From Deltaproteobacteria bacterium (GTDB lineage: Bacteria > Bdellovibrionota > FAC87 > UBA2466), in the NCBI GenBank assembly GCA_900299195.1, contig OMIX01000098.1:92342-156341 (forward strand): DNA of 64,000 bases, read 5' to 3'. The position numbers were made by a program, and so were the translations under genes. Shown here in pieces: positions 1 to 64,000 of this stretch (the stretch's first letter is position 1; each line of letters starts with the position of its first letter). The notes beneath the pieces were generated by a model, which was given only the letters and a program-made list of their open reading frames with translations, ran no database searches and was not told where the DNA came from.

Positions 1-606
1 ATCAACACAGGGAATCCTTTACGTCCCATTTTTTACCAACAACCTTTTCATTACGATGCCAATTCCCAGTATTTACTGATTCTAGGGGGCAGCCAAGGCT
101 CCAAAGCTATTAACGATGCTATTTTAGATTTTCTACCCCGTTTCTTTACAAAGTTTAAAAAAGCTCAAGTTTTTCACCAAACAGGCCAAAGAGACTTTGA
201 CTCCGTAAAACAAAGAACTACGGGAGAACCCTTCCAAGATCGCTATTGCTGTGCCCCTTTTGTGTCCGACATTCCTGCCCTTTATCAAAAGGCCTCCTTG
301 GTCATAGGCCGTTCGGGGGCTTTAACGGTATCAGAACTCATTCAGATGGGGCGACCTGCGATTTTTGTCCCCTACCCTCGACAGGGACAAAATGACCAGA
401 TTACCAATGCTTATCTCATTTCATCCCATGGAGCAGCTCAAGTGGTGGAGCAAGGAGCGGGTTTTTCTGATCGTCTAGAAAAAACAACTCTAGAAATCTT
501 TGAGCCATCAGTGTTAGAAAGAATGGCTCAAGGCTATTCCGCTCTTCGGTTTGGTAATGCTCTTAAGATGATTGCCGACCAAATGGAGTCGATAGCAAAA
601 AGTTAA
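1..606 (+). CDS. murG: UDP-GlcNAc:undecaprenyl-PP-MurNAc-pentapeptide GlcNAc transferase MurG, C-terminal part (5' end lies outside the window)
   Basis: Frame 1 is open from nt 1. The translation contains LILGGSQGSKAIN and a C-terminal GRSGALTVSEL..PYPRQ glycosyltransferase motif. ORF-track piece 262-606 is the tail of this frame. Confidence 0.8.
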   Translation: MNTGNPLRPIFYQQPFHYDANSQYLLILGGSQGSKAINDAILDFLPRFFTKFKKAQVFHQTGQRDFDSVKQRTTGEPFQDRYCCAPFVSDIPALYQKASLVIGRSGALTVSELIQMGRPAIFVPYPRQGQNDQITNAYLISSHGAAQVVEQGAGFSDRLEKTTLEIFEPSVLERMAQGYSALRFGNALKMIADQMESIAKS

Positions 607-634
607 AAAGCTGAAAATGGGTCGGTTATAAAAA

Positions 635-1993
635 ATGTATAATAAAGTCAGCAGGATACATCTGATTGGTATTGGCGGCATTGGTATGAGTGCTATTGCT
701 GAACTCTTACTCCGAGAGGGTTATCAGGTCTCCGGTTCCGACCTTAAAGCCAATGAAATCGTTCGCGGTTTAATTTCTCGCGGGGTGAAGTTTTATCAAG
801 GACACACCCGCGAAAATGTCTTAGATACCGAACTGGTTGTTTATTCCTCCGCCATCAACGAACAAAATCCTGAAATGGCACAAGCATTAAGCCAACAAAC
901 CCCCGTGATTCCTAGAGCGGAAATGTTAGCTGAACTCATGCGCTTAAAATATGGAATTGCCGTAGCCGGAGCTCACGGAAAAACGACTACCACTTCCATG
1001 ATAGCCACCATTCTCATGGAGGGGAATTTGGACCCTACGATTGTCGTCGGAGGGCGCATGGATAACTTCGGAGGGACAAACGCGAGATTAGGTTCAGGGG
1101 AGTTCATGGTTGTGGAAGCCGATGAAAGCGATGGTTCCTTCAACAAATTAAGTCCCAGCATTGCTGTCGTCACTAATATGGATCGAGAACACATGGACTA
1201 CTACAAAACCATGTCTCGACTAAAAAAAGCTTTTCTTTCTTTTCTCAATAAAGTCCCCTTCTACGGTTTAAGTGTGATTTGTGGGGATGACCCTTACTTG
1301 AGAGTTCTATCTTCTAAAATCGATCGAAGAAAAAAAACCTACGGATTTAAAGCTCATAATCATTATCGGGTTCTAAGCTACCAATCTAACTCGAATGGAA
1401 CTCAAAGTTTGATCCAAATGGATCATGAAAAGTTTGAGTTAAATCTTCAAGTGCCAGGACAGCACAATGTTCTTAATGCACTTGCAGCCCTCATTGTCGC
1501 AGAGGAACTTTCCATACCGCGAGACACTGCTCTTTCAGCCCTTAGCAAGTTTCAAGGGGTTCAAAGAAGATTTCAAAAACGTGGGGAAAAAGATGGCGTT
1601 TTATTCATCGATGATTACGCTCATCATCCAAGTGAAATCCGCGCAACTCTTCGAGCGGCTCGAGAGCGCTTTCGAGGAAAAAAAATAAGAGCGGTATTTC
1701 AACCTCATCGATTCAGCCGTGTGGAAGATCTTCTCGATCAGTTTTCGACCTGCTTTAAAGATTGTGACAGCATTGCGGTCACAGATATTTATGCAGCCAA
1801 TGAAGCGCCAGTTCCCGGGCTAGAATCTTCAGTTTTGGTGGATAATATTTCCCAACTAGGTCATCCCAATGCGTTTTATATTAAAACTCCCTTGGAGGGG
1901 GTTGAACAACTCATTAAAGAGAGCCAACCGGGAGATGTCATTTTGACTCTCGGTGCGGGGGACCTCCCTAATGTCTACAAACAGATATTCTGA
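635..1993 (+). CDS. murC: UDP-N-acetylmuramate--L-alanine ligase
   Basis: 452 aa. N-terminal IHLIGIGGIGMSAIAELL and a Mur ligase P-loop GAHGKTTTTSM. Follows murG as in dcw clusters. Confidence 0.9.
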   Translation: MYNKVSRIHLIGIGGIGMSAIAELLLREGYQVSGSDLKANEIVRGLISRGVKFYQGHTRENVLDTELVVYSSAINEQNPEMAQALSQQTPVIPRAEMLAELMRLKYGIAVAGAHGKTTTTSMIATILMEGNLDPTIVVGGRMDNFGGTNARLGSGEFMVVEADESDGSFNKLSPSIAVVTNMDREHMDYYKTMSRLKKAFLSFLNKVPFYGLSVICGDDPYLRVLSSKIDRRKKTYGFKAHNHYRVLSYQSNSNGTQSLIQMDHEKFELNLQVPGQHNVLNALAALIVAEELSIPRDTALSALSKFQGVQRRFQKRGEKDGVLFIDDYAHHPSEIRATLRAARERFRGKKIRAVFQPHRFSRVEDLLDQFSTCFKDCDSIAVTDIYAANEAPVPGLESSVLVDNISQLGHPNAFYIKTPLEGVEQLIKESQPGDVILTLGAGDLPNVYKQIF

Positions 1994-2930
1994 TCTTTTC
2001 CCCCTCTTTCTACAAAAGTTGGGGGACCGAGCTAAGTTTGATGCTCCTTTAGCGCCTTATGTGGCTTACAACGTTGGCGGACCTGCAGATATTTTAGTTT
2101 TTCCTACCACCGAGGAAGAACTTATTTGGATTGATCAAATCGCAAAACAACATCAAGTGCCTCTGACTGTGATTGGCACGGGAACTAACTTATTGGTTGT
2201 AGATTCTGGAATTCGCGGGATTGCGATTTCATTAGCCCACGCCTTTCAAGAGATTGAACAAATTCCCCATTCACCGGAAAACAGAGTGTGGGTTCGCTGC
2301 GGAGGCGGAGTGTTAAAGCCTCAGCTTCTTGAATGGGCCATCCATAAAGGCCTGACCGGATTAGAGTTTAGCTCAGGTGTTCCAGGTACGATTGGTGGTG
2401 GCATTTACATGAATGCAGGTACCAAATATGGGTGTTATGGTGATATTCTTAAAGAGTTACGGTTTTACGACTTTAAAAACGGGTTCAAACAACTAAAAAG
2501 AGATGAGCTTCATTTTTCGTATCGAGAGTCGGAAGTAAGAAACAGCTTAGTGATTTGGGCAACTTTCGAACTCAAATACGGGAACGCAAAAGATATCAGG
2601 GCCGAAGTCGACCGAATTATTCAGGAACGAGCAGATAAGCAACCCCTCGATTATCCCAGTTGCGGTTCTACTTTTAAAAATGGACCCAACTATTCAAGTG
2701 GAAGGTTAATCGAAAAAGCCGGCCTAAAAGGTCTTAAAGTGGGTGGGGCCGAAATTTCGACAAAACATGCAAACTTTATTTTAAACAAGGGAAATGCAAC
2801 TGCGAAAGACATACTAACATTGATAGACATCATCAAAGTACGCGTACATGAACAATTTGGAGTCAATCTAGAGTGCGAAGTCTGCGTATTGGGAGACGAC
2901 CTTGAAAGAACGAAACCGGAAAAGACTTGA
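1953..2930 (+). CDS. murB: UDP-N-acetylenolpyruvoylglucosamine reductase
   Basis: 325 aa with an FAD-binding MurB-like sequence (GGPADILVFP, GTGTNLLV, CGSTFKN). Overlaps the end of murC. Confidence 0.85.
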   Translation: MRGTSLMSTNRYSDLFPLFLQKLGDRAKFDAPLAPYVAYNVGGPADILVFPTTEEELIWIDQIAKQHQVPLTVIGTGTNLLVVDSGIRGIAISLAHAFQEIEQIPHSPENRVWVRCGGGVLKPQLLEWAIHKGLTGLEFSSGVPGTIGGGIYMNAGTKYGCYGDILKELRFYDFKNGFKQLKRDELHFSYRESEVRNSLVIWATFELKYGNAKDIRAEVDRIIQERADKQPLDYPSCGSTFKNGPNYSSGRLIEKAGLKGLKVGGAEISTKHANFILNKGNATAKDILTLIDIIKVRVHEQFGVNLECEVCVLGDDLERTKPEKT

Positions 2931-4140
2931 GTTCAGCAAAACAGCCTTGGTTTGCAGCGGGGGCGCCACCAAAGCGGCGGCTTTTCATATTGGGGTTTGC
3001 CTAGCTCTCCGGGACAGGGAGTTTTCCTTTGTAGGTGGGCTTTCAGAAACGATCCCACCTGTAGACTGTTATCCTTTTCCTCGTCCGAAATATCATCCTA
3101 GACAAATCGCAACCTATGTAGGTTCAAGTGCTGGTGCCTTGATTGTAACAATGCTAGCGGCTGGAGTGAGTATTGAATCGGTGATCAATTCCTTTGCAGA
3201 AAGTACCAAATTTAAAATCCCTGGAACTTTTCGTAGCATCCCAAGAATCCAATACCGAGACATGTTGTCTTTTAATTGGCCTTCAAAATCCGGTTTATAT
3301 AACCTTTTTAAAAAACGACCCGTTCTTGGAAAGACCTTGGAGTCTTTGATTCTGGGCAATTTAAAAACACCAGGGTTATTCACAACCCAAGGACTCGCTG
3401 ATTATTTAAAAAACTATATTTTACCGACAGAGCACTTTCATGAGTTGAAGCCAGATCTTTTTGTGGTCGGCACTCAATTAGATCACTCAAGAAAAATGGT
3501 CTTTGGTCGATTTGGAACGGAAAAAACTTTTGATGAATATTGTCAATACGCTTCAAATGCAAAAATTTCTGAGGCTGTAGCCGCATCCATGTCTCTTCCT
3601 TTGATCTACTCCCCATTCAAAGTAAAGCATGGAGAGGCAAAAAGTAGGTACTACATCGACGGGGAAATTAGAGAAACTTTATCCACTCATGTAGCTAAAG
3701 AGAACGCCTGCGACCTCATTATTTGCTCCTATACTCATCAACCCTATCACTACAAACAAGAAATTGGGTCTCTCAACCAATATGGGTTACCCTCTATCAT
3801 TATTCAAAGCCTATACCAGGCGATCGAGCAGAAAGTTTACGGAGCCAAAAAGGCTCATGAAAATAAAAAAGCGGCCGTTGAAACGGTACGAGAGTTTTTT
3901 CAACAAAAAAAATACCCAACCGAAGAGCTCGAGGAACTCGTCGCTAAGTTACAGGAGAGAATCGACTTTAATGAAAAGCTTAACTATCTGTTCATTCATC
4001 CTGAACCCAAGGACAGAGAGATGTTTTTCGGAGAGCACTTCACCTTAAAACCTGAGGTCCTTCAAAACGTCGTATCTATCGGTTACAAACGAGCGATGGC
4101 GGAACTAAGAAAGTACGAATTGGTTCCCGTCTCCTACTAG
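2902..4140 (+). CDS. Patatin-like phospholipase
   Basis: Oxyanion motif CSGGATKAAAF, GxSxG nucleophile (VGSSAGAL) and a DGE catalytic Asp region (YIDGEIRE). The predicted start is TTG, overlapping the last 29 nt of murB, so the start is uncertain. Confidence 0.65.
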   Translation: MKERNRKRLEFSKTALVCSGGATKAAAFHIGVCLALRDREFSFVGGLSETIPPVDCYPFPRPKYHPRQIATYVGSSAGALIVTMLAAGVSIESVINSFAESTKFKIPGTFRSIPRIQYRDMLSFNWPSKSGLYNLFKKRPVLGKTLESLILGNLKTPGLFTTQGLADYLKNYILPTEHFHELKPDLFVVGTQLDHSRKMVFGRFGTEKTFDEYCQYASNAKISEAVAASMSLPLIYSPFKVKHGEAKSRYYIDGEIRETLSTHVAKENACDLIICSYTHQPYHYKQEIGSLNQYGLPSIIIQSLYQAIEQKVYGAKKAHENKKAAVETVREFFQQKKYPTEELEELVAKLQERIDFNEKLNYLFIHPEPKDREMFFGEHFTLKPEVLQNVVSIGYKRAMAELRKYELVPVSY

Positions 4141-4269
4141 ACTACTCCATGGCATGATGCTTGCCTTCTAAGCATACCAGCCACCCGGTTTTATCGGGGC
4201 TACAGGCACAAAACTGTATCGGCTTCTAACAATGGTGACAGTTTTTGTCCCCAGACGAAGGATTTCATT

Positions 4270-5550
4270 TTGAGCAAGAGTCATTCGCATTCTAAGAAGA
4301 GACACAACCCTATTTGGCAAAAACAACTTTTTGTAGTTACATTTTTGAGTGCGCTTTTGGTGGTCGGCTTCTCTGTTCCCAATCAATCAAACAGACCCAC
4401 TTCGATCGAACTGATTCGTCAATCGAACCAAAACTTAAAGAACCTGCCTAGCGCAAAAAAAACCTTATCTGATAATCCTTGGGATTATTTTCACCCTACT
4501 TGGGTTAAAGATGCCCCTTGGACACTCGTGGCAACTTCAAATTCCGATGATGATTCAATTTCTTTTTCAAAAGCTGAAGCCTTGATTGAAGACCCCGACA
4601 ACAGAATTGAGAAGGAGTTTTTACCCTCTCAGGAACTCAAAGGCCGAGTCCAATTTTGGATAGATATTTATTCTCGTTTCAGCAGCAAAACACGGGTTAT
4701 CCACGATCGTCGACATCCGGAAGTGATGTTTGGCTACATGGATTTTAGACCCCTTTTTCGGAGTATGCCCTCTCCAGTCGCGGCTGAAATTAGATCGAGC
4801 CAGTTTGAAAAGAGAATACTAAAAGACCTCCGAGCGAGACTTGATGAGGCTGCGGGACTCTCCAAAACGTCTTATCTTTCTCTTGAAGAAAAACAAGCGA
4901 TTCAATCGTTTTTATCTCGAAGCGGAGCCTTAGACAAAGCTAGCTACCAAAAACTTATCAAAAACATTCGAACCCAAACGGGTCAGTCAGATATTTTCTT
5001 GATGGCTCTTCAGCGGTCCAAATATTTGCTGCCACATATTGAAAGTGTTTTCAAACAACAGGGGCTACCTGTGGCACTAGCCCGTATACCTTTTGTAGAA
5101 TCTTCTTTTAATGCTCAGGCTCTTACTAAAATTGGAGCAGTCGGCATTTGGCAATTTACACCGGAAACTGCCAGGGAACTCATCCACGCTGAACAGGAAC
5201 ATTTGTGGTCTGACCCCTTAAGACAGACAAAAAGCGCCGCAAGACTTCTCAAGCTTTATCGTTCGGTTTTGCCTGATTGGGGAACGGCTATTACATCTTA
5301 TAACTCTGGGGTGGGTAGAATTCGAAGGATTGTTGAGAAATACAAAATTTCCAACGTATCAGGTTTAGTTGATTTGAGTCATAACGACACTCTGGGATTT
5401 GCAGGAAAGAACTTTTATAGCGAATTTCTAGCCGCTAACTTTGTTGAAGCCTACAAGGAAAATCTCTTCGGGCAGTTACTACATTCCATGGAGAGCTCGT
5501 TGGTATTCAAAAGTAATGGTGCCACCCCAAAAGAACTCTGTGATCTTTGA
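4270..5550 (+). CDS. Membrane-anchored lytic murein transglycosylase (SLT domain)
   Basis: N-terminal hydrophobic anchor. C-terminal SLT motif ES.FN..A....GA.G..QF.. (VESSFNAQALTKIGAVGIWQFTPETAREL). Confidence 0.6.
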   Translation: MSKSHSHSKKRHNPIWQKQLFVVTFLSALLVVGFSVPNQSNRPTSIELIRQSNQNLKNLPSAKKTLSDNPWDYFHPTWVKDAPWTLVATSNSDDDSISFSKAEALIEDPDNRIEKEFLPSQELKGRVQFWIDIYSRFSSKTRVIHDRRHPEVMFGYMDFRPLFRSMPSPVAAEIRSSQFEKRILKDLRARLDEAAGLSKTSYLSLEEKQAIQSFLSRSGALDKASYQKLIKNIRTQTGQSDIFLMALQRSKYLLPHIESVFKQQGLPVALARIPFVESSFNAQALTKIGAVGIWQFTPETARELIHAEQEHLWSDPLRQTKSAARLLKLYRSVLPDWGTAITSYNSGVGRIRRIVEKYKISNVSGLVDLSHNDTLGFAGKNFYSEFLAANFVEAYKENLFGQLLHSMESSLVFKSNGATPKELCDL

Positions 5551-5564
5551 GCCTACGCACGATT

Positions 5565-8345
5565 TTAATTTACAACTACAGACACTCTTTCCACACCCAC
5601 TCTAACGATGTGACTACGAAAAGCTTTTCCGTTTTCGTCTTTCATTTTCAGAAGGTACTCACCTGGAGCTAGATTAAAAAATGCAAAGCCTGGGTCTGTG
5701 GAAGTGAGAGCGTAAGCGGCATTTGATTTGGGAATCTGACTTAGAGAGAAGGGGCCATGTTCATTTGAAACCGGAAGACCTTTTATATCAAAAAGCTCCA
5801 GCTTCAGTTGCTTTCTGGATTTGTTAAACATGGAGCTGTGTGCACCACCCACAATAACACCAGTGTTTTTCTCGTGTCGAACTCTAGCAATTCGGCTTGC
5901 GCTTTCTTTGATCAAATCTCGTTCCATCATGTAAAAATAATTTTCTTTGATGGAATCTCGAACACTCCAAGGAACGGTAAACCAAGTAGTGGGATACCCT
6001 TCCGCTTGAGCCTCTAAAGTAATAACCCCAGGTGGAAGATCGAGCCCATCCAGCTTAAACTTGCCATTGGACTCGGTAGCTTCTGCTTCTTTGGAGTCAC
6101 CCACCAGCTGAAGAGAACCAAATACAGGCTTACGCAAAAACGGGTCGGTTAGACTCCCCACAAGATCCCGACTTCCGCCTCTTCCTAACTCTACAAAGTA
6201 GCCATAATCAGGTAGTAGTGTAAGAAGCAAAGAATGTTTGTCGATCGAACGAGCAATCGATCTTATGGAGGGTTCCACATTATAAAATCCAAACAATCCG
6301 GTATCTAGGGTTGTTTTCTGGTTAATGTCAGGAAGTGCGCCAAAATAGACAGCCGATCCTTTTCGGTGAGACAAAGACAATGTTTCTCCCGCAAGCGGAC
6401 TGCGAGATTTGATGTCATAGACTCTTCCCATCACCACACTCTTCTCAGCTTGCTGTGGCTTCTTAGTAAAGAACTGGGTTACCACTTCAACTTTATCCTT
6501 CTGGATCAAGTAAAGAGGTGCGTAGGAGGCCGTTGAGAAAATCGGTACAATTTGTCTGGTGGGATAATAACCAGGGGCTCTCGCCTCAACCAGCAATTCA
6601 GAAGCCACTGGAACACTGGGGATTCTAATATTACCCTCTTTGTCGACAGGGAATCTTCCAAGCTCTGGATAACCCACAACAGTCACTTCGCCTGCTTTTA
6701 GGGTTTTGGGGCTTCGATAACTTCCGGGAGCACCGTCGAATAGTGTTAGATTTAGAGGGACAGTCTCACTTAGTCTCTGACTCTCAGAACGCCCCGGAGC
6801 TGTAGAAATAGCTGTGTGACTTACTTCGAACTTTATTTTTTCCTTATAGTTTTCAGAAGAAATGACTTTAGAGTACATCACCTGAGCAACTGGAACTGCA
6901 GACGCCGGAGTATAAACCCCGGCCACTAAACGATATTTTCCCTTCATTCCGGTTCCATCAAACTCAAACTGGTTGCCTGAACCCGGGAACTGGTAGTCCA
7001 TTAAAAAGACTGTGTCCTGGGGGTCCTTACTTCCCACTCGGTTGAGAAAGAGCTCGATATGCCCTTTTTGAGAGTTAAGCCAGTTGATAGCGGAATCGTC
7101 GACTTGAAGCTCTCCATAGAATACTCCGCCGGAAGAGTGGTCAGAGGAATCCTCTTCAGAGGGATCTTTTTGATTATTCACCCCGCGAGATTCGCTGACG
7201 GGTTCTACCGAGTTCACTTGAGTATTCAAAATCTTGGATTTGGCCAATTGAACCGTTTTCTCAAAAGTGTTTTCGAAGTCGTCACCCACAGAAGCAAGCT
7301 TAGGTCTCAATTCCAATTTGGGGGGCGATTCCAACTTCAGACCTCCATCCATCGGTTGACCCAACTCCTGATCAGCTTGCCTTTTTTCCTGCTGCTTTGA
7401 CTCTGCTTCGTTTTGGGTGCGCTCAACTTCTGGAGCTAATTTGGAAATCTGGCTATCCGTAATCTCTTCAAGCACCGAATCGGTTTTAGGTTTTTCGATT
7501 TTAAAGTTGTTTTGAATATCCCTTAATTGAGCAACTTTTGGGATGTCGGTGATCTTTGCCCATGCCATTTTGGCTTTTGGAGATTGAATATCAGAGACCC
7601 GTTTGACCTCACTCTTTTTGATGTTTTGTAAACTCTCTTCAAGATCGGCGAAGGATATCTTTTGAAAGAGACTTTCTCTTACCATCAGAGGTCTTTCTGT
7701 TTCAAATTCAAAATCAGAATGTAAAAGAGAACGGATCTGAACTAAAGCTACTAAAGGGTTGGAGTCGAAATTATCACTTAGTGAATTTTCTGAAAATGAA
7801 GACTTGGCTAATTCATCAAGGGGACTTGGATTATCTAATCCGTCTTGGCTATTCAATTCTGGATTCTCAATATCATCTATAATCCACTGAGGAAGTACGA
7901 TCCGTTTTGATAATTTAAGTTGTTTCTCTGTTTTTTTCTTTAGGCTTTGAGCCTTATTGATTTTAGTTGCTAAAGCCTGCTTACTGTTGACCCTTGAAAG
8001 TTTTAATTCTTTTTTGTCCTCTTGATGAGCTGCGGATAAATTGGATTGGTATTTACCCAAACCTTCGAAAACTCGATGACAGCGGCTCAGCCCTAAACTA
8101 GGTCCCTGACTTACTGGGTTAACTTCTGCTTGTGAGAGGGTTTCATTTTTCTTGAGGTCGATATCTACTTTTTGAGTTTCTAAAGTGGCGGCTTTTAGTT
8201 TCGGAGCGACTCGCTTCGCATGTCTTTTGTGGGGAACCTTTGGGGTCACAGGAGTTTGAAATTTGACTAGAACAAAAGAGCAAAACACGGCCACAACCGC
8301 GATGACTTTAGGAAAAGAAAGCCAGGTTTTGCTTTGCTTGGACAC
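5565..8345 (-). CDS. Large membrane-anchored envelope protein with an acidic low-complexity linker and C-terminal tandem carboxypeptidase-regulatory-like beta-sandwich repeats
   Basis: 926-aa ORF with an N-terminal TM segment (VIAVVAVFCSFVLV) and a long Ser/Asp/Glu/Lys-rich disordered middle. The C-terminal about 450 aa carries repeated G.V.D..G.PL.G..V/TD..G.F.L motifs typical of CarboxypepD_reg or transthyretin-like domains. Confidence 0.5.
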   Translation of the reverse strand: MSKQSKTWLSFPKVIAVVAVFCSFVLVKFQTPVTPKVPHKRHAKRVAPKLKAATLETQKVDIDLKKNETLSQAEVNPVSQGPSLGLSRCHRVFEGLGKYQSNLSAAHQEDKKELKLSRVNSKQALATKINKAQSLKKKTEKQLKLSKRIVLPQWIIDDIENPELNSQDGLDNPSPLDELAKSSFSENSLSDNFDSNPLVALVQIRSLLHSDFEFETERPLMVRESLFQKISFADLEESLQNIKKSEVKRVSDIQSPKAKMAWAKITDIPKVAQLRDIQNNFKIEKPKTDSVLEEITDSQISKLAPEVERTQNEAESKQQEKRQADQELGQPMDGGLKLESPPKLELRPKLASVGDDFENTFEKTVQLAKSKILNTQVNSVEPVSESRGVNNQKDPSEEDSSDHSSGGVFYGELQVDDSAINWLNSQKGHIELFLNRVGSKDPQDTVFLMDYQFPGSGNQFEFDGTGMKGKYRLVAGVYTPASAVPVAQVMYSKVISSENYKEKIKFEVSHTAISTAPGRSESQRLSETVPLNLTLFDGAPGSYRSPKTLKAGEVTVVGYPELGRFPVDKEGNIRIPSVPVASELLVEARAPGYYPTRQIVPIFSTASYAPLYLIQKDKVEVVTQFFTKKPQQAEKSVVMGRVYDIKSRSPLAGETLSLSHRKGSAVYFGALPDINQKTTLDTGLFGFYNVEPSIRSIARSIDKHSLLLTLLPDYGYFVELGRGGSRDLVGSLTDPFLRKPVFGSLQLVGDSKEAEATESNGKFKLDGLDLPPGVITLEAQAEGYPTTWFTVPWSVRDSIKENYFYMMERDLIKESASRIARVRHEKNTGVIVGGAHSSMFNKSRKQLKLELFDIKGLPVSNEHGPFSLSQIPKSNAAYALTSTDPGFAFFNLAPGEYLLKMKDENGKAFRSHIVRVGVERVSVVVN

Positions 8346-8526
8346 CGATTCACATCCCTGTGTTTCAGTCGAGATTAAATTTCTGGATTTTGTCTTAAGA
8401 AGAGAAGAGAGATAAAAAAAGAATTCTTCTTCTTCAGTATATAATTCGGCAGATTTTTTTCAACTCTTTAAATAAAATAAACTATTGATTTTACTGAATA
8501 TTCTGATTATCCTGAGAGTTAAGCCT

Positions 8527-9543
8527 ATGACTACCCAAGCCTCCATTCAAAAATGGATATCAAATTGGCTACTCAGTCAGCGACTATCCACCGATTTTTC
8601 TACCCATTTACTATTGGGAGACGGTTCTTCACGGTCGTTCTACCGAGTTTTAGGAAAAAATCAGAGTTATATTTTAATCTCTGATCCTCAATGGACTCAG
8701 ACTCAAGATTATCCCTCACATCAACAGTTTCTAGAAACTCTTGGACTTCCTGTTCCAAAATTTTTGAATTATGAGGCATCCCTTGGGTTTCTTTTAATGC
8801 AGGATTTAGGAGATGAGCTACTTCAGTTTAGAATAAATTCCGATCCCAAAAGCAAACTCGCTTGGTTAAAAGCCGCGATATCCTTGTTGGCCGATCTTCA
8901 CGGAAAAACTTTCCCGGTGCCTGAAAATCTTCCCGTTACAAGCCGATTTTTTGATGCGGATAAATATTTTTCTGAACTTCAATACACATTAGAATATTTA
9001 CATCAGAAACTTCTCAATGGTTCCCGAACAAGCGATTCTAACCTTAAAGAACTAGCTAACTTCTGCCGCACTATCGCTCAAATTGAGCCTTCTGTATTTT
9101 CCCATCGAGACTACCACTGTCGAAACATGATTATTCAAAACAACCAATTGTGGTTGATTGATTTTCAGGATGCTCGAATGGGGGCACCTCATTATGATGT
9201 CGCTAGTTTGTTATATGATGCTTATGTGCCACTTAATGACATTGACCGACAAGAGCTTTTAAAAACTTACCGAAATCAGATTAGCCAGTATGCGGTTGGG
9301 CAAAAGATTTCCTGGCATATTTTTGAAAGTGATCTGAAGCAGGTGGCTTTTCAGCGCACTCTGAAGGCTGCAGGATCTTTTGCCTCTTTTTTTATTAGAT
9401 TTGGTAAAGTCACCCACTGGCCTTATCTGATCCCCGCACTAAACTCTGCTCTTCATCTTCAGAAGTCGGGTTACGGAGTTAAGTCTAGCGTTATCGACAT
9501 TGAGAAATGGATAGCCTTAATCTCTCAGATAAAGATACAATAA
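8527..9543 (+). CDS. APH-family anomeric sugar kinase (AmgK/NahK-like MurNAc/GlcNAc or hexosamine 1-kinase)
   Basis: Brenner motif HRDYHCRNMII and IDFQDA, characteristic of aminoglycoside-phosphotransferase-fold sugar kinases. Likely start is MTTQ at 8527, downstream of a GAGAG RBS; the ORF-track start is 8485. Confidence 0.5.
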   Translation: MTTQASIQKWISNWLLSQRLSTDFSTHLLLGDGSSRSFYRVLGKNQSYILISDPQWTQTQDYPSHQQFLETLGLPVPKFLNYEASLGFLLMQDLGDELLQFRINSDPKSKLAWLKAAISLLADLHGKTFPVPENLPVTSRFFDADKYFSELQYTLEYLHQKLLNGSRTSDSNLKELANFCRTIAQIEPSVFSHRDYHCRNMIIQNNQLWLIDFQDARMGAPHYDVASLLYDAYVPLNDIDRQELLKTYRNQISQYAVGQKISWHIFESDLKQVAFQRTLKAAGSFASFFIRFGKVTHWPYLIPALNSALHLQKSGYGVKSSVIDIEKWIALISQIKIQ

Positions 9544-9547
9544 CAAA

Positions 9548-10576
9548 ATGTCTTCCTCCGTTGAAACAGCCATGGTTCTAACTGCCGGGTTAGGAACTCG
9601 GTTACACCCTATCACCCATAAAATACCCAAGCCTCTGGTTTCTATTCTTAATATACCCAATATTTTACACGTTCTTTTTTTATTGAAAAAAAGTGGGGTT
9701 TCAAATGTGGTGATGAATCTTTTTCATCTGTCAGAAGAGATGGAAAGTTTTTTCAAAAAGAAACGTTTTTTTAATCTGAATTATACCTTTACTTATGAAA
9801 ATCCTATTCTTGGAACGGGAGGTGGCGTAAAAAACGCTGCTCACCTTTTTGGGGAAAAAACCTTCGTTCTAGCTAACTGCGATTTCGTTTCCAATATTGA
9901 TATCAAAAAATTCATCCTTAAGCATTTTGAAAAAAAGGCTAAGGCCTCGATGGTTTTAATACAAGATGAAACGAGACAACATCTCTACTCTAAGGTTGGG
10001 GTGAACGATCGTGAGCTTTTGGTTAGCTTACCCAAGCTCCAAACTCGTCAGGTTCACCAACATGGAATATTTACTGGAATTCACATTTTAGACCCAGAGG
10101 TCTTAAATCATATTGAAGCTAAGCCCTGCGGAATCAATGATACTCTCTATCCGTATCTCATGAAAAACCATCCAGAATCTGTTTGTGGTTTTATTGAGCC
10201 TTCAGCTTTTTGGTATGACACTGGAGACATCCCCGCATTCTTAGAAACTTCTCACAAACTCTTATTACAGCTTTCACAAAAAGACCCATTTCTTCTTGAG
10301 GTGTTCGCAGCGCTGGGTTTAGAACTAAAAGAATTAGGCCCAGGAATTTGGTCAAACTCCGAACTGACCCTGGATCCTAAACGGATTACAGGACCCGCTC
10401 TCATTGGAGAGAATGTTCAGTTTGGAAAAGGGGTTAGTGTTGGCCCCTTCACTGTTATTGGAGATCATTCTCGAATCGATGATTTAGCTAGCATCGAAAA
10501 TTCAGTGATTCTTCCTAAGTCTTGGGTGAAATCTGGTTCAAGATTAAACCAAACTCTTTTTTTTGAACCCCTTTAA
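9548..10576 (+). CDS. Sugar-1-phosphate nucleotidyltransferase with a C-terminal left-handed beta-helix (MurU or GDP-mannose pyrophosphorylase-like)
   Basis: N-terminal MVLTAGLGTRLHPITHKIPKPLV NTP-transferase signature and a C-terminal hexapeptide-repeat region (GENVQFGKGVSVGPFTVIGDHSRID). Sits 4 nt after the kinase gene. Confidence 0.6.
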   Translation: MSSSVETAMVLTAGLGTRLHPITHKIPKPLVSILNIPNILHVLFLLKKSGVSNVVMNLFHLSEEMESFFKKKRFFNLNYTFTYENPILGTGGGVKNAAHLFGEKTFVLANCDFVSNIDIKKFILKHFEKKAKASMVLIQDETRQHLYSKVGVNDRELLVSLPKLQTRQVHQHGIFTGIHILDPEVLNHIEAKPCGINDTLYPYLMKNHPESVCGFIEPSAFWYDTGDIPAFLETSHKLLLQLSQKDPFLLEVFAALGLELKELGPGIWSNSELTLDPKRITGPALIGENVQFGKGVSVGPFTVIGDHSRIDDLASIENSVILPKSWVKSGSRLNQTLFFEPL

Positions 10577-10638
10577 AAATACTAGGCTTACCGTCTAAAA
10601 AGACACTTTGATAAGCCCAGATCTTAAGTTCTTTATTT

Positions 10639-12285
10639 TTAACGACCAAGTCTGGAAGGGATCTGTCCTCGAGCCGAAGGATTAGCACCCATTCTACCTT
10701 GGATTCCGCTTCTTGCATTTCCTCTAAATCGAGATGGCATAACCCGAGGACCAAATCCAGTCGCACCTCGAGAAAATCTGGGGCCCGCAAAGTTTTGAAA
10801 TGCGTTGCCGACAGTTCCATTGACGTTAGCCACCCCATTTGCAGGGTAGGGGCCACGATTCATCATCATCTGTTGGAACATTTGATTTTGTTGTTGCATA
10901 GTTTGTAGCAAAGCTGCCGTTGTGGGATCAGGCTGAGGAACTGCAGGTCTGCTGGGAATATCGTCGTTAAACCGACTGGGTGTATAGGGCAAAATAGGCT
11001 GAGCCGGTCCATTGTTTGCCAGTGCTCCCATCGGGAAGGGTGGGGGCGGTGGCAACTGGGGCATGGGTTGTGGTTGAAACGGTTGTTGTTGACTAGGTGG
11101 AATGCTCACTGAGGGACTGATCTGCGGACCTTGTTCACTTCGATCAGAATTTCCCCTGGACACATTCGGACGCTGGGCTTGTCCCAAAGCACCTTGCAAG
11201 GCTCTTAATGCCTGAGCACTATCGTTGTTTTGGTCATCGAATTGCCTTCTTAAAAGCTCATCCTGAATTTCTCTATCGCGATCTCTATCATCAGTAGCTC
11301 TTCTAAGAGCATCTAAAGCCGCTTGAAGCTGATTATTTTGGAATCCTCCCAACGAAGGATCCGCTATAGGAACCTGATTGGGGGGAGTAAAAACTCCCGG
11401 CGTTTGAGCTCCGGGCAGTTGAGCCCCTGGATTTCCTCCACCTATGGAGGGATCAACTACAGGTGGAACTGGCTGAGAGTTGTCATTACTTGCTGAATTA
11501 GTAGTCCCTGATTGGGAAGACTGGGTTCCTTGGCTTTCAGTTGCCACCTCATCCAATTTGCACATTTTGGATTCTTCTTTAGAATCTTTGATAGCCTTTC
11601 TTACGCTATCTTCTTCAATCTGTTTTTCGTCCACTACTTTTTTATCCCAAGTGCCCCCTTGAATTATTTTAACTATAGAAACTAACTGGGATGAAAGATC
11701 TTTGTCTGCTTTTTCAAATTCTTTAATTCCTGCTTTAAACTTAGTTGCTTTATCTTCAAGAGCCTTTTGTATTCTGACCACCAAAGTATTGAGCTCTTTT
11801 TCTTTAACGGTTCCCTTGGAATCAAACTTGCCTATCACTTTTTGATCCTTAATGAAATCTAAGAATTGATTTAACGTTTTTAACAACTCTGAAGAAACCT
11901 TGTCCTCCGTCGCTGTTTCATTACATTTAACAAGCTTGTTGGCATAGGCTTTAACAGCTTCTATTTGTTTTTTTAGATCTAAAATTTTATCGGCGTCTAA
12001 CGTTACTGAGGCCGCATTTTCCTCTGCCTCTTTTTTAAATTGATAAACAATCGTAGAGCCTGCTTTTTGCTCCTCTAAAAACTTGATGAGTTCATCAAAG
12101 GTTGGAGAAACCTTTGCTTTGTCTGATGTACTTCGGCCGCCTGTTCCTGATTCAGCATTGTGCTCACCAGACCCATTCGGTTCGTCAGCATAGGATGGAT
12201 TGCCCCCACCCAAACAACAAAGAACGATTAAACTAACCGCCTTAACTTGATACCATTTCATCTTCAACCCCGCTTTCACAAGCAC
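10639..12285 (-). CDS. Secreted or lipoprotein with a coiled-coil N-terminal half and a Pro/Gln-rich, RG-rich low-complexity C-terminal half
   Basis: Signal peptide with a possible lipobox (VLCCLGG), a Lys/Glu-rich helical region, then PPSQQQPFQPQPMPQLPPPPPFP and a C-terminal RG-rich tail (RFRGNARSGIQGRMGANPSARGQIPSRLGR). Confidence 0.5.
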   Translation of the reverse strand: MLVKAGLKMKWYQVKAVSLIVLCCLGGGNPSYADEPNGSGEHNAESGTGGRSTSDKAKVSPTFDELIKFLEEQKAGSTIVYQFKKEAEENAASVTLDADKILDLKKQIEAVKAYANKLVKCNETATEDKVSSELLKTLNQFLDFIKDQKVIGKFDSKGTVKEKELNTLVVRIQKALEDKATKFKAGIKEFEKADKDLSSQLVSIVKIIQGGTWDKKVVDEKQIEEDSVRKAIKDSKEESKMCKLDEVATESQGTQSSQSGTTNSASNDNSQPVPPVVDPSIGGGNPGAQLPGAQTPGVFTPPNQVPIADPSLGGFQNNQLQAALDALRRATDDRDRDREIQDELLRRQFDDQNNDSAQALRALQGALGQAQRPNVSRGNSDRSEQGPQISPSVSIPPSQQQPFQPQPMPQLPPPPPFPMGALANNGPAQPILPYTPSRFNDDIPSRPAVPQPDPTTAALLQTMQQQNQMFQQMMMNRGPYPANGVANVNGTVGNAFQNFAGPRFSRGATGFGPRVMPSRFRGNARSGIQGRMGANPSARGQIPSRLGR

Positions 12286-12816
12286 TTTAAATTCGAGTGA
12301 AGCCTTTCAGCTTCAGCTCTCTCCTCCGCAAAATACACATATGGAACTTATTCACTGCAGGGTTGCAATGAGTGTTCCAGACTTCCGCCTGTGCGAGTAT
12401 GAGCCGTCTTTATGCTGTATTCGAAATGAGGGGTCTAAGTTTTAATGTTTTATTTTTTGACGTTTTTCGGATGCCTAACTTGTAGGTTATTGAAATCTTG
12501 TGTAGATTTTTAAACTCAGTTCTTTAAAATATAGGGTGTCAGTTAATTGAACACTCAAGATTTGAACCTGAGAATACAGGAATTTTTTTAAAAATTTCAA
12601 AGACTCAGAAACCATCACATCACAAGTTCAGTTAACAATTCGTCATGTTTGAAATGTAAATAAGTTGCTATCATTCTTGGGACACAAAAAACCGCCAACC
12701 GAGAGACCCCTAAAACGGCTTTTTTGTCTTATAATATCAGTGGTTTAACGGATTGGGGGCAGGGGGTCATACTCGTTGACTGCCCCCCACCCTTGTGTCA
12801 TAAACAGAGGCCTATT

Positions 12817-13737
12817 ATGGAAACTATCGATCAAAACGAAATCAAAACGGCAACGCCGGGTTCTTCTAGTTTTATGTTTCAAAACAGTCCCTCGATGCAA
12901 GAGCTGTTATTAAAACCCATCTCCAAAGACAACCCCATTGTAAATGATGCCAAGATTAGACGTTTATATCTTCAAGCCTCTTCCCAACAATGGTATGCCC
13001 CTCAGAAAATGAACTTTGATCTTCCTGTAGACCCAGACCCAGAGACCTGCAAAGTGTGGGCTCGAATTGCTGAAGTTTTTTATACCCTTGAAAAAATGGG
13101 CTTAAACGTAATCGCCAACATGATGCCCAAAGCCGCGGGAAAATTAAAAAGTGACGAAGTCGTTAACTACCTCGCCGTTCAATGTCATGATGAAGCACGC
13201 CACGTTTTTGTTGTGGAGAATTATTTAAAAAAACTTGGGGCTCCGCCTGTTTATAACTACAAATACCATGTACTAGGGCAAGCCGCCTCGATGGGTTTTT
13301 ATCGAGTTGAAAATTGGATGTTTTCAACTTTGTTTTCAGAAAATTTTGCTTCCGTATTTTTAAGAAGAGCCAAAGCGGGTCGAATCGATCCTTTTGGAGC
13401 TGAGATGTGCAGATACTTAATGATTGATGAAAGCCGTCATCTACATTTCTTGCATATCGTTCTCCCCGACGTCATGGACCGCTTGTCATTAATGGGAAAA
13501 ACTTATGTGAAGGCCGCTCAATTTTTCATTATGAAATTCAGTGAACTAGTTTCAAGAGGGCTTGCGTCCGATGCGGCCTACGTCGGAATTAATCGAAGAG
13601 ACATGTTAGAAGAAATTTTTGAAAATGTTGAAAAAGCTTATGAGGGGTTCGGAGTCACTCGGCAATTTTTACGCTTCCCCAAAATTACTGATTCTGGGGT
13701 TTCAACAGCTACAGTGTCTTATCCCTCGGTGAATTAG
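12817..13737 (+). CDS. Ferritin-like diiron-carboxylate protein (AurF-type or diiron oxygenase-like)
   Basis: Two E...ExxH motif pairs (LEKMG..DEARH and SENFA..DESRH) typical of four-helix-bundle diiron enzymes. ATG at 12817 follows a GAGG RBS; the ORF-track start of 12724 has no RBS. Confidence 0.45.
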   Translation: METIDQNEIKTATPGSSSFMFQNSPSMQELLLKPISKDNPIVNDAKIRRLYLQASSQQWYAPQKMNFDLPVDPDPETCKVWARIAEVFYTLEKMGLNVIANMMPKAAGKLKSDEVVNYLAVQCHDEARHVFVVENYLKKLGAPPVYNYKYHVLGQAASMGFYRVENWMFSTLFSENFASVFLRRAKAGRIDPFGAEMCRYLMIDESRHLHFLHIVLPDVMDRLSLMGKTYVKAAQFFIMKFSELVSRGLASDAAYVGINRRDMLEEIFENVEKAYEGFGVTRQFLRFPKITDSGVSTATVSYPSVN

Positions 13738-13746
13738 GTAGTTTGT

Positions 13747-13977
13747 ATGGCTGATAGAGAAGACCGTTACGAAGATAATATCCCTGGCAAATGGTACGTT
13801 GATAAAAAATGTATCCTTTGCAGTGTTTGTTCTGAAGCCGCTCCGAATAACTTTAAAGAAGCCCCAAGCGGGGATCATGACTTTGTTTATAAGCAACCTG
13901 AAACCCCTGAAGAAGAAATGCAATGTGAGGAGGCCATGGTAGCCTGCCCAGTCGAAGCTATTGGTAATGATGGCTAA
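13747..13977 (+). CDS. Small single-cluster [3Fe-4S]/[4Fe-4S] ferredoxin
   Basis: 76 aa with YVDKKCILCSVC ... ACPVEAI, the layout of 7-8 kDa ferredoxins that serve as redox partners. Confidence 0.6.
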   Translation: MADREDRYEDNIPGKWYVDKKCILCSVCSEAAPNNFKEAPSGDHDFVYKQPETPEEEMQCEEAMVACPVEAIGNDG

Positions 13978-15100
13978 CCCCAAAAACGTCCTTGTTGCCA
14001 TGAGTGGTTTCAAGGGAAGTCTTACTAACATTGAAGCCTGTCAATGTGTCGCTTCCGCTTTAAAAGATCTTAACTTAGCTCACTCTATTGTCCCCATCGG
14101 AGATGGCGGTAAGGGGACCGGCTTGGCCCTGAACCTGGCTCTTGGGGGTGAGTTTCATTCAATCGATTCGATCGATCCTTTGGGAAGACCCATCAGTGGT
14201 ACTCTTCTGTGTTTTCCAAATTCACAATCTCCCTCGAGAATCTACATCGAGAGTAGTTCTGTTTGTGGATACACTCTCATTAAGGAAGAAGAAAAAAACG
14301 CGTTACGAGCATCGAGTCGCGGTTTGGGGATAATGCTCAGAGAGTCTATTCTCCGTTGGAAGCACTCGCTTCAAGAAATCTGGATTGGGCTTGGTGATTC
14401 TGCCATCTCAGACATGGGAATGGGAATGCTTTCAGAGCTAGGAGTGCATTTTTTAAACTCAAAACAAGAACCGATCCCAGCCACCACTGATCATTTAGTT
14501 CACATAAATGCTTTTTCTCCACCCAGTCTTCACTTAAATTCTATTTCTTTAACTGTTCTTTGTGATGTATCAAATCCAGTTTGTGGCCCACAAGGAAGTG
14601 CGGTAACTTTTTCTCCCCAAAAGGGAGCAACTCCCGAACAAGTCGCTCTAATAGCTAGAGGCATGGAAAACTTTGCAACACGAATTGAAAACAAACTTCA
14701 TCGATCGCTAAAATACATTCCGATGACAGGATCTGCAGGGGGACTCTCTCCGGCTCTTTTTTCATTTTTCAATGCTAAATTAGTTCCTGGTTGTGAATTT
14801 CTACTTTCCGAAATCGGATTTGATGAAAAAATATCGCAGCATGATTGGGTTGTTACGGGAGAGGGAAGAACCGATGCCCAAACTCTCAAAGGAAAAGCTC
14901 CTGCCGTAGTTTTCGAACACTCAAGAAAACAAAACAAACAGTGTCTTTTTATTTCTGGATCGTTGGGTGAAGGATTAGACCCGATTTCGAAAGAAGGTGG
15001 GATGGTGGGGATTTATGCCTGCGGTAGAGAGCCCTCCGCCAAAGAAGCTTTAACTCGAAAAACTAGAGAGGTTTTCAGTCAGTTTAAAAGCAGTTTTTAG
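13961..15100 (+). CDS. Glycerate kinase
   Basis: 379 aa with the GarK/GlxK family signature VVTGEGRTDAQTLKGKAPAVV and N-terminal VLVAMSGFKGSL. Start overlaps the ferredoxin stop. Confidence 0.75.
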   Translation: MVMMANPKNVLVAMSGFKGSLTNIEACQCVASALKDLNLAHSIVPIGDGGKGTGLALNLALGGEFHSIDSIDPLGRPISGTLLCFPNSQSPSRIYIESSSVCGYTLIKEEEKNALRASSRGLGIMLRESILRWKHSLQEIWIGLGDSAISDMGMGMLSELGVHFLNSKQEPIPATTDHLVHINAFSPPSLHLNSISLTVLCDVSNPVCGPQGSAVTFSPQKGATPEQVALIARGMENFATRIENKLHRSLKYIPMTGSAGGLSPALFSFFNAKLVPGCEFLLSEIGFDEKISQHDWVVTGEGRTDAQTLKGKAPAVVFEHSRKQNKQCLFISGSLGEGLDPISKEGGMVGIYACGREPSAKEALTRKTREVFSQFKSSF

Positions 15101-15109
15101 GTGAGCGAA

Positions 15110-15469
15110 TTATTTGTCGGTGCCTGTTTTCTTTTCGGCATTATCGCCCAGATCGGAATACATGACCGACCTTACTGTCCATTCTTGGGTCTTCGCGGTT
15201 AGTTCAGTGGGCTGAACCATGAAGATGGTTTCCCAAGGACATATCTTTGCGCAAGCTTCACATCCAATACAACGGTCTTGATCTACTTCAACTACTCTCA
15301 TGAAGTCAGGATGTTCCACCCCGGGAACTTGTTCAATGCAATCCACCGGACAGACGGGGATACAAGCGTGGCAACCCGTGCATCCACGCTGGTCTATGAT
15401 CGCATGGGAACGGGGTGGTTTTTTTCGCTCTGCTTTTCCTTCAGCTGGATTTCCTGATCTCTTTTCCAT
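15110..15469 (-). CDS. 2x[4Fe-4S] dicluster ferredoxin
   Basis: Two CxxCxxCxxxCP motifs (CTGCHACIPVCP and CIGCEACAKICP). Confidence 0.65.
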   Translation of the reverse strand: MEKRSGNPAEGKAERKKPPRSHAIIDQRGCTGCHACIPVCPVDCIEQVPGVEHPDFMRVVEVDQDRCIGCEACAKICPWETIFMVQPTELTAKTQEWTVRSVMYSDLGDNAEKKTGTDK

Positions 15470-15515
15470 AGTTTCGTTCTTATCTTATCAGATAGCTTCT
15501 AGGCAAGCTATCCTA

Positions 15516-16295
15516 TCACTTCTCCCATTCCCCGACCTGTCTTTCTAACTCGCTGATTTCCCAACCATAAAAGCCGCAAGGGGGTGAAATCCAAACCTGG
15601 GGATGATCTTTGAAGAGGTGATTTAAGTTATTGTTTCCTGCCTTAAGCCCACCCCAAACCAAGTTTTTCCCTTTTTGGCAAAGCCAGCGACCATAGTTTT
15701 CCTCTTCCTGGGGAGTCATGGGGCTTTGAGTAAAATCAAAGGATAAAAAATCGAAAAAGTTAATATGGTCTACAAAGGGAAAGGGACGAAGAGTCGCACA
15801 ACTATGCACCCCAAGCTTAATATCCCAGTCAACCTCCTTCACCGATTGTAAAAAAGCTGTATAACCTTCACAAATATAGGGAAGAGCGCTATTCCAAAAG
15901 GGTTCGTCTATTTGTACCCACAACTCTCCTTGAAAAGCTGCCTCTCTCAACTGTTTGCGCAACCCTTTCCAGAAGCCAACCCATAGAGGGGCAACATCTA
16001 AAAACTTGGCACTCATCGAACGGGCCACCGTATAAGGACCGGCAATCTGAATTTTATAGCGAGGACTGTCAACAAACTCATTTTGAAACAACTCTAAACA
16101 GCTTGAAGCTTTTTCATCCCAAAAGCCAAGATCAATGCCTCGCAAAACCTGACCGATCATATCTTCTTGGGGATGGCTTTCCGGCAGCTGCGGAAGAAAG
16201 GGTAAATGGCTGGAATGTTTTTTGACAAATTCAATCGCTTCTATTGGGTTTGAATGAGGAAGGCTTCCCAAATAAAAGAGTTTTTCTTTGTTCAT
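15516..16295 (-). CDS. UroD/MetE-like (cobalamin-independent methionine synthase superfamily) protein of unknown function
   Basis: 259 aa with a WVQIDEP motif resembling the IQIDEPA box of the MetE/UroD-fold family, plus conserved His and Cys residues (LGVHSC, PPCGF). Starts 3 nt after the lipB stop. Confidence 0.35.
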   Translation of the reverse strand: MNKEKLFYLGSLPHSNPIEAIEFVKKHSSHLPFLPQLPESHPQEDMIGQVLRGIDLGFWDEKASSCLELFQNEFVDSPRYKIQIAGPYTVARSMSAKFLDVAPLWVGFWKGLRKQLREAAFQGELWVQIDEPFWNSALPYICEGYTAFLQSVKEVDWDIKLGVHSCATLRPFPFVDHINFFDFLSFDFTQSPMTPQEEENYGRWLCQKGKNLVWGGLKAGNNNLNHLFKDHPQVWISPPCGFYGWEISELERQVGEWEK

Positions 16296-16298
16296 GCG

Positions 16299-17051
16299 TT
16301 AATCAACTAAAGATGCAACAGGCTTTGTCTTTTTTTTACCTTTGGGACTCAACGCCATTTGTGCGGGCAATCTATTAAACTGCTTTGAAAAATGCTTAAT
16401 AAAACTTTCTTTTACCAGTGCTAAGGATGGGCTCTGATCCCCCAACTCTTCCTTCATTGAAGTCATCACACTTGCTTTAAATCCACAGGGATCAATTTTG
16501 GAAAACCCTGATAAATCGTTGTTTACGTTAAGAGCAGAACCATGAAAAGTGATCCAAGAGGATATGGCAATTCCAATACTCGCTATCTTCTTTTCTTTGC
16601 CCACAACCCAAACTCCTGTAGCTCCCTTTCGCCGCTCTCCTTCAATATTAAATTCTTTTAAAACGTGAATGAGGGTGTCCTCTAATCGTCTCAAGTGAAG
16701 ATGGGCATCTTTCTCCGATTCTTTTAATGACAATAAAGGATAACAAACCAATTGCCCCAGATTATGAAACGTAGCCTCTCCTCCTCGCTCGATGGCATAC
16801 GCATTTTTCAAATTCCAAGGAATTTCTCCTTTGCTCTTTCGTCCAAAAGTATAAACCTCAGGATGCTCGACTAAAATCAATCGATCTGGATAGTAACTGT
16901 TGACCTTTTTTTGATGAACGACGTCTAACTGAGTATAATAAACCTCGTTATAGTCACTGACTCCTCGATCATCGACCTCAAAAAAAGCTATCGGCACATT
17001 ACCCTCGCTTAGGTTTGTAAATGTGAATGGCTTTATAAAAAGCGGCTTCAA
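16299..17051 (-). CDS. lipB: Octanoyltransferase (lipoyl-protein ligase B)
   Basis: RGGEATFHNLGQLVCYPLL and KIASIGIAIS (catalytic Lys region) match LipB. The N-terminal start is uncertain; the ORF-track start overlaps lpdA by about 50 nt. Confidence 0.75.
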   Translation of the reverse strand: MKPLFIKPFTFTNLSEGNVPIAFFEVDDRGVSDYNEVYYTQLDVVHQKKVNSYYPDRLILVEHPEVYTFGRKSKGEIPWNLKNAYAIERGGEATFHNLGQLVCYPLLSLKESEKDAHLHLRRLEDTLIHVLKEFNIEGERRKGATGVWVVGKEKKIASIGIAISSWITFHGSALNVNNDLSGFSKIDPCGFKASVMTSMKEELGDQSPSLALVKESFIKHFSKQFNRLPAQMALSPKGKKKTKPVASLVD

Positions 17052-18423
17052 CAGCTTCTGGCATCACTTCGGGTAATGTTGGGTGCGTGTGAATCGTTCG
17101 CACTAAATCTTCCACCGTTGCTCCCATTTCAATCGCTAATGCAGCTTCGGCAATCAAATTTGAGGCCTCAGGCCCTACGATGTGAACCCCTAAAATAGCC
17201 TCGGTTTTGTCGTCGATAACAACCTTAACGAGACCATCCGAATCGTTCATCGCCAAGGCTTTTCCAGAAGCAGCAAAGGGGAACCTTCCAACTCTGACTG
17301 TAAATCCTTTTTCAGTGGCCTCTTTTTCGGTAAGTCCGGCAACTGCGATCTCTGGATCACAAAAGACCGCCCAAGGAACGGTTTTATAATCTTTAAACGA
17401 AGGCTCTCCTGCTATCGTCTGTGCTACCAATAAACCATCCATGGTTGCTCGATGGGCTAATTGCGGAGCCCCAGCAACATCCCCGATCGCAAAAATATGA
17501 GAAATATTCGTCAGGCTTTGGTTGTTGGTGAGGATATTCCCTCTGGGATCCAGCTTAATTCCAATTTTCTCCAAACCCATATTGTCTGAATTGGGTTTTC
17601 TTCCTACAGACACTAAAATGACATCGGCGGGTAGAGTAAGCTTCGATTTATCTTTTGTTTCAATTTCTAAATTGAGTTTACTAGCCTTTAAAGCATCCTT
17701 TTCTTTAATCCCCAGGGCTTTAGCACCCGTATGAACTGTGATTCCAAAGTGCTTCATTTTTTTTTGAACCACAGAAACTAATTCGTTGTCCACTGTAGCC
17801 AAAAGCTGATCGAGAGCTTCAACGATGGTCACTTTCGATCCTAGCTTCGCGTAAACAGTTCCAATCTCAATTCCAATAAATCCGCCACCAATCACCACCA
17901 TCTCTTTAGGAAGGTTTTTTAGAGACAGTGCTTCAGTAGAACTTACAATGTTCTTCCCGTTGAAGGGGAGAGTAGGAATCTGGGCTACCCGAGAACCCGT
18001 TGCGATCACAAAGTGTTTCGCAGTGACCGTTTCTTTTCCGCCGCTCGAAGTAATTTCAAGAGTTTTACTATCTTTAAAAGAAGCTGTGCCTTTAAGGATC
18101 TCAACGCCATTAGCCTTAAGAAGACCTTGAACTCCACTGGTGAGTTTTTTAACAACCCCCCCTTTCCACTCTTGCATTTTTTCCAGATCGCACTCTACTG
18201 ACTTTGCGGTAATGCCCATTTCATGGGCTTCGTTTTTCATCTTAAAAAACTGCGAACTTCCATAGATCAGAGCTTTGGACGGAATACAACCCACATTTAA
18301 ACAAACCCCACCAAAATTTTCCTTTTCGATAATGGCAGTCTTTTTTCCAAGTTGAGCCAATCGAATGGCCGTAGGATATCCCCCCGGGCCCGCTCCAATC
18401 ACCACAGCATCAAAAGTTTTCAT
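16999..18423 (-). CDS. lpdA: Dihydrolipoyl dehydrogenase (E3)
   Basis: VVIGAGPGGY FAD motif and the redox-active disulfide GGVCLNVGCIPSKAL. 474 aa. Confidence 0.9.
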   Translation of the reverse strand: MKTFDAVVIGAGPGGYPTAIRLAQLGKKTAIIEKENFGGVCLNVGCIPSKALIYGSSQFFKMKNEAHEMGITAKSVECDLEKMQEWKGGVVKKLTSGVQGLLKANGVEILKGTASFKDSKTLEITSSGGKETVTAKHFVIATGSRVAQIPTLPFNGKNIVSSTEALSLKNLPKEMVVIGGGFIGIEIGTVYAKLGSKVTIVEALDQLLATVDNELVSVVQKKMKHFGITVHTGAKALGIKEKDALKASKLNLEIETKDKSKLTLPADVILVSVGRKPNSDNMGLEKIGIKLDPRGNILTNNQSLTNISHIFAIGDVAGAPQLAHRATMDGLLVAQTIAGEPSFKDYKTVPWAVFCDPEIAVAGLTEKEATEKGFTVRVGRFPFAASGKALAMNDSDGLVKVVIDDKTEAILGVHIVGPEASNLIAEAALAIEMGATVEDLVRTIHTHPTLPEVMPEAVEAAFYKAIHIYKPKRG

Positions 18424-19703
18424 GCAAACACCAATCTTGAAGGTTCTGATAAGAAGTAAATCAATCGATTCATAAATCGTGCAGCATCTGCTCCATCAAC
18501 AACCCGATGATCTACCGACATCGATAAGAACATCACATCTCCGATGACAATCTGGTCATCTTTGACGATGGGTCGTTTTCTAATGGCGTTAACTCCCAAG
18601 ATGGCCACTTCCGGATGATTAATGACAGGAGTCGCTAGCACTCCACCAATCGATCCTGCATTAGTGACTGTAAAGGTTCCCCCCTTCATGTCATCCAAGG
18701 CAATTTTACCGGTTCGTGCTTTTTCAGAGAGCAACTGGATTTCAGTAGCCAGTTCCCAAATTGATTTTCGATCAGCAGCTTTGATTACCGGAACCATCAA
18801 TCCATTCGGCGTGTCCGTAGCCACACCAATGTTGTAATCGCCCTTTAAAATAATTTCCTGTTTCTCGTCGTCTAAAGAAGAGTTGAGATAGGGGAATTCC
18901 ATGAGAGCGGGAATCAATGCTTTAATGATAAATGGCAGATAAGTAAGTTTGACCCCTCTTTTTTCTGCCTCTTCTTTAGCAGCAGCTCGCAACTTAACGA
19001 CCGCCGACATATCAACCTCTTCCACATAGGTGAAATGGGCCGCGGTGTGTTTTGAATAAGACATGGATTCAGCAATTTTTTTCCTAACCCCTTTTAAAGG
19101 CACCACTTGAAGAGCGCCTCTAGCCACAGCAGGAACACTTGCACGTTGAGTGGGTGCAGTTGGAGTTACTGCAACTGCTGTATGCGAAGTCCGTGGAGTG
19201 GCGGCTTGGTGTCCTTCATGAGCCAACTGAACATCCATTTTGGTGACACGTCCGTGAAGGCCTGTGCCCTTCACGGTTTTCAGATCAACTCCCAAATCTC
19301 TAGCTAATTTCCGTGTGGCCGGCGTTGCAAGAATATGGAAAGGCAAGGGTTCTTCAACGGCCTCCAAGGGCTCTACCACTTTTTCAGTGGGTTTAGTGGC
19401 TGAAGTTGAAGCAGATGCCATCGTCGGTTTTGATTCGGTTTTTTCCGGAGCCTTCGAAACCGAGGCCTTACCATTTTCCGAAATACGAATGATGACTTTT
19501 CCCACTTCAATGGTTTGTCCCTCTTGAGCCAAAATCTCACTGACTGTACCTGCAACTGGTGAGGGGATTTCCACCGTTGCCTTGTCAGTCATTACTTCCA
19601 CCATGGGTTGATCTGCAGCCAGAGACTCTCCGGTTTTTACCAACCACTTAACAATTTCTCCCTCGTGAACGCCTTCACCAATATCAGGTAATTTAAAGTC
19701 CAT
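18420..19703 (-). CDS. pdhC: Dihydrolipoamide acyltransferase (E2) of a 2-oxo-acid (pyruvate-type) dehydrogenase complex
   Basis: N-terminal lipoyl domain (MTDKATVEIPSPVAG), an E3-binding region and the catalytic DHRVVDGADAARF motif. Confidence 0.85.
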   Translation of the reverse strand: MDFKLPDIGEGVHEGEIVKWLVKTGESLAADQPMVEVMTDKATVEIPSPVAGTVSEILAQEGQTIEVGKVIIRISENGKASVSKAPEKTESKPTMASASTSATKPTEKVVEPLEAVEEPLPFHILATPATRKLARDLGVDLKTVKGTGLHGRVTKMDVQLAHEGHQAATPRTSHTAVAVTPTAPTQRASVPAVARGALQVVPLKGVRKKIAESMSYSKHTAAHFTYVEEVDMSAVVKLRAAAKEEAEKRGVKLTYLPFIIKALIPALMEFPYLNSSLDDEKQEIILKGDYNIGVATDTPNGLMVPVIKAADRKSIWELATEIQLLSEKARTGKIALDDMKGGTFTVTNAGSIGGVLATPVINHPEVAILGVNAIRKRPIVKDDQIVIGDVMFLSMSVDHRVVDGADAARFMNRLIYFLSEPSRLVFA

Positions 19704-19714
19704 AGTTTTATCCT

Positions 19715-20689
19715 CTAAAAGTTTTTAACTTTTCCAACTGCCAAAGCCACTCTCTCAGGATCTGGCATATAAATGTGCTCCAAGGTGTAAGGGAAGGGGG
19801 TATCCAACCCAGTAACTCTCACAATCGGGGCTTCCAAATATAAGATGGCTTCTTCATTAATAAGTGCAGAGAGCTCTGCACCAAATCCACAAGTTTTGGG
19901 AGCCTCATGAACAATCACGACTCTTCCAGTTTTTTTCACTGATTCAAAAATAGTCTCTTCATCCAAAGGAACCAACGACCTTAAATCAATGACTTCGCAA
20001 TCAGCACCGCGAGGCTCGCAAAGCTGGGCCGCTTTCATACAAACTGGAACCATGGCGCCCCAGCACAGAACAGTCACATCTTTCCCAGGTCTCACAACTG
20101 AAGCTTTACCAATTTCAACCGTGTAACTCTCTTCAGGCACTTCTCCTTTTACGGAGCGATATAACCTTTTGGGCTCCAGGAACATAACCGGATCTTCATC
20201 TCGAATGGAACTAATCAGAAGGCCTTTAGCATCGTACGGATTTGAGGGAACCACGACTTTTAATCCAGGTGTGTGAATAAAGTAAGCCTCTGAGCTTTGA
20301 GAATGATAATGCCCACCACGAATCCCCCCTCCGTAAGGGGTTCGAATCACCATGGGGCAGGTAAATCCTCCACCACTTCGATACCTAATTTTAGCCACTT
20401 CACTGACAATCTCATCAAAAGCGGGATAAATAAAATCCATGAACTGAATTTCAGGAACAGGTCTTAAACCGTTAACCGCCATTCCCATAGCCATTCCAAT
20501 GATTCCGCTTTCATTGAGCGGAGTATCCAAAACTCTTTCTTCACCAAATTCTTTTTGAAGCCCCTCGGTGGCTCTAAAAACACCGCCGTTTACACCCACA
20601 TCCTCACCCATGAGAACAACTCTAGGATCTTGAGTCATCTCACACATCAACGCATCTCTTACTGCTTGTACTAAAGTTAAATTCGCCAT
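19715..20689 (-). CDS. pdhB: 2-oxo-acid dehydrogenase E1 component, beta subunit (pyruvate dehydrogenase type)
   Basis: 324 aa transketolase-like C-terminal E1-beta sequence, sitting between the E1-alpha and E2 genes. Confidence 0.85.
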   Translation of the reverse strand: MANLTLVQAVRDALMCEMTQDPRVVLMGEDVGVNGGVFRATEGLQKEFGEERVLDTPLNESGIIGMAMGMAVNGLRPVPEIQFMDFIYPAFDEIVSEVAKIRYRSGGGFTCPMVIRTPYGGGIRGGHYHSQSSEAYFIHTPGLKVVVPSNPYDAKGLLISSIRDEDPVMFLEPKRLYRSVKGEVPEESYTVEIGKASVVRPGKDVTVLCWGAMVPVCMKAAQLCEPRGADCEVIDLRSLVPLDEETIFESVKKTGRVVIVHEAPKTCGFGAELSALINEEAILYLEAPIVRVTGLDTPFPYTLEHIYMPDPERVALAVGKVKNF

Positions 20690-20698
20690 AATTGCCTC

Positions 20699-21919
20699 TT
20701 AAAGTGGAAATGCCTCACTGGTATTTTCAAACTTACCCCTAAGCTCGACTTCATGAAGAAGCTCCGCTTTTTGTTTTTTTAATTGAGGTGTCAGCTCGGC
20801 ATAAACGTCTTCAAAAAGATCCATCGGGTCTGGAGCGGGCTCTTTCTCTGCTCTTTCGACCGCTTCTGCAATCTGAGCTTTGATCTGCTCTTGAAGAGAC
20901 TTCTCTTTCTTTTCATCCCACCATTTCTTGCTGTTGAGATAATTTCTTAATCTCACAATAGGATCCCGTTTCGTCCAAGCTTGATATAATTTTTCATCAC
21001 GGTATCGAGTAGGATCATCTGAGGACGAATGCGGTCCCATACGAAAGGTCACACACTCAATCAGTGAAGGGCCTTCTCCACGTCTGGCCCTGTCCACCGC
21101 CTCTTTAGTCGCCGTATAAACAGCCAAAGCATCATTGCCATCAACGGAAACTCCAGGCATTCCATACCCCACCGCTTTATCGACGAGTCTTTTAGCTCCC
21201 GTTTGCTTAGAAAGGGGAACTGAGATCGCATATTGATTATTAGTCACTACAAAAACGGTGGGCGCCTTATAAGCGCCAGCAAAGGTCAAGCCAGTGTGGA
21301 AATCATTTTCCGAAGTTCCTCCGTCTCCACAATAACTAATCGCTATCTCTTTAGTTTTAGAAATTTTTGCAGCCATCGCAGCGCCCACTGCCTGAATCAA
21401 TTGGGTAGCAATAGGGCTTGAAACACTAAACATTTTTATTTTAGGAAAACTGTAATGAACCGGCATTTGCCTGCCTTTAGACAAATCACCTCGATTTCCC
21501 CAAAGGTTGCAAAGCATTTCGTACAATCCCGCACCTCGATATAGAAAAATACCCGGTTCGCGATAAGAGGGGAAAACCCAATCTTTTTCTAGTAAGGCCG
21601 CTGCCGTTCCGGTTTGAATGGCTTCTTGCCCAAAAGAGGGTACGTAAAAACCAATTCGTCCTTGTCGCTGAAGCATCATTCCTCGCTCATCAAAAGCGCG
21701 GGTTAACACCATATTGTGATACATTCTTAGGACAACTTCTTTATCGATCTTGGGTTCAACTTTAGAATCTACCGTCCCATCCTCTTTCATAATGCGAAAA
21801 CAGTCCTCTCTAAGAACTGTGCATTTTTCGGAGTCGCTGATAGTTTTACTTGGTTTCTTTTTCATTTCTACCGTTTGGCTTTTAGATTTTTTTTTCATTA
21901 AGTCGGTTCCTGAATTCAT
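20699..21919 (-). CDS. pdhA: 2-oxo-acid dehydrogenase E1 component, alpha subunit (pyruvate dehydrogenase type)
   Basis: ThDP-binding E1-alpha sequence (GDGGTSENDFH). ATG at 21919 lies 1 nt after the lipA stop; the ORF-track start of 21970 would overlap lipA. Confidence 0.8.
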   Translation of the reverse strand: MNSGTDLMKKKSKSQTVEMKKKPSKTISDSEKCTVLREDCFRIMKEDGTVDSKVEPKIDKEVVLRMYHNMVLTRAFDERGMMLQRQGRIGFYVPSFGQEAIQTGTAAALLEKDWVFPSYREPGIFLYRGAGLYEMLCNLWGNRGDLSKGRQMPVHYSFPKIKMFSVSSPIATQLIQAVGAAMAAKISKTKEIAISYCGDGGTSENDFHTGLTFAGAYKAPTVFVVTNNQYAISVPLSKQTGAKRLVDKAVGYGMPGVSVDGNDALAVYTATKEAVDRARRGEGPSLIECVTFRMGPHSSSDDPTRYRDEKLYQAWTKRDPIVRLRNYLNSKKWWDEKKEKSLQEQIKAQIAEAVERAEKEPAPDPMDLFEDVYAELTPQLKKQKAELLHEVELRGKFENTSEAFPL

Positions 21920-21920
21920 G

Positions 21921-22817
21921 TTAATGAGCCCTCGAACGCAAAAGTCCTTCAAGAAATTTTTCAGCCGCACGATACGAGCTTCTTACTAGAGGTCCTGACG
22001 GGACACACAGAAAACCTTTTTCTAATCCCACCCTCTCATACTCTTTGAAAATATCGGGTGGCACATATTCCTCTACCGGTAAATGCCAGGTCGTCGGTCT
22101 CAAATATTGCCCAAAAGTTACAATTTGGACACCTACGGATCTTAAATCGTCCATGGCTTTAAAAATTTCTTCTCGGGTTTCACCTAAACCCACCATAACT
22201 GACGACTTAGTGTAAATATTTGGATAATAACTTTTCACTTTTTTTAGTACCCCAAGGGATTGGTGGTATCCACAACGCCGATCTCGGACAGTCGTCGTTA
22301 ATCTTTCAACGGTCTCGATGTTGTGAGCAATGACATCAACTCCCGACAGACAGATTCTTTCAATACTTTTTTCATCACCTTGAAAATCAGGAATTAATAC
22401 TTCAACTAAAGTTTCAGGACTCTTTTTTTTGATGGCTTCAACAGTTTGAGCAAAATGATCCGCGCCGCCATCAGGTAAATCATCTCGATCAACCGAAGTT
22501 AAAACGACATATCGAAGTTTTAATTCAGCTATCGCTTTCGCAACGTTTTCGGGTTCGTTCGGATCCAATACCCCTTTAGGGTTTCCGCTTTTGACATGAC
22601 AAAAACGACAGGCTCGAGTGCATGTGTCTCCCATCAACATCACCGTGGCAGTTCCTCCGCCCCAACACTCTGCTACATTTGGACATCGAGCTTCTTCACA
22701 AACGGTATGAAGCTTCAATCCCTTCAGAAGTTCCTTAATTCGAGAATAATTCTCTCCACCCGGAGGTCGAATTTTCAGCCACTCGGGCTTTGGATTGGTA
22801 TGAGAAACTGAGGCCAT
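21921..22817 (-). CDS. lipA: Lipoyl synthase
   Basis: Radical-SAM CTRACRFC and the auxiliary-cluster motif [13 protein letters not shown]. Confidence 0.9.
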
Positions 22818-22893
22818 AATTACTCAAATTTGTAATAGAAAAAGCGGGGTTAGGCAATCGACACTAGGACTTTCCGACCAAAATCCGGTGAAA

Positions 22894-23544
22894 TCAGACC
22901 CCACGCTCGTTGTTACCCCAAATCTCTTTGTGCTGTTGAGTTTGAAGGGTAACAGGGGCCTTACTGGACAGAATCCAACTAGCAAGTTGCGCTGGCTTTA
23001 CCAGTCCATAGGCCGGAGAATAAAGAACTGTACACCGCTCATGTAGCTTGTGCTTGTCACAAACCCCTTGAGCCCAATCAAAATCCGCCTTGGAAGCGAC
23101 AACAAACTTGAATTGATCATGTTTTTGAACCAAATCAAAGTTTTTCCACTCCATTTTATCTGACTCACCACTGTCGGGGCATTTAACGTCTATTACTTTA
23201 ATGACTTCAGCGGGAACGTGCTCAATCGAATGACTACCATTGGTTTCAAGAGAAACCGTATATTCCGCAGCCAATAATGCCTTTAAAAGCTCCAAAGTGC
23301 CCCGTTGACTCAAAGGTTCTCCACCGGTGACACACGCATAGCTAGTCTCAAAGGGCTTAATTTTCTCTAGAATCTCCGGGACGGTCATAAGATTTCCCTC
23401 CCAGTAGGCATATTTGGTATCGCACCAATGACAACGTAAATTACAATAGGATGTGCGGATAAAGGCAGTTGGTTTGCCCGCAAGTAGACTTTCACCTTGG
23501 ATGCTGTGAAAGATTTCATTAATTTTTATTTTTACTTCTTCCAT
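22894..23544 (-). CDS. queE: 7-carboxy-7-deazaguanine synthase (radical SAM)
   Basis: IFHSIQGES...CNLRCHWCDT matches the QueE N-terminus. Starts a few nt after the atpC stop. Confidence 0.75.
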   Translation of the reverse strand: MEEVKIKINEIFHSIQGESLLAGKPTAFIRTSYCNLRCHWCDTKYAYWEGNLMTVPEILEKIKPFETSYACVTGGEPLSQRGTLELLKALLAAEYTVSLETNGSHSIEHVPAEVIKVIDVKCPDSGESDKMEWKNFDLVQKHDQFKFVVASKADFDWAQGVCDKHKLHERCTVLYSPAYGLVKPAQLASWILSSKAPVTLQTQQHKEIWGNNERGV

Positions 23545-23549
23545 CAGCA

Positions 23550-23942
23550 CTAAAGTGAAATATGCTGTCGGACTAAGGCGCGTTCTAACTTTAATTGTTG
23601 TTTTTTGAAATCGCTCTCGCTCAAAGTTCCCATCAACGCTTGTTCAGCGCGCTTCTGAGCGGCTTGAGCTCTAGCTTTATCGATATCTTTCGACTCTTCT
23701 ACCGTATCGGCTAAAACCAAAACTTTGTTGTTCCGTATTTCAGCAAACCCATAGCTGACAGAAAATTTGCGCTCTTTTCCGTCTTTAACGAAGACAAGCG
23801 GACCCGTACTCAGAAGCGTCAATAGGTCGGTATGCCCATCTAAAACCTGAAGTTCGCCTTTAGCCCCAGGTAACTTAACGCTATCTGCAGGGGCTCCATC
23901 GACCAACTTCCTAGTTGGGGTAACAATGTCTATCTTCAACAT
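23550..23942 (-). CDS. atpC: F1 ATP synthase epsilon subunit
   Basis: 130 aa, positioned after atpD; N-terminal beta-sandwich sequence MLKIDIVTP... Confidence 0.8.
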   Translation of the reverse strand: MLKIDIVTPTRKLVDGAPADSVKLPGAKGELQVLDGHTDLLTLLSTGPLVFVKDGKERKFSVSYGFAEIRNNKVLVLADTVEESKDIDKARAQAAQKRAEQALMGTLSESDFKKQQLKLERALVRQHISL

Positions 23943-23945
23943 GAA

Positions 23946-25379
<1,434 letters not shown>

Positions 25380-25391
25380 TTAAAACAAAAT

Positions 25392-26276
25392 TTATTTCAT
25401 GGCCTCTACGCCACCGACAATTTCCATCAATTCCTTCGTAATCGCTGCCTGCCGAGCTTTGTTGTAAAGCAATGTGAGATCTTCGATCATCTCTGATGCG
25501 TTCTTAGATGCATTTTCCATCGCTGACATTCTGGCTCCGTGCTCACTGGCAACCGACTCCAGAACACAGCGGAAAAACTGCATGTAAAAATGTTTGGGCA
25601 CAATATCGTTAAGAATTTCTTCTTTGGAGGGTTCAAAAATATAATTTTTAAACCTCTCGTCTTCGCCCACTTTTAAAATACCAACCACACCCTCAGGCAC
25701 TTCCGTGGCGACTGGAATCAATCGTTCGACAGTAACCCGTTGTTGGATTGCTGACTTAAATTCATTGTAAACAAGATAAATCGCATCAAATTCTTCTTTT
25801 AAATAGGCTTCTAGAATTTCGTGGGCGATAGCAGACGCTTTTGAATAGGTTACTTTAGAAAGCAGCCCCTCGTGATAACTTGAAATCGTATATTTCTTCT
25901 TAAAGAAGTCGTGTGCCTTTTTGCCAATGACGTCTAAAGAAACTTCAATTCCTGCAGCTTCTTTGGTTTTAATGAACCTTTGTGCTTCTTTAAAAACGTT
26001 TGCATTGAATGACCCGCACAGTCCCCGGTCTCCCGCCACAATGATCAATCTGATCTTTTTCTCTTCTCTGGAAACGAGAAGAGGGTGCTGGATTCCTTCC
26101 CGCTGAAACAAAGACAACAGAATGGAGTAGATCCGATAGGCAAAGGGGCGCGTACTCAAAATTGCGTCTTGAGCTCTACGCAACTTGGCCGCAGCGACCA
26201 TTTTCATCGCCCGTGTGATTTGCCTGGTATTTTGTACCGAGCTAATGCGTTTTCGTATTTCTTTACGATCAGCCAT
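25392..26276 (-). CDS. atpG: F1 ATP synthase gamma subunit
   Basis: 294 aa; MADRKEIRKRISSVQNTRQITRAMKMVAAAKLRRAQ is typical of the gamma N-terminus. Confidence 0.9.
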   Translation of the reverse strand: MADRKEIRKRISSVQNTRQITRAMKMVAAAKLRRAQDAILSTRPFAYRIYSILLSLFQREGIQHPLLVSREEKKIRLIIVAGDRGLCGSFNANVFKEAQRFIKTKEAAGIEVSLDVIGKKAHDFFKKKYTISSYHEGLLSKVTYSKASAIAHEILEAYLKEEFDAIYLVYNEFKSAIQQRVTVERLIPVATEVPEGVVGILKVGEDERFKNYIFEPSKEEILNDIVPKHFYMQFFRCVLESVASEHGARMSAMENASKNASEMIEDLTLLYNKARQAAITKELMEIVGGVEAMK

Positions 26277-26288
26277 GAAACTCTCTCA

Positions 26289-27797
26289 TTAAGCGAAGCT
26301 TGCTCCAAACTCTTCCAATGCTTTGACTAACACTGGCTTGATTTGATCATCGATAGCTTTCTTGGTTTTAATATCTTCTAGCAACTTAGGATATTTTTGT
26401 TCAATGAACTCAAAAAGCCCCTTCTCGTAAGCTCCCACTCTAGCTGTTGGGAACTTGTCCAAATATCCGTTGGTTCCGGCGTAGATGATTACCACCTGTT
26501 TTTCTACAGAAAGGGGAACGTACTGGCCCTGTTTTAACAACGCCACCATGCGCTCTCCGCGAGCCAATTGGTCTTGAGTTGCTTTGTCCAAATCAGAACC
26601 AAACTGAGCAAAAGCTGCCATCGCTCGGTACTGAGCTAAGGAAAGTCGTAAGTTACCAGCGATAGATTTCATCGCTTTGGTTTGAGCGCTACCGCCCACT
26701 CGAGAAACTGAAAGACCTACGTTAATAGCAGGTCGAACACCCGAGTAGAAAAGGTCTGTATCCAAGAAGATCTGTCCGTCAGTGATTGAAATCACATTGG
26801 TCGGAATGTACGCAGAAACGTCACCAGCTTGAGTTTCAATGATAGGAAGAGCCGTTAAACTACCGCCACCTTCTTTATCACTCAACTTCGCAGCTCGCTC
26901 TAACAAACGACTGTGAATATAGAACACGTCCCCAGGATAAGCTTCTCGTCCTGGTGGGCGTCTTAATAATAGAGACAACTGTCTGTACGCAGCTGCTTGC
27001 TTGGTCAAATCATCATAAACAATCAGCGCATGTTTTCCATTATCTCGGAACCATTCCCCCATGGTTACCCCAGCGTAGGGGGCAATATATTGAAGAGGAG
27101 CGGAAGCGCTGGCAGTTGCAGAAACCACGATGGTGTAGTCCATAGCACCTGCAGCTCTTAGTTTATCGACTACGAGAGCCACGGTTGAATTTTTCTGTCC
27201 AATCGCTACGTAGATACAGAAAACGCCCTGTCCTTTTTGATTAATAATGGTGTCGATTGCTATCGCGGTTTTTCCGGTTTGGCGGTCACCAATGATAAGC
27301 TCTCGTTGACCCCGTCCAATCGGAACCATCGCATCGATCGCCTTAATACCTGTTTGAAGTGGTTCACGAACCGATTGTCGCTTCACAATCCCAGGAGCTT
27401 TGATTTCTACGTTTCTAAATTCTTTTGATTGAATGGGTCCCATTCCATCGATGGGTTGTCCCAAAGCATTGACTACTCTTCCAACAAGAGCTTCGCCAGC
27501 CGGAACTTGTAGAATTCTTCCGGTGCGTTTAACCAAATCACCTTCTTTTACAGTGGTCACTTCTCCGAAAACTGCAACCCCGACGCTCTCTTCGTCTAGG
27601 TTCAGAACTACGCCATAAAGCCCACCAGGAAACTCCACCATTTCTCCGGCCATGGCTCCTTGAAGGCCATAAATTCTGGCTACCCCGTCACCGACATTGA
27701 GTACGGTTCCAGTTTCTGCAACTTGAACCTCTTTATCAAAGTCTTCGATGCGCTTTCTAATAATCTCACTAATTTCATCGGCGCGAATTTGTTGCAT
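26289..27797 (-). CDS. atpA: F1 ATP synthase alpha subunit
   Basis: P-loop [11 protein letters not shown]; 502 aa. Confidence 0.95.
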
Positions 27798-27808
27798 GTT
27801 TCCTCCAA

Positions 27809-28351
27809 TTAACCCGAAATTAAATTTTCTTCGAAACTATTTAACCAGCCCACCAAAGAGCCATCGTAGGTTCTGCCTCCGGCGGTGGCTTTAATTCCAC
27901 CAATAAGAGCCGGATCTACTTTGTAACTAGCTTCTACTTTTTTTCCTAAAATCTTTTGAAATTTATCTTCTATTTTTTTCTTCTCTTCACTCTCCAAAGT
28001 AGTGGCTGTCTCCACTTGAAGAGCAATAACATTAGCTGATTCTAAAAGAATCAACTGAAGACGATCTGAAATAGCACTTAAATGATCGAGTCTCTTTGCA
28101 GATGATAAGGTTAATAAAACCTTCAATGCCTCTGCAGATAGTTTTGCTTTGGAAACAAGCTCTTCTACTACAGATCTTCTCTCGGCCTCAGAGTAGACAT
28201 CGCTGGTTAAAACTAAACTCAGCTCATTGTGCCCCTCTAAAAGAAACGCGAAACCCCTTAACTCAGTGATCAAACTGCGGATCCGCGACTCATCTTTAAG
28301 ATAGTCGAAAATTGCCCTTGCATATCTTTGTGAAACTTTATCTTGTGCCAT
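27809..28351 (-). CDS. atpH: F1 ATP synthase delta subunit (OSCP)
   Basis: 180 aa, positioned between atpF and atpA; OSCP-like sequence. Confidence 0.75.
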
Positions 28352-28820
28352 GACCTACCAAATCTACAAATTCTGTTACAAGCTTGTGCTTTTCCTGTGC
28401 GGGTAAATGTTCACCCAAATAGAGTTCTGCAAGTTCAACGCTTCTTTCAATAGCCTCTTTCTGCAGTCCTTGTTTAGCTTTTAAAATTTCTCCCGAGCTT
28501 AAAAGTTCAGCTTCTTTTTTGATTCGTTCCGCTTCATGTTTAGCTTCGGTTAAAGTTTTTTCTCGAAACCTGATTAAGCTAGCTTCAGAGTCTTTCTTGT
28601 CTTGCAATGCGTGAGCTTGAGCTTGATTCCAATTATTTTCCCAAGTAGACAGCTCTTCATGCGCATTTTTTGCCATCTGTTCTGCCTCTGAAATTAAATT
28701 TTTCACACCTTCTGACCGAGCAGCCATAAAACTTGCAAAGGGTTTTCTTCCAAAAAAAACAAAAATGAAAACCACAACACTGAAATTTAAGATACTAGCA
28801 ATGACTACGTGTGCTTCCAT
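28338..28820 (-). CDS. atpF: Fo ATP synthase b subunit
   Basis: N-terminal TM helix followed by a long charged coiled coil. 160 aa. Confidence 0.7.
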   Translation of the reverse strand: MEAHVVIASILNFSVVVFIFVFFGRKPFASFMAARSEGVKNLISEAEQMAKNAHEELSTWENNWNQAQAHALQDKKDSEASLIRFREKTLTEAKHEAERIKKEAELLSSGEILKAKQGLQKEAIERSVELAELYLGEHLPAQEKHKLVTEFVDLVGHGTR

Positions 28821-28822
28821 CG

Positions 28823-29356
28823 TTATCCCTGAACCACCGGACGATTATTTAGGTTTTTTTTTACCCCAACATCGACTCCGGAAATTTTAACTGTTTTTCC
28901 GACAAGCTTACTGGCAATTCTGCTTGAGAAATCCGAAATCATTGGAGTGAGTTCATTTCTCACCTGAGAAACTTCTGTATCAATTTGTTTTCTTATCTCT
29001 TCCAGTTTTTGAGCCGCTTGATCACGAGCAGCCTGCACAAGTTTAGTTTCTTCTTCTGATATTTTCTTTTTTTCTTCATCTAACCACAGGGCAGTTTTTT
29101 TGTGCTCTGTCTTAATAAAGTTTTCGTAATCCGATTTCAGCTGCCCAGCTTTTTTCTTGGCTTCTTCAGCTTCTTCTTTCAAACCGTGAGTTTTGTGTTC
29201 GCGTATATGAATCAATTCCATTAGCGGTTTAAAAACCAAAAGTTTCATGACCATAAAACTGGCTAGAAAAAGACCTAGCTGGATCAAAAACTCGATAGCA
29301 AATTGTCTATTTAATACCAGCCCTTCCATTACTTCCATGGGATCCCTCTTAAACAA
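28823..29356 (-). CDS. Fo ATP synthase b' subunit (second b-type subunit)
   Basis: A second b-like protein (TM helix plus charged helix) immediately upstream of atpF. Confidence 0.55.
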   Translation of the reverse strand: MFKRDPMEVMEGLVLNRQFAIEFLIQLGLFLASFMVMKLLVFKPLMELIHIREHKTHGLKEEAEEAKKKAGQLKSDYENFIKTEHKKTALWLDEEKKKISEEETKLVQAARDQAAQKLEEIRKQIDTEVSQVRNELTPMISDFSSRIASKLVGKTVKISGVDVGVKKNLNNRPVVQG

Positions 29357-29453
29357 ACTTTAGGCAGTTTCAGCTGACTTGGTTTACAGCCCAAGTGAGG
29401 GTGTGTCAAGAAACGGTATGATTTTTTGTGCAGTATTTTGAAGGCTTTAAGCG

Positions 29454-29858
29454 TTAATTCGTCTTGGTTTGCCTAGTAAGACCGGGAAGGGGACCCAACA
29501 TTTTAGTTTTTCCATCAAACACTGCCCCTTCCTCAATCTGCAATATCGCGGTTTGAACTGTGCCTCGAACCACAGCTGGGGCTTGAATTTCCACTCTCTG
29601 GGTAGAATAAATATCTCCCGAGAAATGTCCTGAAATTACAACAACATCCGCTTCTATTTGACCAGTAACTTGGGCTTCATCACCAATGATCAAAATGTCC
29701 GGAGTAAAAATTTCTCCTTTAAAACTGCCATCTATTCTGGCCGTTCCTTCAAATTGGAGACGTCCCTCAAGATGACACCCTTTTTGAAGAACCACAGTAA
29801 CTTCGTGGCTTACTGAGGGAAGATCAAATGGATCCTGGCGGCGTTGAAACATTTTCAC
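29454..29858 (-). CDS. Bactofilin (DUF583 polymer-forming cytoskeletal protein)
   Basis: Beta-helical bactofilin repeat GTARIDGSFKGEIFTPDILIIGDEAQVTGQIEADVVVISGHFSGDIY. Directly downstream of parB. Confidence 0.75.
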   Translation of the reverse strand: MKMFQRRQDPFDLPSVSHEVTVVLQKGCHLEGRLQFEGTARIDGSFKGEIFTPDILIIGDEAQVTGQIEADVVVISGHFSGDIYSTQRVEIQAPAVVRGTVQTAILQIEEGAVFDGKTKMLGPLPGLTRQTKTN

Positions 29859-30744
29859 CTTTTAGCTCATCTGCTAGACGCATTAAATCATCACGGGTTG
29901 CGTAGGTAAACTGAATGAGCCCTTTATTGTCGTTACCCACAATTTTTACCATTGTCCCATAAATTCTTTTAAGGTCTTCTTCAAGCGCTCTCAAATGGAT
30001 ATTTTCATGGGACGGAGCGGCACCGGGGCCTTTCCCCTTATCTCTGATTACCTCTCCTACTTTACGCTCTGTTTCTCGAACCGAAAGTTTTTTCTTTACT
30101 ATCATCTCGCGAACAGCCAGCTGGTCCTCAGCGGTCTCTAGAGATAACAACGCCCTAGCGTGACCCATGGTAATTTTCCCAGCTGTAATATCCTCTCGAA
30201 TCACTGCTGGTAATTTAAGAAGTCGCAAAGTGTTGGCCACAGTGGCCCTATTTTTACCAACGCGATTAGCTATATCCTCTTGGGAAAGCTGAAACTCATC
30301 CATCAACTGCTGATAAGCAATAGCTTCTTCAATACAATTCAGATCCTCTCTTTGAATGTTTTCGATGATGGCCATTTCAAGAGATGTTTGATCTCCATCA
30401 ATTTCTTTGACGACAACCGGAACTTGTTTCAATCCAGCGCGTTGAGCAGCTCTCCATCGACGCTCACCAGCAATGAGTTCAAAACGCCCATCTTTGTGCC
30501 TTACGATCAAGGGCTGAATAACACCATGAACTTTTACCGATTCAACCAATTCGTCTAAAGCTTCTTTTTGAAAAATTTTTCTCGGTTGGTAGGTGTTCGG
30601 TACTATTTTCTCTATGTCGCAATAGAAAAAATCTTTTTTTAACTGTGCGCCAGGTAAAGTCCCCTCCGGACCTTGGGCCTCTGGAATCAAAGAGGCTAAA
30701 CCTCTACCGAGTGGTTTTTTTCTGTCGAGATCAAGGGTTGCCAT
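29824..30744 (-). CDS. parB: Chromosome partitioning protein ParB (Spo0J)
   Basis: ParB box GERRWRAA and an HTH region; N-terminal LGRGLASLI. Confidence 0.9.
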
Positions 30745-31654
30745 ATTCTATGCCTTTCTGTTCTGTCGGTCCGATATCTGTTAAAGCCTCAACTGGAATC
30801 TCTGGGAGATCTTCTGAGATCGTTTCCTCGGTCAGAGGTTGTTCTGAAAGTTTACTTACATCCACCTTGGGTCCACCTTCTAACCGGCGAATTACTTCCT
30901 GTGCTAAATTCAAATAACTTTGGGAACCCGTAGAGCTAATGTCGTAAAGCAAAACTGGCTTGCCGTGACTTGGACTTTCACTCAATTTCACATTTCTAGG
31001 AATGACCGTATCAAAAACAGTGCTCTTAAAATGATTTTTAACCTCAGTCACTACTTGTCTCGAAAGATTATTCCTTGAATCAAACATCGTAAGAAGAATG
31101 CCAAGCTGCTGTAGCTTTTTATTGAGTCCTTTTCTTATAAGCTCTGCAGTATGAAGAAACTGTCCCAATCCTTCCATTGCATAATATTCACACTGCAACG
31201 GAATCAGATAATAATGAGATGCGGTAAGAGCATTTAAAGTTAGTAGTCCCAACGAAGGGGGACAATCGATAAAAATATAATCAAATTTGGTCCCCTCAGA
31301 TTTTTCTAACTCCTCAAAAGCATTTTTTAGTCTGAGCTCCCGAGCAATCGCTTGAACTAACTCTATCTCTGCCCCACTTAAATTATTATCGGACGGGCAA
31401 ACTTTTAAATATTGAAGTCCTGTTGGATAGATGGCCTCTCTCATCGGAAGCTCATCGATAAGTACGTGATAAATATTTTTATCAGTGAAAAGCCCCTTAT
31501 CGACACCCAACCCACTTGAGGCATTTCCTTGTGGATCTAGATCAACCAACAACACTTTTTTCTCGGCCGCCGCAACTGAAGCCGCGAGATTCACTGCTGT
31601 CGTGGTTTTACCGACACCGCCCTTTTGATTTGCGATTGCTATTATATTTGCCAT
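30731..31654 (-). CDS. parA: Chromosome partitioning ATPase ParA (Soj) with an acidic C-terminal extension of about 50 aa
   Basis: Deviant Walker [16 protein letters not shown]. After the canonical LAQEVIRR end, an extra Glu/Pro-rich tail ([34 protein letters not shown]...) follows. Confidence 0.9.
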
Positions 31655-31812
31655 AAATTTTTCGGAACAAAAATCAGATTATGTGATTGATATTTCTATC
31701 ATATTTTTTTTTACTGTACAAAAATTTTTCCACGAAAAAAAATTTAATTGCTCTTCAGGAATTGGAACGATGAGCCAATCGTCGATACTAAAAGATTTGT
31801 CTACGGGTGGAA

Positions 31813-31830
31813 TTGTTCCACGTGGAACAA
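31813..31830. promoter_or_regulatory. parS: parS site (18-bp perfect palindrome TTGTTCCACGTGGAACAA)
   Basis: Perfect palindrome in the parA-rsmG spacer. The 16-bp core TGTTCCACGTGGAACA differs from the canonical TGTTTCACGTGAAACA at the symmetric positions 5 and 12. Confidence 0.7.
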
Positions 31831-31838
31831 AATTTAGA

Positions 31839-32474
31839 TTACTTTGTTCCACGTGGAACAAAGTTAAAGCTCTCTACTCTTCTAGGGCCACAATCCATGG
31901 GAAGCTCATAATAAAGCTCTCCACATTTTTGAAACTCTTTGGGTGGGACTAAAGCCTCGCTGCTTCCGCCGACATTAACAATGAGGGTGCTCCCTGAATT
32001 CATTCTTTTAGACATAAACTTAAAAAGCTCTTGGGGTGGCAATACAGCCCTAGCCAAAAACAATCCACTCTTTCGCTCCAACGGCATCTCTCCCATCAAT
32101 TTGATGTTTTCCAATTGGAGGGTTGTTAGAACAGCGGACAAGAAGGTTTGTTTTTTTAAACTTCTTTCATACAGAGTGACTTTGGCATCGGGATATCGAA
32201 TGCCATAAATAATTCCAGGAAATCCGGCTCCGGTTCCAAGATCATAAACGGGTCTTGCTGATCGGTAATTTTCAGCGAAGTCACAGATTGAAATACTATC
32301 CACATAGTGGCTGGCGAAGGATTTATCGATGCTTTTTTTAGAAACCAAAGCCATTCTTTCATTCCAGTTTTTTAAAACTGAAAAATGTTTTTCGTAAAGG
32401 CTGAGTTCTGTCTCGGTTAGGTTCTTAAGACACTCGAGTTGGTTCTGATGGTTTTTAAAATGCTCTTTCAACAT
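31839..32474 (-). CDS. rsmG: 16S rRNA (guanine527-N7)-methyltransferase
   Basis: 211 aa SAM-MTase with GidB-family motifs (YDLGTGAGFPGI). Sits in the conserved mnmG-rsmG-parA-parB array. Confidence 0.85.
   Translation of the reverse strand: MLKEHFKNHQNQLECLKNLTETELSLYEKHFSVLKNWNERMALVSKKSIDKSFASHYVDSISICDFAENYRSARPVYDLGTGAGFPGIIYGIRYPDAKVTLYERSLKKQTFLSAVLTTLQLENIKLMGEMPLERKSGLFLARAVLPPQELFKFMSKRMNSGSTLIVNVGGSSEALVPPKEFQKCGELYYELPMDCGPRRVESFNFVPRGTK
31843..31862. promoter_or_regulatory. parS: parS site (20-bp perfect palindrome TTTGTTCCACGTGGAACAAA)
   Basis: Second copy, 31 bp from the first, overlapping the last codons of rsmG. Confidence 0.7.
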
Positions 32475-34372
32475 GTGGCTTCAGAGGTCGGAGGTTTCTG
32501 CCTTAAATGAAATAGGAGAGCCGAAAGCGCAGCTGGGGTAACCCCAGAAATTTTTGCAGCATCCGCTAAAGTGTTAGGCTTAATCCGTTCCAACTTCTCC
32601 TTAATTTCGATAGAAAGCCCTGAAACAACCCCATATTTAAGCTCTTTAGGAATGGTCAAAGTCTGCAGCTTTTTAAGTCTCTCGATTTCTTGGGCTTGCA
32701 TGACAACATATCCTTCATACTTAACCTCGATCTCAACTGTGTCTGAAGTCTGCTGATCTAATGGGTGAGGGGGAGCAGCCTCTGATATTTGCAAGATATC
32801 CGACAACTCAAGCTCTGGCCTTTTCAACAATGAATCCAATGATTGTGCCTGTAACATCGGGTTTAGCCCCTTTGAAGCAAACAGTTGATTCAGTTTCTCA
32901 GTAGGTTTGACGAATGTTTTCTTAAGAAAAGTTTTTGTTACTTCTATCGAACGCTTTTTTTCTTCAAAGCTTAGACGCTCATTTTGACCCAAAAGCCCCA
33001 GACTAATTCCATAGTGGCTTAGCCGCATGTCTGCGTTGTCCTCTCGAAGGGATAAACGATATTCAGCTCTAGAGGTAAACATCCGGTAGGGCTCGTTCAC
33101 CCCGAGCGTAGTGAGGTCGTCAACCATGACACCAATATAAGATTCCGTTCTGGAAAGAATAAAAGGCTCTCTCCCCTGTGAGTATAGCGAAGCATTAATC
33201 CCCGCTAATAAGCCCTGAGCAGCAGCCTCTTCGTAACCAGAAGTTCCATTCACTTGGCCACCTAAGAATAGCCCTCTAATATGCTTGGATTCGAGAGAGG
33301 GATGAAGTTGCCTTGGATCGATACAATCATATTCGACTGCGTAGCCATGTCTGGCAATTTTCACATCTCTGCAGCCGGGAATCGTTCGGATAAATTGCTC
33401 CTGCACATCAGCTGGTAAACTAGTCGATATTCCGTTGGGATAAATCCAATTAGAATCTAGAGCTTCTGGTTCAAAAAACAATTGGTGCCGTCCCTTATCG
33501 GGAAATTTAACTACTTTATCCTCGATAGACGGACAATACCTAGGACCTACACCCTTAATTTCTCCGCTATACAAAGGCGAGCGATGAAGGTTCGACTTAA
33601 TTGCATGATGGGTTTCATTGTTAGTAAAGGTAAGAAAACAGGAAACCTGGGGAAGGGGAATTGAACTATCCCAGAAACTGAACCTACTGGGGGGATTATC
33701 ACCAGCCTGTTCTTCCATTTGAGAAAAGTCTATCGTCTCTGCTAGTAGCCTTGCTGGGGTTCCTGTCTTTAGTCTAAGGAGATCAAACCCGAGCTCTCTT
33801 AAACAATCTGAAAGACCCAAAGAGGGGGCCTCTCCAAATCTTCCCCCCTCCGATTTGTCAAAGCCCGTGTGCATAACTGCCTTCATGAAGGTTCCAGCGG
33901 TGATAACAACCGAGGAGGCACCGATCTCTTGAAAGTGGCCGTTCGCATCTTTAGCCTGAAGAGCTCTTATCTTCCCGTTCTCTAATAACAGGGTCTTAAC
34001 CTCTCCATGAAAAACTTCCAGGTTTTTAGTTTCCTTTATAACCCCCTGCATACGGAGGGCGTATTGTCTTTTGTCGGACTGACAACGTGAAGACTGAACG
34101 GCACTTCCTTTTCTTGTATTTAATCTCTTAAATTGTATTCCGGTGAAGTCTGCGTTTTTTCCCATCTCTCCACCTAGAGCATCTATCTCCTTAACTAATT
34201 GGCCTTTGCCAACCCCTCCAATAGAAGGATTACAGGACATTTCAGCAATTTTATCAGGGTTCATGGTGACCAATAGGGTAGAGGTTCCCATTCGAGCAGA
34301 AGCTAGCGCGGCTTCACACCCTGCGTGTCCACCACCAATTACAACCACATCAAAATGTTTCACGTGGAACAT
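32468..34372 (-). CDS. mnmG: tRNA uridine-5-carboxymethylaminomethyl synthesis enzyme MnmG (GidA)
   Basis: FAD motif FDVVVIGGGHAGCEAA. The likely start is MFHVKHFDVV at 34372; the ORF-track start of 34390 adds 6 aa. Confidence 0.95.
   Translation of the reverse strand: MFHVKHFDVVVIGGGHAGCEAALASARMGTSTLLVTMNPDKIAEMSCNPSIGGVGKGQLVKEIDALGGEMGKNADFTGIQFKRLNTRKGSAVQSSRCQSDKRQYALRMQGVIKETKNLEVFHGEVKTLLLENGKIRALQAKDANGHFQEIGASSVVITAGTFMKAVMHTGFDKSEGGRFGEAPSLGLSDCLRELGFDLLRLKTGTPARLLAETIDFSQMEEQAGDNPPSRFSFWDSSIPLPQVSCFLTFTNNETHHAIKSNLHRSPLYSGEIKGVGPRYCPSIEDKVVKFPDKGRHQLFFEPEALDSNWIYPNGISTSLPADVQEQFIRTIPGCRDVKIARHGYAVEYDCIDPRQLHPSLESKHIRGLFLGGQVNGTSGYEEAAAQGLLAGINASLYSQGREPFILSRTESYIGVMVDDLTTLGVNEPYRMFTSRAEYRLSLREDNADMRLSHYGISLGLLGQNERLSFEEKKRSIEVTKTFLKKTFVKPTEKLNQLFASKGLNPMLQAQSLDSLLKRPELELSDILQISEAAPPHPLDQQTSDTVEIEVKYEGYVVMQAQEIERLKKLQTLTIPKELKYGVVSGLSIEIKEKLERIKPNTLADAAKISGVTPAALSALLFHLRQKPPTSEATC
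34356..34371. promoter_or_regulatory. parS: parS site (TGTTTCACGTGGAACA: one canonical half, one variant half)
   Basis: Lies inside the first codons of mnmG (MFHVKH read from the minus strand), at the mnmE/mnmG junction. Confidence 0.6.
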
Positions 34373-34374
34373 TT

Positions 34375-35739
34375 TTACTTCCCAATACAAAAATCACTAA
34401 AAATACGGCCTAAAACATCGTCAACTTCGACTTTCCCTACCACATTTTCAAGCTGAACCATAATTTTTCGACTAAACTCAGCTAGGATTTCAGGGGGATA
34501 CCCTTTATGTAGTTGAGATTTCAATTCTTTTAGGATTTCGGTCACAGCCTCTAATCTGGCCGCTTGCACAGCAGTGGGTGTCGGACCTAAATGATCAATA
34601 ATCAACTTTGCTGCCGTTGATTCCAGGCTAGACCAAAATTCTTCCATGTTGGCGGAGTTAAAAACAGAACCCTCCACCGATTTGTCTTTTAATTGCTGAG
34701 GACTTTTTTTCCAATTTGAAAGGTCCATTTTGTTCCAGAAAATTAAGTGGGGAACACTTCCAAAGCGATCAAGAAGTCCCTGTTCCTGTTCTGTAATGCC
34801 CTGCGTTCCATCAACAACTAAAACCCAGATAGATGCACTAGATAAAAATGCGGATCCTAATTCGATCCCTTCTTGCTCAATAAAATTCTCGGTCGTTCTT
34901 ATGCCGGCCGTATCAGCAACCATCCAAGGACGACTCAATATTTCAATTTGTTCCTCGATGACGTCTCGAGTGGTTCCAGCTTCTTCCGAAACAATAGCTC
35001 GGTATCTACCTAACATAGAATTAAAAAGAGAGGATTTTCCGGCGTTAGGCCTTCCGACTAAAACAATTTTCGGCAAGATTTTACCGCTCTTAAACCTCGA
35101 GTATCTCTGAGTAATCTCTGAGCACTCATGAATAAGCTCTTCAATTTATTGATTAGCTAACTCCACTGCCGAGGAATACTCTTCCGAAAAATCAACGGCG
35201 GTATCAAGTATCGCCTGAATTTTGATGAGTCGTGATCTTAGATCTTCTATTTTCTTCTCTAGCCCACCATCTCTGCGGGAATAGACAGCTTGCAAATCCA
35301 CCGAATGTACAGCATTAAAAACATCCGCTAAATTCTCTAACTCTAAGGGAGATTGTTTTCCGTTGAGTAAAGCCCGGTAAGAAAACTCTCCCCGCTCCGC
35401 AGGCCTTGCCGACAAAGACAAGAGTTCTTTTTCCAAAGAATGAATGACTGCAACCGAACCATGACAATGAAACTCAATAGTGTCATCGCCACTATGGGAG
35501 TTGGGCCCCACAAAAGAAATTGCCATAATGTCATCGATTTTTTTTCCTGTCCGGGTATGCAGAACACCAAACCAGATATCGCGAATTTTCGATAGCTCTC
35601 TAGACTTTGGAGTAAATAGCTTTTCCGCAATTAAAAATGCCTTCGGACCCGAAAGTTTTACGACTCCAATGGCAGAGGGAAGTGTCCCAGTGGTAAGAGC
35701 AAAAATGGTATCTTCTAAACTTAAGTTCTCACGCAACAT
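34375..35739 (-). pseudogene. mnmE: tRNA modification GTPase MnmE (TrmE) interrupted by a single in-frame TAA at 35148-35146
   Basis: ORF 35739-35146 encodes the MnmE N-terminal domain (FALTTG...AIGVVKLSG). The same frame continues after the TAA into the G domain (GRPNAGKSSLFN) and the C-terminal CIGK. The uninterrupted frame is 455 codons, the canonical MnmE length. Confidence 0.6.
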
Positions 35740-35741
35740 AG

Positions 35742-37361
35742 TTAGGACGGTTGAAGGCCTGTCCCAATTTTATCTCTCAAGGCTAATTGTTGAGCAACTC
35801 CCAGTAAGGTGCTGACAAAAATATAAAGGGTCAAACCTGAGGGCAGATTGACCATCATGAAAGTAAAAATGACTGGCATAAATAACATCATCTTTTGTTG
35901 AGCGGGATCCATTCCTGCGCTTGGCGTCATTTTCTGCTGAAGCAACATGGCAAGACCCATCAAGATCGGGTAAATGTAAAATGGATCTTTTGTGGACAGA
36001 TCTTGAATCCAACCAAAAAAGGGCGCGTGAAAAAGTTCAATCGAGTTACCCAGCACAGCATACAGGGCAATAAAAACTGGCAATTGAATCAACATAGGAA
36101 GACAACCGCCCGCTGGGTTGACTTTGTGCGCCTTAAACAAAGCCATTTGCTCTTCGTTGAGCTTTTTCGGGTCGTCTTTATATTTTTCTTTTAATTGGGC
36201 AATTTTCGGCTGAAGCTTTTGCATTTCCTTCATCGACTTCATGCTTTTTTGGGACAACGGATAAAATAACGCCCTCACCAAGACCGTAAGCAGAATGATA
36301 GCTATCCCATAGTTATGAATAAACTTATAAAAAAACCGCAAAATCTCTAAAAGCGGATAGGCAAAAACAGTAAAAGTTCCATAATCTATCAATTTTTTTA
36401 AACCAGGAATCTTAGAGAGCTCTTTGTAGTCTTTAGGCCCCACATAAAACTTTAACGAGAAATCCAATTCCCTCTGACCACTCTTCAAAATAAGCGGATA
36501 CTTAAGATACGCACCATTGAAGTTCTCTGTTTTCTTAAAAACAACATCAGGATTGATTTGAGAACTTTGATTTATGACAACACTGGCAAAATATCGGTTC
36601 CCGAAAGCCAACCACTCCGATTTCCCCTGATGAACTGATTCATCTTCCTTTCTCAACTTCTCAAGGTTTCGCCTCTGAATTTCATCATTCTGATAGAAAA
36701 CAACCTCCCAGGACTTGAGCGGCTCCTGAGCATTAAATGTCTCTTGTTCTGAAGTTCCAAGCGGGATAAGTAGGCTTCCCCAATCTTTTCTATCCTCTTT
36801 GAGGAATGAAATCTTAAAATTAGCTTCGATAAAATTCGAGTTTTCGGAAAACCGATATTGCTTGGATACACTGATGTCTTTAGTCTTCTTGGTAAAAACA
36901 ACCTGGTTGGCTGATTGTTGAGCATCGAAACTTCCACGCGAAAACTCCGACAAAACAGGATCAGTAAAAAGTGCCGCCAAAGCCAAAGTTGTCTTTGCTG
37001 TCTCTATCGGTGTTACAAGGGGAGACTTTTTGTCGATGGTCTCTCTGAACTTTAAGAGCTTAACTCCTGCTATCTTTCCCCCGTTGGACGAAAACAAAAC
37101 ATCCAAAGCATCAGTTCTAAGATTTAATTTTGACCCCTCCGGGATAGGGCTAAAAGCACTATCGTGAGCGACTTTTTCGCTAGCGGTACTGGTTTGGGAA
37201 CTTACAGAAGGCTTTTCTTGGGACAAATTTGATCCACCAGACTCCACAAGTCTTGTGTCGGTTGCGGACGGTTTTTGTGGCGGGACAGGGGAAAACCAAC
37301 GTATCCAACCAAACCAAATAAGAAGCATTAAAGAAACCGCTAACCACGTTCTTGAGGCCAT
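35742..37361 (-). CDS. yidC: Membrane protein insertase YidC
   Basis: 539 aa: an N-terminal TM, a large periplasmic domain and the conserved C-terminal five-TM core. Conserved position after yidD. Confidence 0.9.
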   Translation of the reverse strand: MASRTWLAVSLMLLIWFGWIRWFSPVPPQKPSATDTRLVESGGSNLSQEKPSVSSQTSTASEKVAHDSAFSPIPEGSKLNLRTDALDVLFSSNGGKIAGVKLLKFRETIDKKSPLVTPIETAKTTLALAALFTDPVLSEFSRGSFDAQQSANQVVFTKKTKDISVSKQYRFSENSNFIEANFKISFLKEDRKDWGSLLIPLGTSEQETFNAQEPLKSWEVVFYQNDEIQRRNLEKLRKEDESVHQGKSEWLAFGNRYFASVVINQSSQINPDVVFKKTENFNGAYLKYPLILKSGQRELDFSLKFYVGPKDYKELSKIPGLKKLIDYGTFTVFAYPLLEILRFFYKFIHNYGIAIILLTVLVRALFYPLSQKSMKSMKEMQKLQPKIAQLKEKYKDDPKKLNEEQMALFKAHKVNPAGGCLPMLIQLPVFIALYAVLGNSIELFHAPFFGWIQDLSTKDPFYIYPILMGLAMLLQQKMTPSAGMDPAQQKMMLFMPVIFTFMMVNLPSGLTLYIFVSTLLGVAQQLALRDKIGTGLQPS

Positions 37362-37363
37362 AT

Positions 37364-37621
37364 TTACCCTACCTTATCGACTACTGGGTCACTTCCAAAG
37401 GACCCCATGGGATGACACTTTAAAAGTCTCTTTATACTCAGCAAACTTCCAACGACAAGCCCATGTTTTTTGAGAGCAAGAGAACTGTACTGGGAGCAAG
37501 TGGGTTCGAACCGACAACAAGCCCCAAAAGAAAAAAATTGATGAAATCCCCGAACAAAAACTACCACCATTTGCGGCCAGTTTTTTAAGAGCCTATTCAC
37601 TTTTTTTGTTCTCCTCAACAA
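37364..37621 (-). CDS. yidD: Membrane protein insertion efficiency factor YidD
   Basis: 85 aa with the [10 protein letters not shown] motif. Confidence 0.8.
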
Positions 37622-37976
37622 ACCTGGCGGCGGAAATCAACTGCTTCTGAACATCGGAATAATCTAACAATTTCCATTCCTTGGATAAGTTGTCTCGGCC
37701 AATAATATTCAGATCTGTTTTGGGAAAGAGTTTAGCATTTTTTCTAAACGTCTCTCTAATCAGCCGTTTGATTCGATTCCTAGCCACAGCAGAACTTAAA
37801 ACCTTTTTGGAAATTGAAATTCCCAACCGGCCTTTTCCCTCTAAACCTAAAATGAACATGAAGGATTCAGTTTTAAACCTTTTAAAGGATTTAAACCTAA
37901 AGTCTTTTTTCTTCTTTAATCTCTTAGACTTAGAAAGCTTCTGACTGCGCTTCGTTCGATGGATTAAATCTTCCAA
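37593..37976 (-). CDS. rnpA: RNase P protein component
   Basis: Basic 127-aa protein with the RNR-like motif [13 protein letters not shown]. Sits between rpmH and yidD. Confidence 0.8.
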
Positions 37977-37987
37977 ACCAATGAAAA

Positions 37988-38137
37988 CTATTTGCCAGAA
38001 ATGGTTGCTACTAGCTTTTTACGCCCTTTTCTTCGACGTCTAGAAAGAAGAAGTCTACCGTCTTTTCGGCTCATTCGCTTAAGCCAACCGTGAGTTCTCT
38101 TTCTTTTTATCCGACTGGGCTGATATGTTCTTTTCAC
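37988..38137 (-). CDS. rpmH: 50S ribosomal protein L34
   Basis: Not in the ORF track because it is shorter than 60 aa. The minus-strand GTG at 38137 gives [49 protein letters not shown], a clear L34 sequence. Confidence 0.8.
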
Positions 38138-38432
38138 TTTAAACCCCTAACTAAATTAATACATACGTTTAAACTGCCGCATATTAGGGGTTCCTGCGTC
38201 CCGTGTCAAATTTCTTTCGATCTAGCAAGGTTTTTACTCTCTCAGATAGCCCCAATAAGCTTATCCAGGTGGCCTTTACCTATTTGTTTCGGTTCTCAAA
38301 CTTCAAAAAATAACTCGTCATCGATTTGTTTGTTTAGTTGTCAACAAAACTAATTCTTCTTTTTATCATGCTCTTTGTTGCCAAAATATTTTGGCTTTGC
38401 TAACTCACTCAGTTCGGCACGAAGTTTTGACT

Positions 38433-39734
38433 ATGTCATCAAATTCTTGGACTCAAATTAGAGAGCGATTGAAGGCGTCTTTGCCTGCTCATATTTTTTC
38501 TTCCCTGGTGGAGCCAAGCTCGTTTTTTGAGAAAGAAGACTCTTATGAAATTTCTTTCCCAAATCGCTTTACTAAAGAGAGTTTCGAAGAAAAGTGTTTG
38601 TCTCCTTTAAAAAACGCCTTAAAAACCCTTTCTCTTGATGCAAAACGCATTGAACTTCTTGTGGCGGCCTCTAACCAAGAAAGTGCCCAACAGACCTTTA
38701 TAGATCCCTCATCATTTAGCCGATTCGATCCTAAGTATCGGTTTGATACCTTTGTGATAGGAACCTCAAACCAGTTTGCCCATGCTGCTTGCCAAGCGGT
38801 CTCAAAACAGCCAGGGCAGTGTTACAATCCTCTGTTTATTTTTGGGGGTGCCGGCTTAGGAAAAACCCATTTACTAAGGGCGATTGGGTACGAGTTATCA
38901 AAAAATCAAAGCAATTTAAGAATCCTATTTTTGACGAGCGAAGCTTTTACTAATGAACTTATTCAGGCCATTCGTATCGATAGAATGCGAGAGTTTCGAG
39001 AGAAATATCGCTCGGGTTGTGATGTTTTGCTTCTAGATGATATTCACTTCTTGGCGGGCAAAGAAAGAACCCAAGAAGAGTTTTTTTACACTTTCAATTA
39101 CCTTCATGAGTCCAGAAAGCAAATCGTCATTACTTCAGACCGATATCCAAAAGATATCCAGGGACTTGAAAATCGACTGCAAACCAGGTTCGAATGGGGT
39201 TTGGTCGCCGACGTACAACCTCCTGAAGTCGAAACCCGTGTCGCCATTTTAAAAAATAAGGCAGAAGAACAAAAAATATCTTTACCGGATGACGTAGCCC
39301 ACTACGTAGCTTCTCATGTTACTTCTAACATTCGAGAACTCGAAGGATCTTTACACAGACTGCAAGCCCATGCGTCTTTAAACAACTCCTCGATCAATTT
39401 GGATCTGGCTCAACAGATCTTAAGAGACCTGGTTCCTCGACTAAAGCACGAACTTACTGCTGATGGAGTTTTGAAGTTAGTCGCATTAACCTTTGGGTTA
39501 AAAATCGCTGATCTAAAATCCAATAAACGAGCGAGAAATTTGAGCGAGCCCAGACAAATTTGCATGTATCTGCTGCGCAAACACTTGATGATGTCCTTGC
39601 CAGAAATTGGGGCCTTCATGGGTGACAGACACCACACTACGATTTTACATGGCGTCAATGAAATCATATCTCGATCTAAAACAGATCCCGAACTTGAGAT
39701 CAATATTTCAAAAATTGAAAGTTTATTTCGATAG
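38433..39734 (+). CDS. dnaA: Chromosomal replication initiator DnaA
   Basis: AAA+ Walker A GGAGLGKTHLL and a C-terminal DNA-binding domain. The likely start is MSSNSWTQIRERL at 38433; the ORF-track start of 38391 adds 14 aa. Confidence 0.95.
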   Translation: MSSNSWTQIRERLKASLPAHIFSSLVEPSSFFEKEDSYEISFPNRFTKESFEEKCLSPLKNALKTLSLDAKRIELLVAASNQESAQQTFIDPSSFSRFDPKYRFDTFVIGTSNQFAHAACQAVSKQPGQCYNPLFIFGGAGLGKTHLLRAIGYELSKNQSNLRILFLTSEAFTNELIQAIRIDRMREFREKYRSGCDVLLLDDIHFLAGKERTQEEFFYTFNYLHESRKQIVITSDRYPKDIQGLENRLQTRFEWGLVADVQPPEVETRVAILKNKAEEQKISLPDDVAHYVASHVTSNIRELEGSLHRLQAHASLNNSSINLDLAQQILRDLVPRLKHELTADGVLKLVALTFGLKIADLKSNKRARNLSEPRQICMYLLRKHLMMSLPEIGAFMGDRHHTTILHGVNEIISRSKTDPELEINISKIESLFR

Positions 39735-39840
39735 TTTTGGACTTGGTTTCTCTTTTTGCTTTGGGTCATAGCAAAAATGAAATTAAAAAGGCCAGGATCC
39801 TGTTTTTTTCTCTAAGTTGATATACGTTACTGTTGCCATA

Positions 39841-39998
39841 TGTGGATAAAAAGGTATGCTTTTTCTTTGGGGTAATGTTAATAACTATGTTGAAAACATT
39901 GTTAATTGTTTGTTAATTGTTTGTTGAAAACTTGTTGATAACTTTTTATCCACAGTTCATCCACAGCTTTTAAAAAGTTATCCACATCGTTATCCACA
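39841..39998. promoter_or_regulatory. DnaA-box cluster of oriC
   Basis: Perfect TTATCCACA 9-mers at 39841-39849 (reverse), 39946-39954, 39978-39986 and 39990-39998, plus TCATCCACA at 39957-39965. Also contains direct repeats GTTAATTGTTT x2 (39901-39922) and TGTTGAAAAC x2. Confidence 0.8.
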
Positions 39999-40052
39999 AC
40001 AGGATCGACAATGTTATTGATGACTTAACTGAGTTGTTAACATATTAACAAT

Positions 40053-40108
40053 GCTAATTACTACTACTATAGATCTATATATATATAGATAAAGAAAAAG
40101 ATAAGAGA
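40053..40108. promoter_or_regulatory. AT-rich DNA unwinding element candidate of oriC
   Basis: ACTACTACTATAGATCTATATATATATAGATAAAGAAAAAGATAAG, immediately downstream of the DnaA boxes and upstream of dnaN. Confidence 0.55.
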
Positions 40109-40128
40109 ACGGGGATTTCGGGGGATTC

Positions 40129-41283
40129 ATGAAATTGCAGATTTCGAAAAGCCAAATGTTGTTAGGACTCCAACGTGTACAAAACGTTGTTGAGAGAAGA
40201 ACAACGATGCCGATTTTGTCTAACGCTCTTTTAAAAACAGAAAAAAATGGTTTGTCTTTGTCGGCAACTGATTTGGAAGTCGGAATTCAGTCCGTTTTAC
40301 CTGCTGAAATCATGGAAAATGGTTCAATTACCGTCAAAGCTCGCAGTCTTTTGGATATTGTAAGAGAACTTCCGGATACAGTGATTCAGTTTCAGACTAA
40401 AGAAAATAATCGGTTGGCGATTAAAGCCAATAAGTCAGTTTTCAATATTGTGGGATTACCTGCTGAAGACTTTCCTGAGATTCCAAGTTTTTCCTCTGAA
40501 GAACACCAACAGTTTGTCAGAATGAACGGTCAAGCGGTCATGGCCATGTTAGACAAAACTTTATACGCCGCATCTACTGATGAGGCGCGTTACCATTTGA
40601 ATGGTGTCTATTTTGAAACCTTGGAAAATACAACAGCGGACGACCCAAAAGGAAAAAAAGTTTTTCGAATGGTGGCTACTGACGCTCATCGTCTATCTTT
40701 AGTCGATAATCCAGAGACTCTATTTGATGAAAATGCGTGGAAGCTTTTCCAAGAGGGAATTATTGTTCCAAGAAAAGGGCTAAATGAACTTCGAAGATTA
40801 CTGTCTGAGGGAAAAGACGACTTTTTTGTCACTATTAGAGGAAAGATGCTTTTTGTTAAAAGAGATAATATCTTTCTATCAATGAGATTAATCGAAGGTA
40901 AATATGCTGATTATCGCCGTATTATTCCTGATCAATCGATTAATACTATTACTTTAGACCGCGAAGCCTTTCTGGCATCGCTTAAACGAATTTCTTTGAT
41001 GTCATCGGATAAATCCCGTAGTCTTACGTTTAGTTTAACTCCAGGAGTTTTGCAGCTTTCAAGTCAAAGCCCAGAACTAGGAGATGCCAACGAAGAAATT
41101 AGTATCGATTATAGTGGCGATGAGGTCAAAATTGGATTCAACTCTCGTTACTTAATTGATGCTGTTTCTACGATGGAAGGTAAAAAGATTATCTTAGAAC
41201 TTCGTGGAAAACAAAATCCCGGAGTCATTCGATCTTCTGACGGCCCTAACCACACCAGTGTGGTAATGCCGATGAGAATCTGA
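40129..41283 (+). CDS. dnaN: DNA polymerase III beta sliding clamp
   Basis: 384 aa with the three-domain clamp pattern. Follows dnaA and oriC. Confidence 0.9.
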   Translation: MKLQISKSQMLLGLQRVQNVVERRTTMPILSNALLKTEKNGLSLSATDLEVGIQSVLPAEIMENGSITVKARSLLDIVRELPDTVIQFQTKENNRLAIKANKSVFNIVGLPAEDFPEIPSFSSEEHQQFVRMNGQAVMAMLDKTLYAASTDEARYHLNGVYFETLENTTADDPKGKKVFRMVATDAHRLSLVDNPETLFDENAWKLFQEGIIVPRKGLNELRRLLSEGKDDFFVTIRGKMLFVKRDNIFLSMRLIEGKYADYRRIIPDQSINTITLDREAFLASLKRISLMSSDKSRSLTFSLTPGVLQLSSQSPELGDANEEISIDYSGDEVKIGFNSRYLIDAVSTMEGKKIILELRGKQNPGVIRSSDGPNHTSVVMPMRI

Positions 41284-41325
41284 TCTTTTTAATAAACTTT
41301 TAAAAAATACTAATTAGAAATTTAA

Positions 41326-43757
<2,432 letters not shown>

Positions 43758-43758
<1 letters not shown>

Positions 43759-46274
43759 TGGAAACCACAGATTTACAGCTTAGTCAGGTCAGTATTGAAG
43801 ATCAAATGCGGGATGCGTACCTCGAATACGCAATGTCCGTGATCGTCGGTAGAGCTTTGCCCGATGTCAGAGACGGTATGAAGCCTGTTCATCGTCGTAT
43901 TTTGTACGCCATGTATGACATGGGAAATACTTACGATAAAGCTTATAAGAAATCTGCGAGAATTGTCGGTGACGTCATCGGTAAATACCATCCGCATGGG
44001 GATACTGCCGTTTATGAAACCATGGTTCGGATGGCCCAAGATTTCAGTATGCGGTACACCTTGGTGGACGGACAAGGAAACTTTGGTTCCGTAGACGGTG
44101 ATGCAGCGGCGGCAATGCGATACACTGAAGTAAGACTTGCTAAAATCACCAATGAAGTTTTAGCCGATTTAGAAAAAGAGACCGTCAATTTCAATCCAAA
44201 TTATGACAACTCTTTACAAGAGCCTGCGGTTCTTCCCACGAAAATTCCTAATTTGCTTGTGAATGGTTCCTCTGGAATTGCTGTGGGAATGGCTACTAAC
44301 ATTCCCCCACACAACTTGAATGAAGTGGTTGATGGGATCAAAGCGGTAGTGGCTAATCCATCCATTTCGATTTCGGAACTGATGCAAATTATTCCCGGTC
44401 CGGATTTTCCTACCGCCGGATTTATTTATGGCAGAAACGGACTGAAAGAGGCGTATCACACAGGTAAAGGCATTATTCATTTAAGAGCAAAGGCCGATAT
44501 CGAGGATGTGAAAAATGACAAACAACGTATTGTCGTTACGGAAATTCCTTATCAAGTCAATAAATCTAAGCTGATTGAAAGTATTGCTGAGTTAGTTCGA
44601 GATAAAAAAGTTGAGGGCATTTCTGATATCCGTGATGAATCGGATAGAACAGGAATGAGAATAGTTTTTGATTTGAAAAAGGGAGAAGATTCCAGAGTTA
44701 TTCTCAATCAACTTTACAAAAATTCCCAAATGCAAATTTCGTTTGGGATTAGCATGTTGGCTTTAGACCATCAGCAACCCAAACTTTTAAATTTAAAAGA
44801 ATGTTTAGTTGCTTTTCTACAACATCGAAAAGAGGTCGTCACAAAACGAACTGTTTTCGATTTAAGGAAAGCAGAAGAAAAAGCACACATTTTAGAAGCT
44901 TTAAAAAAGGCCGTTGAAAATCTTGATGAAGTCGTTTCCTTAATCAGAAAAGCGAGTAACCCGGCAGAAGCTCAAGAGAAGTTAATCGCCAAATTTAGCT
45001 TCACTGAAATTCAGGCTAAAGCCATCTTGGAGATGAGACTTCAAAGATTAACAGGCCTGGAACGTGAAAAGATCGTTGCTGATTACAACGAAACGATGGC
45101 CTTGATCGCAGATTTAAAATCGATATTGTCAGATGAAAAACGGGTTTTAGCGATCATTGAAACAGAGCTAGATGAAGTAAAAAAATCTTTCGGAGATCCA
45201 AGAAGAACAGAGTTTATTGAAGAACAAGAAGAGATGACCGATGAGGATTATATTGTTGAAGAAGAGATGGTCGTCACAGTTACCTACTCCGGATATATCA
45301 AGCGCTTACCCGTAGATGCCTATCGTTCCCAACGACGAGGAGGTAAGGGCGTTATTGGAGCGGCAACTAAGTCTGAGGATTTCATTCAAGATATTTTCGT
45401 TGCAAGCACACACGAAAACATTTTGTGTTTTACTGACCAAGGAAGAGTGTATTGGTTAAAAGTTCATAAGATTCCCGAAGCCGGTAGGGCGGCAAAGGGT
45501 AAGCCGATCGTTAACTTGTTGAATCTCACCACCAATGAACGGGTTCAAGCAGTTCTTCCAGTCAAAGAATTTAAAGAAACTGAATTTGTGACAATGGTAA
45601 CTCGACAAGGAACCATCAAAAAGACTTCGCTTGGGGCGTTTTCTCGGCCGATGAAAAAGGGAATTATTGCGATCACGACTGACGATGGCGACTCCTTGGT
45701 CGATGCAAAAGTCTGTAATGGAAGTAATCACATTGTTTTGGTCAGCAAATTTGGTCAAAGCATTCGATTTGAGGAACAAGATGTTCGGCCCATGGGTAGA
45801 ACTGCTAGGGGTGTGGCCGGCATGCGATTGGATGAAGGGGACATTGTGATCGGCATGGCAGTTGTGATGCCGGACGATAAAACAGCACAAGTTCTCACTG
45901 TGACTCAAAAAGGTTATGGGAAGCGAACGCTTTTAGACGAATACCGCGTTCAAGGTCGAGGCGGTTCCGGTGTGATTACGATGAAGATCACAGATAAAAA
46001 TGGACCGGTGGAAGCAGTTAGTCAGGTCAAAGACGAAGATGATCTTATTATTGCATCCGATCGGGGTAAGGTGATTCGAACTCGAGTTTCTGAAATTTCG
46101 GAGGTGGGTCGAGTGGCTCAGGGAGTGAGACTTATTTCCATGGATGACGGGGAAAGTGTAGGGGCTGTTGCAAAAATTGTTGAAAAGGAAGATGAGCACC
46201 CTGATCCCAAGGCTGCAGCCGTAGTTCCTGAAACAAGTCCTAAGACTGATGAGGGAACAGGTAATGCTAGTTAG
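43758..46274 (+). CDS. gyrA: DNA gyrase subunit A
   Basis: [23 protein letters not shown] with the active-site Tyr region, plus C-terminal beta-pinwheel repeats. 838 aa. Confidence 0.95.
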
Positions 46275-47048
46275 AGTTTTTTTTTAAGTCTTCTCGTCGT
46301 TTTTCTAGGGTGTACGCAACAAAAACAGGAGAAGTTATTAGAAGCCGCGGAGACTAAACTGACCGAGGGCAAATACTCGGAAGCTACTGAACTGCTTCGC
46401 AAGGTTATTTCTTTAAATCCAGAAAACAAACTGGCTGTTAAAGCAATGTTCAAGTTAGGTTTTACTTTAGAAACCTACGGGAGAGACTACGATGGGGCTG
46501 TTTTTAATTATCAGGAAGCCATTCGTTTAAGCCAAGACCCTGTTTCAGTGTATGAAATTCAAAAGCGAGTGGCTAATATCTTTTTCGAGCAGGGCAAAGA
46601 CATTGATAAGGCAATAGCCGCTTACAAGAAACTTATTTCATTTAACCCAAAAAGCCTAGAGCTCGACTTTTTTCAATTTCGAACAGCAGAAGCCTATTTT
46701 CGTCAGAATAATTTTGAACAGGCCAGAACCGAGTACCAGCTTATTTTAGAAAATTTTCCTAAAAGCCAATATATTGCAAAGAGCCGTTTTGAAATTGGAA
46801 ATACTTATTACATGGAGGGCAAGTATGACATTGCTCTCGAAGCTCTAAAGCAGGTAGGAAGATACCATCCCCAAACGGAATATGCAGTTGAAGCCGAGTT
46901 TTTAATTGCCCAATGTCTTGAACAAACACAGAAAGAGCAAGCTGCGATTCAAATTTACGAAAACCTCAAAAATCGATATTCGAATCCAAAAATCATCGAA
47001 TATCGAATTGATCAATTAAAGAAAAGGGTCAGGAAGGGGCCTAAATGA
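46264..47048 (+). CDS. TPR-repeat outer-membrane lipoprotein (BamD-like); the start is reachable only through a +1 or -2 indel in a T9 tract
   Basis: The frame of ORF 46446-47048 is open back to 46275. It encodes ...[14 protein letters not shown] (a signal peptide with an LxGC lipobox) but has no in-frame start codon. The ATG at 46264 is in another frame and joins the main frame if the T9 run (46277-46285) is T10 or T7. Confidence 0.45.
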
Positions 47049-47266
47049 TTAAGCTAGACGGCAAGAAAATTAGAATAGCGATGATGATGGGAAATGCAGT
47101 GATGACCAAAGCCATCATGATCGCTGCCGGATGGTATTTCGGGAGCAAACTGGACAAAAAATATGGTACGGAGCCCTATGGGATGGTTGGTCTGGTGATT
47201 TTAGCCATGATTTTAGGGGTATGGTACATCCTGAGGGTCGCCAAAAAAAATAATTTAACGGATTGA
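47045..47266 (+). CDS. AtpI/AtpZ-like small membrane protein of the ATP synthase operon
   Basis: 73 aa with two TM helices, immediately upstream of atpB. Its start overlaps the TPR gene stop. Confidence 0.5.
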   Translation: MIKLDGKKIRIAMMMGNAVMTKAIMIAAGWYFGSKLDKKYGTEPYGMVGLVILAMILGVWYILRVAKKNNLTD

Positions 47267-47280
47267 TACCCGAAATTAGG

Positions 47281-47335
47281 GGGTTAATAGTTAACGATCA
47301 ACCCTGTTGACAGGGTTAATAGTAAACGATCAACC
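47281..47335. repeat. Two 23-bp direct repeats GGGTTAATAGT(T/A)AACGATCAACC flanking a TTGACA hexamer upstream of atpB
   Basis: Copies at 47281-47303 and 47313-47335, with TTGACA at 47307-47312. Each copy contains the inverted repeat GTTAA-TAG-TTAAC. Confidence 0.5.
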
Positions 47336-47431
47336 GGTAAATTTTTTGAATTACCTAATTGATTGAATCTTTATTGAAATATCAAAACATTGGTTGTATG
47401 ACAGGGTGTTCAAATTGGGAGTTATTAAAGC

Positions 47432-48160
47432 ATGCAAAGTCATGGTTCAGCACATCATGGTCCTGAAAGCTGGTTAACTAAGCTTCCTATACTTCCGCAG
47501 GATCGAGCTTGGGAAAGTGTTAATGGTGCGATTCTTGTATTTGTATTTATTTGCCTAGTTTCATGGATAGTAAACAGGGTAATTAAAGGAAAAATCGCAG
47601 AAAACGTGGTTCCTAGGGCCAAAATTGGACTTTTTTCGGTGGTCGATTTGTTGGTTGAAGGGCTTTACAATTTGATTGTTGGAATTGTTGGACATCATTA
47701 CGGTGCTGACGCCTTTCCTTTTATTGCCTCTGTTTTTATTTACGTTCTTCTTAACAACCTTTTAGGGTTATTGCCTCTTTCGGCTTCTCCAAGTTCCTCT
47801 TTCCCTATAGCCTTCGCTTTAGGGTTATCCAGCTTTGTTTTTTACAATTGGATGGGAATTAAGGCCAACGGAGTGGCTGGTTATGGTAAGCATTTTTTGA
47901 TGGGTCTTGGGGTCTTTGGGGTTCCGATTGCTGCTTTCGAGTTAGTCTCACATGTGATTAGGCCTTTTACTTTGGGATTACGGTTAAGAACCAACATGCA
48001 TATTGATCACATGTTGGCTGGGGCATTTGCTGACCTTTGTAAATGGATTGTTCCTGTTCCGTTGTTGCTTTTTGGAGTAGTGGTCTGTACGATACAGGCC
48101 TTTCTTTTTGCGGTTTTGACAGCTGTTTATGTACAGATGGCAACTGAACACGAAGAATAA
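47432..48160 (+). CDS. atpB: Fo ATP synthase a subunit
   Basis: 242 aa polytopic protein with the conserved Arg region LGLRLRTNM. Confidence 0.9.
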   Translation: MQSHGSAHHGPESWLTKLPILPQDRAWESVNGAILVFVFICLVSWIVNRVIKGKIAENVVPRAKIGLFSVVDLLVEGLYNLIVGIVGHHYGADAFPFIASVFIYVLLNNLLGLLPLSASPSSSFPIAFALGLSSFVFYNWMGIKANGVAGYGKHFLMGLGVFGVPIAAFELVSHVIRPFTLGLRLRTNMHIDHMLAGAFADLCKWIVPVPLLLFGVVVCTIQAFLFAVLTAVYVQMATEHEE

Positions 48161-48180
48161 CTTTTTTTAGGAGGTAAGGT

Positions 48181-48501
48181 ATGAAGTTAATCAATATGTC
48201 TAAGTTGGCGTTAATCGGAATGTTCATCTCCTCAGCAAGCGTATTTGCAGAAGAAGGTGCTCATGCAGTAGCTACTGGTGGAGCCGCTGGCCCATTAGCA
48301 GTTGGTTTGGCTATGGCTTTAGCAGTTATTGCTGCAGCGACAGCCCAAGGTAAAATTGGTACAGCTTTTATGGATGGCGTTTCCAGAAATCCTGGAGCTC
48401 AAAAATCCATGTTCGTTCCATTGATTCTTTCCTTGGTTTTCGTCGAAACCTTGGTGCTTTTTACCTTCCTAGTAGCTCAAAGCTTACTTGGAAAATTCTA
48501 G
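48181..48501 (+). CDS. atpE: Fo ATP synthase c subunit with an N-terminal signal-like extension
   Basis: The C-terminal 75 aa form a typical c-subunit hairpin (GAAGPLAVGLAMALAVIAAATAQG ... LVFVETLVLFTFLVA). It is preceded by about 30 aa, MKLINMSKLALIGMFISSASVFAEEGAHA. Confidence 0.85.
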   Translation: MKLINMSKLALIGMFISSASVFAEEGAHAVATGGAAGPLAVGLAMALAVIAAATAQGKIGTAFMDGVSRNPGAQKSMFVPLILSLVFVETLVLFTFLVAQSLLGKF

Positions 48502-48545
48502 ACTTTTTTCTTAACGGTCTAGGAAATCAATTTTTAAAACCATCT

Positions 48546-48574
48546 GCACTCTCGAGTGCGGGTGGTTTTTTTTT
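48546..48574. terminator. Rho-independent terminator candidate between the convergent atpE and uvrA genes
   Basis: GCACTC-TC-GAGTGC inverted repeat followed by GGGTGG and a T9 run. Confidence 0.55.
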
Positions 48575-48602
48575 GAGGAGATTAAAATTGAGGGCGTTTT
48601 GA

Positions 48603-51431
48603 TTAAGCATCCAAAACAGACTTTAAAAACTGGCCGGTATAAGACTGCTTAATTTTTAATAAACCTTCAGGAACTCCCTGATAGAGGATTTCTCCCCCGC
48701 CTACACCCCCCTCTACTCCAAGATCTATTAAATAATCGGCTTGTTTGATTACATCTAAATTGTGTTCGATTACGACAACCGTATTTCCATGATCTACTAA
48801 GGTTTGAAGGATTTGAAGAAGCTTCCTAACGTCTTCAAAATGCAAACCGGTTGTGGGCTCATCTAAAATATAGATGGTTCTTCCTGTTGCACGCTTGTTT
48901 AGTTCTTTGGCGAGTTTAATCCTTTGAGCCTCACCCCCCGATAAAGTAACAGCATTTTGACCCACTTGAAGGTACCCTAAACCCACATCAAGTAGGGTAG
49001 TAAGCTTAGTTTTGATTTGGGGAACTCTCTCAAAAAAGAGAGCAGCTTGTTCAACGGTCATACTGAGAACGTCGGCAATGCTTTTCCCACGATAATGGAC
49101 ATCTAAGGTCTCTCGATTGTAACGGGCTCCTCGACAGACCTCACATTGAACGTACACATCGGGCAAAAAGGTCATGGTTATTTTTAGATTTCCATCGCCA
49201 CTACAGGAAGAGCATCGTCCACCCTCGACATTGAATGAAAAACGGCCGGCGGTGTATCCGCGGACTTTAGATTCAGGTAATCCAGCAAAGAGGGCTCTGA
49301 TATCAGTGAACAATCCTGTATAGGTGGCAGGATTCGATCTTGGGGTCCTTCCGATGGGGCTTTGATCAACGTAAATTACCTTGTCTAGATATTCGATTCC
49401 TTCAATGGCATCTAACTGATTCAAAGCTCGAGTTCTTCCGGAAAACTTAAGTTGTAAGGCAGAAAGAAGAGTATCGATGACCAACGTGCTTTTTCCAGAG
49501 CCCGAAACCCCAGTCACACAAGTTAAAGTTCCTAAGGGAATATCCACAGAAACATTTTTAAGATTGTTTTGTCGTGCACCTAGAAGTTTCAAATGTCGAC
49601 CATCTGAAGCTGATCTTCTTTGGTGGGGGATTTCAATTTTTAACTTTCTGGAAAGATATTGTGCAGTAAGCCCTTTACCCTGTTTTTTTAGATCGGATGG
49701 ATTACCACTAAATAGAATCTCGCCCCCGTGTTCTCCGGCTCCTGGGCCCATATCGACTACATAATCGGCCCGTTGAATGGTTTCTTCATCGTGCTCAACC
49801 ACTAAAACGGAGTTTCCTTGGTCACGTAAAGCCTCAAGGGTTTTAATCAACTTGTCGTTATCTCTTTGATGAAGACCGATGCTAGGTTCGTCTAATACAT
49901 AAAGAACGCCCACTAAATTTGAGCCAATTTGAGTTGCTAAACGGATCCTTTGGGACTCTCCGCCAGAAAGGGTGACAGCTGAACGAGATAGAGAAAGATA
50001 AGAAAGACCGACATTCATCAAAAAATTCAGTCGGGCAATAATCTCTTTAAGAATAGGCTCTGAAATAGCTAACTGATGTTTGGGAAAGCTCAGCTTTTGT
50101 ACAAAATCGAGGGCATCAGAAATGGGCATTTGAGCCACTTGTGAAATATTTTTACCCCCAATGTAGATCGATAAACTCTCCTTTTTTAGACGAGAGCCTT
50201 CGCAGGAAGAGCAGTCTTGATAGGTAATGTATTGCCCGAGCTCCCAATCTTCAAATGAAGATTCGCTTTCGCTCATTCGCTCTTGAAGAGTGGGAATGAT
50301 TCCTTCAAATTTTTGACGGAAAGCATGAGTAGCTCCCCATCCCTTAGCTTTGAACTCAATTTCGTCAGAACCCGATCCATAAAAAATAAGATTCTGTGCG
50401 GTCTCAGGAATGTTTTTAAAAGGATCGGTAAGACTGAAACCATATTTTTCAGAGAGCGGTTGAAAAACTTTTTCCAACCACGATTTAGGCTTTTGTGCCC
50501 AGGGTAGAATGGCCCCACCCAGAATAGACAGATTGCCGTTAGGAACAATGAGCGAGGGATCAAAAGTGGGAAGCGAACCAAGTCCCGAACATTCCGGACA
50601 GGAACCATGTGGGCTGTTAAATGAAAAACTTCGTGGCTCAACTTCTATCACGCTGGTTCCGCATTCCGCACAACCATATTGGGTCGAAAAAAAACGACTG
50701 GACTGTTTTTCCTCAAAGGATCTGATTTCAATAAGTCCCTGGGCTAAAGTGTTCGCCATATCGAGCGCATCCATCAATCGGCTTTCGATCCCCGTCTTTA
50801 GAATTAACCGATCAATGTAGATGGAAATATCGTGTTTTAGGCTTTTTTTAAGTTTGAGAGGGGCCGAAAGGCTTACTTCTTCTCCGTCGATTTCAGCTCT
50901 AACAAAACCCTGGCCACGAATATCGTTAAGCTCTTTTTGAAATTCCCCTTTTTTGCCTCGAGCTATAGGGGCCATAACAGCAAATTTACTACCGGGGGTT
51001 CCTTGCATGATCTGATCACGAATTTGGTCTAGCGTCTGGCTTTGGATGGGTTTTCGGCAAATATAGCAATGCGGTGTTCCCGTTCGTGCAAAAAGCAACC
51101 TTAGAAAATCATAAATTTCAGTGATCGTACCCACGGTAGATCGTGGGTTTCTGGAAATGTTTTTCTGCTCGATGGAGATAGAAGGGGATAGGCCCTCAAT
51201 ACTATCAACTTCGGGCTTTTTCATTTGCTCCATGAATTGACGAGCATAGGCTGACAAAGATTCTAAATATCGTCTCTGCCCCTCAGCATAGATAGTATCG
51301 AAAGCTAGTGAGGATTTTCCCGAGCCGCTCAAGCCCGTGATTACGACAAGACGATTTTTGGGAATGGTGACCGATACGTTTTTAAGATTGTGTTCTCGAG
51401 CACCTTTAATGACAATTTCTTTACTACCCAT
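48603..51431 (-). CDS. uvrA: Excinuclease ABC subunit A
   Basis: 942 aa with two ABC ATPase modules ([22 protein letters not shown]) and zinc-finger Cys clusters. Confidence 0.95.
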
Positions 51432-51437
51432 GGTGAA

Positions 51438-52802
51438 CTAACGAAGCTCTTTTAATAAATCACTAACCGTTTTTTCCATTGAGGACTGAATTTCCTCAAG
51501 TCTCTTTTGAGAGGAGGCTTCAAACCGTAACACCAAAACGGGTTGAGTGTTTGAGGCCCGTACTAAGCCCCACCCATCACCAAACTCAACTCGAGCCCCA
51601 TCGATATCGTTCACCTTAAGTCCCTGGGACTGAAAGCTTTTAAGCGCTTTTTGAACTACGACAAACTTAATATCATCAGGACAGTCTCTGCGAATTTCCG
51701 GCGTAGAAAATGAGTTTGGAAGATCGCTGATTAGTTCGGCTGTCGTCTTTTGAGTGTAAGAAAGTATTTCCAACAACCTGGCCCCCGCGTAAATAGCATC
51801 GTCGTAGCCAAAATAACGGTCATTGAAAAAGATATGGCCTGACATTTCTCCGGCTAGCAGTGCATTTTCTTCTTTCATTTTGGCTTTGATAAGGCTGTGG
51901 CCCGTTTTCCAAAGAATGGGACGCCCGCCATGGGCTGCGATGTCATTAAAGAGGCGATGCGATGCTTTTACCTCTGAAATGATAGTGGCCCCCTTGTTTT
52001 TCTGTAGAATATCTCTTGAGTAAACGACCAAGAGCTCATCCCCAAAAATTGGACGGCCAGAAGGGTCAACAACTCCTATCCGATCGGCGTCACCATCAAA
52101 ACCGATTCCCACCACAGCACCTGTTTCCTTCATCTTTCTTTTGAGATCGGAAAGGTTTTCAATGACAGTAGGGTCTGGATGGTGATTGGGGAATCTCCCA
52201 TCTAATTCCGAGTAAAGCTCAATCACTTCGCAACCCAAACGCCTAAATAATTCTGGAGCAATCATTCCACCCATTCCGTTACCACTATCGACGCATATTT
52301 TTAAGTTTAGGGGGTGCTTGATAGACTTAAGAATCATCTGAGAATAAGCGGGTTTGATATCCATTTCGGAAAGAGATCCCTGTCCGCAACTGAAATGGTT
52401 ACCCAATAATAGGGCCTTCACTTCTTGAATCTCAGCTCCATGAATGGTTGTTTTACCAACACAAATTTTAAAGCCATTGTGTTCGGCGGGATTGTGACTT
52501 CCAGTGATCATAATTCCACCGTCTGTTTTTAATTCAAAAACAGAAAAATAAAGAAGCGGAGTTGGGACTAAGCCGATATCAATGACATTGATGCCCGCTT
52601 TTAATAGGCCTTGGGTCAGGGCGCTTCGAATTCGATTTGAACTCAGTCGGCAATCTCTACCCAGGGTGATGGTGCTTCCACCTTTTTTAGTGATGAAAGT
52701 TCCCAAAGCCCTTCCGAGTTCAGTTACTATTGGATCAGACAAGTCCTGGTCTGCAATTCCCCGGATGTCATATTCCCTGAAAATTTTTTCATTGATATTC
52801 AT
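51438..52802 (-). CDS. Phosphomannomutase/phosphoglucomutase (AlgC/ManB type)
   Basis: Active-site [14 protein letters not shown] and the metal-binding GFDGDADR motif. Confidence 0.85.
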
Positions 52803-53812
52803 GGAGTCTCCTTAGCAGAATTTCCAATGACAGAAATATTGGACTCTTTCTTTTTTTTCTCAATCCAAAGGGCCATTTTCTTTTCAAGTTCCGTGGCCGC
52901 CATCTGATTTCTGATGGCCTCTCTCTTTTCTTTGGGCAAAGTCGAGAAGTCAGGCGAACGAACTTCTAAGAGTTTCAAAATATGAAAACCATCACTGAGC
53001 TGAATGGGCTTTGTTACTTGTCCCACCTTAACTTTGGGTATGACTGGCTTGAATTCCTTAGATAATGAAGAAACTGAAAAATATCCAAGGACTCCATCGG
53101 GGGATTCAGAGTCATCCGAATATTCTTTTACGAGGCGTTGAAAATCCGAGCCCTTTTCCGAGGCGAGCCTCCAAACCTCATTCGCACGAGTCTCGGCATC
53201 TTTTTTTGCTTTGGATGAGGAGTCTTTAAATCCCAGAAAAATATGCGCAAGTTTATACTCTTGTTCGGTTTCCTCTGGGCTGGCATTTCTTAAGTAATAA
53301 TGACGAAGTTGTTCGTCTGACAGTTCTAATGAGGGGCGGATTTCTCGGTCAATTAGGTTTCTTCTTTCAATCTGCCTACGAATTCCATCCTTGTATTCAG
53401 AAAGCGATGAACCTAGTTGTTTCAGCCGCTCAACTAGTTGGGATTGCGAAATAGCATTTCTTTTTAAAATCGATTTGATTTGAGCCTCGACTTCTTGGTC
53501 GGAGGCATTGAGTTCGAGTTTTTTCACCTGTTGATTAACTAAGCGCTCTTCGATTAGCAGTTGCAAGGCCGCATCACGATTGTCGATGACGTTATTTGGA
53601 ATGCCACCAAAAAGCTCTTGAAAGCTTTTTGATTTGAGTCTCTTCTGAAAAGCGGACACATCAGATTCTAAAATAGGCTCATCGTTGATGAGCACAAGGG
53701 TTCTGTCGATTATTTTTGTGGTTGCAAATAGAACCGAACCCACAAAAGAAAAAACAAACAAAAGATTATAAAATGGAATTATAAACAGATTCATTTTTAT
53801 ATATTTCTCCAT
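52799..53812 (-). CDS. surA: SurA-like periplasmic chaperone / parvulin peptidyl-prolyl isomerase
   Basis: N-terminal IDRTLVLINDEPILESDV parallels SurA VDKVAAVVNNGVVLESDV. The C-terminal parvulin domain has the motif GQVTKPIQLSDGFHILKLLE. Confidence 0.65.
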   Translation of the reverse strand: MEKYIKMNLFIIPFYNLLFVFSFVGSVLFATTKIIDRTLVLINDEPILESDVSAFQKRLKSKSFQELFGGIPNNVIDNRDAALQLLIEERLVNQQVKKLELNASDQEVEAQIKSILKRNAISQSQLVERLKQLGSSLSEYKDGIRRQIERRNLIDREIRPSLELSDEQLRHYYLRNASPEETEQEYKLAHIFLGFKDSSSKAKKDAETRANEVWRLASEKGSDFQRLVKEYSDDSESPDGVLGYFSVSSLSKEFKPVIPKVKVGQVTKPIQLSDGFHILKLLEVRSPDFSTLPKEKREAIRNQMAATELEKKMALWIEKKKKESNISVIGNSAKETP

Positions 53813-54707
53813 CTTTGAGTAATTTGCTCAGCCATTCCTTGTAAACAGTCCCCTCTTTTTCTTTTTTTAGCTTTTTAACTATTTCAGCTTTGGCTTCATT
53901 AAAAAGCAGCCGTTTAGAGGGTTTCTTTTCAACCACTTTTAATAAATGAACTCCGAATCGGCTGCTGATGGGTTTAGAAATGGTGTTTACCGACAGGCTA
54001 AAGGCTGCGTTGAAGGCCTCAATTTTTTCATTTTTAGCAAAAAATCCAAGGTCCCCACCTTTTGAGGAGTCGGGGCTCATCGATCGAGCTCTCGCTGCTG
54101 ATTCAAAGGAGATCTTTCCAGTTGTAATTTCTTGCCTGATTTTCTCCGCCTCTTCTCTGGTCGGGACTACAATTTGAAAGACGTGAACTTTTTCAGGCTC
54201 GATAAATTCTTTTTCATGTTGTTTGAAGTAGGTTTTTACTTCTTCGTCCGGGACGAGAGTTTCGTTAGTAAAGAGAGAGCCAGTTATTTTTTCTATGAGT
54301 AGTTGATCTTCGATTCTTTGCTTTAGTAAAGCTTCAGTGGTGTTTTGTTTCTTTAACATCTCCTCAAAACCGCCCGGAGGATAGCCGTCTTTCCAGTCGG
54401 CAAGCTTGCTTTCAACTTGCTCACGGCTTACTCGAATTTGATGCTTGGCAGCCTCTTGGCGAACAATGGTTAGAATAATGGTTTCGTTTAATGCCCTCGA
54501 TTTCAATGATTCAATGATTTTGGGGTTTTTCTGGGAAATATCATCTTGCTCAGACTTTAGTTGTTGGTAGCCCACGAGAAAATCACCCAGAAAGATGGGA
54601 TCACCATTAACTTTGGCAAGAAGGGTGGTTTTGTTGTCCTCTAGTTTAGAGGTACAAGCCACCAGGAACAGGCTAGCGAGTAGAGCATTAAGCCAAAATC
54701 GAATCAT
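53766..54707 (-). CDS. Parvulin-type PPIase lipoprotein (PrsA/PpiD-like)
   Basis: Lipobox LFLVAC and a parvulin domain (HVFQIVVP...SKGGDLGFFAKNE...FGVHLLKV). Confidence 0.6.
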   Translation of the reverse strand: MIRFWLNALLASLFLVACTSKLEDNKTTLLAKVNGDPIFLGDFLVGYQQLKSEQDDISQKNPKIIESLKSRALNETIILTIVRQEAAKHQIRVSREQVESKLADWKDGYPPGGFEEMLKKQNTTEALLKQRIEDQLLIEKITGSLFTNETLVPDEEVKTYFKQHEKEFIEPEKVHVFQIVVPTREEAEKIRQEITTGKISFESAARARSMSPDSSKGGDLGFFAKNEKIEAFNAAFSLSVNTISKPISSRFGVHLLKVVEKKPSKRLLFNEAKAEIVKKLKKEKEGTVYKEWLSKLLKDGEIYKNESVYNSIL

Positions 54708-55531
54708 TTATCCTTCCTGGAAACAGAAGAGGTCTCAATGGTGGCCTTTAACTCCAGACTTTTTAAAAGTTCGGTGAGAAGAGTCTTTTCTTTTGATTCT
54801 TCAAAGCGGCTCTGTAGATATTGCAAATAAGAAGCTGGAGCGGTTGTGAAAGGTTTTTTCTCAAACCACTCAAAGTAGTGGACCGTTGAACCTATTTCGA
54901 TAGGATCAGAGACGGTGTTTTTTGGAAGTCCTCTGATTTTTAAGTAAAACTCTTCGGGAAAATTATGGGGACCCCGAAAATCATTATCTCCTCCGAAAAG
55001 AGCCGAAGCATCTTGAGAATAACGAGTACAAAGTTGTTCAAAGGGAGTTCCGTTTTTAAGCTCTTTGCCTATTTGAGACATCGTTAAGTCAGCAACCTGT
55101 CTTTCAGCCTCGGTTCTTCGATTTAAGACGAGGTGATGAATTCTAATTAAAGGAAACTTCTCATAAAACTGATGAAGTTCTTTTTCAGTGGGAGTGAACT
55201 GTTTTTTCTGGTTCTTGCGTTCGTGTTCGATGAATTTTTTGTAGAGCAACTTATTTAATTCCGTTTGTATATCGGGAGATCTCTCAAGCCCTAATTTTTT
55301 GGCTTCTTGAATGATTAATCGATATTGAATCGCTCTTTGGATTTTTTCATCTCGAGTGAGAGGGGTAGACTCAGGGGCCAGATCCTCTTCATAAATGACC
55401 TCGCCATTCACTTTGGCGACAATCGAGGATGAATTAGGGTTGTTTGAAGCCCAGGATAGCGCACAAACCGAGAATAATATTAGAGGTTTAAGCATGCCCC
55501 CCATGCTAACGGAAACAGGTCTTACGCGCAA
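54704..55531 (-). CDS. Third parvulin-like PPIase or chaperone (degenerate)
   Basis: Signal peptide plus a SurA-like N-terminus (IVAKVNGEVIYEEDL) and a parvulin-like segment (IHHLVLN...ALFGGDNDF). Confidence 0.45.
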   Translation of the reverse strand: MRVRPVSVSMGGMLKPLILFSVCALSWASNNPNSSSIVAKVNGEVIYEEDLAPESTPLTRDEKIQRAIQYRLIIQEAKKLGLERSPDIQTELNKLLYKKFIEHERKNQKKQFTPTEKELHQFYEKFPLIRIHHLVLNRRTEAERQVADLTMSQIGKELKNGTPFEQLCTRYSQDASALFGGDNDFRGPHNFPEEFYLKIRGLPKNTVSDPIEIGSTVHYFEWFEKKPFTTAPASYLQYLQSRFEESKEKTLLTELLKSLELKATIETSSVSRKDK

Positions 55532-55561
55532 TCCCTGATAGCTGCTAAGGTGAACTTAGGT

Positions 55562-56131
55562 TTAGGACTTTTTCTGACTTTTTGAGCTAAATTCTAGCAA
55601 ATCCTTTAATAGAGTCTCAGGTTTCCACTCATTATCTTTATAATCCTTTAAGGGAATTAAATCGGGACTTACTAAAACACTTCGGGAATTGTGGGAAATT
55701 AAACCATTCGTTGGAAAACCAATGGCATTAAATTCAGCTGAAAAGTCTGCCACAACCTGTTCTTCTCCTGTAGCCAAAACAAAGGCTTGATTGGATACCC
55801 CAAATTTTTTTCCATAACTTTTCATGACTTGAGGGGTGTCGTTGGCGGGGTCTAAAGTGACAATGAGAAACTTTAAAGGGATGGAGGAAAAATTCTTTTG
55901 CCATTGAGAGTAAACTTGTTTGTTCAGCGTCATGGTCAGCGGACACATTTCAGCCATGGGACACCTGGTATAAACAAAAGAGACCAAAACAAAGGATCCT
56001 TTAAGATCATGAAGTTGCAAAGCTTTTCCGTTTTGGTCTTTTAAAGTATAGTTTTTAAGTGCTGCCGACGGGAACGCGTTCGCTGTAAAGAGAGAAAACA
56101 AGACTAAAAAAAGAAGTTTTTTGGTTTTCAT
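55562..56131 (-). CDS. SCO1/SenC-family thioredoxin-like protein
   Basis: Signal peptide (start MKTKKLL at 56131), YTRCPMAEMCP and the DPANDTP motif typical of SCO1/SenC. Confidence 0.5.
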   Translation of the reverse strand: MKTKKLLFLVLFSLFTANAFPSAALKNYTLKDQNGKALQLHDLKGSFVLVSFVYTRCPMAEMCPLTMTLNKQVYSQWQKNFSSIPLKFLIVTLDPANDTPQVMKSYGKKFGVSNQAFVLATGEEQVVADFSAEFNAIGFPTNGLISHNSRSVLVSPDLIPLKDYKDNEWKPETLLKDLLEFSSKSQKKS

Positions 56132-56275
56132 AAAAGGCCCCTTTTGTTTCACGCAGAGCACTATATTCCAACCTTAGTAGGGTCTCAACTTTATAAATTA
56201 GAAATTTAGTGTCATACTTAAAAGACGTTTCCAAAAAACCGACACCAACTTTTTTAATAGGACACAAAGCTGAAG

Positions 56276-57544
56276 ATGAAGATTCTCCTATTGAACCAAA
56301 CCTTTTATCCAGATGCCGTAGCCACTGCTCAACAACTGACCGATCTTTCTACGTATTTGGTGAGCCAGGGGCATGAAGTGAGCGTGATTACCGGGCAGAG
56401 GGGATATGAAAACCGGGATAAGAAATTTCAACCCTTTGAGCAGTTTAAAGGCATAAAAATATTTCGAGTTCGATCGACCGGTTTTGGAAAACAAAGATTT
56501 GTGTTGAGAATTTTTGATGCGCTTACTTTTGACTTTATGTTGGCCTTGAAGCTTCTGTTTTTTCCCGGTCAGGATATTGTGATTAGTTTCACTTCACCAC
56601 CACTGATTGGTTTGTTTGGGGTCCTTTTTTGTTTGTTTAAGGGCGGTAAAGCTGTTCAATGGTTAATGGATATCAATCCTGAGGCAGCCTTTTCGATTGG
56701 GTATATCAAAAGAAAATCTCCTCTTGGGCATTTGCTCAATTGGGCTTTCGATTTGACTCTTAAGTTGAGTGCCCATGTGGTTGTTTTGGATCGGTGGATG
56801 AAAAAAGTAGCAATGGAACATGGAGCTCAAGAGGAAAATACATCGATTATTCATCCTTGGTCTTTATTCGATCCGTCGCCAAGACTCATGGATTTTTCGG
56901 AATCTATTTTCAGGAAAGCGAATAACTTTGGAAACAAAACGTTGATCCTGTACTCGGGTAACCACAGTGTAGTTCATCCTCTCTACACTTTGCTAGATGC
57001 CGCCAAGAAATTGAAAGACGATCCTTCTATCGTTTTTGTTTTTGTGGGGGGAGGTTTAAGATCTTTGGAGGTGAGAGCATTCAAAGAAAAAGAACAACTA
57101 GAAAACATTGTTCAATTGCCTACGGTTCCGAGAGAGCTTTTGTCAGACGCTTTAACCAGCGTCAATGCTAACGTTGTGGTCATGGGTGAAGCGGTGAATG
57201 GCTTAGTTCATGTATCAAAAGTTTACGGAGCCTTGGCCACAGGGAGACCCATTATTTTTATTGGCCCAGAGAAAAGCCATGTAACCGATCTTTTACAGCG
57301 ATGCTCTCAGGCTTATCATATGGAGCATCAAGATGTTGATGCCGTTATTTCGGCAATCTATCAAATCAAGAATCTTACTGCGGAAGATCGAGAGAGGTCC
57401 GCCAGAGAAAATAAACGATTTTATCAATCCCAGTTTTCATCCCAAAAATGTTTTGCCATTTTTTCAGAGCAAGTTTTAAAGGTTCCGCCAACAAAAGAGT
57501 TTATCGATTCTGCTGAACTGCCTGAGCAGTATGTTCAATCGTGA
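56276..57544 (+). CDS. Glycosyltransferase (GT-B, family 4-like)
   Basis: N-terminal MKILLLNQTFYPDAVATAQQLTDLSTYLVSQGHEVSVIT, typical of GT4/GT1. 422 aa. Confidence 0.6.
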   Translation: MKILLLNQTFYPDAVATAQQLTDLSTYLVSQGHEVSVITGQRGYENRDKKFQPFEQFKGIKIFRVRSTGFGKQRFVLRIFDALTFDFMLALKLLFFPGQDIVISFTSPPLIGLFGVLFCLFKGGKAVQWLMDINPEAAFSIGYIKRKSPLGHLLNWAFDLTLKLSAHVVVLDRWMKKVAMEHGAQEENTSIIHPWSLFDPSPRLMDFSESIFRKANNFGNKTLILYSGNHSVVHPLYTLLDAAKKLKDDPSIVFVFVGGGLRSLEVRAFKEKEQLENIVQLPTVPRELLSDALTSVNANVVVMGEAVNGLVHVSKVYGALATGRPIIFIGPEKSHVTDLLQRCSQAYHMEHQDVDAVISAIYQIKNLTAEDRERSARENKRFYQSQFSSQKCFAIFSEQVLKVPPTKEFIDSAELPEQYVQS

Positions 57545-57548
57545 CTAA

Positions 57549-57953
57549 TTATTTGCCTTCTCGGGCCAGGTTTCGATTCCATGAAGGGATTTCAACTACG
57601 AGATCCTCCTCTCCGCTGGGTACGCATTGACAAGCAAGTCTAGAATTGGGTCTGACATCAGGAGCCAGATCCAACATATCGTTCTCATTTTCTGTAGCCG
57701 ACGAACAACTTTTTGATCCTGATTTGATGTAAATGTGACAAGTCGAGCAGGCGCAAACCCCTCCACAGGCATGATCAATATCAATGCCGGCAGTCATTGC
57801 AATATCTAAGATGCTTCCGGGTAAACCCGTTCCAAAGACAGGATAATCCGGGGTCACTTCAATAGACTTATCCAGTCCCGAAAAAGTAATTTTAAAAGGC
57901 TTTTTGGGCTTTTTAATTTCGGGCGATTTAATGTAGGGGTTGGTTCCACCCAT
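57549..57953 (-). CDS. [2Fe-2S] ferredoxin (adrenodoxin/ISC type)
   Basis: CGGVCACSTCH ... C..C cysteine pattern. Confidence 0.75.
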   Translation of the reverse strand: MGGTNPYIKSPEIKKPKKPFKITFSGLDKSIEVTPDYPVFGTGLPGSILDIAMTAGIDIDHACGGVCACSTCHIYIKSGSKSCSSATENENDMLDLAPDVRPNSRLACQCVPSGEEDLVVEIPSWNRNLAREGK

Positions 57954-58123
57954 AAGGTTTCCTTACGCTTAAATAATTTGTGACCATAGCAAGAGAGGTG
58001 AAGCAGCGCAACAACGAATAAAAATCTCTCTATCGACAACAGCTTAAATTCGTAATATTCTATAAGAGTCTTCCTAATAGTATTATTCAATCATCCAAAT
58101 TATAGAGCCTTTTTGGGGGAAAC

Positions 58124-58936
58124 ATGAAAAACCTTCTCTTCATTGTCAGCGTTTTTGGTTTAGCTACTTCAATTGCCGTAGCAAAAAATTCTTCGAACCT
58201 TAATCGAGGAGGCTTTGGTTTTTTGTTTCCCGATGCCAATTCTTTTATTAACGGTGGGCAGATGGCCCAGACTCAAGGAACAGCCGTTGAAGGTTATTAC
58301 GAGCGTAATGATGGGTCAGATGTTCAAACGGCCACCCCCTCGGTAGTATGGGGTTCGGGAAGAGTTGGTTTGGGAGCTTTTGTTTCCAGAACAGGAACAG
58401 AACTCACGGGCAATAATGGTGGTAACTCAGATTCTGTAGGTGCTGGATTAGGAGTAAGTTTAGCCTCTGGTAAGGTAACTGTGGGCGGCACAATCCAAAG
58501 AAGTATTGATACTGCGCAAACCGATGATGGAACAGTGACCGCTGCTCTAAATTACAATGGAGCAAAGGGTCAGGGATTTCATATGGGGGGGGGATTTAGC
58601 ACGACGTTAAACAGTGTTTCTGGAACCGATTTGAGAACTGCTATTTTGGCTTTGGGATGGGGATTTGGCGGCATGGCCTCTTTTGAACTGAATTATAAAT
58701 TAAAAGATTTAGACCAAACCAGTAACAACTATGTGGCTGGCGGGTATTTAAACTTTGGGGGAAATAATTACTATCTTTCCTCAGGGTATAGCTACGACAA
58801 GCCGTCAAATTTGAGTACTGTAGCAGGTCGTTTGGGTTATATTGCTGGCAGCATCGACCTCTCCGTTCATGCTGAACACATCATGGCAGATGGGCAAAAC
58901 CCATCATACGGAGCGACACTCCGAACAACATTCTAA
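58124..58936 (+). CDS. Gly-rich outer membrane beta-barrel protein
   Basis: Signal peptide, alternating hydrophobic pattern and a C-terminal aromatic residue (RTTF). Confidence 0.5.
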   Translation: MKNLLFIVSVFGLATSIAVAKNSSNLNRGGFGFLFPDANSFINGGQMAQTQGTAVEGYYERNDGSDVQTATPSVVWGSGRVGLGAFVSRTGTELTGNNGGNSDSVGAGLGVSLASGKVTVGGTIQRSIDTAQTDDGTVTAALNYNGAKGQGFHMGGGFSTTLNSVSGTDLRTAILALGWGFGGMASFELNYKLKDLDQTSNNYVAGGYLNFGGNNYYLSSGYSYDKPSNLSTVAGRLGYIAGSIDLSVHAEHIMADGQNPSYGATLRTTF

Positions 58937-59017
58937 AAGAATCATTTACTTCAATTATTTCTTAGTAGTTAGAAACCGCGGACTTGTTCAGAGTGCTTTA
59001 CCGCACAGGGCGACCTT

Positions 59018-60463
59018 ATGAGCATTCGAACAAAAGTTATCGGCTGCTTTTTTGCAGTTCTGGTTCTGTTTGGCGCGGTATCGTCCTATACTTACCTAAA
59101 ATCACTACATATCAATCAGCGCCTCTCCATGGTGAGCGATGTGTTTTTGCCCCTATCAAGGCAAATGATTCAGATTCAGGTGGGCTCTCAAAATCTAGCC
59201 GGAGAAATCAATCAATATTACTCGAACGAGGAAGTGTCAGCAGATCGAAGCACATTTTCTAGAATGGCTAGAGAACTGTATCCCTACGCAATTCAGAAAA
59301 AATTTACTCAAGCCGAGCAATTATTGATAAAGGCATCGTCGGATGAGCCCGATCCTATCCCACAGTTTAAAAAGATGCTTTCTGTGTTGAAACATCAATT
59401 CGAAGATTTGACGAATAGCAGAGATCAGGCACAGTTTGATAGAGAGCTTATCTCCTTTCAAGTGGGGCTCCAAACGCTAACTAAGAGAATCGAAGACGAA
59501 ACTGATAAAATCACAGCGGAAGCCAGAGCTAAGGGCCAGCAAAATTTATTGACCAATGTGGGGCTGTCTCTTCTTTTGGTTTTGATGGTTATTTTTTGTA
59601 TGGGGCTTGCTTATCAAGTTCTAAATCCGCTGCCCCAACTAATTCAAAGCCTAAAAAAACTGACGGGTGGGGATTTTGATCAAAATATCAAAGTTAAAAA
59701 GTCGGACCAGGATGAAATCGGGCAATTGGCCAGAGAGTTTAATAGGATGTTGAGCGCTCTGAAAGATCGAGACCAAAAAATTAAATCTCAGCAAAAAGAG
59801 TTGCTGCAATCCGAAAAACTTGCGGCTATCGGACAGCTATCTGCAGAAGTTGTGCACGAAATAAGAAACCCACTGAACTCAATCAGTCTGAACATTGACT
59901 GGTTACAATCAGAAATTACTGATTCAAACCCGGAGATCAGAAAAACTTTGCAGAGCATTTCTCGAGAAGTTGAGCGATTAGCACAAATTACAGAGAGCTA
60001 CCTAGTTCGCGCTAGGGTTAGACCTAATGAAAACCAATCCACTGAGATTAATAGTTTGTTGGAAGAGATTGTTCACTTTGAGCGGGGCGAGGTAAGCGGA
60101 ATAGAAATCGAAACAGAACTAGCTGAAAAACAATTGTTCATAAAAACAGATCGCTCAAAAATCAAACAGGCTTTTATTAATGTTTTAAAAAATGCCAAAG
60201 AGGCTATGCCAGGCGGCGGAAAAATTAGAATAAAAACATCTTTTGATCAGGGTTTGGCTCAGATCATGTTTTCGGATTCAGGTCCCGGAATGAGCGATGA
60301 GGTTAAGTCAAAAAGCTTCCTTCCATTTTTTACAACTAAAACGACAGGGACCGGGCTAGGTTTGTCTCTTACTAAAGAAATAGTTGAAGCTGCTAAAGGC
60401 AAAATTCTGGTTGCGAGCCAAGCGGGTCAAGGGACTACTTTTACTTTTCTGTTTCCTACTTAA
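59018..60463 (+). CDS. Sensor histidine kinase (two TM helices, HAMP, HisKA, HATPase)
   Basis: H-box AEVVHEIRNPLNSI; N, G1 and G2 boxes (KNAKEAM, DSGPGM, GTGLGL). Confidence 0.85.
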   Translation: MSIRTKVIGCFFAVLVLFGAVSSYTYLKSLHINQRLSMVSDVFLPLSRQMIQIQVGSQNLAGEINQYYSNEEVSADRSTFSRMARELYPYAIQKKFTQAEQLLIKASSDEPDPIPQFKKMLSVLKHQFEDLTNSRDQAQFDRELISFQVGLQTLTKRIEDETDKITAEARAKGQQNLLTNVGLSLLLVLMVIFCMGLAYQVLNPLPQLIQSLKKLTGGDFDQNIKVKKSDQDEIGQLAREFNRMLSALKDRDQKIKSQQKELLQSEKLAAIGQLSAEVVHEIRNPLNSISLNIDWLQSEITDSNPEIRKTLQSISREVERLAQITESYLVRARVRPNENQSTEINSLLEEIVHFERGEVSGIEIETELAEKQLFIKTDRSKIKQAFINVLKNAKEAMPGGGKIRIKTSFDQGLAQIMFSDSGPGMSDEVKSKSFLPFFTTKTTGTGLGLSLTKEIVEAAKGKILVASQAGQGTTFTFLFPT

Positions 60464-60475
60464 AAAGGTTTTCAT

Positions 60476-61906
60476 ATGAATTCAAAATATCGAGTTGTTG
60501 TAGTTGACGATGAACCAGCAAATTTAGATTCGTTACAACGAATTTTAAAATCTGATGGAGCTGAGGTTTTTGTCTTTTTAACCCCTCAGGAAGCGCTGGA
60601 TCATATTAGGAAGGGCTTTGTAGATATTCTCTTAACCGATCTTAGACTCCAATCTTGGAGTGGTATGGATTTGTTGGAGGCGGTTAAGATATTAGATCCT
60701 TCGGTTGAGATTGTTATGATGACGGCGTTTGGGACTGTGGAAATAGCGGTGGAGGCCATGAAGAAAGGGGCCTACGATTTTATTACCAAACCGCTTCAGA
60801 AGATTCAGGTTCTTAAAGCGATTCATCGAGCTCTGGACAGAAGAAGGCTAGTTCTTGAGAACTCAAGGCTTCGCGAGGTTGTGTTTGAAGGTCAGCCAAA
60901 CCATCAACGGGCCATACTAGGGGGCTCTCAATCTATTAAGAGCGTGATGGAGATTGCTAAACAAGCCGCTAGAAGTCGGGCTAATGTTCTTATCGAAGGG
61001 GAGAGTGGAACGGGTAAAGGATTGTTAGCCCAATATATCCACGATCAAAGTGATTGTGCTCTTTTGAAACAAGGAGTGCTGGTTAAAATCAACTGTACCG
61101 CGATTCCAGATAATTTATTGGAAGCAGAGTTGTTTGGTTATGAGCCTGGGGCTTTTACCGGGGCTGCTAAGAGAAAACAGGGAAGGGTCGAACTAGCCCA
61201 TCAGGGAACGTTATTTTTGGATGAAGTTGGAATTGCACCATCGACCTTACAAAGTAAGCTTCTCAGATTTTTGCAAGAGGGCGAATTCGAGCGCTTGGGG
61301 AGTAATGAAACCCTAAAAATAGAGACTCGAGTGATTAGTGCCACCAATGTTGACCTCAAATCGGCTATTTTAAGCGGGAAGTTTCGAGAGGATTTATTTT
61401 ATAGGTTGAATGTACTTCATATCAGGGTTCCATCCTTGCGCGAGCGTTTAGACGATATTCCTATTTTGGCAACTCAGTTTCTATCTGACTCTGCTAAAAA
61501 GAATGGCCGAGAAGTTCCTTTGATACATCCGAAAGCCTTAGATCTTTTAGCCAACTACAAGTGGCCTGGAAATATCAGGGAGCTCCAAAACTTAATGGAA
61601 AGGCTTGTGGTCTTAAATACCACAGGCGAGATTCGAGCTGAAGACCTACCACAGGAATTTGGAGGGATGAAGTCAGAGCGATTGATTCAAATCCCCCTGG
61701 GTCTCCCTCTCAAGCAAGTAGAAAAACTCCTTTTTGATGAAACCTTGAAATCAACCGATGGGGATAAGCGAGTTGCTGCAAGACTTTTAGGAGTACACCC
61801 AAGGACGATCTACCGATATCTTGAACAAAAAACAGAGCCCGCTGTTGGGGTTGAAAAACCCATTTCCTTTTGTGAATCAAAGGCCCCAGAAATTGAATCC
61901 CATTAA
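60476..61906 (+). CDS. Sigma-54-dependent response regulator (NtrC family)
   Basis: Receiver domain (VVVVDDEP...D), AAA+ GESGTGKGLLA, the GAFTGA sigma-54 contact motif and a C-terminal Fis-type HTH. Confidence 0.9.
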   Translation: MNSKYRVVVVDDEPANLDSLQRILKSDGAEVFVFLTPQEALDHIRKGFVDILLTDLRLQSWSGMDLLEAVKILDPSVEIVMMTAFGTVEIAVEAMKKGAYDFITKPLQKIQVLKAIHRALDRRRLVLENSRLREVVFEGQPNHQRAILGGSQSIKSVMEIAKQAARSRANVLIEGESGTGKGLLAQYIHDQSDCALLKQGVLVKINCTAIPDNLLEAELFGYEPGAFTGAAKRKQGRVELAHQGTLFLDEVGIAPSTLQSKLLRFLQEGEFERLGSNETLKIETRVISATNVDLKSAILSGKFREDLFYRLNVLHIRVPSLRERLDDIPILATQFLSDSAKKNGREVPLIHPKALDLLANYKWPGNIRELQNLMERLVVLNTTGEIRAEDLPQEFGGMKSERLIQIPLGLPLKQVEKLLFDETLKSTDGDKRVAARLLGVHPRTIYRYLEQKTEPAVGVEKPISFCESKAPEIESH

Positions 61907-61948
61907 ATATGAGTTCATTTTGGTCTCTTGCTAGGGTAAACACTGACT

Positions 61949-63007
61949 ATGGAGACCATTCTAATTGTTTCAGTTGTTTCAGGTTTGACCCTAATAGGAT
62001 CCGGTATCTGGTTTTGGAAAAAAAGAAAGCCTAAAACCCCCACTGCGACCATAGCCACCCGTGCACCAGAGATAAAAGAGTTAAATCTTCGAGCGGATAG
62101 CAAGGCTGTTTTAGGAGACAAGTTAAGGAAAACCAGAGGATCGTTATTTGATCGAGTCTCCCAACTTTTGAATGGTAGCGGAGATGCCCAACTAAGCACT
62201 GAAAACTGGGAGCTTCTTGAAGAAATTTTGCTACAGGCCGATGTGGGATATGCGACCTCTCAACATCTACTCAATGATGCAAAACAAAAGTTGCTCGAAA
62301 GAAAGAGCGGGGAATTAAAGAGTGTTTTACAAGAGGTGACGGGGTCGCTTTTTAATTCATTAAACTGTGGGAAATTGGAGTTGAGTAATTCCCCCAAGCC
62401 CCTTGTAATTAGTGTCGTTGGAATTAATGGGGCAGGGAAAACAACAACGATTGGTAAGTTGGCGCAGCAGTTAAAGAACGATGGTAAAGAGGTGTTGTTA
62501 GGCGCTGTGGATACTTTCAGGGCCGGAGCCATCTCCCAGCTTAAAGTTTGGGCTGATAGAACGGGAGCTCAATTTGTGACTGGTAGAGAAGGGGCCGATC
62601 CAGGAGCTGTTGCCTTTGATTCGGTGACGGCTGGAAAAGCCAGAGGGGTTGATGTTGTTTTATTGGATACTGCCGGAAGGCTTCACACAAAATCTAATCT
62701 GATGGAAGAGCTTAAAAAAGTTCATCGAGTGATTAAAAAAGTGATTCCAGAGGCGCCCCACGAAACATGGTTGGTAGTTGATGGAACTCTTGGTCAGAAT
62801 TCAGTGATTCAAGCTAAAGAGTTTAAAAATGCTCTTGATTTGACAGGTGTTATTATCACGAAACTTGATGGTACAGCTAAGGGTGGGGCTGTTTTTTCAA
62901 TTGCATCGGAGCTCAAGCTACCTATCAGGTACATAGGGGTGGGGGAGTCGATTGAAGATTTGACTCCATTCGAGCCTAAAGCCTTTGTTGATGCTATATT
63001 AAGTTAA
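61949..63007 (+). CDS. ftsY: Signal recognition particle receptor FtsY
   Basis: N-terminal TM anchor and the SRP GTPase motifs GINGAGKTTTIGKLA and DTAGR. Confidence 0.9.
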   Translation: METILIVSVVSGLTLIGSGIWFWKKRKPKTPTATIATRAPEIKELNLRADSKAVLGDKLRKTRGSLFDRVSQLLNGSGDAQLSTENWELLEEILLQADVGYATSQHLLNDAKQKLLERKSGELKSVLQEVTGSLFNSLNCGKLELSNSPKPLVISVVGINGAGKTTTIGKLAQQLKNDGKEVLLGAVDTFRAGAISQLKVWADRTGAQFVTGREGADPGAVAFDSVTAGKARGVDVVLLDTAGRLHTKSNLMEELKKVHRVIKKVIPEAPHETWLVVDGTLGQNSVIQAKEFKNALDLTGVIITKLDGTAKGGAVFSIASELKLPIRYIGVGESIEDLTPFEPKAFVDAILS

Positions 63008-63030
63008 ATTCCATTTTTTTGGAGCATCTA

Positions 63031-64000
63031 GTGAATACAGCGTTTGTTACTCTATTAGGTGGGACAGCTTTGATGATTTATTCTATCGAAGAACTTTCCC
63101 GAAGCGTTCAATATTTGGCGGGATCTAAATTTCGCTCTTGGATTAATCTGTTCGCTGCTAATCGGTTGAGCGCGATCCTTTTGGGTTTAGTGCTTTCTAT
63201 TCTGTTAAGCAGTAGCGGTGCCGTAACAGTCATGCTCGTTGGATTAGCTAATGCCAGATTGTTGACTCTTGAACAGGTTTTCGCGGTCACTTTGGGAGCC
63301 TCTATTGGCACTACGCTGATAGTTCATCTATTTGCTTTTAATGTTTCGCAATATGGATTGGTCATTATGGCTGGGGGAGTCGCATTAGAAGCAATCTCTC
63401 GTTCCGATAAGCTGATTCGAATGGCTCGCGGACTTCTTTTCCTGGGAATGATGTTCTATTCGATGTCTCTTATCGTAATGGCTGGGAAGGAGATGGAGAA
63501 CAATGAGCTTTTTAACTATATCATTGAATACTTCAAGGATCGGCCTGTCGTTTCTTTATTAATTGCCACGGTTTTTACAGCTTTAGTTCATAGTAGTGCT
63601 GCAACCATAGCCTTCATGATGTCTTTGATGCTTGCGCGACATGCGGATGTTTATCAGGCGATTCCCTGGGTCTTGGGAGCTAATTTGGGAACTACAACCA
63701 CCGCCTTTTTTGCAAGTCTTAAAACCGGGAGCTTGGGCAAACAAGCGGCTCTAGGAAATTTGTTTTGTAAGCTTTTTGGTGTCATCCTATGTCTTTTATT
63801 TCTCCAACCCTTGGGTAAGTTGGCCATCCAAATCGGCGGTGATGTAAGTCGCCAAATCGCCACTATTCACACGTTGTTCAACGTGTTTCTGGCAGTTCTC
63901 TTTTTCCCTTTTATTTCTTGGGGTGTTTCTTTTGTTAAAAGGTTTGTTTCAGATAAAGATGAGAAAGGAGAGTTTTCTTTTCAATATCTCGATCCCCGAA
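63031..64000 (+). CDS. Na+/phosphate cotransporter family protein (NptA-like), 3' end outside the window
   Basis: GTG at 63031 sits 6 nt after a GGAG RBS. Frame 1 is open to the window end and encodes a polytopic protein with the Na/Pi-cotransporter repeat (SSGAVTVMLVGLANA..., HTLFN). Confidence 0.6.
   Translation, partial: MNTAFVTLLGGTALMIYSIEELSRSVQYLAGSKFRSWINLFAANRLSAILLGLVLSILLSSSGAVTVMLVGLANARLLTLEQVFAVTLGASIGTTLIVHLFAFNVSQYGLVIMAGGVALEAISRSDKLIRMARGLLFLGMMFYSMSLIVMAGKEMENNELFNYIIEYFKDRPVVSLLIATVFTALVHSSAATIAFMMSLMLARHADVYQAIPWVLGANLGTTTTAFFASLKTGSLGKQAALGNLFCKLFGVILCLLFLQPLGKLAIQIGGDVSRQIATIHTLFNVFLAVLFFPFISWGVSFVKRFVSDKDEKGEFSFQYLDPR

Follow-up and report, generated by a model that had tools for sequence, protein, structure and literature searches.

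A lipoprotein gene with tetratricopeptide (TPR) repeats, whose start overlaps the end of gyrA in a Bdellovibrionota genome, is split between two reading frames at a run of nine T residues, and this frame break is real. Comparison with related genomes suggests that the gene is most likely expressed through programmed slippage, by RNA polymerase or by the ribosome. The reading that we favor, with a probability of roughly 0.6, is that of a conserved recoded gene in which RNA polymerase slips on the T9 run and adds one U. The window, by which we mean the whole 64,000-nt stretch of DNA that was analyzed, has a GC content of 42%, and the T9 site is its sole broken open reading frame (ORF). The features at the junction are as follows.

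43758..46274, + strand: gyrA, which with its final codons overlaps the lipoprotein gene's start; stop codon TAG at 46272-46274; orthologues match Pfam DNA_topoisoIV and DNA_gyraseA_C.
46251..46255, + strand: Shine-Dalgarno-like GAGGG, 8 nt from the ATG at 46264; an equivalent GAAGG, GAGGG, or AAGGG is present in 12 of 13 lineages.
46264..46287, + strand: 0-frame mini-ORF from ATG to TAA, encoding MLVRVFF*, which corresponds to the positively charged n-region and the beginning of the h-region of a signal peptide.
46277..46285, + strand: T9 tract, the candidate slippage site; the sole block of nine invariant columns in the junction alignment, including U_UUU_UUU in the 0 frame.
46285..46287, + strand: 0-frame stop codon TAA directly 3' of the tract; TAA in 11 lineages, TGA in L025, absent only in L014.
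46284..47048, + strand: body of the TPR lipoprotein in the -1 frame; entry Leu codon TTA at 46284-46286, lipobox Cys codon at 46311-46313, stop codon TGA at 47046-47048.
47045..47266, + strand: atpI-like gene (PF09527), whose ATG overlaps the TPR stop codon (ATGA), an arrangement kept in relatives.

Translation from the ATG at 46264-46266 reads ATG CTA GTT AGA GTT TTT TTT TAA, and the TPR frame, open from 46275 through its stop codon, lies at -1 relative to this ATG. The initial annotation had placed a start codon at 46264, overlapping the gyrA stop region, with exactly T9 at 46277-46285 and a downstream frame open from 46275, and all of these coordinates were reproduced when the sequence was re-read. 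It had also described the lipoprotein frame as lacking a start codon of its own; accordingly, no ATG, GTG, or TTG was seen in that frame upstream of ATG 46446. Its frame arithmetic proved correct as well, as T10 (or T7) in place of T9 joins ATG 46264 to the lipoprotein frame and yields the fused N-terminus that it had predicted, the correct fused product being a pre-lipoprotein of 261 residues. A second in-frame ATG at 46249 is an alternative upstream start of the mini-ORF, with ATG 46264 having the better Shine-Dalgarno sequence. The heptamer U_UUU_UUU, which conforms to the X_XXY_YYZ pattern, occupies 46278-46284 in the frame of ATG 46264.

The same layout is common to 13 Bdellovibrionota lineages (61-82% protein identity, ~30 loci, many metagenome samples). 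In 13/13 lineages, the gene's start codon overlaps the 3' end of gyrA, no fewer than nine T follow, and the body is read in the -1 frame; an immediate 0-frame stop comes after the T run in 12, and the correction needed to join the frames is identical in all 13 (+1 nt, that is, a -1 frame move). The run is T9 or T10 throughout, shorter runs never being seen, and the distance from its 3' end to the lipobox Cys codon is a constant 26 nt; no other invariant block exists in the junction alignment. In L001 and L014, the run is T10 because the preceding G became T, a flanking change that kept the out-of-frame relation and thereby points to the frame relation itself as a target of selection. Synonymous codons that would interrupt the tract, TTC and CTN among them, do not occur in any of these lineages, even though synonymous sites are saturated between lineages, and the chance of an uninterrupted tract is P ~0.11 per lineage even with V-F-F-L held fixed. 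Conserved ORF organization together with a conserved 9-mer in non-identical homologues has been proposed as the mark of functional slippage sites (Baranov et al. 2005; PMC1088944), and both are seen in the 13 lineages at their 61-82% identity. The two overlapping ORFs also give, on fusion by ±1 nt (here one added T), a product homologous to single-ORF proteins: more distant relatives (L015, L016, L017, L047, and P0008-P0011) encode the same protein in a single ORF with an ATG overlapping the gyrA stop. In a neighbor-joining tree, the T9 lineage L025 falls outside the main clade, which points to a history with losses or a second origin. Our literature search returned no report of a T9 site in a gyrA-adjacent lipoprotein gene, nor of recoding in Bdellovibrionota.

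Substitution patterns indicate strong purifying selection on the gene body. Across lineage pairs, dN ranged from 0.08 to 0.36 with dS saturated in all but one pair, so that dN/dS by the NG86 method was not computable for most pairs; the only pair with a value, L012/L028, gave a dN of 0.016 and a dN/dS of 0.07. Conservation is high across the 45 residues that separate the lipobox Cys from the internal Met, and the invariant positions upstream of this Met are C13, Q18, E39, N48, and P49. A lipoprotein signal peptide of the PROSITE PS51257 type comprises an n-region with K/R, an uncharged h-region, and the lipobox [LIVMFWSTAG](2)-[LIVMFYSTAGCQ]-[AGS]-C, with the Cys at about residue 15-35. By this rule, a valid signal peptide is predicted for the fused product only: all 18 of the 18 fused sequences conform, with K/R within the first 7 residues and the Cys at 17-21, and the unfused frame has either no start codon or just 4-7 residues ahead of the Cys, the latter from in-frame TTG starts picked by gene callers. 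The lipoprotein and TPR nature assigned by the initial annotation is thus upheld, Pfam TPR families also matching the product. Regarding a closer identity, Pfam YfiO scored 28.3 against a cut-off of 25 in a partial match over profile positions 9-95, while TIGR03302 (66.1) and YbgF TIGR02795 (80.4) remained under their cut-offs of 81.4 and 90.1, respectively. One source calls an orthologue BamD, and in our structure comparison BamD was not the closest match as against generic TPR proteins. The BamD-like label of the initial annotation is at most tentative.

The initial annotation had offered a homopolymer indel error or phase variation as the cause of the break. An error of sequencing or assembly, with a true T10 tract and an ordinary ORF, draws on the general error-proneness of homopolymers and on a T10/T11 disagreement between assemblies L001 and L011, from which it is evident that calls can differ. 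However, the error would have to recur in ~30 loci of 13 lineages drawn from MEGAHIT, SPAdes, Logan, and JGI assemblies of differing samples and species, and this recurrence of one out-of-frame layout excludes it for practical purposes. All other homopolymers of at least 8 nt in the window lie either within an intact frame or between genes and break no ORF, so a general proneness of the assembly to indels does not account for the break, and an independent assembly of the window species (L060) carries the same T9, with 5 SNPs in 2603 nt and no gaps. True phase variation, by replication slippage between T9 (OFF) and T10 (ON) with most of the sampled populations OFF by chance, would be in keeping with a T9-T11 run as a mutational hot spot and with envelope lipoproteins as a class that is often phase-varied, the poly-A tract of Mycoplasma p78 being an example cited in PMC3711429. 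One population does show T10 in L001 and T11, which is in frame, in L011/L035, in contigs otherwise identical over 5746 nt; this suggests either that some tract heterogeneity exists or that the tract is hard to call there. Nevertheless, T11 is the sole ON allele found, on one contig against ~30 OFF loci in the 13 lineages. The comparison of tract lengths across related strains that had been suggested as a check gave a constant, gap-free T9 among strain-level variants of 0.1-6% divergence (L005 against L006-10 and L038; L002 against L034; L012 against L036, L058, and L028; the window against L060), including all eight strain variants of the UBA2466 lineage and variants of three other lineages, and the T10 lineages hold the same frame relation through the flanking substitution. 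A gene left OFF would also decay, yet dN/dS is far below 1 and the body contains no stops. We therefore consider ON/OFF switching improbable.

An account with no recoding at all is less credible still: the protein would begin in the -1 frame itself, either from a non-canonical codon or from ATG 46446, or the gene would be a pseudogene with the mini-ORF as a leader peptide. In relatives, gene callers did output proteins of 200 aa beginning at the internal Met, or short TTG-started ones. However, from the gyrA stop to the internal Met, ATG, GTG, and TTG are all absent in the window, L001, L014, and L028; the TTG-started products fail the lipobox rule; and the stretch from the Cys to the internal Met, with its invariant residues, is strongly conserved. 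The 0-frame peptides, moreover, carry K/R in all lineages, as an n-region would, although they overlap the variable gyrA tail. Read-through of the gyrA stop codon was considered, as the body shares the gyrA frame, and was rejected because the signal peptide would be buried behind 838 residues. A different objection applies to -1 programmed ribosomal frameshifting, in which tRNA-Phe would slip on U_UUU_UUU, aided by slow decoding of the adjacent 0-frame stop, while the mRNA stays U9. Every lineage has the perfect heptamer in the 0 frame, the stop directly follows it in all but one of them, and the product would be the same as that from a U10 mRNA. What is missing is a stimulator: the single-sequence fold downstream of the site had an MFE of -12.1 against a shuffle mean of -16.1 (z = +1.48), RNAalifold found 0 pairs across 12 lineages and hence no conserved hairpin or pseudoknot, Rfam gave no match at E <= 1 over 45800-47600, and 22 nt, rather than ~10 nt, separate the heptamer from the only upstream Shine-Dalgarno-like element. 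In E. coli, unstimulated heptamers shift at well under 1%, at most ~10x a 0.055% background (PMC4066793). L014 dispenses with the adjacent stop, and at least nine T are kept in all lineages though seven would suffice. Ribosomal frameshifting as the principal route thus appears unlikely, albeit the most plausible of the alternatives.

Transcriptional slippage, the route that we favor, is consistent with the length of the run, since slippage sites of this class have thresholds of n > 8 for Tn and n > 7 for An (PMC3711429), and T9 lies above the former in 13/13 lineages; at Shigella spa13, such slippage reaches 25-30% (PMC5009743). However, tract length cannot separate transcriptional from ribosomal slippage, because T9 is also explained by the heptamer plus protein constraints, its 5' T falling at position two of a hydrophobic codon and its 3' T opening the stop. 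In the coding sequence of the window, A runs of at least 9 were weakly depleted (3 observed versus 6.9 expected in a codon shuffle) and A6-7 runs were in excess. Three in-frame A9 runs lie within housekeeping-type genes of the window; efficient slippage on 9-mers would be costly to those genes, which counts against a slippage reading. An intrinsic terminator or promoter at the T run was also scanned for and dismissed, there being no hairpin ahead of the run and no promoter-like site nearby; a real terminator is located at 48536-48574.

We propose ATG 46264 as the start of translation, with initiation there probably coupled to termination at the gyrA stop 8 nt further on. Ribosomes reading the templated mRNA would terminate once seven codons had been translated. 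A complete pre-lipoprotein, in which TQQ... follows the fused N-terminus, would arise only after a -1 frame move on the T9 run. In the favored scheme, the nascent U-run on the A9 template, which would fill the 9-10 bp RNA:DNA hybrid, is realigned by RNA polymerase and one non-templated U is added, so that a fraction of the mRNAs carry U10 and are in frame, as for the T9 of Shigella mxiE. An identical protein would result from a -1 slip of the ribosome, in which the two tRNA-Phe shift on U_UUU_UUU ahead of the 0-frame stop, and this may contribute. The site would thus build in a sub-stoichiometric level of the lipoprotein relative to GyrA and, through coupling at the ATGA, of AtpI as well. That slippage occurs, at which level (transcription or translation), and with what efficiency, we infer from the comparative data.

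Several known systems resemble this site in part. In endosymbionts, polymerase infidelity at poly(A) tracts reportedly rescues frameshifted genes (Tamas et al. 2008), with an example in Blochmannia (PMC3017870). As there, a broken but needed gene would be kept working by slippage on a long homopolymer, with the broken state retained over evolution; endosymbiont genomes, however, are AT-rich, drift-dominated, and contain many such tracts, in contrast to a single broken ORF at 42% GC in the window. In Shigella flexneri mxiE/spa13, programmed transcriptional slippage on T9 or an A-run fuses two overlapping ORFs, according to the accounts of Penno et al. (2005, 2006) given in PMC1088944 and PMC5009743. 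The two cases share a sense-strand run of nine T, a longer functional product that needs one non-templated U, and no required RNA structure. Unlike in mxiE, the T9 run here falls at codons 5-7, within a lipoprotein signal peptide, so that the unshifted product is only a peptide of 7-12 residues; the gene is also chromosomal, lies beside gyrA in free-living freshwater Bdellovibrionota, and is kept in 13 lineages. Transcriptional slippage on A9 in Thermus thermophilus dnaX and on A9/A10 in IS elements (Baranov et al. 2005, PMC1088944; Antonov et al. 2013, PMC3711429) likewise makes expression hang on a 9-mer homopolymer, with conserved ORF organization as the diagnostic criterion, but those sites yield two useful proteins (tau/gamma; OrfA/OrfAB), whereas only the shifted product looks functional here. 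The p78 lipoprotein of Mycoplasma fermentans, phase-varied through poly-A (Theiss and Wise 1997, as cited in PMC3711429), also has a homopolymer in the 5' coding region of an operon-heading lipoprotein gene; its tract length differs heritably between ON and OFF clones, in contrast to the OFF-frame length fixed across strains and species here. With E. coli dnaX and IS911-type -1 frameshifting, the site shares the 0-frame X_XXY_YYZ heptamer and the -1 direction, but not the downstream structure or the Shine-Dalgarno sequence ~10 nt upstream.

To our knowledge, ordinary chromosomal genes offer few conserved recoding sites, the known ones being prfB, dnaX, the mxiE/spa genes, and some IS-derived cases. 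The T9 site adds a conserved chromosomal candidate with clear comparative support, in an unusual place, within a signal peptide at the end of gyrA and next to the replication origin. Gene callers mis-annotate this lipoprotein gene clade-wide, either N-terminally truncated at 200 aa or TTG-started without a signal peptide, and a frameshifted homopolymer in a metagenome-assembled genome is not necessarily an error or a pseudogene.

The initial annotation had the gene heading an atpI-atpB-atpE operon. This holds for atpI, whose translational coupling to the TPR gene is likely given the ATGA overlap at 47045-47048, but atpB follows only after a 165-nt spacer. Speculatively, and with little probability in our estimation, the T9 run may be a regulated device rather than a constant leak, one in which the supply of the next nucleotide (A in 12/13 lineages) and of UTP sets the in-frame mRNA fraction, reporting the nucleotide or energy state. 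If so, the amount of lipoprotein made would follow that fraction, as would, via the ATGA overlap, the amount of AtpI, whose gene stands first among those for the membrane sector of the ATP synthase, and the site would constitute a nucleotide-sensing transcriptional recoding switch within a signal peptide. The spacer upstream of atpB holds a TTGACA hexamer and repeated boxes.

The ORF list and direct translation bore out the arrangement described in the initial annotation, namely a start codon overlapping the gyrA stop, a T9 run, and an open frame lacking a start codon, located within the origin region (dnaA, dnaN, gyrB, gyrA):

43758-46274, + strand: gyrA, with stop codon TAG at 46272-46274
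46251-46255: GAGGG, 8 nt 5' of the ATG at 46264
46264: ATG in the +1 frame relative to the overlapping gyrA tail, reading ATG CTA GTT AGA GTT TTT TTT TAA (MLVRVFF*)
46277-46285: T run, exactly T9
46275-47048: lipoprotein body, continuing in the gyrA frame
47045-47048: ATGA overlap between the TPR gene stop and the atpI-like gene (PF09527)

No ATG, GTG, or TTG occurs in the body frame of the window ahead of ATG 46446, and a second ATG in frame with 46264 is present at 46249. Of the proposed BamD-like TPR lipoprotein, the TPR assignment held, with matches to TPR families; the YfiO/BamD match was marginal, and the BamD and YbgF NCBIfam matches were below threshold. The atpI-like gene is followed by the genes for ATP synthase a and c.

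A protein search with the repaired lipoprotein sequence as the query yielded 86 relatives, and comparison of their DNA revealed that the gene order gyrB-gyrA-TPR-atpI-atpB-atpE is kept. Relatives at about 60-65% identity possess normal signal peptides (e.g., MRKVALILAVLFLLGC), and the gene calls of the closest relatives give 200-aa products from an internal Met or use starts that place 4-7 residues ahead of the lipobox Cys (MLLAFVGC, MFLFGC, MLASC). One junction design is common to 13 lineages, all of them Bdellovibrionota represented by MAGs or contigs of lake and groundwater origin (L numbers denote relatives' loci or contigs; L060 is an independent assembly of the window species): window/L060; L001; L002/3/4/33/34; L005-10/13/38 (UBA2466); L012/36; L058; L028; L014/39; L037; L056; L057; L059; and L025. 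In this design, a start codon over the last gyrA codons (ATG; GTG in L001) opens a short K- or R-containing peptide in the 0 frame (MLVRVFF, MRIRVFF, MIRTKVFF, MQSRVFF, MVPRFFF, MRVPIKVFF, MAVRIFF, MPRILLKTVFF, and others). The run is T9 except in L001 and L014, where a T in place of the preceding G makes it T10, and a 0-frame stop lies directly 3' of it (TAA in 11 lineages, TGA in L025, none in L014). The lipoprotein body occupies the -1 frame in all 13 lineages, the run always stops 26 nt short of the Cys codon, and the correction needed is +1 nt every time, equivalent to a -1 frame shift. The fused product conforms to the lipobox rule in 18 of 18 tabulated sequences, with K/R no later than residue 7 and the Cys at position 17-21. 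A neighbor-joining tree placed 12 frameshifted lineages in a monophyletic group, with L025 outside. More distant relatives (L015, L016, L017, L047) likewise carry an ATG over the gyrA stop (GGNAATGCNTAA), but their frame is continuous and their junction has no T run.

Recurrence of the same layout across lineages excludes a sequencing or assembly error as the cause of the frame break, and with it the indel error that had been one of the two original explanations. Aligned over 2603 nt, the window and L060, which comes from a freshwater metagenome, show five mismatches, no gaps, and an identical T9. Of the 20 window homopolymers of at least 8 bases, all but the junction T9 are intergenic, in the atpE/uvrA terminator, or in frame inside intact ORFs (including three A9 and one G9). 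The strong hairpin followed by T9 at 48536-48574, between atpE and a convergent uvrA-like ORF, is a probable bidirectional intrinsic terminator, which gives the other intergenic T9 of the window an ordinary explanation. By a terminator/promoter scan, the junction T9 belongs to neither type of element.

The T9 block is the sole invariant stretch of columns in the junction alignment, its flanks varying freely. Residue conservation is not expected at all in the h-region of a signal peptide, and the probability of spelling V-F-F-L with T9, estimated from window codon usage, is about 0.11 per lineage. Between lineages, synonymous sites were saturated and dN was 0.08-0.36 in all pairs but one; the measurable pair, L012/L028, gave a dN of 0.016 and a dN/dS of 0.07. 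The segment from the Cys to the internal Met also contains invariant positions. The lipoprotein gene is under strong purifying selection.

The other original explanation, phase variation switching the gene ON or OFF through tract length, is disfavored because the OFF-frame length is constant across strains and species, the gene is under strong purifying selection, and what the T10 lineages keep is the frame relation, not the tract length. The suggested comparison of tract lengths across strains showed T9 kept, with no gaps, at 0.1-6% divergence within lineages. The only evidence for length variation, and the only disagreement seen, comes from one population, in which L001 (Logan; 2831-2840) has T10 out of frame and L011 (2019-2029) and L035, deposited as a MAG contig and the metagenome contig from which it derives, have T11 in frame; this one tract base is the sole difference in 5746 nt without mismatches. 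The tract in this population is either heterogeneous or hard to call.

The remaining reading is that expression of the lipoprotein gene depends on slippage, and the junction layout qualifies under the criterion of Baranov et al. for functional slippage sites. At the T run, RNA polymerase could insert an extra U, generating an in-frame lipoprotein mRNA, or a -1 ribosomal slip could occur on U_UUU_UUU ahead of the 0-frame stop; both routes would produce an identical lipoprotein. The transcriptional route is favored because every one of the 13 lineages keeps at least nine T's, within the Tn, n > 8 length class of T-run slippage (PMC3711429); because no downstream RNA structure was detected at T9 (fold z-score, +1.48; RNAalifold across 12 lineages, 0 pairs; Rfam search of the junction region, 0 matches); because E. 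coli heptamers without stimulators reach at most about ten times the 0.055% background (PMC4066793); and because Shigella spa13 slippage yields 25-30% (PMC5009743). Tract length is not decisive, since the outer two T's are explicable by a 5' hydrophobic codon and the 3' stop codon.

Among known systems, Shigella mxiE (PMC1088944) comes closest; there, one extra U on a T9 run gives the longer functional product. Unlike mxiE, the Bdellovibrionota site lies at codons 5-7, inside a lipoprotein signal peptide; without a shift, its product is a peptide of 7-12 residues; the gene resides on the chromosome, adjoins gyrA, and belongs to free-living hosts; and the site is kept across 13 lineages. A literature search found no published report of it. 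The evidence is comparative throughout; the site is of interest to recoding specialists and useful for MAG annotation.

At several Pseudobdellovibrionaceae loci (L018, ~2990; L020/L045, ~2985/1485; L021, ~3000; L024, ~1715), the conserved start codon over the gyrA stop (GGNAATGCNTAR) is ACG instead of ATG, and the nearest in-frame ATG is some 25-30 codons farther upstream, within gyrA, implying either a long n-region or non-canonical initiation.

Other long in-frame runs and ATP synthase features of the window were as follows:

17757-17765, 21887-21895, and 28854-28862, - strand: A9 runs in housekeeping-type genes, one within a dihydrolipoamide-dehydrogenase-like ORF and one directly 3' of the start codon of an E1-component ORF (MKKK)
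58585-58593: G9 (…HMGGGFS…) inside ORF 58124-58936 (270 aa; no Pfam match), a candidate slippage or phase-variation tract
23550-29356, - strand: ATP synthase b, alpha, and beta
47045-48501, + strand: atpI, a, and c, following gyrA and the TPR gene, about 18 kb from the former set

A runs of at least 9 in window ORFs numbered 3 against 6.9 expected (codon shuffle, P about 0.05), with A6-7 runs in excess, a weak sign of selection against long runs in this genome. In the atpI-atpB spacer, a TTGACA (47307-47312) sits between two direct repeats of 23 nt (GGGTTAATAGTWAACGATCAACC) that are spaced 32 nt apart (window, 47281-47335). In relatives, the boxes are paired and palindromic (GTTGAT-N8-ATCAAC) at the same 32-nt spacing (L001, 3836-3891; L002, 3987-4046; L012, 4015-4067). 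The arrangement resembles a conserved double operator ahead of atpB.
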